Of a DNA stretch of 64,000 nucleotides, positions 1 to 64,000 are shown piece by piece. Positions within the stretch are counted from its first letter, which is position 1. Each line of letters opens with the position of its first letter. The notes beneath the pieces were generated by a model, which saw only the letters and a list, made by a program, of their open reading frames with translations, did not search any database and was not told the origin of the DNA. Source of the DNA: Macrostomum lignano (Eukaryota); NCBI GenBank assembly GCA_002269645.1, contig NIVC01000143.1, positions 186,001-250,000 of the forward strand. The letters run 5' to 3'. Both the position numbers and the translations under genes were made by a program.

Positions 1-308
1 TGCATTTTTTTACAATTGATCACATTGCATGGCTAGATTTGTAGAGTCTCTGATTCAGATAATGTAGGCAAATGGAGTAAATTTGGCTCAGAAATCCGTC
101 ACATGTCCAAGCAGCTTTCTTGTCAGCCAGCAACTTATTATGGCAGGGAAAGAGGGGTAGAGTATGAATTTTTATGCAAACACTTTTGAGACTGAGCAGC
201 CTCAAATAATGGAGCCTTTGAAACGCGACTGACCATCTGAAAGGCTCGATTGGGAAAGGATCTGGAAGATGTCGTTCTGGCGCACCTGCATCCGGGATGG
301 AATTTTCC

Positions 309-435
309 TGTCCTCCAACGAGCGCCTGCGCCTGTTGCATTAATGGCAACGGAACGTCAGTTTTTCTTCTTGACTTGACTTACCTGCAGGGATCTTCAGG
401 CATCCAAATGCAGTTGGAGGCGTCAAAACCCATTT
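309..435 (+). pseudogene. Degenerate copy of the end of EGF exon 13190-12998 plus the start of its intron
   Basis: + strand 309-435 (CINGNGT|gtcagtttttcttcttgacttgact...ggcatccaaatgcag...ggaggcgt) aligns by eye with the - strand of 13053-12918 (CIDGNGT|gtgagttctccttcttgacttgact...ggcatccaaatgcag...ggaggcgt). The LNGGR segment is lost and there is an in-frame TGA at 219-221. Confidence 0.7.
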
Positions 436-606
436 TTTACCTTCGGTAGCAAACTTTCAATTGCAAAAAGTGCTATGCAACCGAGGCTTTAAGGTGCTTC
501 AATGTAACAACAAATTTTACAACAAAATAAAACAAAACAGTGTAATAATTGTCAGTTCTTCAGTGTAAATACGTTCGTAATCGCATGCGTAATTAAAAAA
601 AAACAG

Positions 607-12204
<11,598 letters not shown>

Positions 12205-12213
<9 letters not shown>

Positions 12214-12340
12214 CTGCTGACTGCTGACTGCTGACTGCTGACTGCTGACTGCTGACTGCTGACTGCTGACTGCTGACTGCTGACTGCTGACTGCTGACTG
12301 CTGACTGCTGACTGCTGACTGCTGACTGCTCACTGCTGAG
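12205..12340 (+). repeat. (CTGCTGA)n 7-bp repeat starting at the stop codon
   Basis: TGC TGC TGA (12205-12213) continues as about 18 copies of CTGCTGA. Confidence 0.9.
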
Positions 12341-12997
12341 CTGCGGATCGTCAGCTGCCAAGTAGGTGTGCTGCACGAATTTCTCACTTTCAGCTGGGTA
12401 ACTTTTCCGCCATTCCATTTTTCTAAGCCAATACTTTGTTAAAATACTTTTCCGTATAGCATAACGCTTGCTATGGTACAAAATAACTTTGCTTATTTAT
12501 TTTTCGTTTTAAAACTAGCTGTACATGCAACTAACGTTTAAATCTCGTTTTGACCGATTGTAGCCTGCATACATCCTCTGCGATCCCTTTAGTTCATTTA
12601 AAATCAGTGTTAATAAATCTTTTAAATCTGTCACTCTACGTTAACGGTGAATTTGTATAATTTCTTCATGTAATTTGTGTGTGGTCTTATGATATACTTT
12701 AATATCCAAAACAACAATTTTGTGTGATATATCGCTACCTACAAGAATAAATCCCATTCTGCATCTCCGCTTTTGAGAATATGGAGCACTTCATCTGCGA
12801 GTGTCCCGCTCGTCTGCTACCTGAGGGCACCCTGCACTCTCTCTAGGGGGGTGGGGGCACGCTGCAGACACTGGCACTACTGAGCACTACCTGCACGTGG
12901 TCGCCAGGGGTGAGCAGAATAGGTGTTAACGCCTCCCCGCTGCATTTGGATGCCCAGAGCCCCCTGCAGCCGAGTCAAGTCAAGAAGGAGAACTCAC

Positions 12998-15900
12998 GTG
13001 CCGTTGCCATCAATGCACCTGCCGCCATTGAGGCAGGCGTCTGTTGGACAGTCGTTGTGGTTGTTGTTGCAGTTCCTGCCCTCCCAGCCTGTGAAGCAGC
13101 TGCAGCTGTAGTTATTCACCAAGTCTGAGCACAGGCCGTCGGCGCAGGGCTTGCTGGCGCAGTCATCAATGTTGATCGCGCAGTTGGTGCCTGCGATATC
13201 CAAGCAAAAAATTAATCTTACTTGTTCGCCTTGCCATTCAACAGAAATTTGTAACTGAAGATCAAATTTCAAGCAGAAAAAAATAAAATGCGCGATACCC
13301 CAAATAATATCTCATCGACTTCAACCCTATGCAAACAGAACAGAAAGCAAAAACCTGAACAAAGTCACTCACAACAGCCTTCGTATTGAATGCTTCTCGC
13401 AACCAAAGCTCTATACGCCTAGACAAGGTGGCTACTATACGATGGTTGTACAAAAATACCTGTGTAATACCTAATAGATTTAAAACGATAAGCAGTAAAA
13501 ACAAAACACTTCACAGACTTATTTTTGGCCTGCTACCTTTTCTTACTTTAGCTAAGATTACTAGAAGACTACGAGTACAAAAATTAATTAAAGATGGCTT
13601 AAAGTTTGGTTAAAAAAATCTTTCCACTCAAAGTATGCACCGTCAGCCCCCGCGCACTTCTGCAATGCCATACGAGCCGCTTCGATGCCAGCACTAAAGT
13701 CATTCATCACTCTGAAGCGCTGGCCCCCATGGACTCCTTGATGCGGAAAAAAGGAAGACGGCGCATGCCTTCGGTACGGTGGGATGTGAAAGAAGTTCCA
13801 CCTCATGACTTGATAGCTGTGCTTTGAAGACTGAATTTTGGAAGAGCAATTATAATCATAACTGATTAAACCTGCCCCGATTGGGCCAGATGTGGAACCG
13901 ACAGCTCAGTCGCAGCTATTGCGCGGCGCATCTGAAGGCTGCGTACGGCTGTTCAGTCCAAGGACTGGGGGGTCGCCACACAAACCTTCAATTACCCCAG
14001 CTAATGCTGGCACCCATTTTACAGCTGGGTGAAATGAAGCAATGCAGAGTTGAGTGTCTTGCTCAGGGACACAAAATTTTTAAGTGGGATCGGAAATCGA
14101 ACCCCCGACCTTCAAGTCGTAAGTCGGACGCTCTAACCACAAGGCTACAACCCCGGCATAAGACTGTAATACTCGTATTTCGTCGATGCTTTGAGATAAA
14201 ATTTGGTTGTTGCTGTGGAGTATGCAAGTATTATATCTGGGTGGGGTGCTACCCGAAGAGGCGCCAATATTCAATTTAATTTGAGTACAATCTGAAGTCG
14301 AAATTCGAATTTTTTTAATGTAGGCAGAGCGAGCACCATCAGATCCTTGCAAGGAACAGATTTTTTCGAACGCTTGTGCAATGAACGGAAAGTGCAATCA
14401 AAACGCATTGATAGCGGGTTGGCGCCCCGACTCTGAGGTGGCCGCCGCCCCTGTCTCTGAGGTGGGTGCCCTGTCTCTGAGGTGGACATCCCTGTCTCTG
14501 AGGTGGCCGCCCCTTTCTCTGAGGTGGCCGCCCCTGTCTCTGAGGTGGGTGCCCTGTCTCTGAGGTGGACATACCTGTCTCTGAGGTGGGTGCCCTGTCT
14601 CTGAGGTGGACATACCTGTCTCTGAGGTGGGTGCCCTGTCTCTGAGGTGGACATCCCTGTCTCTGAGGTGGACATCCCTGTCTCTGAGGTGGACATACCT
14701 GTCTCTGAGGTGGACATCCCTGTCTCTGAGGTGGACATACCTGTCTCTGAGGTGGACATCCCTGTCTCTGAGGTGGGTGCCCTGTCTCTGAGGTGGACAT
14801 CCCTGTCTCTGAGGTGGCCGCCCCTTTCTCTGAGGTGGCCGCCCCTGTCTCTGAGGTGGGTGCCCTGTCTCTGAGGTGGACATACCTGTCTCTGAGGTGG
14901 ACATCCCTGTCTCTGAGGTGGACATCCCTGTCTCTGAGGTGGACATACCTGTCTCTGAGGTGGACATACCTGTCTCTGAGGTGGGTGCCCTGTCTCTGAG
15001 GTGGGTGCCCTGTCTCTGAGGTGGGTGCCCTGTCTCTGAGGTGGGTGCCCTGTCTCTGAGGTGGACATACCTGTCTTTGAGGTGGACATACCTGTCTCTG
15101 AGGTGGGTGCCCTGTCACTGAGGTGGACATCCCTGTCTCTGAGGTGGACATCCCTGTCTCTGAGGTGGCCGCCCATGTCGCTGAGGTGGACATCCCTGTC
15201 TCTGAGGTGGGGCGCCCTACATGAAATCTTAAGGCTCGTGGATGCCAATTCCAAGATGTGGCAAAAGTTGAGCTTTTGCCATTTAAAGAGATTGCTTCAA
15301 TGTGTTTTTCATTCAGTGTTTCAATCAGTGTTTAACCAGAGTTGTTGTGGGGCGCCGTATTTTTAACGGGCGGATGGGTGGGGGGATTTAGCTGCCCCGC
15401 CTCCCTCCATTGGATATTTGCAGCAAGTCAAAAGTTTGGCTTAAATCTTATTTGGCTGTGTATTTAGCTGAAACTTTCACCGAACAGAAAAGTAACTTTA
15501 AATGTATTTATTTTTTTATATTTTCGATTTTCAAATAGACTTTGATTTAATTTGGCTGGTAATTTTAAGGCGTGCTTGAACTTCAACTGGCTTTGCACAC
15601 TCGGTCACCCACCTGTGTAGCCGGGGACGCAGCTGCAGTGATACCAGGGGCTCGCGTCTGTGTTGCTGCAGGTGCCTCCGTTTTGGCAGGGATTTACACG
15701 TGTGACACAGGGGTCTATTGTATCAGTGCAAGAAGTACCAGCGTGCCCATCAGCACACAGACACGGAGGGGTGCTTTCCGACACAGCACCCGGCCAGCAA
15801 GTCCCGCCATTCCTGCAGTCGCCCTCGCTGCAGGCGGCTCGCCTCGACCGCGCCAACGAATCCGCGCCATCGCTGAGCCCTGCAAGTCAATAATCAGGTT

Positions 15901-17996
15901 CTGACTGGTCAGTCAGTCAGTCAATGTGGTGAAACTGTCTTTTCCTATTTGATTTCAGATAGAAACAAAAATATTTATATCCATATATATATATAGTCTC
16001 AAATTTAAAACTTGTTTCTGCCAGTTTAACTACTTATTGAAATCCTAGTTTCTGACAGGCGGGGGCGCGTCCAGAGGTTTCAGGATGGGGGGCCCAGTTA
16101 GGGCCCAGTAAAAACTGAAGGGGCAATGCCAACATTTTGAATTGAGTTTTTTAATTATTGTAAAAGCTAATTTTTACCGAAAAGTGAAAATCACATCCAA
16201 AAAAGAGCTCGCAAAGAACGAATACAATAGCTAAGTTGATTTAACTAACATTCTAAATGTTTTTTGCCCAAGAACACTTTTTAGGATTTGCATTGGAACA
16301 TTTTTGAATAGAAAGCTAAACACAAATTCATTTAACTTTATAATTTACTTTTCCTGGCAGATTCTCATCAAAACACTCTGTTGGTTCATTTAATTATTGG
16401 CTAATCTCTGCAGAGTATATATTTTTACTGCGAGAGGAGAGGAGAAGTGAGAGGAGAGGGCAGAGAAGAAGGGGAGAGAGTAGGGAGGGAGAAATGGGAG
16501 GAGAGAGTAGAGGTGAGAAGAGGGAGAGATGAGAGAGATGAGATGAGAGAGGAGAGAGTAGAGAGGATGAAGTAGAGAGATGAAAGTGGAGAAAGGAGAG
16601 ATTATAGGGTGGAGATAAGCAAGCAGAGAGAAGAGAGGAGAGATGTTAAAAGGATAGTACAGATTAGAGATGAGGGAGAGAGAAGATAGATAGGAGAGAA
16701 GATCGAGACAAGAGAGGAGAGAGAATAGAGATGATAGGAGAGATGAGAAATGAAAGCAGAGAAGTAGAAAGAAGAGAGGAGAGAAAGAAGAGGAGGGACG
16801 TTTTGAGAGGGGAGAGTGAGGAGTGAGAAGAGGGGAGAGAGGAGAGAGTAGAGAGCAGAGAGAAATAAGAAGAGATAAGAGAGCAAGCAGAGATAAAAGA
16901 AGAAAAATGAGAGACGAGAGAGTAAAGTTAAGAGAAAAGAGATAAGGTGGTAGAGATGACAGGAGAAATGAGAAATGAGAGATAAGAGATGAAAGAGAAG
17001 AGAGAGGAGAGTGGAGAGAAAAGAGAGGAAAGGGAAGAGACGAGAGTAGAGGGGAGAGAGGAGAGAGGAGAGCAGAGAAAAGAGTGAGGAGAGAGGAGAG
17101 AGGAAAGAACAGGGAAGAGATGAGATAAGAGAAGAGAGAGGCAAGAAAAAAGAGAAATGTGAAGCGATAAGAGAGCAGAGATAAAAGAAGAGAAAGTAGG
17201 GATGAGAGAAATGACGTGAGAGAAGAGAGGTGGGGGAAGAGACAAAAGAAGAGGGGAGAGAGAAGAGAGGAAAGAGGAAAGAAGAGATGACAGGAGAGAC
17301 GGAAGATGAGAGAGAAGAGAGGAAACAGAAGCGAAGATAGAAGTTTCAAAGGATCCGAGGGATGTACATGTAGAGAGAGACAGAGGCAGGGGTCAGAGTT
17401 TTCTTGACTTTTCCAATACGTGTTTTAGATCGACATTGCCTGATATTCTGCACAGCACCCCAGCCAACGAGATCAATGCTTGCCTCAAATCTTAATTTTA
17501 CACGAATTTACTCCATTTTATGTTCGTCTCCATCCTAACTATTAACAATTTTTTTAAGTTTTTGTTTGAGTATGACTTCAAATTTTAGAATGCGTGCGAA
17601 AATAATTCCGGGAATTGGAATTCCACGGGTTCAAGATCCGCAGGTTTCAACAGCTTACAAGTGCTCGTATAAAAACTATTGTTTCTAAAATTAAAATTGT
17701 AAAAAAGAAAAAAAGGGTTTTTCAAACTATTTTTTTGGAAAATCCATAGTGAAAAAACTGAAATTGGGGGGGGGGGGGCCACAGGCGGGCCCGTGGCCTG
17801 ATTGCCCTGCCCCCCCCCCCACGGCCCAGCTCCTGCCACCCTCATTTTATCTAGCCTTCACCAATTAGCTTCCTTCTTTAGTTTTATAATTTTGAAAGTG
17901 CTCACCATCCGACAATCCACTCGACACTGATACAGCACCAGACTGATATGCAACAGTCAGAAATAGCAGGTGCTGCAAAAACCGCCAAGACAGCAT
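12998..17996 (-). CDS. Signal peptide + EGF-repeat exons: 5' half of a Crumbs-like gene (3 exons)
   Basis: Exon 17996-17906 encodes MLSWRFLQHLLFLTVAYQSGAVSVSSGLSD (signal-like; donor GTGAGC). Exon 15879-15613 has RSRR then two EGFs (donor GTGGGT). Exon 13190-12998 has an EGF plus half an EGF, CPTDACLNGGRCIDGNGT (phase-2 donor GTGAGT). Phases are consistent. No further minus-strand EGF exon is visible below 12998. Confidence 0.8.
13880..14153 (-). mobile_element. tRNA-derived SINE with CORE-like central domain
   Basis: - strand has an A box (TAGCCTTGTGG), a B box (GGTTCGATTTCC), then GTGTCCCTGAGCAAGACACTCAAC...CCCAGCTGTAAAATGGG resembling the CORE-SINE domain. Confidence 0.7.
14425..15210. 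repeat. 20-21-bp variant-repeat minisatellite (core CCTGTCTCTGAGGTGG + variable 4-5 nt)
   Basis: Constant core interspersed with GTGC, ACATC, ACATA or CCGCC variants; about 37 units. Confidence 0.93.
16430..17345. repeat. AG-rich low-complexity tract
   Basis: Degenerate GA/GAGAG polypurine run in intron 1 of the minus-strand EGF gene. Confidence 0.85.
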
Positions 17997-18112
17997 TGAA
18001 AGCGATATTGAATTTATGACGATGCGTCGACTGAAAAATTAGAAAGACATATCTGTGCACGTGTATATATCTTTATAGTTTCAATTTTTAACAAGCGATT
18101 TGTTAAACCGAA

Positions 18113-20466
18113 ACAACAACAACAACAACAAGGTACTGCTCCCGCCGGCCACGCAGTAGCCAGAAAGGGGGGAGCAGTCAGAAAGCGCGTCTCTGGGCCA
18201 TCGCCCTCAGGAAGTCGCATCCCCCTGCTTGGTCCGGGGCGCCAGCGTCACTCAGAAGTCGGTCAGGGTATCGCACCGTTCGCCTTTGGCCTCGCCTCTG
18301 TGGTCCCTGCAGCTTGAGCAGCAGCACGTCGTGTAGCGGCTCAGGACAGCGGGCCTCCGACCGGATGACGTGGCCAGCCAGTCGAAGTCGCCGCCCGCGC
18401 AGCAGGTCAGAAGGCCGCGTCAGGCGCGCCCTCGTGTAGAGCGCGGCATTGGTCTCGCTGCCTGGGCCGCTGCGCACTCCGAAAGCCGCACGCAGCATTG
18501 CCGCATGCGCAGCGTCCAACTGCCTCTCCAAGGCGTCCGTCAGGGTCCAAGTCTCGGCGTTGTACAAAAGGACAGTCTCGACGACTGCATGAAACAGCCG
18601 AGCCTTGAGCCCGTCGTCCAGGGCCTCAGATTGGAGCCCGGAGCGCACAGATCGAAATGCGGCCCAGGCCAGTCCTCGTCGTCTCTTCAGGTCGTCGGCA
18701 ACGTCCGGCACGGAACCGCCGAGGTACACAAAGCGCTCGCAGCGGGTAAGCATAAATGCATTCCCGGCAGCGTCTCGGTAATTGATCTCGGCCGGCAGGT
18801 CGGAGGGCACCGTGAACACTACCGTCTTCCGCGCGTTCAGCTTAAGGCCGACCCGCGCCGCTGCCGCCGTCAGGCCATCAAGCAGCCGCTGGGCACCTTC
18901 AGCCGTCGATGAAAGTAGCGCGAGGTCGTCCGCGTAGCCGAGAACGGAGAGCCGCTTCTCCGGGTGCCGCCGACTCGTGCGTCTTCTCAAAAGGAAGCCG
19001 TCATCCAGGTTGGGCAGGCCGGTTCTCAGCACCCAGTCCAGTGCCAGCACAAACAGAAAAGGCGCCAAAGTGTCACCCTGCAGCACGCCTGACGATGTGC
19101 TGAATTGGTCTGACAGTCCATCTGGCGTCATCACCGAAGCGTTCGTGTCCTGGTACATCGCCATGATGGCGGAAATCAGTTGCTCCGGTACATTGTACGC
19201 ACGAAGCACGAGAGGCAGCGCGCCGCGAGCCAGCGAGTCGAAGGCCTTGAGGAAATCAATGAAGATCACCACGAGACTTGACTGATGGATGCGCGCCTCC
19301 TCGATGATGCGGCGGAGGGCTAGGATCTGCGTCACTGTGCCGCGATGCGAGGAACCCGTTCTGCTCAGTTCGCAGGAACTGGTCCAGCACAGGCTGTAAC
19401 CGAGCCAGCAGCACCCGGTTGAACAGCTTCGCGGCGCAGGACATAAGCGAGATCCCCCTGTGCTCCTCCTTCCGTGTCGTGCCTGGCTTCTTTGGGATCG
19501 CGACGATGTGCGCGGTTGTCCACTCGCGGGGCGCGGCATCTCCAGAAAGGACACCGTTCATCACACGAGCCACCTCAATGGCGACCCTTGTGACTCGCAG
19601 CACCTCGATAGGCACCTCGTCCGGCGCGACCTCCCGGCGCCTGGCGAGCGAACTGCACAACGTCGTTGCTGGTCACTGGCTGGGTGTTGAAATCTTCCTG
19701 CGACGGCAGCGCCGTCTCGAGCGGCAGTGGCATCACTTCTGGCAGAGGCGGTGGCAGCGCGTTGACGATATCGGCGAAGAAGTCGCGTAGCTCATTTCTG
19801 CGCGCTTCTGGCGTGTCGCCGGTCAAGTTTAGCACCGTTTTCTTCTTGCGACCAGTCAAGGCGTTGATTGTCGGCCATACGAGCCGATTCCGTTGGTCGA
19901 GCCCTGCGGAGGTGACGCTTCGGATGGCATCGTCAACAGCGGCTTGCTGCCGCCTGACATAAACGTCTGACAGGGCTTTCTCGGCCTCTGCCGTCGGTCT
20001 CCTGGACCGTCGCAGCCTCTCGACTGTCCGCCTCGCCTCTTGAACCTCCTTGTCATCCGCCCAGACAGGGAGACTACGGGTTGCAGATTTCATCAGTGGC
20101 AGAGTTTTGCTCGCTGCCGTCACTACTGCCGCGCTAATTTCAGAGTAGTTACCGGTGCTCGCAGACTCTCCCAGTGCGGTGGCGAACGCGTACGCGAACC
20201 TGCCGCGGGTGCTAGAATCTCGCAGACGCAAAGCCCGGAAATAGCGGCGTGGGGGTCGCTTGGGCGGCCTGTACAGCGGATCCCGGATGCGAAGGTTGCA
20301 GAAAAGCAGGCGGTGGTCGGATCGGATGGACAGCGGGGCCATCGTGTCTCAGTCTGTCACCCGACTGCGCTCGCGGTTACGAACAAGAATGTGGTCGAGC
20401 TGGGCCCGGCGCGTCGTGGCGTTTCGGCGCGCGTTCCGCTTTCTTCGCTTACAACCAGCAAAAGTC
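18113..20466 (-). mobile_element. RTE-clade LINE, 5'-truncated and frameshifted (APE end + RT), (TTG)n tail
   Basis: QLDHILV...SDHRLL (APE); HRGISL...; IFIDFLKAFDSL, GVLQGDTLAPFLF and LGYADDLALL (RT) across ORFs 19575-20342, 19256-19660 and 18178-19554. Tail (TTG)n at ~18113-18131. Possible diverged TSD gttaaaccga / gttataccga. Confidence 0.92.
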
Positions 20467-23402
20467 GTTATACCGATATCTTCAACAACCAGCTGCACAC
20501 CTGTACTGTTTACCAATTTAATTTACAAGACAGCTCCATGTTTGTTTAAGTTCAGAGGTGTTCAATATTCTAGAGTTTTCAAGTTTGAGCTGACGGTGTG
20601 TGTTTCAAACTGAGGGTATCAGGAGGTTATATTAATTAGTTAGTAGATTTCGATAAAAAAAGTTTGTTTGATTGAAAATAGCGATAAAACTCATAACAAG
20701 TTATACTTAAGCCATACTCTTAATAATATGCAGCGATGGGTTGCGCTGAGGGCAATGCATGAAACTTGTAGAATTACACAGGTTCCGCTGACGCTCGTAA
20801 ACAGAATAACGACAACGTCAATTCCGGAAAATTTTTAAAAATAGTTTTGATATTTTCGCGACTGAAGCACCAGTTGTATGCAGGTTTAATTTATTACCGG
20901 TAGATTGTTTCCATATGCACATTTCTGCACTTGAATAGATAGATATAACGCAGAGGGGTTTCGCAGTACTACTGTAATACTACAGTATAATAATACAATA
21001 AGTACAAAAATACTAAATAATAGTACAATAATACTACTGTAGTACTACTGTACTCGTACTACTGTAAGTGGACCAAAAGAGAATTAGCATGCAGAGCAAC
21101 AGCATCAATAAATTAATAGGCATGAATTTAAAAGAGCCGTCTGATGCGGCATGCATATCTATACAAGTTATAATCCTCTTAATTATTAAGAAGACAGATA
21201 GTGGAGAACTTCGTACATCGCAGAAATGTTGTTATCTGACAAAAAATTATTAACCTTTTAGTGTTTCTGCACTCGCAAAAAGATTTTGACACTTTGTTAT
21301 TTATGGCCTGTTAAATGTACGCGCGTAAATGTAAATGTGCGTGTATGTTTTGGACTTTTTTAACTTTTCTATTCTTACGTTCCGCTTATAATTAATTTTA
21401 ATTGCAGCGTTGTATTGTAATTTGTTTCCTAAATTCCAATTTCTCATTGAATTTCCTCCCCTCTTTTCGGTAGCTGCATCATTCTAGCCCTCTCTTCCAT
21501 AGCACTTCTCCCTCATCAACACCATTCTGTACGTCCTGCTTGTCTTTCTTACTACGATGTTATTAAACAGCTCGTATGTTATTAAACTTTGAAATAAAAT
21601 TTTTTATTTTAACGTTAGCTATCTCAAATTCTTTAGAGAATGGGCCTTTTTGGTTCATTAAACTAATATGAAGGCAACTATAGCTTCTCAAATAATGGGT
21701 GAGCATGTATAATTTGCAGAGCATTAGCAAGCGAATTATTACTTGTATTACATGTATAGTATTTAAACAAAAACTATAAAACTTCTGCCTTTGCATGGCA
21801 TATGCAGCATGCAGCTGTGAGAGCGCATATATTTTCACTCTAAAAATAGCATACTTGATGGTGAATTGTTTTCTGAGTACAAAACTTACCGGTCCCCAGC
21901 AACCGCTAGCTACCGAACCGCTACCAAATTCAATATACCACCATGGCCCGATAAACAGAATAACAGCATTCAAAAAATCCAAATATCATCCTAAAAAGTT
22001 TCATCTGATTTTAATCATTCATAGGTAATCAGATTGTTTGCTGCATACACAAGAAGCTAATTTTGCGGGTTACATATATTGTCTCTGAAAAGGGCCGTTT
22101 TAGAGTTTTAAGACATTTTTTGAGATAAAAAAGTGGTTTTGAATTTTCGTTTTTGTTATTTTATCGTAAAATTCAATTTTTTTCAACGCTTTTTAAGGCC
22201 TTTCAAAATTATATGGACCAATGCAAGCATGTAACATTTTAGAGCAATTCTTTATCGAAATTTGTCACCCAAAATTGTATCCCGGACCTCACTATCAGCT
22301 GCTCCATTAGCAGATAGTTCGGTCGTAACTAGCTAAATTAAAACAAAATGATAACTAGGTAAGCAAAAAAACAGAATCAGAACCAAAATTTTCTCAATGC
22401 TTATAAAAAGTATTAAAACTGCTCCAGGCACTTTTTTATTTTAAAAATGAGCTTATTACGGTACATTTACGAGCTATTATAAACTTAATAAAATTTAACC
22501 TCAATACACTCATTGAACACTTGTGAATGACTTGGCTAGCCGAACATTTTAGATGGAACAAGCAAGTGAACTGTTAAATTTAAAATACTTATAAGTTATT
22601 TAAAGAGGTACGTGCAATCAAAGTTTTCGAGCCCATGGGACACGTTTTAAAAATTCAAAAACGAAAATTTTTCTGACATTTACTAACTTTTACTAATATT
22701 ATAACTTTGTTAAAACAGTAAATTATAGTTATAAGAGCATTGAATTGAAAAAATATATAAGTAGAGTTATTAAAATTAAAAAAAAAACTATTTTATTTGT
22801 TATGATCAAGACAATTATAGCTATGATCAGCTTTTGGTTCTACCAAATTAAGCGAAGCGGATTTTTCCCAGAAAAAGCTAGACAAAAAGTAATGGTTTTT
22901 CAAATACATATAGTACTGATGAACTCAGCTGAAAAGTAGGCAAAGAAGCAAATATGTACTAAATTTTACGAATGAGAGAATTTGCTAGAAAAGCAACTAC
23001 AAGAAGTCAAGAATCGCATTTTGGATGCTACGTGAAAAAAATAAGATACTTTTATTCTATTGACAAATTGAGCTGTGATACATGCAGAAATGATGCTGGT
23101 TTCTAAAAAAAAACTAACAAAAATATAAGTCTGCTAAGCTTAGGTACTATATCAAGTATAAAAATATTTGAATAAGCCTATAATATTCGAACATTTCTAC
23201 TCACGACTTTTCAGTAGTAAATTAGTATAGTAATAGTTGGATGCGAAAACTACTGAAGATGATTTAATTAAAAAATATTATAACTGTCTCGGAGGATAAA
23301 GTATGCGAGTCAAAGTGAGCAATTTTTTGTTTGTTTGTTTGGATAGAAAGAAACTTAATTCTCTTCCGCAGTTTTGATGGGTGGCCGACCTGCTGGGCAT
23401 TG

Positions 23403-26400
23403 ATCACCATTTTCTGGACGAGTAGCGACCGCCGCTGGCTCCGCTGTACTGGAAGTCCAGCCGGGCGCCCCGGTCAGTGTCCGGGTAGGCAGCCGAGTCC
23501 GAGTAGCCGCCAAGGGCCGAATAGCGAAGACCGGACGAGGCTTCAAAGTCTGAGTCGAACTTGCCTGCGACAAAGAGAAAATTGAGCGAGTGACAATGTG
23601 AGTGACGAGTAGAGTGACAATGTGAGTGACGAGTAGAGTGACAATGTGAGTGACGAGTAGAGTGACAATGTGAGTGACGAGTAGAGTGACAATGTGAGTG
23701 ACGAGTAGAGTGACAATGTGAGTGACGAGTAGAGTGACAATGTGAGTGACGAGTAGAGTGACAATGTGAGTGACGAGTAGAGTGACAATGTGAGTGACGA
23801 GTAGAGTGACAGTGTGAGTGACGAGTAGAGTGACAATGTGAGTGACGAGTAGAGTGACAATGTGAGTGACGAGTAGAGTGACAATGTGAGTGACGAGTAG
23901 AGTGACAATGTGAGTGACGAGTAGAGTGACAATGTAAGTGACGAGTAGAGTGACAGTGTGAGTGACGAGTAGAGTGACAATGTGAGTGACGAGTAGAGTG
24001 ACAATGTGAGTGACGAGTAGAGTGACAATGTGAGTGACGAGTAGAGTGACAATTTGAGTGACGATTAGAGTGACAATTTTAGTGACGAGTAGAGTGCCAA
24101 TGTGAGTGACGAGTAGAGTGACAATGTGAGTGACGAGTAGAGTGACAATGTAAGTGAAGAGTAGAGTGACAATGTGAGTGACGATGAGAGTGACAATGTG
24201 AGTGAGGAATAGAGTGACAATGTGAGTGAAAATGACGATATGTAGTGCCAGTTAGAGTAACCATATCGATAGACAAGTCGGCAATGTGAGTGATAACGGG
24301 AGTGCAAATGCGAGTGATGGGTAGAGTGTTAATAAAGAGTCTCACTAGCAGCTGTTATGCTCAAACCCCTAAGTCCCACACGCCCACCCCCAAGCACTCA
24401 CTGCCATAGATGGGCTCCCTGTAGCTGCTATATCCGGCTCCGATTCCATCGTAGCTCGGGGACGCGACGTTGCGTCCGTAGCGACGGCTGGGCGAGCTGC
24501 TGAATGTCGGCTTGAAGTCCTCCTGAATTGTCGGAGAATGTCGTGAAACTCGAGGTTTAAAGTGGCTGATGAGTTGTGGGATCAATTGTAGGATCGGTTT
24601 GGGGATGCGTTGAGTATCATAGCTGAGTGAACGGTGCTGAACAAAAGCAGAAAAAATCCATCAAATAACGGAAATAGCGACGCGTTCTCAAACTATACTG
24701 ACAAATATACTCAAAAGTGAGCTGAAGAAAGACTTTAAGAATTAAAGTCAGGCACCGAAAGCAGCTTCAATCAGCCATAATCGAGTTTTTTAAAAGTTTG
24801 CGTGACTAATAATTGATCATGCCGCAACTTGTGAGGCGAGTCCACAGCTCACTCTGGTAGATTTCATTCTCCAACAGCTGAAATGAACTTTGATCCAAGG
24901 CGGTTTGCCGCCTGACACCGATGGACGCTGATGCTGCTCATGATGATGATGATAGTTATCAAGGTGCTGCTGAGTGAGCACCTCAGCTGATGAAGGCTTC
25001 ATCTTGTGGGGGTGGTGGCGGAACTGATATTGATGTATATTAATTCTTTCTGACAAGCAGCTAGAAGGCAAGCATTGATGCTCGTTTCAATTAACTCTGA
25101 GCAGGCACACAGACACATACGCAAGCATGTAGAGCCTTAGCTAGATAAATTAGGATTAGAATAGATCATTAGCTAGATTGATTAGGATTAGATTAGATCA
25201 TTAGCTAGATGGATTAGAATTAGAAAAGATCCTTAGCTAAATGGAAGAGGATTAGACTACACCATTAGCCCATTAGCTAGACGGGTTAGCATTCGAATAG
25301 ATCATTAGCTAGATGGATTGGGATTACATTAGCTTGTAGATTTTAGCTACATGGATTAGGATTAGAAAAGAGCCTTAGCTAGATAGATTAGAACTAGATT
25401 AGAGCCTCAGCTATATAGATTAGGCTTAAATTAGGGCCTTAGCTACATGGATTAGGATTAGATTAGAGCCTTAGCTACGTAGATTAGGATTAGATTAGAG
25501 CCTTAGCTACATGGATTATGATTAGATTAGAGCCTTAGCTACATGGATTAGGATTACATTAGAGCCTTAGCTAGATGGATTAGACTTAGATTAGAGCCTT
25601 AGCTACATGGATTAGACTTAGATTAGAGCCGTAGCTACATGTATTCGGATTAGAAAAGAGCCTTAGCTAGATGGATTAGAATTAGATTAGAGCCTCAGCT
25701 ATATAAATTAGGGGTACATTACAGCCTTAGCTACATGGATTAGGGTTAAATTAGGGCCTTAGCTACATGGATTAGGATTAGATTAGAGCCTTAGCTATAT
25801 AGATTAGGGTTAAATTAGAGTCTTTGTTACATGAATTAGGATTATATTGGGGCCTTAGCTACATGGATTACGGTTGGATTAGAGCCTTAGCTACATGGAT
25901 TAGGATTAGATTAGAGCCTTAGCTACATGGATTAGAATTAGATTAGACCTTACCTATATGCATTAGGAATCATAATAATCATGGCTTACACGAGTTTGTC
26001 ACAATATGCATTCAGCCAGCACTTATGATCATTCTCCAGACACCTGAGCACGCACATTCACACGGTATAAATTCACTGCTCACCCTTCTGGCGAACTTTC
26101 CATCTACCTGGAGGCTCTGCTGGCGCTGAGCCAGGTCAATGGCGGCCTGGCACACCACCTTGGCGGGGAACGCGCCCTTGTCCAGCGCTCTCTGCAGGGT
26201 GCTCACTTCGCAGCGGCTCAGATCCACCGCCTCAACCACCGCCTTCTGCTGGTCGTCTGGGATCGACTCTCCTGCGGTTTGGGTTAAGCGTTTGGCGCTT
26301 GGGTTAGGGCTAGGTTACTCGGTGCACAATATTGACTTTCTTGATTGACATATTGATTGCTCAACTTCCACACTTTAAAAGCTACCAATCCCACATCTCC

Positions 26401-27705
26401 GATTCCTGAATCCCGGATTTCCGAATCCCACACCTCCAAATCCAAAACTTCCGAATCCCACACTTCCGAATCCCACTCCTTCAAATCCCACACTTATAAA
26501 TCCCAAACTTCCAAATCCCACACTTTCGAATCCCATACTTCTTAATCCCACACTGTCAATTCCCATACAAAATAATGAGTCCCACACATCACACACTGAC
26601 AACCCACACACTGAGGTTGCAAAATCACACTCAGCAACCCAATAGTTCCCACCTGAAAGTCCCACGCACACAACCTGAAGTCCCACACACCCTGAAATCC
26701 CACACACCCTGAAGTCCCACACACCCTGAAGTCCCACACACCCTGAAGTCCCACACACCCAGCAGTCCCACACCCAGCAGTCCCACACAACCCAGCAGTC
26801 CCACACACCCTGAAATCCCACACACCCTGAAATCCCACACACCCTGAAATCCCACACACCCAGCAGTCCCGCACACCCTGAAATCCCACACACCCTGAAA
26901 TCCCACACACCCAGCAGTCCCACACACCCCCGGCAATCCCACACACCCCGGCAGTCCCACACACCCAGCAGTCCCACACACCCCCGGCAGTCCCACACAC
27001 CCAGCAGTCCCACACACCCAGCAGTCCCACACAACCCAGCAGTCCCACACAACCCAGCAGTCCCACACAACCCAGCAGTCCCACACAACCCAGCAGTCCC
27101 ACACAACCCAGCAGTCCCACACAACCCAGCAGTCCCACACAACCCAGCAGTCCCACACACCCAGCAGTCCCACACACTAACAGTCCCACACACCAGCAGT
27201 CCCACACACCAGCAGTCCCACACCCATCTCACCGGCAGTAAGCAATGTCTCGGCAGCCTCATACAGGGTGTCGTGGCTGGCCCTGTAGTCAGCCGGCACG
27301 CTGGTGGCCAACTTGGCGAACTCCTCGGCCGTGAGGCTGCCAGCCCGGGCCAAGTCCAGCAGGTGATTGTCGATGACGCCAGACAGAACCTGGGCCTCGC
27401 CGCTGGCGCCGGCGTCGCCGCCCATGGCAGCCGCGGTGCTGCTGACGATGTCGCAGAGCACCGGCGAAGGCATCTGCTTGAGCTCCTCCTGACGGAACCG
27501 GTGCAGCATGTTGCCAGCGAGCTGGAGCAGCCGCGGCCTGCACTGGCAGCTGTACTGCTCGCTGGCCAGCAGGGCCAGTCGGATCCAGTCCCCGCTGATC
27601 ACCTCGGCGAGGGGTGTCGGCTCCGGCAGGCTGCCGATGACGCGGTCGAGGACCTCGCCGGTTGGCTCCTTGGGCTCATTTTGCTGCTGCTGCTGGGGAT
27701 AGTGG

Positions 27706-27793
<88 letters not shown>

Positions 27794-29839
27794 AATGGCA
27801 ATGTATCAGGTTATGTCAGCAAGTCAGCTTGTCAGAGTGCTGTCAGAGTGCTGTCTCACCTGCTGCTGCTGCTGCTGTTGCTTCTTCTTGTCTCCGCCAT
27901 CTGCCTCTGCATCGGATGCCTCTCCAGCCTCCTCCTGCTGCTGCTCCTCTCTTGCCTCCTGTTGCTCCTGCTGCGGCTCCTCCGCAGCCTCCTCACCAGC
28001 GTCATCATCGTCCTTCTCCTTCTCGGCGCTCTTCTCCTGCTCTTTCTTCTTCTCCGGCTTTTTCTGCTGCTGCTGCTGCTTCTGCAGGTCGGTGTCGCGC
28101 TGGAACACGCGGTGCAGGTAGCGGGTTGCCAGCTCTGCCAGGGGCCGCAGCTGCCGCTCGCCCTCGGAGCCGCAGGACTTGGCCAGCCGTTCGAACCAGT
28201 CTAGCGGCAGACGCAACAGTCGATCCACGACCAAGGCGTCGACTCGGCCAGGTTTTGTCCAGACGTCCATGACTGCGGCGAAGCAGCGCTCGGCGATCTT
28301 CGCCTCCTCGGCCGCGGGTCCGAGACAGGCGGTACGGCTGATCAGGTCCACGATGGGCGACAGGGAGCGGGACATCTGGGCGGAGCGGATGATGTCGTCA
28401 AGGTAGCGCTCCGTCAGGTCGATCAGGTTGTTGTCGCCGGCCATCTTCAGGTACTCGGCGCCGCATCTGAGGGGATGTGGCGGGGAGATGATGAGGTCAT
28501 AATCCATCTAGCTAATGATCTACTCTAATCATAATCCATCAAGCTAATGATCTACTTTAATCATAATCCATCTAGCTAATGATCTAGTCCAATCCCAATC
28601 TATCTAGCTAATGATCTAGTCCAATCCCCATCTATCTAATGATCTACTCTAATCTCAATCTATCTAATGATCTACTCTAATCTCAATCTATCTAATGATC
28701 TACTCTAATCTCAATCAATCTAGCTAATGATCTACTCTAATCTCAATCTATCTAGCTAATGATTTACTCTAATCCTGATCCATCTAGCTAATGATCTACT
28801 CTAATCTCAATCTATCTAGCTAATGATCTACTTTAATCTCAATCTATCTAGCTAATGATCTACTTTAATCTCAATCCATCTAGCTAATGATCTACTCTAA
28901 TCTCAATCTATCTAGCTAATGATCTACTCCAATCTCAATCTATCTAGCTAATGATCTACTCTAATTCCAATTTATCTAGCTAATGATCTACTCTAATCTC
29001 ATCTATCTAGCTAATGATCTACTCTAATCTCAATCTATCCAGCTAATGATCTACTCTAATTCCAATTTATCTAGCTAATGATCTACTCTAATCTCATCTA
29101 TCTAGCTAATGATCTACTCTAATCTCAATCTATCTAGCTAATGATCTACTCTAATTCCAATTTATCTAGATAATGATCTACTCTAATCTCATCTATCTAG
29201 CTAATGATCTACTCTAATCTCATCTATCTAGCTAATGATCTACTCTATTCTCAATCTATCTAGCTAATGATCTACTCTAATTCCAATTTATCTAGCTAAT
29301 GATCTACTCTAATCTCATCTATCTAGCTAATGATCTACTCTAATCTCAATCTATCTAGCTAATGATCTACTCTAATTCCAATTTATCTAGATAATGATCT
29401 ACTCTAATCTCATCTATCTAGCTAATGATCTACTCTAATCTCATCTATCTAGCTAATGATCTACTCTAATTTTGATCCATCTAGCTAATTATATAGTCTA
29501 ACCTCAATCCAACTATCTAAAGATCTAAAAGACGGCTGAGCCAGAGCAGGAATCAAGCACTCAGTCAGCAGCTCACCTGAGCTGGGCCACATTCTCCAGG
29601 CTGATGTCGATCTTCTTATTATAGCAGAAATCCGCAATAACTTTGAAGCAAGCAGCTCCGCCAGGAAATTCTTCAAGCTCGACTTGCTCTTTCCCAGACT
29701 CTGCCGCGACCTCTTTAAAGTAATCCGACTTGATGTAAAGCGGGAACTTGTGCAGCTTGAGCTCTTCGCCTTCAACAACGATGGTGACATCGGACAGCTC
29801 GCCGCTGTCTCTGTACTTCATCAGGTCTAGCAGAGACAT
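23403..29839 (-). CDS. BTB/POZ + NPH3-domain protein resembling the plant NPH3/RPT2-like (NRL) family
   Basis: Confident exons: 29839-29577, 28466-27860, 27692-27233, 26271-26108. Probable exons: 24877-24853, ~24630-24402 and 23564-~23403. Motifs: SDVTIVV..LHKFPL..KS, FPGG..CF..IADFCY, NVAQLRCGAEYLKM..NLI..TE.YL; NPH3-like C-terminal part EEFAKLATSVPADYRASHDTLYEAAETLLTA...AVDLSRC...FPAKVV.Q. The junction into the ~24630 exon is unresolved. Confidence 0.8.
23587..24235. repeat. 24-bp minisatellite (GTGAGTGACGAGTAGAGTGACAAT), ~27 copies
   Basis: Direct reading; fills the last intron of the NRL-like gene. Confidence 0.95.
25135..25960 (+). repeat. ~32-bp satellite (GATTAGGATTAGATTAGAGCCTTAGCTACATG)
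   Basis: Degenerate tandem array in NRL-like intron 4; inverted relative of 28495-29500. Confidence 0.9.
26380..27225. repeat. 17-18-bp graded minisatellite (CAGCAGTCCCACACACC / GAAATCCCACACACCCT)
   Basis: Begins within about 10 nt of the exon-3 donor (27232) and degenerates towards 26380. Confidence 0.9.
27708..27793. repeat. (GAT)n trinucleotide microsatellite, intronic
   Basis: About 28 perfect copies inside the 27859-27693 intron; the poly-M and poly-D ORFs are artefacts. Confidence 0.95.
28495..29500 (-). repeat. ~32-bp satellite (+ strand ATCTAGCTAATGATCTACTCTAATCTCAATCT)
   Basis: Tandem array filling NRL-like intron 1; reverse complement of the 25135-25960 family. Confidence 0.92.
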
Positions 29840-30984
29840 TGTCGCTCAGTTTTTTTGCCAGGCAGACTCACGGACAAGATTGAATGGATGGACACACCTA
29901 AGCCAGGGCTATGGACTCCCAGTTTTACTGAGTTCGGGCTTAATAAGAAAGCAATGAAAGGTGGGTAAGAAGACAGATGGCGAAGAGTCTTGCTCACAGC
30001 CTCTCTCTCTCGCTCTTTCGGGTGTTACTCGAACAATGTGAATGGAAGAAAACACACGAACTGGGCTAAACTGTCTGACTGTCTGTCTAAACCCTCTGCT
30101 TGGGAGGGTAGTTGTGCTCGTGCACTGGTTGAGTCCACTAAGGGAGAGAGAGAGGGGGGTGGGTAGTTGCTTCTATTGACAACGGACTCTGTGCTCAGCC
30201 AAAGTTATTACGGCGGGGACTCCGCTGGTCTGCGGCCAAGCTCAAAGACAGTTAGTTACGCCGCGTCGCCTGAGCTGAGCTCCAACTTGACAGAGATAAG
30301 AATGGCTGCTCTCTCAATTAATGAGACAGGCAGACAAAATGCTAACTGACAAAACTGGCATAGCTAGGCTAGCCAAAAAGGTGAACGCAGCTCTACAAGT
30401 AAAATGTCGATTATATATAGGCAAACAGAACAGCAATAGGGCAGTGAAGATTTTCAGTAGCGTTGAGTTTCTTTTAATACCTGTGGTAGTTAAGGCGACT
30501 CTGGAGCTGAGCAACTTAGGGCGGTTAAGTCAACAGAACAGAGAAGCATATTTTATTGAGTCGGGAGTGCAATTTGACTGTGCAGGGTCAGTCGGGCGTG
30601 GGAACGGGATGGGAGACAGGCAGGGAGAATGAGAGAGAGAGAGAGGCATAAAGGTAGCTCGTACTCACATTTTTTGGCGCGGTGGGAATAATTGTTCTCA
30701 TTCATTGTGAGCCAGCTGTAGCTGCAGGTGAGGAGTCCTCTCTGATTTGGATTGGCTGAGCTGCATCAGGTACGGAAACTCACCGGCTTATGGGCTGGGC
30801 CCACCAGGTGCACTTCTACCTGGGAATTGTACAGCTGAGCTACTCTAGCTTGTGTTGTATTCAATTCCTGCAATTGCACTGCTGTCTGTCTGCCTTGCTG
30901 TCTTCCTCTCTTAGCTTCTTCACTTCAGATTGAAAATGCAGGCAATCTCGGCAATCTGCCGTGACAATGGCTGCTTCCGTATGC

Positions 30985-31005
30985 AAAGTCTGTGTCTGCC
31001 TGACA

Positions 31006-31085
<80 letters not shown>

Positions 31086-31104
31086 GACTGTCTGTCTGTC
31101 TGAC

Positions 31105-31197
<93 letters not shown>

Positions 31198-31254
31198 TAG
31201 TGTCTGTCCGTCTTAGTGTCTGTCTGTCTTAGTGTCTGTCTGTCTGTGTGTGTG

Positions 31255-31287
<33 letters not shown>

Positions 31288-31291
31288 GACA

Positions 31292-31355
<64 letters not shown>

Positions 31356-31463
31356 TAGTGTCTGTCCGTCTTAGTGTCTGTCTGTCTTAGTGTCTGTCTG
31401 TCTGTGTGTCTGTCTGTCTGACTGTCTGTCTGTCTGTCTGTCTGTCGGTTTGTCTGTCTGACA

Positions 31464-31523
<60 letters not shown>

Positions 31524-31527
31524 GACA

Positions 31528-31583
<56 letters not shown>

Positions 31584-31587
31584 GACA

Positions 31588-31639
<52 letters not shown>

Positions 31640-31730
31640 TAGTGTCTGTCTGTCTGTGTGTCTGTCTGTCTGACTGTCTGTCTGTCTGTCTGTCTGTCGG
31701 TTTGTCTGTCTGTCTCAGTGTCCGTGTGTT
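30985..31730. repeat. (TCTG)n microsatellite with higher-order duplications
   Basis: Direct reading. Confidence 0.95.
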
Positions 31731-31736
31731 TGTGTG

Positions 31737-32472
31737 TCTCCCTCACTCTACCCTGTCTCCCTCACTCTACCCTGTCTCCCTCACTCTACCCTGTCTCCCT
31801 CACTCTACCCTGTCTCCCTCACTCTACCCTGTCTCCCTCACTCTACCCTGTCTCCTTCACTCTACCCTGTCTCCCTCACTCTACCCTGTCTCCCTCACTC
31901 TACCCTGTCTCCCTCACTCTACCCTGTCTCCTTCACTCTACCCTGTCTCCTTCACTCTACCCTGTCTCCCTCACTCTACCCTGTCTCCCTCACTCTACCC
32001 TGTCTCCTTCACTCTACCCTGTCTCCTTCACTCTACCCTGTCTCCTTCACTCTACCCTGTCTCCTTCACTCTACCCTGTCTCCTTCACTCTACCCTGTCT
32101 CCTTCACTCTACCCTGTCTCCTTCACTCTACCCTGTCTCCTTCACTCTACCCTGTCTCCCTCACTCTACCCTGTCTCCCTCACTCTACCCTGTCTCCTTC
32201 ATTCTACCCTGTCTCCTTCACTCTACCCTGTCTCCTTCACTCTACCCTGTCTCCTTCACTCTACCCTGTCTCCCTCACTCTACCCTGTCTCCCTCACTCT
32301 ACCCTGTCTCCTTCACTCTACCCTGTCTCCCTCACTCTACCCTGTCTCCTTCACTCTACCCTGTCTCCCTCACTCTACCCTGTCTCTCTCACTCTACCCT
32401 GTCTCCTTCACTCTACCCTGTCTCCTTCACTCTACCCTGTCTCCCTCACTCTACCCTGTCTCCCTCACTCTC
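31737..32472. repeat. 19-bp minisatellite (CTCCCTCACTCTACCCTGT), ~38 copies
   Basis: Direct reading; one position varies C/T. Confidence 0.95.
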
Positions 32473-32919
32473 TATCCACAGCCCACTGCAATAAATTTCT
32501 GCATTTAAAACCCCACGCGCTCCTAATCACTTTCTGTGACCCTGTCGTGTCCAGCGGTCACAACCAGCACGCAGATAATTGCAGCCAAACCCCAAAAGCT
32601 ACAATTTTTTTCTGCTATTCAGCCCCCAAGTCAGTAAAATCGACCATCGGACCCTATAACTTCTATATTATTTGCGGTATTTAACACAAAAATATCTATC
32701 TCGTCTCACTGAAGCACTGGATTTGCACTTTTACAGACCAATAGCTGCTGTATCTGAGTATCATTGATCTGTGAAAGGAGAGATTTTCAGATGAAGCCTG
32801 AGCATGAGCATATGTATATATAATGTTTCTTTCAAATATTTACTTAGGATGTTCGAGATAATGAATGCATGCAAATGAGAGTTGTGAAAAATGACTGTAA
32901 CGATGGTGCTGCAATCAGT

Positions 32920-33600
32920 GTGAGAAGATGGCGCCAGAATCCATTCAATAATAGCGCCATAATCCGTGTAAAAAGGCGCCACAATCCATGCAAAAATGGC
33001 GCCACAATCTATGCAAAATGGCGCTACAACCCATGCAAAAATGGCGCCACAATCTAAGCAAAAATGGCGCCACAATCTATGCAAAATGGCGCTACAAACC
33101 ATGCAAAAATGGTGCCACAATCTATACAAAATGGCGCTACAACCCATGCAAAAATGGTGCTACAACCCATGCAAAAATGGCGCCACAATTTATGCAAAAT
33201 GGCGCTACAACCCATGCAAAAATGGCGCCACAATTTATGCAAAATGGCGCTACAACCTATGCAAAAATGGCGCTACAAGCCGAGCAAAAATGGCGCTACA
33301 AGCCGAGCAAAAATGGCGCTACAACCCATGCAAAAATGACGCCACAATTTATGCAAAATGGCGCTACAAGCCGTGCAAAAATGGCGCCACAATCTATGCA
33401 AAATGGCGCTACAACTCATGCAAAAAAAGCGACTCAATCCTATAAAAAGGGCACCTAATCCCTTAAAATGGCATCACAATTCATTTAGAATGGCATCACG
33501 ATCATAAAAAAATGGCGCTTACATCGATGCAAAGATGGCGCCAAATCCACGCATAGAAGGCGCCACAAATAATACAAAAATGGCGCCACAATATAAGCAT
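32920..33600. repeat. 22-24-bp minisatellite with core CAAAA(A)TGGCGC
   Basis: Alternating ...CACAATCTATG and ...TACAACCCATG units. Confidence 0.9.
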
Positions 33601-34019
33601 GCCAACCACTGGAAAAGCGTGAAGTATCCATACTAAATAAAACAAAATAATCAATTTAAAAAACGAATTCTCAAGCAGAATCGCCCCCTCTCCCTCAGGG
33701 CGCCGATCACGAACCCAAGAATTTCCACGCGCTTGCAGCGTCGTCACGACACGGAAAAATAAAAAGAAACGGAGCCTATAAATTATTCATGACACTGTCA
33801 TGACAACAGCAGCTGTGTTTGAAGCTGGCAGATTCGCAGGGGAATTCCCCTCTGCCCGGAAACCAAAACCGCTGCTGTTCCTTGTGTTGAAAAAATGCAG
33901 AAAAATATAAGAAACCAGCATAAATACGGCTGGGTCTTTTCAAGCAACAACTGGATAATCGAATTTAATAGTATACTTGCGTATTCTGTTTTTCCTCCTA
34001 TAGAGATTAATAGTTGATA

Positions 34020-34502
<483 letters not shown>

Positions 34503-35924
34503 TACGAGCATAATCGTTCAGTCCTTCCCTTAACGTGTCCATTCCCTAAAAAATGAACTAAATCTTGAAAGTAAAAATATCGACCCCAACACAGTGCATC
34601 CGGAAGCTGTCAGGTCGCTCTTCATTTAAACTGTGTTTTATTAAATAACAAGGCTCCGCTTTTGTTCGCTGAATAATAGATTGCTTCCTAAAAATGAGGC
34701 CTTCACAAAGTAGTCTTCGGCTTGAAGATGGAGAACCAGGGAATTTTTGAACCAGGGAATATTTCAGGTAGGCTGTCTTTGATGCCGAGTGAGTTCAGTC
34801 ATCCATATTAAGCTGATTGTCGAAGGTAAATTCCAAATTGCGCTTTTAGACTTTGTAATGCGAAATGAATTCTATTAGCGAGGAAACAGATGAGTTTGTG
34901 ATGTCGTAAGTAGATGAATTCACGGGTGAGTTCATAAGTGGGTTCATTACTGAATTCATGAGTGCTTTCGTTAGTTCTTTAGCTAGTTCATGAATGAGCT
35001 CATGAGCCAATTTATGAGTGAGTTCATGAGGGAGTAAATGAATGAGTTCATGAGTGAGTTCATGACTGGAACTCGAGTTTATAGATGAGTTTAACTGTGA
35101 GGTCATTAGTTACTTCATGAGTAAGTAAATGTATGTATTAGTCGGCAAGTTTATGTTTGAAAGATTTATCAAAAAAAGCTTTAGCAGAGCAGCGCATCGG
35201 CAGAGGTCACTACATATATTGCAACTGCGACCGGAATGGAAGGCAGGCAAATGCGAGAGAAAACGCGATCGAGAGAAAAAAGTGAATTTCGACTCTCGCT
35301 GAGGCCGTGGTTTCGCTTTAGTCACTTCCCTCTTTAGGCGCCTCCCAACCCGGTTAACTCGAGACCAGCAGTTCCCCTGGCGGCTCCCCCATTACTCCCG
35401 TCTCCCTGGCTCTCTCCATCATCATCAGCAGCATCATCAGCCGAAATGGCTGGGCTAGGCTAGGCTGTTCCCTAACCCGGGGGGATGGGGAGAGAGGTAA
35501 GGAGACAGAGAGACCCTGAAATCCCTGACGCTGGCGCAGTTCCGCTGAGATAAGAAAACCATCTCTCGGGGGACCGCAGCCAGAGCAACGGGGCTTGGGA
35601 TGCTTCCTTTACACTCTTGAGTAGCTATAGCCTTTTTTATCCAAGACTCTATAGTACTGTCTATTAAAGTATTAGCCGTCTTCTTATGATTGAGGCAGCT
35701 CAAGTGTGTAAATCAAAGAGATTCGACTGGAATGGCTTTATGTAAAACTCATTTATCTTCTTTAGTTATCTATTATTGCTAGTAATTAATCAATTAGTCA
35801 GAGCAATCTACGCTTGTGGATCCCTAGTACGTATACTCGCATTGGTAGAGAAGACATTCTGTTCTACTAATTTTTATACCTGGTTAACTGGAGTGAAGGA
35901 GATGGGGTGATATGGGAAGGGAAG

Positions 35925-37765
35925 GCAGGGACAGAGGGATGTGAGGGGGGAAGGGAGAGATGGGACGGAGGGGACAGGGGAGAGATATAGAGAGGATGGA
36001 AGCTTGGATATCGGGAGAGGACAGAGGGAGAGATAGAGGGAGGAATAGAGGGAGGGATAGAGAGAGGGATAGAAGGAGGTTTAGAGGGAGGGATAGAGGG
36101 AGGGATAGAGGGAGGGATAGAGAGAGGGATAGAAGGAGGTTTAGAGGGAGGGATAGAGGGAGGGATAGAGGGAGGGATAGAGAGAGGGATAGAGGGGATA
36201 GAGGGAGAGGACAGAGGGGATAGAGGGAGGGATAGAGGGGATAGAGGGAGAGGACAGAGGGATAGAGGGAGGGATAGAGGGAGGGATAGAGGGAGGGACA
36301 GAGGGAGGGATAGAGGGGATAGAGGGAGAGGACAGAGGGGATAGAGGGAGGGATAGAGGGAGGTTTAGAGGGAGGGATAGAGGGAGGGATAGAGGGAGGG
36401 ATAGAGGGGATAGAGGGAGAGGACAGAGGGGGGTAGAGGGAGGGATAGAGGGAGGGATAGAGGGAGGGATAGAGGGAGGGATAGAGGGAGGGACAGAGGG
36501 GATAGAGGGAGAGGACAGAGGGGGTAGAGGGAGGGATAGAGGGAGGGATAGAGGGGATATAGGGAGAGGACAGAGGGGGGTAGAGAGAGGGATAGAGGGA
36601 GGGATAGAGGGAGGGATAGAGGGATAGAGGGAGAGGACAGAGGGGGGTAGAGGGAGGGATAGAGGGAGGGATAGAGGGGGGATAGAGGGGATAGAGGGAG
36701 AGGACAGAGGGGGTAGAGGGAGGGATAGAGGGAGGGATAGAGGGAGGGATAGAGGGAGGGATAGAGGGAGGGACAGAGGGGATAGAGGGAGAGGACAGAG
36801 GGGATAGAGGGAGGGATAGAGGGAGGGATAGAGGGAGGGACAGAGGGGATAGAGGGAGAGGACAGAGGGGGTAGAGGGAGGGATAGAGGGAGGGATAGAG
36901 GGAGGGATAGAGGGGATATAGGGAGAGGACAGAGGGGGTAGAGGGAGGGATAGAGGGAGGGATAGAGGGAGGGATAGAGGGATATAGGGAGAGGACAGAG
37001 GGGGGTAGAGGGAGGGATAGAGGGAGGGATAGAGGGAGGTTTAGAGGGAGGGATAGAGGGAGGGATAGAGGGAGGTTTAGAGGGAGGGATAGAGGGAGGG
37101 ATAGAGGGGGGATAGAGGGGATATAGGGAGAGGACAGAGGGGGGTAGAGGGAGGGATAGAGGGAGGGATAGAGGGAGGGATAGAGGGAGGTTTAGAGGGA
37201 GGGATAGAGGGAGGGATAGAGGGAGGTTTAGAGGGAGGGATAGAGGGAGGGATAGAGGGGATAGAGGGAGAGGACAGAGGGGGTAGAGGGAGGGATAGAG
37301 GGAGGGATAGAGGGGATATAGGGAGAGGACAGAGGGGGGTAGAGGGAGGGATAGAGGGAGGGATAGAGGGAGGGATAGAGGGAGGTTTAGAGGGAGGGAT
37401 AGAGGGAGGGATAGAGGGAGGGATAGAGGGAGGTTTAGAGGGAGGGATAGAGGGAGGGATAGAGGGAGGTTTAGAGGGAGGGATAGAGGGAGGGATAGAG
37501 GGAGGGATAGAGGGAGGGATAGAGGGAGGGACAGAGGGGATAGAGGGAGAGGACAGAGGGGATAGAGGGAGGGATAGAGGGAGGGATAGAGGGAGAGGAC
37601 AGAGGGGATAAAGGGAGGGATAGAGGGAGGGATAGAGGGAGGGACAGAGGGGATAGAGGGAGAGGACAGAGGGGTAGAGGGAGGGATAGAGGGAGGGATA
37701 GAGGGAGGGATAGAGGGGATATAGGGAGAGGACAGAGGGGGTAGAGGGAGGGGTAGAGGGAGGCG
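35925..37765. repeat. G-rich polypurine satellite (GAGGGAGGGATA)n with GGAGAGGACA variants
   Basis: About 1.8 kb, almost purely purine on +; the Pro/Ser/Leu ORFs on - are artefacts. Confidence 0.93.
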
Positions 37766-38333
37766 ACATAAGATGGGAGACATACATGATGAGGACAACA
37801 ATAGACAGAGGGAAGTGTAGAGGGAAATAGTGGTGAGTAAATAATGTAAGAAATAAATAATGCAGAAAGCATTAAAAGAAAATTTTAGTGCACGGATTTT
37901 TGCAGCAATTTCTTTGCATAATAATAAATAAATAAATCCCAGATCTCCAGAATTAACTTCTTTCCAGCTCGTACCGCTTATGAATTCGCCCCTCGTGCGG
38001 TTTGGGATTTTCTCGACCGTCTCAACGTTCCGCAATATTTCTCATCCCGTCCACTTCCGCTACTGGCCCATCCACTTTCGAGCACACACTCACTCGCTCC
38101 AAGCTCGCATTTCTCACTCATGGACGCAGGTTCCGCATCGAATGGCTGCATGCCGACCTCATTACTCATTCTGGCTTCTGTGCTGGCCCAACCCCTGACG
38201 AATGGGGCCGTGCCGTGGCGTGGGGGGGGGGTGGGCAGACGAGAGAAGCTCGATCGAAAGATAAATTAACAACCGAACTAGCCAGTCGTCCGCATACACA
38301 CGAAATATCTGACTGTTGTATATGCACAGAGCA

Positions 38334-40011
38334 ATGTCCGCAATAGAATGTGCCACCACCGTCCTAACCATTGTACTGTCGATGGCTGCTAGTCAGACAC
38401 TGGTGCCTCCCAAGTGCTTCGTTGATGAGGAAGTCAAGCCTGGACTGGTGTGCAACGCTATACTACACTTTCACGACAAAGTGGTAGACCAGGGACAGTA
38501 CTGCAGAGGCTGCCAGCACTGCAGCGGCGAGCACGTGTCCCTGACGGCTGATAACAGTTTCGTTTGGCTGCACTTTGAGCACCCGGACCTGCTGGTGCAG
38601 TTCCTGGCGTGCGGCGAGCTGCAAAAACCCGATCGACGCTGCAACTCTGGAGAGGTGGCGGCCATCTTTGACAGTCCGCACGATGCCTGGAGACCCCAGT
38701 TAAGGAGACACTCCTGCAGCTGTCCGGTTGCCATGGGGAATAAGGTGTGTTAGATGATAATGCATTTCTGCAGCTGTCCGGTTGCCATGGGGAATAAGGT
38801 GTGTAGCTGATGATGCATTTCTGCAGCTGTCCGGTTGCCATGGGGAATAAGGTGTGTAGCTGCTGACGCATTTCTGCATCTGTCCAGTTGTCATGGGGAA
38901 TAAGGTGTGTAGCTGATGATGCATTTCTACAGCTGTCCGGTTGCCATGGGGAATAAGGTGTGTAGCTGATGATGCATTTCTGCAGCTGTCCGGTTGCCAT
39001 GGGGAATAAGGTGTGGTAGATGATGAAGCATTCCTGCAGCTGTCCGGTTGCCATGGGGAATAAGAAGGTGTGTAGCTGATGAATCATTCCTGCAGCTGTC
39101 GGTTGCCATGGGGAATAAGGTGTGTTAGATGATGAAGCATTCCTGCAGCTGTCCGGTTGCCATGGGGAATAAGGTGTGTAGCTGATGATGCATTTCTGTA
39201 GCTGTCCGGTTGCCATGGGGAATAAGGTGTGTTAGATGATGAAGCATTTCTGCAGCTGTCCGGTTGCCATGGGGAATAAGGTGTGGTAGATGATGAAGCA
39301 TTCCTGCAGCTGTCCGGTTGCCATGGGGAATAAGGTGTGTTAGATGATGAAGCCTTCCTGCAGCTGTCCGGTTGCCATGTGTCAGAGGTAGCTGGTGAGG
39401 CACATGTGCAGCTTTCCGATTGCCAATATAATAGACACAATTTCTTTCCTTGGACATTAACTATCTCTGTATTTAAGGTGCCGCTGTACCAGCTTCGCTC
39501 CTGGAGTCTGCAGAACAACCAGTGGGTTTACGAGTTCGTCTGCCCCATCGAGCAGTGCCGAGTTCCAGATTCCCTACTGCCATCAGCTCCAGCCCTGCCC
39601 GCGACCTCGACTGCTGGAACAGCCGCAGCCACACCAGACCGACAGCCGGCAGTTGCAGGGTCGCCAACTTCAACCGGACGTCCGACAGTTTGCGCTGAGA
39701 AGCGCCAGTCAACGTCTGGCGGTCCCGTCTCCGTGACCTTCAAATGCTCGTGCCCGCAAGGCTACCACTGCATTATTCACGACATCGTACTGAAGGCGGA
39801 CGGCACAGCGGCTGGAGGCAAATCCGGCGCGGGAGGCGGCGGTGCCAGCGCTGGCGGCGGGGCCGGCGGTAGCGTCGGAGGAGGAGGCGGCGGGGGTGGC
39901 GCAGCGGGCGGCGGCGGAGGCGGGGACGGCAGCTGGATACCACTGGTCTCAAGGTATTGCCAGCGAGTAGCGCTGCCCTCAACCAATGGGACAGACGATT
40001 CAGGAAAGTAG
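38334..40011 (+). CDS. Secreted cysteine-rich Argos (giant-lens)-like protein, 2 exons
   Basis: Exons 38334-38744 and 39478-40011 join in phase 0 (GNK|VPL). Hydrophobic N-terminus MSAIECATTVLTIVLSMAASQ. Cys motifs HSCSCP...YEFVC and CSCPQGYHC...SRYC parallel Argos HCRCP...YLFAC and CQCPKGHRC...SGYC (recalled from memory, not searched). Confidence 0.6.
38712..39378 (+). repeat. ~54-bp tandem array duplicating the exon-1/intron junction, ~12 copies
   Basis: Unit CTGCAGCTGTCCGGTTGCCATGGGGAATAAG|GTGTGT(T)AG.TGATGA.GCATT; the first copy is the coding exon end. Confidence 0.93.
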
Positions 40012-40224
40012 ACCGACAGCCACTAATGGCGTTGTTATAAGGAGATGGCGTAGTTTGCGACTACTGACAGACTTTAATGACGGACTTCTAACTATTCTGT
40101 TTCGTTGATCGATTAACGATTCTTTAAAAGTACATAAACAGCTTCAGATGCTCAGACGCTATTTTAAATTTGTATTGCTGGGTGAAGTTCAACGGCCGAT
40201 GATTAAGGAGCGATTCATTTAATA

Positions 40225-41235
40225 TTTGATAATTCAGAGGCGATTCTTTTAATTCTTGATGGTTCAGAGGCGATTATTTTAATTCTTGATGGTTCAGAGG
40301 CGATTATTTTAATTCTTGATGGTTCAGAGGCGATTCTTTTAATTCTTGATGGTTCAGAGGCGATTATTTTAATTCTTTATGGTTCAGAGGCGATTCTTTT
40401 AATTCTTGATGGTTCAGAGGCGATTCTTTTAATTCTTGATGGTTCAGAGGCGATTCTTTTAATTCTTGATGGTTCAGAGGCGATTCTTTTAATTCTTGAT
40501 GGTTCAGGGGCGATTCTTTTAATTCTTGATGGTTCAGAGGCGATTATTTTAATTCTTGATGGTTCAGAGGCGATTCTTTTAATTCTTGATGGTTCAGAGG
40601 CGATTCTTTTAATTCTTGATGATTCAGAGGCGATTATTTTAATTCTTGATGGTTCAGAGGCGATTCTTTTAATTCTTGATGGTTCAGAGGCGATTATTTT
40701 AATTCTTGATGGTTTAGAGGCGATTCTTTAAATTCTTGATGATTCAGGGCGATTCTTTGAGCTGTCGATGATTCAGGGGCGATTCTTTAAATTCTGGATG
40801 ATTCAGGGGTGATTCTTTGATCTGTCGATGATTCAGGGGCGATTCTTTTAATTCTTGATGATTCAGGGGTGATTCTTTTAATTCTTGATGATTCAGGGGT
40901 GATTCTTTAAATTCTTGATGATTCAGGGGTGATTCTTTGAGCTGTCGATGATTCAGGGGCGATTCTTTAAATTCTTGATGATTCAGGGCGATTCTTTAAA
41001 TTCTGGATGATTCAGGGGTGATTCTTTGAGATTTCGATGATTCAGGGGCGATTCTTTGAGCTGTCGATGATTCCGGGGCGATTCATTAAATTCTTGATGA
41101 TTCAGGGGCGATTCTTTCAATATTTGATGATTCAGGGGCGATTCATTAAATTCTTGATGATTCAGGGGCGATTCTTTCAATATTTGATGATTCAGGGGCG
41201 ATTGTTTGAATTCTTGATGATTCAGAGGCGATTCC
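40225..41235. repeat. ~30-bp minisatellite (GGTTCAGAGGCGATTCTTTTAATTCTTGAT), ~34 copies
   Basis: Unit sequence drifts along the array; lies between the convergent Argos-like and haspin genes. Confidence 0.93.
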
Positions 41236-41801
41236 TTAGATTCAGCCGCAAAAATACAGTACCCATTTGTGGCAAACAGTTTTCACTAGCTATCAGCAGA
41301 CGCAAATATTGTAGGCACGCTGACACGTGTATGTGCACATGTACATACACTCCTAATGCAAGTGTTCACTGTTTAGTAAAATAAATACATAACTTAAATA
41401 AATTATCTGTAGCACCAAACTACTATTGTCAGTAGCTTATGACGATAAATAAATTTAAAATAATCGTAGAAATGTGAAACTGGATTTGATTTTCAGTTGT
41501 TTAAATTTACACAAATGCCGTTTTCTATGTTGAAAAAAATTATTGCGCAACAAAAATGACTGCACTTGTATATTGTTTTAGCAAAGATAGGCGAAAAATA
41601 TTTAATTGTCTACGCAAACAAATAGTAATTATATATTGGCAGTAAAAATAAAACAAATAAAGAAGACTAAAACTAAGAATTAATGCAAAACCATTGGTGG
41701 CACAATGATAGCGGCATGCACATTACCGTTACGTATACATGTAAAAGTGCATAATTATAATCCATTGGGTAATTTTTAAAGGCTGTACTGTTCTACTAGG
41801 C

Positions 41802-42163
41802 TAGGAGCTGGCAAACTTGCCATCTTGAGGGCCGGGAGAATGGGAGAGAGTCGAGAAGGAAGAGAAGGAAAATAGAAGAGAGGAGAGGAGGAGAGTAGAG
41901 GTGAGATAAAGAAGGGATAAGATAGAAGAGAAGGGGGAAGAGAGAAGAGAGAGGAGGAGAGAAGGGAGAGAAGAGAAGGGAGACAAGAGGAAAGAGGAGA
42001 GGAGAGAAGGGAGGGAAGAGAAGGGGAGAGAAGGGAGACGAGAGGAGAGGAGAGAATGGAGAGGTTAGAAGAGACACAAGACTTAGGCGGGCCGTATTGC
42101 TATTTTACAAGAACCCGATGGCCGGATCGAGACGCTTGGAGGGCCAGAGTTTGCCGACCCATA
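41802..42163. mobile_element. hAT-Charlie-like MITE with AG-rich interior
   Basis: Imperfect 15-bp TIRs (TAGGAGCTGGCAAAC / TATGGGTCGGCAAAC); flanking 8-mers TACTAGGC / AGCTAGGC fit the NNCTAGNN TSD pattern. Confidence 0.65.
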
Positions 42164-42243
42164 AGCTAGGCTAAATGCCATGAATCAGTGATAGCTATAT
42201 TACACAAAGGCAATAGAGATTACGCAATAGAAAGGTACGAGAT

Positions 42244-45200
42244 CTAGTTACAAACCCTGACAGCAGCAAATGGATCGTCAGTCCCGGTGCACAGGACCAA
42301 CTCCTGACAGCTGGAATAGTTCAATAATCGATCAGTCAGTCTCTTCAAATCAGCCAATCCGTCAGCTTCATCGCCCAGCTTCTCCAGCATCTTCATCGCT
42401 AAATAGTGCATCCAGTAGACATTGGTTTTGGGCACGAACTGACGCCAATTGTCGTTGCACTCCGATCGCATCAGGCGGTAGATTTCGAACTGATAATCGC
42501 CTTCTCCAGCGAATAGCTCTTCATCGTCACTCAGGTCGGTGAACATCACGCAGCTGGGGCTGGGACTCAGCCGGCTGATGGTGAAGTCTATGACAGTGGC
42601 AGCGATGCCGCGGGTTGCTATGACAACTGGACGCCCGGCAACCAGGTAGGATGCGGACGAGCCCGCGGCGGTTTGGATCTGAGTGAGAGTTGGCACAAAA
42701 CGGAGGGCATAAAGGCACTGAAGGGTGGCTTGGAGATGGGGTGTCAGATCACATCACAAAAAAAGTTGAAGGATGAAGTATCTGGGATCTTGCATTAGAG
42801 CTCAAGGAGTCGACATTCAAGGATTGATAAAAAATTGGAATCAAGATCTGGGATAAAAGATTAGAATAAAGATCTGGGATCAAAGATGACCTGGGAACAA
42901 AGATTAGAATCAATATCTGGGAACAAAGATTAGAATCAATATCTGGGAACAAAGATTAGAATCAAGACCTGGGATCAAAGATTAAAATCAAGACCTGGGA
43001 ACAAAGATTAGAATCAAGACCTAGGTTCAAAGATTGGAATCAAGACCTGGGAACAAAGATTAGAATCAAGACCTGGGAACAAAGATTAGAATCAAGACCT
43101 AAGAACAAAGATTAGAATCAAGACCTAAGAACAAAGATTAGAATCAAGTCCTAAGAACAAAGATTAGAATCAAGACCTGAGAACAAAGATTAGAATCAAG
43201 ACCTCGGATCAAAGATTAGAATCAAGACCTGGGATCAAAGATTAGAATCAAGAAGACCTGAAAATTGTATCAAATCACAATTTTGTTCAACAGTCCAATA
43301 AGCCAGCCAGCTCACCAGCACATTGCCCCAGTGCAGATCCCGATGCTCAAACTGCAGCTGTGCCTCAGCAGCAGCCAGAGAGGCAGCCACCTGCCCAGCC
43401 AGAGCCAAAGCCTGCCAGCCATCATCAATAGAAAAAGTCTCCAGCGGTCCGCCAGCGAAGGCCAGTCGCATGGCGAGCCACAGCTGACTGGCTGGCAGCT
43501 CGGCAGGGCAGTCATTCTCCGTGGCGCAGTTGGCGGCAAACTTCTGCCAGGCTGTTGCCAGACTGCGGTGCAGGCGGCCGCGGTGGACGCTGGCCGAGAG
43601 CAGCTGGGCGAAACCGGACGAGCGATTGCGGCGATAGCGACTGGACAGGGCCGTGAGCTTGCGGGCTATGAGGAGCTCGGGAAGCACCTGGCGTAGAAAT
43701 GTTTGAATAGAATTAGTATCTAAGCTTTTTTCTTCAAGGTTAGGCCAATAAGCAGTTCTTGGATTCTAAAAAAGAGCCGTACTATATCCCCCAGATCATT
43801 TGAATAAGCTAATGTATCCGAAGATTCTAAGGTAGACAAGCTAAAGCTACCAACCCCAGGACCCTCTGTTGCTGGACCAGCCACTCAGATCCTCAGTTGC
43901 TGGGCCACCAGCCTCCCAAATCTTCAGTTGCTGGGCCGCCAGCCTCCCAAATCCTCAGTTGCTGGGCCGCCAGCCTCCCAAATCCTCAGTTGCTGGGCCG
44001 CCAGCCTCTAAGTCCTCAGTTGCTGGGCCGCCAGCCTCCCAAGTCCTCAGTTGCTGGGCCGCCAGCCTCCCAAGTCCTCAGTTGCTGGGCCAGCCTCACA
44101 AGTCCTCAGTTGCTAGGCCAGCCTTTCAGATTTTAATTGCTCGGCACCCTCCCAGATCCCAATCACTAACTAAGAATAAAATTGCTTATCAAACCAACCA
44201 GACCTCATCGAAACTCTTCTGCGGCTCTCCGTTGATTTTTCGCCTTCCAGCAATTGGCAGCACCTTGACGGCTAGACGTCCTTGACCGTCGCTGCTGGCC
44301 ACAGAGTACACTTCTCCGAACACGCCTTCGCCAAGTTTCTTGACCTCACTCTCAGCCTCAGCCGTGTCTGCAGGCATAAACTTGCACCATTGCAGAGGTG
44401 CAGTTTGATCGCACATTCGCAACACGCAGTCCCGATGCCGACCCTCAGTGTACAGATTCCAGTAGGTGGCATTCATTGAAGCTTCAACAGATGCTGACGC
44501 TGCCGCGGTGGATGAAGAACAATTGCTAGTTTGATCAGCCGTAGCTGATGATAGCAACGAAGCAGCATGACGATCCAGTTTATCTGATTTGTCATTAACA
44601 TCATCATCAATATCGTCATCCCTGCTGGAGCTCTTGTCCGAGGCAAACACTTCAACTCTGCGCCTACTGCTAGCACGTTTTCTAGCCCGAATATAGAAAC
44701 TGCCGCAGTGCCTAGCCGTGATTGGCTGACAACGTCGGCTAACTTCTTTAACGGAGTCTTTGTCACGGAATGCTACAGCCAAGTGAGGCCCAGGAGCTGC
44801 TGCAGCCAATAACAGTGGCGATTGATACTCAATATTAGACACCTGGTGATGAGTGGTGGACGAAGAAGAGTCTTCTCGGCTGCAAGCAAGGCTAAGTCGA
44901 CGTTGTTTTACATGCTGCAGCTGCTGCATCGGTGTACTAAAGTGCAAGGCAGTTGGATGGAACTTCGAAGCCGACAATAAACCAGAGTTATTAGCATGGC
45001 AGTTATTCGACATTGGCTGTTTGATGTCGCTTCGAGAAGTCACAGCTGGCGACTCAGAAGACACAGACTTCGGCTCGTGCACCGATTCAACTACAAGAGA
45101 ATACTTTTCAATTGAACTAAAATCTGGCACTTTATCTGCCGAAGTTGGCTGAGGTTCCGGTTGCTTCTTTGCAACTTTATTTCCTTTATTGGCTACAACT

Positions 45201-45597
45201 TTAACAACACCTTCCTGTGGACCACTCCGAGTTGGCAATAGCAGCGGGCTGGCTGTTGTCAAGTTGGTACCGCTGGTTACAGCAAAGCCCAGCGCTTCAG
45301 CCAGTCTGCTTCGAGACGAGGAGCCATGCAACTCCATAGACGAAGTATTCGGCAGTTTGTGGGACTTCGCTTTGCAATCTTTTTTCTGTTGCCCATCTTC
45401 TGGGTCGGCAAAGAGGCTGTCATTAAATCTATTTGGCAAGTTAGCATTAGTGCGAGTCTGCAATGGAGCCTGCGCTCTTTGCTTGCGCAATGCTGGCCTA
45501 GAATGCTGCTGCTTCTTCTTGTTGTTTTGTTGTTTGTGCTTATGCCGTACCATCACAATGGAATTTGGTGTGCTAAATGAGACAGTTTCTTGAGGCA
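42244..45597 (-). CDS. HASPIN: Haspin serine/threonine kinase (histone H3-Thr3 kinase); first exon not located
   Basis: Exons 45597-44204, 43687-43316 and 42678-42244: KLGEGVFGEVY...AVKV...NGEPQKSFDE|VLPELLI...FEHRDLHWGNVL|I...IDFTISRL...LFAGEGDYQFEIYRLMR...W..F.PKTNVYWMHYL are diagnostic haspin motifs after a long low-complexity N-terminus. The 45597 acceptor is phase 1, so an upstream exon exists. Confidence 0.93.
42840..43255. repeat. 26-bp minisatellite (GAACAAAGATTAGAATCAAGACCTGG) in haspin intron
   Basis: Direct reading. Confidence 0.9.
43865..44125. repeat. ~31-bp minisatellite (TCCTCAGTTGCTGGGCCGCCAGCCTCCCAAA) in haspin intron
   Basis: About 8 copies. Confidence 0.9.
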
Positions 45598-46595
45598 CTG
45601 AAATGTTAGTGAAAATTCTGAAGGCAAAAATGTTACAAGTTCATATGATATGCTCTATACTGATGAGGTTTTAAAGGACCCAAAATTTACATATGGTAAC
45701 TAGACATGACTAGACATGACATGACATCTATCATATGGTTTTTACTGCTCAATGAAAATTAATAAGTTGCTGTTTTTTAACCTTCAGGCCTTATTAGATA
45801 CTTTATAAACTTTGATATTGTTTGTATCTGTATACTATCATGACATAATATTTAGACACAGAAAATTAAATTTGCTGTATAATGTTTAAAGTTCCATTCC
45901 ATATTTTTTATTTGGTTATATTTGGTCTTTTTCATGTATAACTAATATGAATTGTACAAATAAATTATATAGACATTTGAATTAGCATAAAGAGATAAAC
46001 TAAAACATGATTTTCTGACCTTCTGATCTTCTGACTGATATTATCCATTTCATTTGTCTGATTTATAACATCTTAAATTTAAGCCTTTTAGATACTAGAT
46101 CACAAGTCTTGGTGACTATATGCTAAAAATTGTCACTAAAGTTAAAATACATTCTATAAAGAAGTTAGAAAGAAAAATTACTTTGCATTTGATAAAATGA
46201 CTGCCAATTATCAGAGGCAAAAAAGTAAAATATTATAAGTAAAATGGTTGAATTTAAGGAATCTAAAGGTTATTTTTTCACTTTAGTATTTCGGATTCAA
46301 TTTCCTATGTCAGGTTCAGAGATTTAGTATAGTTGTATATATATCATATTTGCAATTAATACAAATTTTCAAAGTGATATCATTTTACTTAAGATACTTG
46401 TACTACTATATAGTTCTATTTAATTTAAGTTAAAGTGGGCTCTATTATTATCTACCATTTGACGAAATGACCACATTACTGTTTGACAAAAAGGCTTTTA
46501 ACAAATGGTATTTGAGGAAATGTCCTAAAACCATTGTAGCTGCACTGCAGGTTATGAACTTTGTAAGATATACAATTGCTACAATTCCCAATAAT

Positions 46596-47627
46596 AATGG
46601 TACTTAGGCCAAGAAGCATCGTGGAGTCACTTGTATCACCCCAGAGTCATTTCAGACATGTTGCAGATGACATAGGTCAAATAGGATAGAAGTGATTTTA
46701 AATGCCCCTAAAGCAATGAGATTTCATGGTAGAAGTTGCAAAAAAGTTGTCAAAGAGTCACCCCAGAATCACTTTGAAGTATTTTATTGTCTGCAATTCT
46801 AAAATGATTCTGGGATGATGCAAGTGATACTGGCGCGACTCTAGTGACTCTGGGGCAATAGTATAAATCCTGGGGCCACAGAGTCATATTTGAGGCATTC
46901 CAGAGTCACATTAGCTAGAGTCACTGAGTTGTGTTTGAAGTGAATTTGCATTGCTTGATGAATTAGTCATATTTCTGGCATTTCAGCAGTGTTTTGCAGT
47001 TTCTAAAAAGTTACACAAGAGGCACTTTAGCGTCATTGTAAAATATCATTAACTGCATCACTTTTGGGGTGCTCTGGATACATTATAGAGTTTTTATGAG
47101 CATACTACCAGTATTAAACAGACTGTTGGATTGTCATTTCTAGGAAAATACAAAATGCATGCTCATCAACTCCAAAGTGATACACTTACAATTTTACAGT
47201 GACTAGGCCTAAAGTGCTTCTTTAGCAACTTTTTACCAACTTGTATATATCCATTACTTTGCTACATTCAGTGGCTTGCCAATATACATGGGGCAGAGTA
47301 CTAAGGTTTAAACTGAGGGGGGAGGCCTGTCTATTTATGTTGCTATATGGTCTTTGCATTCTTGCCACTCTGCACTTTATTTTTTAAACAAAAAAAGTAA
47401 AAAATGCTTGCAACTTGTGGGGAGTTTGTTTTCTGCTCCCCTCTTTAGGCCTAATACTTCATTGCACTGTTGCTGCCTCACAGCTTTGTGTGCCTTTTGG
47501 CCTGTGTATCCTTAAGGTTTAGAGTCATTTAGAATCACTTCTTTCCTATTTAACCTATCATCCACAAGGCATCTAAAACAACTTTGGGACAATTGACTTC
47601 AGGACACTTCTTGGCTTAGGTGCCATT
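46596..47627. mobile_element. Decayed foldback / MITE-like element with ~110-bp inverted arms
   Basis: 46596-46713 is an imperfect reverse complement of 47518-47627 (e.g. ataggtcaaataggatagaagtgattttaaatg vs ataggttaaataggaaagaagtgattctaaatg). Confidence 0.55.
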
Positions 47628-49699
47628 TTCATCTAGCAATAAACACTCAGTTATTAAACTATAATTGCACTTACTTGGTGCATCTATTTGGCACTGGCAT
47701 GCATTGGTTCAAATTATTCCAGTATGGATTTCAACATGATCTAGACTATAGATACTGAATAATGAATACAATGAATTATAATTTCAATGCCCACTATTGG
47801 GGCTTTGTGTTTTTTCCATCATTTCCAAGTTTTTCCAACCTTTGTAAGTAACAAAAGTTAACCTAGCTTAGCTACACTGGGGCAAGGCAAGCTAAGTTGA
47901 GGAATGAAGTTGAGGAAGGTGTGTGAGGGTTTTGTTGAATGGATTAGAGCTACCCAATTAGCTTTCTCATATCTTTTATTTCAGAATAATCCAAGACACT
48001 AAGATAAATTGGTCACTGACACTGGCAAACAGAGTGGCAACTTTTCAAGATTGCTGAGTACATATAAAATTTCAAACAATGAAAAAATTGGAAGTAGGTC
48101 AAATATTCAAAGGAAACTTCTTTTCATGCTTTTAAATGTTTGAATTTAAATGCCCCAGGCTAAAAATTGTCTAACAATAATACTAATAGTAATAATTTTC
48201 CTATGAAACTTCGAACAAGCCTTAATGGCTAACGAACTGACAAGTAGGCCTATATAGAATAAATAAGGAATTATATAAACAAGTACTCCATGAACTTGAT
48301 GTAGGCCTACAGCAATTAAAAAACTAGTAAACCAAAAACCAGTACAGCACTGTTTAAAAAATATGGGTATTATTCAATCATATCAATCATTATTCAAGCA
48401 ACGCTGAAATTTTATGCGCACGTCGAAATCTGCCTATAGGCCTATTTTGCTTTGAAATATTGCATGACAGGTTTTTAGCTCTCTGGAAGGATTTATTGGG
48501 TTCACTGCCGAAAAATATAGCAAAAATCGCCCTCCTGATGTCCAGGGGCAACGCGCAGAGCCAAAAATCTAGGCGCAACCCTAGTTTTACTTGCGCTATC
48601 GAGTTAGTCAATTATATCTCATTGAGGAGCGCCGGGAGCCTGCACCTGCACCAAATCGCATTTTAAAATTTACGAAGGGTTTCTTAGAAACATATCCCAA
48701 TTAACATTTACAATCTATTAAAATCTAAATAAAACCCACATAAAGTTAACAAAGCTAAAAGATTGTTGTATATAAAATTTATAAAATGAATTCACTATAC
48801 TAAACCTCTTTTCTGTTTACAGAACTTTTACCAAACTATTACACTTACTAACTTAACATTTCTACTAACAAGACTACAAGGATATTAAATATAAATTTGG
48901 TTCCTACCTTAGGCCTACCTCTAATTTGTGTCCAGTAGTGGCGTTTATACATATGTACATGCATCTCGCCCGTAAAAGCAATCGGACGTCGCGCCGGGTG
49001 ACGTCGCTGACCTTGTAAATGCACTTTTACATCATGTACTTTGCATCGACTTATCCCAGCAAAACTTGGAAAGTATATTTCTTTTAGCCAGCAATTAAAT
49101 CGTCCAGGCCCTGCCTGACAGGCACAGCTGCTTTATATCCTACATATACTAACGTTGGGCATGCCCCTGTACCCTTAGCTAGCCCCCTTTGCTCATTATA
49201 TATTTGCTTTGGCCAGACTAGCTTATCAAAAAAATTGTCTCGATCTTTATCACGTCAGAAAATTGTTATCTATAAAAAGCATCAGTCTAGTTCTGGCGCC
49301 ATAAACGCGTTAGTAGCTGCAGGAATTAAATTAATTGGATTATAAAAATTTTTATCCCCTCGATCATGCTAGGATATAGACTTTTTTCGGCCTGCTGCAT
49401 GGCTCGTCTGGCATTGCTGAGCGCTACGGACAACTCTGATCATGTGACAGCTCTAATTAACCAATGGCCATAATGGGAGGGAAGGTTAAATTGTATGTAT
49501 ATAACTATAAAAAAACTGCATCCCACCTATAGAGACGCATCTGCTTTCCTCACCAGTCGTAGAAAAACAGTTTGAATCACTCTAACAATTTTCAGTCATG
49601 CATGTCCCCTCCGCAGATCTTCATATTGTAACTGCGGCCATTTCCTGACGCTGTCAAGTCTTAAATTCTGTCTGACTAATTTTGTGCCTGTGCAAACGT

Positions 49700-50620
49700 C
49701 GAAATTTCGCTACCTCGGTTGCTATGTGGATTTATCGAATCGAGATCTGAAAGGGCTGAAATCGATCAACACAATCGGCCCGTACTCAATCGTGTCCTCA
49801 GTCTTTGGCTAAAACACTTCAATGACGCTGGAACTATTAAGAAAGCCTTGTTAAGTTATAATGAATCGGCGTTTATTGAGTTTTGAGAAAGATAGCAAAA
49901 GAAGGGGTTAACATGGAATTTAGCACTGGCGTAGCTCAAACAAAACTTAGTGGTGCAGGTAAGGGAGTCGAAAACCATAGATATAATTAAGAAGTCTGTT
50001 ATAGAAAATTTTAGAAGGAAAACTTGGATTCACTTACTATAAATATAAAGTTGACTATTTTAAGATAAACGATTACTTAACATCTTTAACAGGAACTGTT
50101 CAGCCAAATCTGCGCCTACGGCCTGTTCCGCTACTTCGGTGCTCAGAACAACGCCTACTGCACCTGCGGTGCTTCACCTACGGACTGCACGGCGCCACTG
50201 AGGACAGCTGCAGCGCCAACTGCGCTGGCAACACAACTCAAAAGTGCGGCGCCAGCGGAAAAAATTCAATCTACGAACTCACTTACTCACTGAGTGAGTA
50301 GCTTTTGCTGCGATTGCATCAATTCTTTAACTAATTATCATCTCCGAATACCGCAATTTATGAACCCGTAGGCGGAAACAAGATGACCGTGGAGTCTGCT
50401 GCGTCCATGCCGAACATGTCAGCCTCCAGCAGCTCGATCCATCATTTACAGCAGCACTGATGCTGGAAGCATCATAGAGTGCATTGCGGCCTGCCGCCTC
50501 AGCCAGGACTGCCTGGGCTGTGCCTTCGTACCTTCGAGCCGGATGTGCCGCCTGCTGAAGTTCGCCGCTGTGCCCGCTGAGGTGGCTAGCGCGGCTGAGT
50601 GGGTCTGGATGAAGCTGTGA
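49700..50620 (+). pseudogene. Disrupted WSC-domain + PAN/apple-domain gene
   Basis: FRYLGCYVDLSNRDL (49705-), in-frame TAA at 49810, then MTLE; resumes at 50093 ELFSQICAYGLFRYFGAQNNAYCTCG; frameshift; then CSANCAGNTTQKCGASGKNSIY (WSC). 50470-50620 reads SIIECIAACRLSQDCLGCAFVPSSRMCRLL...WVWMKL* (PAN/apple). Confidence 0.7.
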
Positions 50621-50834
50621 GGCTGAGTGGGTCTGGATGAAGCTGTGAGGCTGAGTGGGTCTGGATGAAGCTGCGAGGCTGAGTGGGTCTGGATGAAGCT
50701 GTGAGGCTGAGTGGGTCTGGATGAAGCTGTGAGGCTGAGTGGGTCTGGATGAAGCTGTGAGGCTGAGTGGGTCCGGATGAAGCTGTGAGGCTGAGTGGGT
50801 CTGGATGAAGCTGTGAGGCTGAGTGGGTTTGGAT
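50594..50834 (+). repeat. 28-bp tandem repeat of the last codons plus stop (GCTGAGTGGGTCTGGATGAAGCTGTGAG), ~8.5 copies
   Basis: Unit encodes AEWVWMKL* of the PAN exon. Confidence 0.92.
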
Positions 50835-51339
50835 AAGATTAAAATCATGCAAACGCATGCAGCTTTTTTGACGTAAGACATTCAATTTTCATTTACAAGT
50901 TTAATGAGGCATTCATACTTGATAAAATTATTCTACAAAAGATTAAAGACCTAAACATGGCATGTCCCCGATAAGCCAAATTTGATAGTTGAACGTAAAT
51001 TCGAGCTTAGATGAAGTTTCTACATTTATTTACTAAACTACCTGGCCTACTGGTCACCTGCCCATAGCGTAATGATACGGAATCTGTAAAACGCTCTGAA
51101 AATATTTGACTTTGGGCCTTTAGCTGATTTTGGGCACACGCCTTAGCTTAGTTTCTTTCAAGATGCTTACGAAAGTAAAAATTCTGGCCTTGGGTTTCTT
51201 CAAGTAGGATCGAGAGTGGACAGATGTAGTGGTGCAGGCGTTGCTTGGAATGCTTTAATAGTGAGCTCGCGGGTTTTAATTAAAAAATGGACCAGTTAGT
51301 CATTCAGATAGTGAGTGGGTGAAATTTCGGTTCATTCGA

Positions 51340-51757
<418 letters not shown>

Positions 51758-52695
51758 CATGCACTTGAACTGTGCTTGATGCAAAGTTAATTTTTTTATT
51801 ACCCAGTTGTTTGCCCTGCAATTTAAAGCAGAAGAGCCCCCAGAACCGAACGAAAAATAAGGGCCGAGTATTTGTCGACACAACTCGCTAGTTGCTCATT
51901 AGAAACAATGCAGTTTCCTGTCAATTATTTATCACCCATGGCATCAAGTATAAAAATCATTGAACCCACCCAGCCCAGCATGTACTTTAGTCATGTACTT
52001 TAGTCATGTACTTTAGTACTGTTATAGTCGACAAAACGGCCGAAAGCGATCAAGAAATTTTATAAGAATATTCAGAAATTCTCAGAGATGTTCAGATCCC
52101 TTCTAGTTGAAAGCCAGATTTTGAGAGAGCTGGTTCTGTGAGCTTGTTTCTACCTTCTTAATTGTCTGTCTCAATAACCTTGTTGCTTGTCACATTCTCG
52201 CTAACCTTGGGCTGGCCATCTGACAGGGTTGGGAGCCTAGCTATTAGAGCGCTAAAGAATCAGGTCCGAAAGGTTTTTAAAGTTAAAACTCATCCATTGT
52301 ACTTAGCAGCGCAAGTTGAATACTGAGAAGCTATGTTAGAAATTGAAAATTCTTTGCTTATATAGTGTATTTTAACTCGTTATAAGTCATATTTTATATC
52401 GTTTATTCATCAAAATAAAAATCTGTATTCACATTCTATATGAATTTAAAATCATATACTCGTACATGTATTAAAACCGTTTAAAAGAACGTGAAAGTTA
52501 TTGTTAGAAAAATGTGCAAATAGGAATGGTACATATAAATAGTCCATGCCAGATGAAGACTAACCAGGCTTCTGATTAAATATCTTGATTCCTCTCTGCG
52601 CTCACTATACATCTATACTAGTACCATACTACAATACTACGACATATATCTATGCTAGTAATATTGTTTCTTATACTATGAAATTACATTTATAT

Positions 52696-53140
52696 CAGGG
52701 GTCGTAAAACTTTTTTTAGCTCAAAGGCCAGATAAAGAATCTGGATGGATTATAGCGGCGGGAAGATGAGGAGAGGTGAGAGGCGAGATGAGAGTTACGA
52801 AGAGAGGTGAAAATGAAGGTGATCGATAAAAAGAGAATAGCAAAGAGAGGAGAAGAGATAGAGAGAGGAGAGGAGAGCAAAGAGAAGAGAAGAGAAAAGG
52901 AGAGAAGAGGAGAGAGGAGAGAGTATAGCAGAGAAGAGAGGAGAGGAGAAAAGAAGAGAAAAGAGGATAGGGGTGAGAGGAGAGGGTGGAGAGGAGAGAA
53001 AAGTAAAAAAAGAGGAAAGCGGAGAGAATGAATAAGGGAAGCTTACATTGAGTGGCTGGATCGCTATTGTGAAGTTTCAAAGGACGGAGAGGCTGCACTG
53101 GCCGCATTTTTGTCCGTGGGCTTTGGTTTTCCAACCCCTG
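52696..53140. mobile_element. hAT-like MITE with AG-rich interior
   Basis: TIRs CAGGGGTCGTAAAAC / CAGGGGTTGGAAAAC (reverse complement of the right end); flanking 8-mers only 5/8 identical. Confidence 0.6.
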
Positions 53141-53234
53141 AACTATAGTGGACAGGATTGTAAGGTAATAATTAATTTGAAACTGTGAGCAGTGCGCTGT
53201 TATCCCATCGGTTCGACATTAATTGTCCCCTGCA

Positions 53235-55331
53235 TCACCTCGGCGTGAAGACAATTTTGTGCTCAGCCGGAGCCCGAATTCCTCCGCCGTGATTCTCGGT
53301 GTTGTCTTTGATCTCGCTGATGCTGCGCCGCTCTGCTGGGTCCAGGCCGAACCTGTAGCGCTGCATCAGTCTCGTGAAGAAGACAAACAGCTCCATGCGG
53401 GCGAGGCTCTCGCCAAGGCAGGCTCGCTTGCCCGAGCCGAACGGCACCACCGACTCGTTCGGGCTGAAGCGGCCCTCCGCGTCCAGGTACCGCTCGGGCT
53501 TGAACTTCTCCGGCTCCGGGAACACTCTCGGATCGCGATGGATGCCGTAGATGTTCGGCACCACCACGCTGTCAGCGGGAATGCGATAGCCGCAGATGAC
53601 GGAGTCTTCAACGCAGCGGTGAGCCACGCCCATGGGAACGAGGGTGCCGAGCCGTTGCACCTCCTCCAGCACCGCTACCGTGTAGTGCAGACTGCCTTTG
53701 TCCTTCATTGTTGGCATTCTCTCCGTGCCAACGTTGACTCGAATCTCTTCGAACACTTTCTCAGCCACGTCCGGGTTCTCGATCATGTACAGGATGCCCC
53801 AGCGCAGCGTGTTAGAGGTGGTGTCGGTTCCGGCCACGAAAAGGTCGCGAATGGCCATGGCGAGGCGGAGGTCGTTGAATATTCTGTCGCTTTCTGCAAA
53901 AATTTCGAGCTGGTTGAGTGACACTGACAGACGAATTCAACTGTGCGACTGTTTCTGAATGAATTCTGTACCGCAATAATATATAGCAGCGAAAGTTTCT
54001 AAAAAATTTCGTAACTTCTCTAATCCTCAAAAGTATGGGGTTACAGTGCCTGGATCATAGATATCATATTTTCTACCCGAGTAGCTTAAATATTGATTTC
54101 AGTAGCTTAGGGACATGGACACTCTTTTTTGAGAATTTCATAGGACTTATCATTAAGTAAGAGTTGATGTGTTTAAAAATTGTGTATGGCTGCAACATTA
54201 GAGACTACTACAGTCCTAAATGTGCCTATGAACTTAGAGTTAACAAGTAATTGTTTTTTGTCTCAACACTGGTGGTTTTTATCTTAAACGGAGGCTAACA
54301 TTTTCATTAGCAGTGCCAAATAGTGACAAAGTGTTTGTGAGATCTTCATCAGATATAAAAAATTCCGATTAGGAGAGCTTTCACAGGTATCTTAGTTGGA
54401 CAGTCCAAGGTGTTCAGATAAGCTCCCATAGTCTCCATATGAGATTTGAAAATAGTACAGCAAAATACTCACCTAGATTAGTCTGATGCTGCAGGTGCGC
54501 ATCGATGTAATCCCTCGGCTCAGACTGCATGTCCGCATCGCCCTTGTGCTTGGCCACCTGCTCTTTGCAGAACTGCAGCAGCTGCCGGCTCAGCTGAATC
54601 ACTCGCCGCCTCTCCGGTCGCAGCAGCATCAGCTTGGCCAGGAAGCTGAACTGCTCAAAGTACTTGTAGTTCGCACCCAGCATGATGTTCATGTGTCTAG
54701 CAGCTCGACGTTGCGTAAGGGACTGGAACATGTCCAGCAGTTTGGGGAATCTCGGATCCTCCGTGGCTGTGCGAGCGCCGAACACGAGCTGACAGATGAC
54801 GTTGCTGACGGCGGGACTGAGCAAGTCGGTGGTGCTCAAGGCCTGCCCAGCCGGAGTCGAGTCGATGGCTTCGCAGAGCTCGCCAGCCTCCCTCAGGATG
54901 ATCTCCTCACCGCCCTGTCTGCCGAAGCCGAAGTCGCGCAGAGTTTTCAGCGAGAACCGCCGGTACTCGCGCCACAGCTCGCCCTCGGTGGACACAATGC
55001 CACCGTCGCTGCCCAAGGTCGGCTTCTGCAGCACCCGGACTGGCCGGCCGATGAATCGTTGGCCCTGCTTCACCATGGCCTCGTCGAAGGCTTCGAAGTT
55101 GTTGAGGATGTAGACTGGCTCGAGACCGTAGTAGAGAGTGACCAGAGGCGAGTTCGGGAAGCCCTCCAGCATCTGAGAGGCCAGGTTCTTCTTCATGTAC
55201 GGCAGGCTGCCTACCAGGGGCATCCAGCCTGGACTGGGCGGCTCGTTCGGCTTTGGTGCCTTCTTGACGCAGAGAAAATACAACAGCAGCACAGCCCCGG
55301 TAATGAGGCCCATGGCTATTAGAGTCAGCAT
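53235..55331 (-). CDS. Cytochrome P450, clan 2, intact, 2 exons, ~505 aa
   Basis: Exons 55331-54473 and 53893-53235 join in phase 1. TM anchor + PPSP, WREYRR (WxxxR), AGTDTT (I helix), EVQR (ExxR), PERY and the heme motif FGSGKRACLG are all present. Confidence 0.95.
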
Positions 55332-55977
55332 AGTGTCAGCTTTTCAACGATCGCTTGATTCAAAATCTACCTGCACACAGAATGACTCTGGAAAATATTT
55401 TCGGCTTCAACAGCAGTCCTCTGGCTGTTCATATATAAGCAGAAGCAGACCAAAAAGTGTAGTTTCATTTCAAGAGCATTACGAAATTTCTTCAAGTCGC
55501 CTTTTTGAGGGTAGATTGATAGTGCGCAGGAGAGATTGTACTCGAGTTGCTTCGAGCTTCGAGCCCAACCAGTGCAAGCATGTCATGTCGTCAGTGCATG
55601 CTGTTTGCTCTAAATGGCTGCTGAGATAAAGCGGCTTTGGGTGAGCTGAGTTCGCCTAGCTTCGTAATGTTTACTCTGAACTCACATACCTGTCACATTC
55701 AAATGGAATTTCAAACTATGAGCAGGAGTCACTCATTGAAAGTTTGGCATAAAGGTCAAGCAACAGCTCCAGATGACCCTTTACCAGTGTTTTAGTGTCT
55801 GTAGAAACAGCGTCACCTCAAGGCCTTGACGCGGATAAACGACGCGCCACTGGCAGAGTCCGTCGTCTACCCGTAGGAATCCCATGAAGCACAAATTACT
55901 GTAAATTCCTGTTCTCGGGTAGGGTGAGGTGCATCAGCTGTAACACCAGGTTATGCTGCGAGTACCTGACAACAAAA

Positions 55978-56885
55978 TCCTGGGAGTGCCAAGCATCTGA
56001 CTATGGAATCTTGGGAGTGCCAAGCACATCTGACTATGGAATCTTGGGAGTGCCAAGCACATCTGACTATGAAATCCTGGGAGTGCCAAGCACATCTGAC
56101 TATATAGAATCTTGGGAGTGCCAAGCACATCTGACTATGGAATCTTGGGAATGCCAAGCACATCTGACTATATGGAATCTTGGGAGTGCCAAGCACATCT
56201 GACTATATGGAATCTTGGGAGTGCCAAGCACATCTGACTATATCTTGGGAGTGCCAAGCACATCTGACTATATGGAATCTTGGGAATGCCAAGCACATCT
56301 GACTATATGGAATCTTGGGAGTGCCAAGCACATCTGACTATGGAATCTTGGGAATGCCAAGCACATCTGACTATATGGAATCTTGGGAGTGCCAAGCACA
56401 TCTGACTATATGGAATCTTGGGAGTGCCAAGCACATCTGACTATATCTTGGGAGTGCCAAGCACATCTGACTATATGGAATCTTGGAATGCCAAGCACAT
56501 CTGACTATATGGAATCTTGGGAGTGCCAAGCACATCTGACTATGGAATCTTGGGAATGCCAAGCACATCTGACTATATGGAATCTTGGGAGTGCCAAGCA
56601 CATCTGACTATGGAATCTTGGGAGTGCCAAGCACATCTGACTATATGGAATCTTGGGAGTGCCAAGCACATCTGACTATATCTTGGGAGTGCCAAGCACA
56701 TCTGACTATATGGAATCTTGGGAATGCCAAGCACATCTGACTATATGGAATCTTGGGAGTGCCAAGCACATCTGACTATATGGCAGCTTGGAAGTGCCAA
56801 GCACATCTTGGGAGTGCCAAGCACATCTTGGAAGTGCCAAGAACATCTTGGGAGTGCCAAGCACATCTTGGGAGTGCAAAGCACC
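55978..56885. repeat. 33-35-bp minisatellite (GGGAGTGCCAAGCACATCTGACTAT(AT)GGAATCTT), ~26 copies
   Basis: Starts about 650 bp upstream of the CYP ATG. Confidence 0.93.
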
Positions 56886-57259
56886 TGATCAAGAAGTTTC
56901 AAGCTGTATATGTGCAGCATGCAGAGAAATATAACAAATAAATTTGAACAACTAGTAGTTCAGTTGACAGAATATTTAATATTGTAAGGAGAATATATTT
57001 AACGGCTTTTTAATTTTTCCGGGTATTGAAACACCTGATTTTTTAAAAAATTATTTCTGCATATTAACAAATATTGACATGTATGTACATGTAAGGTTAC
57101 GTAAGGTTACGTACATGTAGTGTGTGCAGAATTCAATCTGAACATCGAAATTAAAAATTAAAATTTTTAGCTATTTACTACGTACTATCAGCAGTAAGCA
57201 TAGCAATTAGATCAAATAGAAAATTTCTGTCAAGTCTGTAAATGTTCATGAGGGAGTTG

Positions 57260-57970
57260 TCAGGCTGTCAGTCACTGCAGAGTACATTAATACGCAATGA
57301 AAGTACATGATGATATTTATTTGCATGCTGATTGAGCTTATTCTGAGAGCAGGTGTCTAAATAATCCAGGAGCATGTACACTCAATGCTTTAAGCCGTAA
57401 AAGTACATCTAAAATATTGTCAGAAATATGTGCCCGTAAACTTTCTCAAACAGATTTCTCAAACAGGCAATTGGGTATTGAAGTCCGCAGAACAAAATCG
57501 CAGAAAAAAACCCGCATCAAAGCAGACACGCAGTTTGAATGGAAAAAGCAATTCAGCATGCAGTGTGAGTTGAATTGCAGCGCAAATGTGCGAAACTGCA
57601 GTTCATAGCAATAGGGCTGCTCCCATTCGATGGGTCCCGATGTGCACGCTACCCAAAAAGAGAAAAAAGGGGAATGAGTCAGCAACAAGGGAAAATCTAC
57701 GGAAAATATTCCAAGAGCATGTAGCTCGTACTATGGATGCACTGATTCAGCAGAAAAAAACAAGAAAACCCAACGGTAAAGCACACAGTTTTTATGTCTG
57801 GAATTCTAGTCCAGCGAAACTTGTAAATCTGAGCAACGAAGTCCTTAGGTCACTGCAGTCTCATCCGACTGCGCTTGGCGTGAGCCCAGCCGTCTCTCTG
57901 CTCCGCTGCAGTTTCCATGGCAACCAGGCGACCCAAGTCGGCCCCGTCTCGCCGCAGCCTCGCCCTCGCC
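57260..57970. repeat. Segmental duplicate of 62655-63545, including the 3' end of the unknown ORF
   Basis: Collinear diverged match (e.g. ggcaattgggtattgaagtccgca; RDGADLGRLVAMETAAEQRD.W.HAK.SRMRLQ* on - in both copies). Confidence 0.85.
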
Positions 57971-58224
57971 CACAGCTCAATGACGGACAGCTCAATGACC
58001 CAACAACTCAATGACCAACAACTAAATGACCAACAACTCAATGACCCAGCCTCTAGACAATGGCCAATAGCTCAATGAAAAAGGTGTTGTAATTTCTCTT
58101 CAGTGACTATTTCGGCCAGTCTTTCGTGCTGTCCGAATGACTTTTTAGCTGTGGCTCTCCTCAAAGCCGAGCTGTTTTGCTTCAGAGCGCAGCGCTTCAG
58201 GTCCTTCAGAAATCGGCCGACTTC

Positions 58225-59052
58225 GACGCGAGACGGAGAGGCGGGAAAGGGAGAGGCGGGAGAGGGAGAGGCGGGAGAGGGAGAGGCGGGAGAGGGAGAG
58301 GCGGGAGAGGGAGAGGCGGGAGAGGGAGAGGCGGGAGAGGGAGAGGCGGGAGAGGGAAAGGCGGAAGAGGGAGAGGCGGGAGAGGGAGAGGCGGGAGAGG
58401 GAGAGGCGGGAGAGGGAGAGGCGGGAGAGGGAGAGGCGGGAGAGGGAGAGGCGGGAGAGGGAGAGGCGGAATAGGGAGAGGCGGGAGAGGGAGAGGCGGG
58501 AGAGGGAGAGGCGGGAGAGGGAGAGGCGGGAGAGGGAGAGGCGGGAGAGGGAGAGGCGGGAGAGGGAGAGGCGGGAGAGGGAGAGGCGGGAAAGGGAGAG
58601 GCGGGAAAGGGAGAGGCGGGAGAGGGAGAGGCGGGAGAGGGAGAGGCGGGAGAGGGAGAGGCGGGAGAGGGAGAGGCGGGAGAGGGAGAGGCGGGAGAGG
58701 GAGAGGCGGGAGAGGGAGAGGCGGGAGAGGGAGAGGCGGGAGAGGGAGAGGCGGGAGAGGGAGAGGCGGGAGAGGGAAAGGCGGAAGAGGGAGAGGCGGG
58801 AGAGGGAGAGGCGGGAGAGGGAGAGGCGGGAGAGGGAGAGGCGGGAGAGGGAGAGGCGGGAGAGGGAGAGGCGGGAGAGGGAGAGGCGGGAGAGGGAGAG
58901 GCGGGAGAGGGAGAGGCGGGAGAGGGAGAGGCGGGAGAGGGAGAGGCGGGAGAGGGAGAGGCGGGAGAGGGAGAGGCGGGAGAGGGAGAGGCGGGAGAGG
59001 GAGAGGCGGGAGAGGGAGAGGCGGGAGAGGGAGAGGCGGGAGAGGGAGAGGG
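58225..59052. repeat. 15-bp polypurine repeat (GAGGCGGGAGAGGGA), ~55 copies
   Basis: Direct reading; the (GRGRG)n and (SPASP)n ORFs are derived from the repeat. Confidence 0.95.
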
Positions 59053-59351
59053 AGATTCAAAATTCGAAGAGATCAAAATGAGTCGAGCACTCAAAGAATG
59101 CCGGTTGGTGAATGTCTGAGCAGCTGCAGTCACAGCGCACGTATTTCACAAGTTTTATGCATGTGAGCCGTGGATTATGGGGAAACTATGGATTTATGGA
59201 TTTGGCCTCATTAACACTGCCACTCAGGACACGCCATGCTGTTTGCTCAAGTGGCTGAGAATATTTTACCTGACTGGTTATTGCCTGCCATCTGGGGTCT
59301 GCATGTTCGGAATGAACTTGGTGTGCATTGGTAACTGACTGCGGCAGTGCG

Positions 59352-59768
59352 GATGAGTCAGTGGCGCCAATACAGATGAGTCAGTGGCGCCAATACAGAT
59401 GAGTCAGTGGCGCCAATACAGATGAGTCAGTGGCGCCAATACAGGTGAGTCAGTGGCGCCAATACAGGTGAGTCAGTGGCGCCAATACAGATGAGTCAGT
59501 GGCGCCAATACAGATGAGTCAGTGGCGCCAATACAGGTGAGTCAGTGGCGCCAATACAGATGAGTCAGTGGCGCCAATACAGATGAGTCAGTGGCGCCAA
59601 TACAGATGAGTCAGTGGCGCCAATACAGATGAGTCAGTGGCGCCAATACAGATGAGTCAGTGGCGCCAATACAGATGAGTCAGTGGCGCCAATACAGATG
59701 AGTCAGTGGCGCCAATACAGATGAGTCAGTGGCGCCAATACAGATGAGTCAGTGGCGCCAATACAGAT
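59352..59768. repeat. 23-bp minisatellite (GATGAGTCAGTGGCGCCAATACA), ~18 copies
   Basis: Direct reading; three units carry CAGGTGAGT. Confidence 0.95.
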
Positions 59769-59810
59769 GGTCATTCGCACCGAGCCGCCATCACAGCTTA
59801 TAGGGATATA

Positions 59811-61989
59811 TGATGTAACCACGCTCTGGTCGCGGGACAGGGCATGGGAACTTTTTCGAAAGTGCCTCCTATCCCGTGCACCCCCCTGCACAGAGCTGTC
59901 GAGACTCGGCCAGGTCTCCGACTAGGCCTGGAGACTCCCGCTCTGCTGCACCCCCCTGCTGCCTTGGTTCCGTCTCCCCTGCCGCCACACTTGCCTTTCC
60001 GGAGCTCCCTGTCCCTCTCTGTACCTCCCCCTCCACCCTATCTCCCCTGCGCTCTACCCTATTCTTCTTGTACTCTCCCTGACCCGTCTCTTTTTGTCTC
60101 TCTCTGCACTCTTTTCCTGCGCTGTCCCCCCTTTCCCTGCGTCTACTTACAGTATTTTGTGTGCTCACCGTCTCCCCATCCCCTCCCAAACTCCCAAACG
60201 GTGACGCAAGTCGTGTGACCCCTTCTTCCCCTCGATGACTCATCGATGACTCACCCCCTCCCTTGCGCAACCTTTTCTCACGCCATTGTTCTCCTCCCCA
60301 AATTTCTCATGCGACACCCACCCCACCTCCGCTTCTATTGTTCTCGTTTTTGATTCTTTTGTTCTCTCGACCCCCACCAATTATCACATTTTCTCCGATT
60401 TCCTCTTTCTTTTGTTCTCGTTTTCGCACCTAATTATCACCTTTTCTCCAATGTTTGCTTTTCTATTGTTCTCGATTCTCCCCAATTATCCCCGATTTCC
60501 AATTCCTTTGTTCTCGACCCCAGCCCCATTGTTCTCAATGTTTGCTTGCGCAACACTTTCGCGACCACCCGCTGCGCCAATTATCCCCCCACCCCACCTC
60601 CGGATTGCGCAATTCTCCCATTTCTCATGTTGCTATGCCGGTCTTATGTTTCTCATTATGACTATTTCTGACGTCATTCTGCCGGCAGCCAATCAGAGAG
60701 AGGGAGTCATGGAAACGACCTTGGAGAGGCGGCTGTGAAGGCTATAAAAGGAAGCGATTTCGGCATGAGAATCCTCAACTGAGTTTATCTCTGTTCCTCT
60801 CCTCGTCCTTCTTTGGACTTGCGGTCAGACATTGCTCTGACCTTCCCGTCTATCAGACGAACCCCTGCCGGTCCGTCTGTTACCGCCAAGTTATCTTCAG
60901 CTCCCCAAGCGAGCTCGCCTATCGGCCAGCGGTCTGATACCGCCCAGCATCATCAGCATCGCCTGATCTACATCAGCGCCTCGTCGCTTCACTGTCCGCC
61001 TGACTGCAGCCTACAGCCGCCCTCGGTCACTCCGTCTCTCTCTCTCTCTCTCTCTGTGCAGCTGCCGGTAAGTTCCTGTTACTGATTTGTGCTCTAATCG
61101 CCTTTGCTTATCCGGGGTTTGCCTATTTGCCATTGCTTAATTAGAGAGCTGAGCCAATTGTGATACCGTAACCTTTGCTGTATTTTACTCAATAGTGAAG
61201 CCGCCTAATTGCCTGACTATTTGCCTAAGGGCCTAATTATTAACTATTAACTAACCTCATCATTATTCACTCTTTCACCATCATTTCACCCATGGCTTGC
61301 TAAGCCTTTCTCCCGGGGTGGCGAAGCATAAGGAAGTTTGGGTAAGCTAATGGCCTCTCCCCGTGCAAAGCTCGCCTATGAGTGCGTGCTGCGGGTCCGT
61401 GTCTGCGTGCTGTAGAGGGGATTAGCGGTTCATGGCACAGAATGGCAGCAGGAAGATTGCAACACCCTGCTTACGCGTCCCTTCGCCCTGAGCAATCTAA
61501 ACTATATAGCTAGTGCATGTTCACCTCACACTATTCTTAGTAATTGACGCCGCAAGTCCGCCTCGCTCACAGCCACAAAGGATCCCCTGCTGAGAAATCC
61601 TCCAGATTTAGCCCAGAGTTCCCGATCATGCCCCAAGCAGAGTCCCTGTACTCGGCTGCATGTGTCTCCCCTGTTAGCCTAAATCTCCTGGTAACCATCC
61701 CAGGCGGGGCTCTAGCCTCGAGAGGTCTGGTAGAAAGATCCAGGTGCGCCAGGTCACATAGAGTGGTGGCAGCCAACTATTGCACCTTGGCTACAGGTGG
61801 GGTCCATGTGGGTCCTTGGCCCTCTGGTCACAAAGCGCTACCAAAGCTACCAATCATGTGGGCGGGACAGTCTGGTGCTGGAGGTCCGTCAGGTCATTGC
61901 CCGGTCATAGGCAGCCTACGGTCATTGCCCCCTCTAGTCATGCGTTCGTCTCTCTACGGAGCGGACAGGCGACAAGGGCGGTTACATCA
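59811..61989. mobile_element. 2179-bp TG...CA element (solo LTR or non-autonomous TIR element) with TATA TSD
   Basis: Termini TGATGTAACC (59811) and GGTTACATCA (61980-61989) are perfect 10-bp inverted repeats, flanked by TATA on both sides. Internal CCAAT (~60690) and TATAAAA (~60744); no long coding ORF. Confidence 0.7.
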
Positions 61990-61998
61990 TATATATAA

Positions 61999-62327
61999 TG
62001 ATTAACTTTAGGGATCTTGCAGGTGATTAACTTTAGGGATCTTGCAGGTGATTAACTTTAGGAATCTTGCAGGTGATTAACTTTAGGGATCTTGCAGGTG
62101 ATTAACTTTAGGAATCTTGCAGGTGATTAACTTTAGGGATCTCGCAGGTGATTAACTTTAGGAATCTTGCAGGTGATTAACTTTAGGGATCTTGCAGGTG
62201 ATTAACTTTAGGAATCTTGCAGGTGATTAACTTTAGGGATCTTGCAGGTGATTAACTTTAGGGATCTCGCAGGTGATTAACTTTAGGGATCTCGCAGGTG
62301 ATTAACTTTAGGGATCTCGCAGGTGAA
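61999..62327. repeat. 25-bp minisatellite (GATTAACTTTAGGGATCTTGCAGGT), ~13 copies
   Basis: Direct reading; begins about 10 nt after the TG...CA element. Confidence 0.95.
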
Positions 62328-63421
62328 TGGCTTTAAAAATGTTGTCTTGTATCCCTGTATTACATGAAAATTTCGCGTTGTACAGTCAAGAAATAAATTA
62401 ACAAAACTTGTTTTGCAGGACTAAAACATCAAAAAATGTTTGAGACTTGCGTTACTATGAGCAAAATAATGTTATTAAAAATTCATGCACGCATTTTCCA
62501 TTGATTTTAATTTTAGCTGGATAAAGATTCTAAAAATTTTAACAAAACAAGTTTTCATATCAGATCAAACTATTTTATCATTTTTCTTTTGGTTTTTACA
62601 ATATGATCACATTGACAGAATTAAGATGAAAACAGAATTGTAACAGATGTTGATTAGGCTGTCAGTCACTGAATGTTCATGAGAACATGATGAAATCAAT
62701 TTGCAGTCTGATTCAGCGGATTCTGAGAGCAGGTGCTTAAATAATCGAAGAACATGTACACACAATATTTGAAGCGATATAATAAGAACATCTAAACATA
62801 TTTATCAGAAATATGTGAAGTAAAATTTCTCAAACAGCTCGCGAAAAAGCCAGAGAAGCTTACAAATTCCGAGTTCAACTCAAGCTGCTGCATCAAGTCT
62901 CTCCAGCTTCTCCCTGACCCAGCCGACCTTTGAATTTTGCAGCTTCATGCAGATAACTGCTACCTGTGCATTTGGCTTGAATATTTCATTAAAAAGCATT
63001 GGCAATTGGGTATTGAAGTCCGCACAACAAATTTGCAAAGAAAAGCCCGCATCAAAGCAGACACGCAGTTTGAACGGAAAAAGCAATTCAGCATGCAGTG
63101 TGAATTGAATTGCAGCACAAATATGCAAAACTGCAGTTCATAGCAGGAGGGCTGCTCTCACTCGATGGCTCTCGACTTGCTCATTTCCTAGAAAAGCAAC
63201 AAAGTCAACAAGAAAAATCCATAAACAATAAATTAAGATTATTTATTGTCAAAGGATATTTTGGCATCTAAAAATAATTAAACTAAAAACTCAAAAACTT
63301 ACCGACTCAACTAATTTCAACAGAAAAACAAGGAAACCCAATTGTAAAAGTACACCGTTATAATTAGGGCTGAAAGCAAAGTGCAGAAAAACTTGAAAAT
63401 CTGATCAACGAAGTCCTCAGG

Positions 63422-63991
63422 TCACTGCAGTCTCATCCGACTGAGCTTGGCGTGAGTCCAGCTGTCTCTCTGCTCCGCTGCAGTTTCCATGGCAACAAGG
63501 CGACCCAAGTCGGCCCCGTCTCGCCCCAGCTTCGCCCACGTCCACAGCCTTCGTTCCTCATCTTCCATGCTGCGGTGAGCGCCGCTGTCGCTGCCGCTGC
63601 GGTTCGAAACTCGCCACCGCTTCTGCCTGACCCAGCCGATCTTCTCCTTGTCCTGCGTCTCCATGGCGACGCGTCTCTCTTTCTCGATCATCTCCATCTG
63701 CTGCAGGCTGAGCTCCACGTGCTCGCGGCAGTCGCTGTAGTGAGCCAGAGTGAGCAGCTCCTCCAAGTCCGGGTCCTCTTTCAGCTCTCGCTGCCAATCC
63801 TCCAGTTTGATTGAAGATGCTTGATTGCGGAGCAGCTCAGCTTGGAGACTCCAGCTCAGGCAGCGGAAGTTCACGTACAGGTGGGAGGAGAGAGGCTGCG
63901 ACAGTCTGGATGTGAACAGAGTCTGCGTGAACTCGGGAAGGAATGGGAAGCGAGGTGGAGAGTCGCAGGGGAGGCAGAACCTCCACGCCAA
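63422..63991 (-). CDS. Unknown protein-coding segment (helical, coiled-coil-like), probably continuing beyond the window
   Basis: GC-rich open frame of at least 189 codons with natural composition (EDWQRELKEDPDLEELLTLAHYSDCREHVELSLQQMEMIEKERR); family not recognised. Confidence 0.5.
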   Translation of the reverse strand: MAWRFCLPCDSPPRFPFLPEFTQTLFTSRLSQPLSSHLYVNFRCLSWSLQAELLRNQASSIKLEDWQRELKEDPDLEELLTLAHYSDCREHVELSLQQMEMIEKERRVAMETQDKEKIGWVRQKRWRVSNRSGSDSGAHRSMEDEERRLWTWAKLGRDGADLGRLVAMETAAEQRDSWTHAKLSRMRLQ

Positions 63992-64000
63992 GTCTGCGAC

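What the first reader, a model, noticed from the sequence alone, without database searches (positions are those of the whole stretch)
23403..29839. Plant-type NPH3/RPT2-like (NRL) BTB protein embedded among metazoan genes
Seen: the spliced protein has the NRL-type BTB signature (LHKFPL...FPGG...F..IADFCY...NVAQLRCGAEYLKM...NLI..TE.YL) and an NPH3-domain-like C-terminal half (FAKLATSVPADYRASHDTLYEA...AVDLSRC...FPAKVV.Q). An acidic, Gln-rich insert lies between the two. Established: NRL proteins are CUL3 adaptors known from plant phototropin and auxin signalling and are generally described as plant proteins. Inference: the gene has host-style introns and sits between Crumbs-like, Argos-like and haspin genes, so it looks like a resident animal gene, from either an overlooked ancient lineage or horizontal transfer. 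Its function in an animal is unknown.
Basis: partly seen in the sequence, partly recalled or inferred. Interest (0 to 1): 0.88.

Follow-up and report, generated by a model that had tools for sequence, protein, structure and literature searches.

The report
Animal BTB-NPH3 ("plant-type" NRL) gene
A flatworm (Macrostomum lignano) gene really does encode a BTB-NPH3 protein of the kind the literature calls plant-specific. It is one member of an old family found from sponges to hemichordates, so it is a resident animal gene rather than a plant contaminant or a recent transfer.

Summary
On the minus strand, 29839-23404, a six-exon GT-AG gene encodes a 599-aa protein. It is 100% identical to Macrostomum lignano PAA89610.1 (BOX15_Mlig013387g2). 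Pfam scores both BTB and NPH3 (PF03000) at 46.7 bits (NPH3 cut-off 27). With the BTB removed, an animal profile aligns to a plant NRL profile over 333 columns (hhalign 99.8%, E 2e-29).

The gene is resident. It lies among EGF/laminin-G, haspin and P450 genes, and its GC3 matches theirs. Two paralogues share its exon structure and differ mostly at synonymous sites.

Homologues occur in sponges, a cnidarian, flatworms (including Schistosoma), molluscs, annelids, nemerteans, rotifers and hemichordates. In NJ trees, plants and animals separate at 100% bootstrap, and the animal branches follow phylum taxonomy. One phase-1 intron is shared by flatworm, mollusc and hemichordate. This favours ancient vertical descent and rejects recent plant-to-animal transfer.

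The AF2 model shows BTB plus BACK-like helices resembling CUL3-bound KBTBD2, KBTBD4 and A55. These are followed by an all-helical NPH3 domain with no solved counterpart. The likely role is a CUL3 adaptor or scaffold, which is inferred, not shown.

Databases already auto-label such animal proteins ("NPH3 domain-containing", "root phototropism protein 2-like"). The papers I could search still call NPH3 plant-specific. Verdict: new member of a known kind.

The parts
23404..29839 (-). Whole coding span of the BTB-NPH3 gene (M. lignano BOX15_Mlig013387g2), six exons, 599 aa
   Evidence: The spliced translation is 100% identical to PAA89610.1 / P0002.
29577..29839 (-). Exon 1: start codon at 29839-29837, aa 1-87 plus 2 nt. 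Encodes the N-terminal helix and most of the BTB domain.
   Evidence: Pfam BTB covers residues 7-98. The donor is GTGAGC.
27860..28466 (-). Exon 2: aa 88-290. Encodes the end of BTB, the BACK-like helical bundle (~100-215), and the acidic/Lys/Gln-rich disordered insert (~216-290).
   Evidence: In the AF2 model pLDDT is mostly 88-97 (two 10-residue blocks at 78 and 64 near the end) up to ~230 and <50 for 242-273. Foldseek aligns ~200-220 N-terminal columns to CUL3-bound KBTBD2, KBTBD4 and A55 BTB-BACK.
27233..27692 (-). Exon 3: aa 291-443 plus 1 nt. Encodes the poly-Q end of the insert and the helical core of the NPH3 domain. It ends at a phase-1 intron that is conserved across animals.
   Evidence: Pfam NPH3 covers residues 340-462. 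The same alignment column and phase hold an intron in Ptychodera and Haliotis.
26084..26271 (-). Exon 4: aa 444-506. Encodes the C-terminal NPH3 signature (ESIPDDQQKAVVEAVDLSRCEVSTLQRALDKGAFPAKVVCQ) and the last long helix. An alternative in-frame donor lies 24 nt upstream, at 26108.
   Evidence: It aligns to the plant LYRAID...DCQKLS...QNERLP block.
24402..24522 (-). Exon 5: the Ser/Tyr/Arg/Gly-rich disordered tail. An alternative in-frame acceptor at 24636 would add 38 aa.
   Evidence: pLDDT is <50 from residue 512.
23404..23564 (-). Exon 6: the end of the tail, finishing ...GGRYSSRKW, with stop codon TGA at 23406-23404.
   Evidence: A basic-aromatic C-terminus recurs in spiralian homologues.
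28501..29527 (.). A minisatellite (32-nt unit x 32.7 copies) that fills intron 1. Introns 2 to 5 are likewise filled by their own arrays: 27707-27797, 26403-27223, 25130-25968 and 23588-24229.
   Evidence: TRF.

Best explanation
Shown: the locus is the Macrostomum lignano gene BOX15_Mlig013387g2. It is a six-exon, selectively maintained, resident animal gene. It encodes BTB, then BACK-like helices, then a disordered acidic/Gln linker, then an all-helical NPH3 domain, then a disordered Ser/Tyr/Arg-rich tail. It belongs to a metazoan clade of the BTB-NPH3 (NRL) family that has been inherited vertically at least since the common ancestor of sponges and bilaterians. This clade is sister to, not nested in, the streptophyte NRLs.

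Inferred mechanism (about 0.5): the protein acts as a dimeric substrate adaptor or scaffold of a CUL3-RING ubiquitin ligase. The BTB and the helices that follow it dimerise and dock on CUL3, as in KLHL/KBTBD proteins and as reported for Arabidopsis NPH3. The alpha-solenoid-like NPH3 domain takes the place of Kelch or MATH as the client-binding module. The disordered insert and tail carry the regulation, through phosphorylation, docking or membrane binding.

Animals have no phototropins, so the client must be something else. The plant phototropin and auxin roles would then be lineage-specific uses of an older module.
For: Identity: the spliced translation is 100% identical to PAA89610.1.

Family: Pfam BTB and NPH3 are both above their cut-offs. 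hhalign without the BTB gives 99.8%, E 2e-29, over 333 columns against plant NRLs. NPH3 is hit in 18 of 40 non-plant relatives.

Resident and functional: EGF/laminin-G, haspin, P450 and a non-LTR reverse transcriptase lie in the same window. GC3 is 0.80, against 0.76-0.78 for P450 and 0.69 for the EGF gene. The introns are GT-AG and filled with minisatellites. Paralogues g1 and g3 have the same six exons. They differ from the window copy at 13 synonymous versus 3 nonsynonymous codons (g3) and 11 versus 5 (g1).

Vertical descent: homologues sit on multi-Mb scaffolds or chromosomes of Oscarella, Corticium, Xenia, Schistosoma, Opisthorchis, Hymenolepis, Haliotis, many bivalves, Owenia, Capitella, Tubulanus, Lineus, Adineta, Brachionus, Ptychodera and Glandiceps. 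Some have animal-only neighbours: FGF, a 7tm_1 GPCR, SMAD MH2. NJ bootstrap values are plants|animals 100, flatworms 98, molluscs 100, rotifers 98, with sponges branching first. A phase-1 intron is shared by flatworm, mollusc and hemichordate.

Mechanism: in the AF2 model (pLDDT 79.6, pTM 0.70) the best PDB matches are CUL3-bound KBTBD2, KBTBD4 and vaccinia A55 BTB-BACK (TMt 0.65). The NPH3 part is all-helical and resembles only generic helical-repeat scaffolds.
Against: No experiment or RNA data were available here, so expression rests on the public annotation. CUL3 binding is inferred from fold similarity only. At the phi-x-E position the M. lignano BTB reads A-A-E, whereas many other animal members read M-x-D/E. 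This is by my own eye alignment to SPOP, not a tool result. A 2024 paper reports that plant NPH3 domains have GTPase activity and act in vesicle trafficking (PMC11313873), which would be a different mechanism. The trees are NJ on Kimura distances with no outgroup, so the root and the deep origin are open. Presence or absence in protists, fungi and chlorophytes was not surveyed.
Confidence: 0.75

Rival explanations
1. The gene works without CUL3. In this reading it is a membrane- or trafficking-associated scaffold, or an unconventional GTPase. This is what has been proposed for plant NRL5 and the NPY/MAB4 proteins. The BTB would serve only for dimerisation.
For: PMC11313873 reports GTPase activity and RAB/VAMP721 interaction for several plant NPH3 domains. 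The NPH3 domain is the most conserved non-BTB part between animals and plants. The tail is long, disordered and basic/aromatic-ended, as expected for a docking or membrane-binding region.
Against: The predicted NPH3 fold is entirely helical. It has no P-loop-type beta-sheet core and no NTPase among its Foldseek matches. The paper defines no nucleotide-binding motif that could be checked. The N-terminal 200-220 residues match CUL3-bound adaptors best.
Confidence: 0.3
2. The family passed between the streptophyte lineage and the stem-animal lineage by a very ancient horizontal transfer, in either direction. It would not then descend from an early eukaryotic ancestor.
For: Every identified hit was either an animal or a streptophyte. 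This includes a Mesotaenium-type alga. No protist, fungal or other non-animal, non-plant name appeared among the hits looked up, although EukProt is part of the database. The sponge and cnidarian genes are intronless.
Against: The two clades are reciprocally monophyletic with long stems. That is equally what ancient vertical descent with losses predicts. Only the top 120-150 hits of each search could be seen, and many are unnamed environmental sequences. Absence elsewhere is therefore not established.
Confidence: 0.2
3. Recent horizontal transfer from a plant or alga into Macrostomum, or plant/algal contaminant DNA joined into the assembly.
For: The only support is the textbook expectation that NPH3 is plant-specific.
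Against: Animal genes flank it in the same window. Its GC3 is native. Three paralogues lie on separate scaffolds of 0.3-1.5 Mb. The best hits are other flatworms and spiralians at 40-60% identity, against about 22% for plants. The flatworm clade has 93-98% bootstrap and is not nested in plants.
Confidence: 0.02
4. An ordinary animal BTB-BACK protein whose NPH3 hit is a spurious echo of BACK-like helices.
For: The part directly after the BTB is structurally BACK-like. The strongest single Pfam stretch covers only the last third of the NPH3 model.
Against: No Pfam BACK hit appears at E<=10, while NPH3 is 20 bits above its cut-off. The profile-profile alignment covers the whole post-BTB region up to the plant LYRAID/QNERLP block. 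There are no Kelch, PHR or MATH domains, and the C-terminus is all-helical.
Confidence: 0.02

Closest known systems
Plant NPH3/RPT2-like (NRL) proteins: Arabidopsis NPH3, RPT2, NCH1, NPY/MAB4, DOT3, NRL5
   Same: They share the same order of parts: an N-terminal BTB, an NPH3 domain (Pfam PF03000), and a disordered or coiled C-terminal extension. Homology runs over the whole post-BTB region (hhalign 99.8%, 333 columns). A variable linker sits at the same place as the flatworm acidic/Gln insert.
   Different: The window gene belongs to a separate animal clade (100% bootstrap split) with only about 20-24% identity. The plant signature QNERLP reads DKGAFP here. The tail ends ...SRKW rather than the plant RxS-x-S-COOH 14-3-3 site. 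The plant partners, phototropins and other AGCVIII kinases and PIN carriers, do not exist in animals (established knowledge). The M. lignano protein also lacks the clear post-NPH3 coiled coil seen in plants and in many other animal members.
Auto-annotated metazoan NPH3-domain proteins in public databases
   Same: They belong to the same animal clade. They share the architecture, the N-terminal motif (M-D-F-x-x-F-R-x-S-G-E-L-S-D) and, in spiralians, the basic-aromatic C-terminus. Examples are M. lignano A0A1I8FJK2 'NPH3 domain-containing protein', Haliotis 'BTB/POZ domain-containing protein At5g48800-like', Mya arenaria 'DOT3-like protein', and Xenia sp. and Plakobranchus 'root phototropism protein 2(-like)'.
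   Different: Those names were assigned by pipelines. I found no paper that describes or tests any of them. The window gene has a longer acidic/Gln insert and lacks the C-terminal coiled coil.
Animal and poxvirus BTB-BACK-Kelch CUL3 adaptors (KBTBD2, KBTBD4, KLHL3, vaccinia A55)
   Same: The first ~200-220 residues superpose on their BTB-BACK modules, which were solved bound to CUL3. The BTB sequence profile also hits KLHL3 and KBTBD2. This is what the protein most likely works like.
   Different: The BACK Pfam model is not matched. There is no Kelch propeller, and the C-terminal client-binding part is an all-helical NPH3 domain with no solved relative. It is not a member of that family.

Membership tests
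NPH3/RPT2-like (NRL, BTB-NPH3) family | N-terminal BTB/POZ domain | tested here: met
   Pfam PF00651 scores 46.7 bits (cut-off 20.5) over residues 7-98. The AF2 BTB fold has pLDDT >90.
NPH3/RPT2-like (NRL, BTB-NPH3) family | Central NPH3 domain (Pfam PF03000) above the curated threshold | tested here: met
   The score is 46.7 bits against a gathering score of 27, E 4e-12. For P0002, residues 340-462 match profile positions 104-251 of 258.
NPH3/RPT2-like (NRL, BTB-NPH3) family | Homology to plant NRLs over the whole post-BTB region, not only the BTB | tested here: met
   hhalign of BTB-less animal and plant alignments gives probability 99.8%, E 2.3e-29, over 333 columns. phmmer with residues 301-498 alone hits plant NRLs down to E 2e-12.
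NPH3/RPT2-like (NRL, BTB-NPH3) family | Conserved C-terminal NPH3 block (plant D-G-LYRAID-YLK ... DC-KLS-EA ... QNERLP-R-VVQVL) | tested here: inconclusive
   The block aligns column for column: HDTLYEAAETLL ... VDLSRCEVSTLQRAL ... FPAKVVCQ. However, the plant-diagnostic strings YRAID and QNERLP are not kept in any animal member.
NPH3/RPT2-like (NRL, BTB-NPH3) family | C-terminal coiled coil and/or terminal RxS 14-3-3 site (PMC10953443; Sullivan 2021 as cited in PMC11909140) | tested here: not met
   The M. lignano tail is disordered and ends GGRYSSRKW. Other animal members do have a helix or coiled coil after NPH3, but none has the plant RRxSxS-COOH end. This feature is also variable among plant NRLs.
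NPH3/RPT2-like (NRL, BTB-NPH3) family | Placement inside the known (plant) radiation in a phylogeny | tested here: not met
   Animal sequences form a separate clade, and the plants|animals split has 100% bootstrap. The gene is a member of the superfamily but not of any plant subfamily.
NPH3/RPT2-like (NRL, BTB-NPH3) family | Interaction with phototropin or AGCVIII kinases, plasma-membrane association, CUL3 binding | not testable with these tools
   These need biochemistry. Animals lack phototropins (established knowledge). Fold similarity to CUL3-bound adaptors is only suggestive.
BTB-BACK-Kelch (KLHL/KBTBD) CUL3 adaptors | BACK domain (PF07707) after the BTB | tested here: inconclusive
   There is no Pfam BACK hit at E<=10. 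Foldseek nevertheless aligns 196-222 columns to BTB-BACK of KBTBD2, KBTBD4 and A55.
BTB-BACK-Kelch (KLHL/KBTBD) CUL3 adaptors | C-terminal Kelch beta-propeller | tested here: not met
   There is no Kelch Pfam hit. The model has no beta-strands after residue 55.

The most novel reading that the evidence does not exclude
The BTB-NPH3 module is not a plant invention. In this reading it is an ancient CUL3-adaptor or trafficking module that predates phototropin signalling. It would have been kept in sponges, cnidarians, spiralians (including schistosomes and tapeworms) and hemichordates. It would have been lost from the classical model animals (vertebrates, arthropods, nematodes), which is why it was labelled plant-specific. 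Its ancestral, light-independent function would then be directly testable in Macrostomum, which is amenable to RNAi and transgenesis. The alternative deep history is a very ancient exchange between streptophyte and stem-animal lineages, which would be at least as unusual.
Probability: 0.45. Interest if true: 0.7.

Novelty: new member of a known kind. Interest (0 to 1): 0.58.

Why it matters
[quoted passage not shown] That statement is wrong at the sequence level. A well-supported sister clade exists across much of the animal tree, and this window holds one verified, selectively maintained member.

It matters for two reasons. [quoted passage not shown] An animal clade with no phototropin, PIN or auxin offers an independent system in which to find the core function. 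Second, the family is present in parasitic flatworms (Schistosoma, Opisthorchis, Paragonimus, Hymenolepis). It did not appear among the named vertebrate hits, which makes it a lineage-restricted gene worth annotating properly.

The limit on novelty is that sequence databases already carry these proteins with automatic NPH3/RPT2-like labels. What is new is the reading, not the sequence.

Tried and rejected
The first homologue search, with the full de-inserted protein, timed out. A search with the N-terminal 215 aa found only one hit because of the word index.

I used full-length database sequences instead.

Foldseek on a BTB-less homologue (P0020) gave no significant PDB match, only generic helical repeats with E>=0.004. 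The NPH3 fold therefore could not be tied to a known fold. A sequence search of the PDB found BTB-only hits and no solved NPH3.

Two literature searches with optional terms were swamped by unrelated papers. One search was rejected for syntax. Reading PMC11313873 for a nucleotide-binding motif to test found none defined.

My first splice model (donor 26108, acceptor 24636, 629 aa) is in frame. I set it aside in favour of the model identical to the deposited protein. It remains possible as an isoform.

'Argos-like' for the neighbouring ORF at 39337-40011 could not be confirmed.

I considered and rejected contamination or chimera, recent plant-to-animal transfer, and 'just a BTB-BACK protein'. 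The reasons are given under the rival explanations.

The near-coincident Brachypodium intron (phase 0, one column upstream of the animal phase-1 intron) was not counted as evidence for shared ancestry.


Full report
**Observation.** The minus strand between 29839 and 23404 carries open reading frames that join through canonical GT-AG introns into one coding sequence. The splice choice 29839-29577, 28466-27860, 27692-27233, 26271-26084, 24522-24402, 23564-23404 gives a 599-aa product. That product is identical, residue for residue, to GenBank PAA89610.1, 'hypothetical protein BOX15_Mlig013387g2 [Macrostomum lignano]'. The window is therefore from this free-living flatworm. A second in-frame combination (donor 26108, acceptor 24636; 629 aa) also exists and may be an isoform.

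**Is it BTB-NPH3?** Pfam scores BTB at 46.7 bits. It scores NPH3 (PF03000) at 46.7 bits against a gathering score of 27 (E 4e-12). No BACK hit appears even at E<=10.

- The C-terminal half alone retrieves plant NRLs.
- I removed the BTB from 19 animal and 18 plant relatives and compared the two profiles. hhalign gave 99.8% probability, E 2.3e-29, over 333 aligned columns. These run from the helices just after the BTB to the plant LYRAID...DCQKLS...QNERLP block.

**Resident or foreign?**

- The same window holds an EGF/laminin-G gene, a non-LTR reverse transcriptase, a haspin kinase gene and a cytochrome P450 gene.
- The gene's GC3 is 0.80, like P450 (0.76-0.78) and the EGF gene (0.69).
- Each intron is largely filled by its own minisatellite, the same kind of repeat seen all over the window.
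- Two further copies (g1, g3) lie on other scaffolds of 0.33 and 1.5 Mb and have the same six exons. They differ from the window copy at 11 synonymous versus 5 nonsynonymous codons (g1) and 13 versus 3 (g3). This excess of silent change indicates purifying selection.
- A more distant paralogue group (Mlig026640) also exists.

Contamination or a chimeric join is not tenable.

**Distribution.** An exhaustive HMMER search of 1.84 billion representative proteins gave 709 hits at E<=0.001. The top 67 are all of a non-plant type with the N-terminus M-D-F-x-x-F-R-x-S-G-E-L-S-D, and plant NRLs start below them. Look-ups and two further searches name the owners:

- sponges: Oscarella lobularis, Corticium candelabrum
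- a soft coral: Xenia sp.
- flatworms: Macrostomum, Schistosoma, Heterobilharzia, Opisthorchis, Paragonimus, Hymenolepis
- many bivalves and gastropods
- annelids: Owenia, Capitella
- nemerteans: Tubulanus, Lineus
- rotifers: Adineta, Brachionus
- hemichordates: Ptychodera, Glandiceps

Most of these sit on scaffolds of several to tens of Mb. Neighbours include animal-only genes: FGF next to the Xenia gene, a 7tm_1 GPCR next to the Oscarella pair, and a SMAD MH2 gene next to an environmental member. No vertebrate, arthropod, nematode or echinoderm name appears among the hits that outrank the first plant protein. That search is word-indexed, so this is suggestive rather than proof of absence. 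Pfam NPH3 is matched by 18 of 40 non-plant members scanned and is pre-computed for most hits.

**Phylogeny and introns.** I built two neighbour-joining analyses: 68 sequences over 428 columns, and 58 sequences over 445 columns. They used Kimura distances with 100 and 200 bootstraps.

- Streptophytes separate from all animal sequences at 100%.
- Inside the animal part, flatworms (93-98%), Neodermata (86-98%), molluscs (99-100%), rotifers (98%), nemerteans (100%) and hemichordates (100%) are each monophyletic.
- Sponges branch first.
- The window gene groups with its M. lignano paralogue and with other flatworm-like sequences.
- A phase-1 intron lies at exactly the same alignment column in M. 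lignano (after aa 443), Ptychodera (365) and Haliotis (400).

This is the pattern of vertical inheritance within Metazoa. It rules out a recent plant-to-flatworm transfer. It does not root the tree. Descent from an early eukaryote with many losses, and one very ancient transfer between the streptophyte and stem-animal lineages, both remain possible. All identified hits were either animal or streptophyte, including a Mesotaenium sequence.

**Structure and likely mechanism.** AlphaFold2 with a 52-sequence alignment gives pLDDT 79.6 and pTM 0.70. Residues 1-230 and 300-505 are confident. The acidic/Gln insert (242-273) and the tail (512-599) are disordered, and everything after the BTB is helical.

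- Foldseek against the PDB ranks CUL3-bound KBTBD2, KBTBD4 and vaccinia A55 BTB-BACK first, with 196-222 aligned columns and TMt 0.65 for A55. The first ~215 residues are therefore a BTB plus a BACK-like bundle of the kind that docks on CUL3.
- A second model, of a BTB-less homologue 58% identical to the window protein by the HMMER search (45% in the alignment), has pLDDT 87. It shows the NPH3 part as a stack of helical hairpins. It has no significant PDB match and only weak resemblance to TPR, PUF, ARM and designed repeats.
- No NPH3 domain has a solved structure by sequence.

I therefore propose, as inference, a dimeric CUL3 substrate adaptor or scaffold in which the NPH3 solenoid binds the client and the disordered segments regulate. 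This matches what is reported for Arabidopsis NPH3 (established knowledge). By my own eye alignment to SPOP, the M. lignano BTB has A-A-E-S where SPOP has the CUL3-contacting M-E-E-S, and many other animal members have M-x-D/E. This is compatible with the proposal but not a test. The rival mechanism is the trafficking-associated GTPase proposed for NRL5 (PMC11313873). It cannot be excluded. However, the predicted fold has no P-loop-like sheet, and the paper defines no motif that could be checked.

**Comparison with the known.** The protein passes the sequence-level membership tests of the NRL family: BTB, NPH3 above threshold, and full-length post-BTB homology. It fails two. It lies outside the plant radiation, and it lacks the plant C-terminal RxS 14-3-3 site and coiled coil. 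It works like, but is not a member of, the BTB-BACK-Kelch adaptors.

**Novelty.** The papers I could search call NPH3 plant-specific (PMC1257465, PMC4327156, PMC11313873). None of the 17 papers holding both 'NPH3' and 'metazoa' has a title or abstract about an animal member; I read the relevant passages of four of them. UniProt and NCBI pipelines, however, already label such proteins 'NPH3 domain-containing protein' (M. lignano), 'At5g48800-like' (Haliotis), 'DOT3-like' (Mya) and 'root phototropism protein 2(-like)' (Xenia, Plakobranchus). I therefore rate it a new member of a known kind, with moderately high interest. It corrects a widely repeated statement and offers an animal system for an unresolved domain function, but it is not a new kind of system.

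Noticed in passing
window 23588-24229, 25130-25968, 26403-27223, 27707-27797, 28501-29527: Each of the five introns of the gene is almost filled by a different tandem array: units of 24, 32, 15/17, 3 (GAT x30) and 32 nt, with up to 33 copies and 77-97% matches. Similar arrays are scattered through the whole window.
   Followed up: partly
window 26084/26108 (donors) and 24522/24636 (acceptors): Two in-frame donor sites 24 nt apart, and two in-frame acceptors 114 nt apart, give alternative products of 599 aa (the deposited protein) and 629 aa. Which is used, or whether both are, cannot be told without RNA data.
   Followed up: partly
C-termini of homologues (P0002, P0183, P0007, P0011, P0012, P0016, P0019, P0176-P0180, P0041): Spiralian members end in a basic residue followed by an aromatic one at the very C-terminus (...SRKW, ...SRRW, ...PTKW, ...SHRY, ...YPRY, ...YHRF, ...SFRY). 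This is often preceded by Y/F-x-P-Y-S. Plant NRLs end in RRxSxS, the known 14-3-3 site. The animal motif is unexplained.
   Followed up: partly
L008 3001-4695 and 4776-6674 (Oscarella lobularis); L010 3001-4674 (Xenia sp.): The sponge and soft-coral genes are intronless single ORFs. Oscarella has two tandem copies 80 bp apart. The bilaterian genes examined (Macrostomum, Ptychodera, Haliotis) have introns.
   Followed up: partly
L009 (Brachypodium NRL) versus window exon 3/4 junction at 27233|26271: A plant NRL has a phase-0 intron one alignment column upstream of the conserved animal phase-1 intron, about 4 nt away. This could be coincidence or intron sliding, and I did not count it as evidence.
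   Followed up: no
L002-L004 (JGI freshwater metagenomes 3300008106, 3300008109, 3300008966), gene at L002 8593-10407: This is a divergent, intronless group of BTB proteins (P0054, P0060, P0061, P0081...). They carry internal NL(I/V)(S/N)(M/I)AGDIL repeats in place of most of the NPH3 domain. The gene sits beside SMAD-MH2, ZIP and Tmp39 genes, so it is presumably from a small uncultured animal.
   Followed up: partly
L001 10001-12700 (ENA ERZ26052287, 308-kb contig): An intron-bearing collinear homologue (49% identity in the BTB exon) lies on a large contig of an assembly filed as a metagenome. The organism was not identified.
   Followed up: no
window 18178-20342 (-): A non-LTR retrotransposon remnant (Pfam RVT_1, 69 bits, with an upstream ORF) lies 3 kb downstream of the gene's 3' end. 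A second RT-like fragment is at 1159-2101 (+).
   Followed up: partly
It carries a long Gly/Ala run. Its identity was not established.
   Followed up: partly
window 53235-55331 (-) and 42244-45598 (-): The window also holds a two-exon-plus cytochrome P450 gene (Pfam p450, 238 and 103 bits) and a haspin kinase gene with a long Ser-rich N-terminal exon. Both are ordinary animal genes and were used here only as context.
   Followed up: partly
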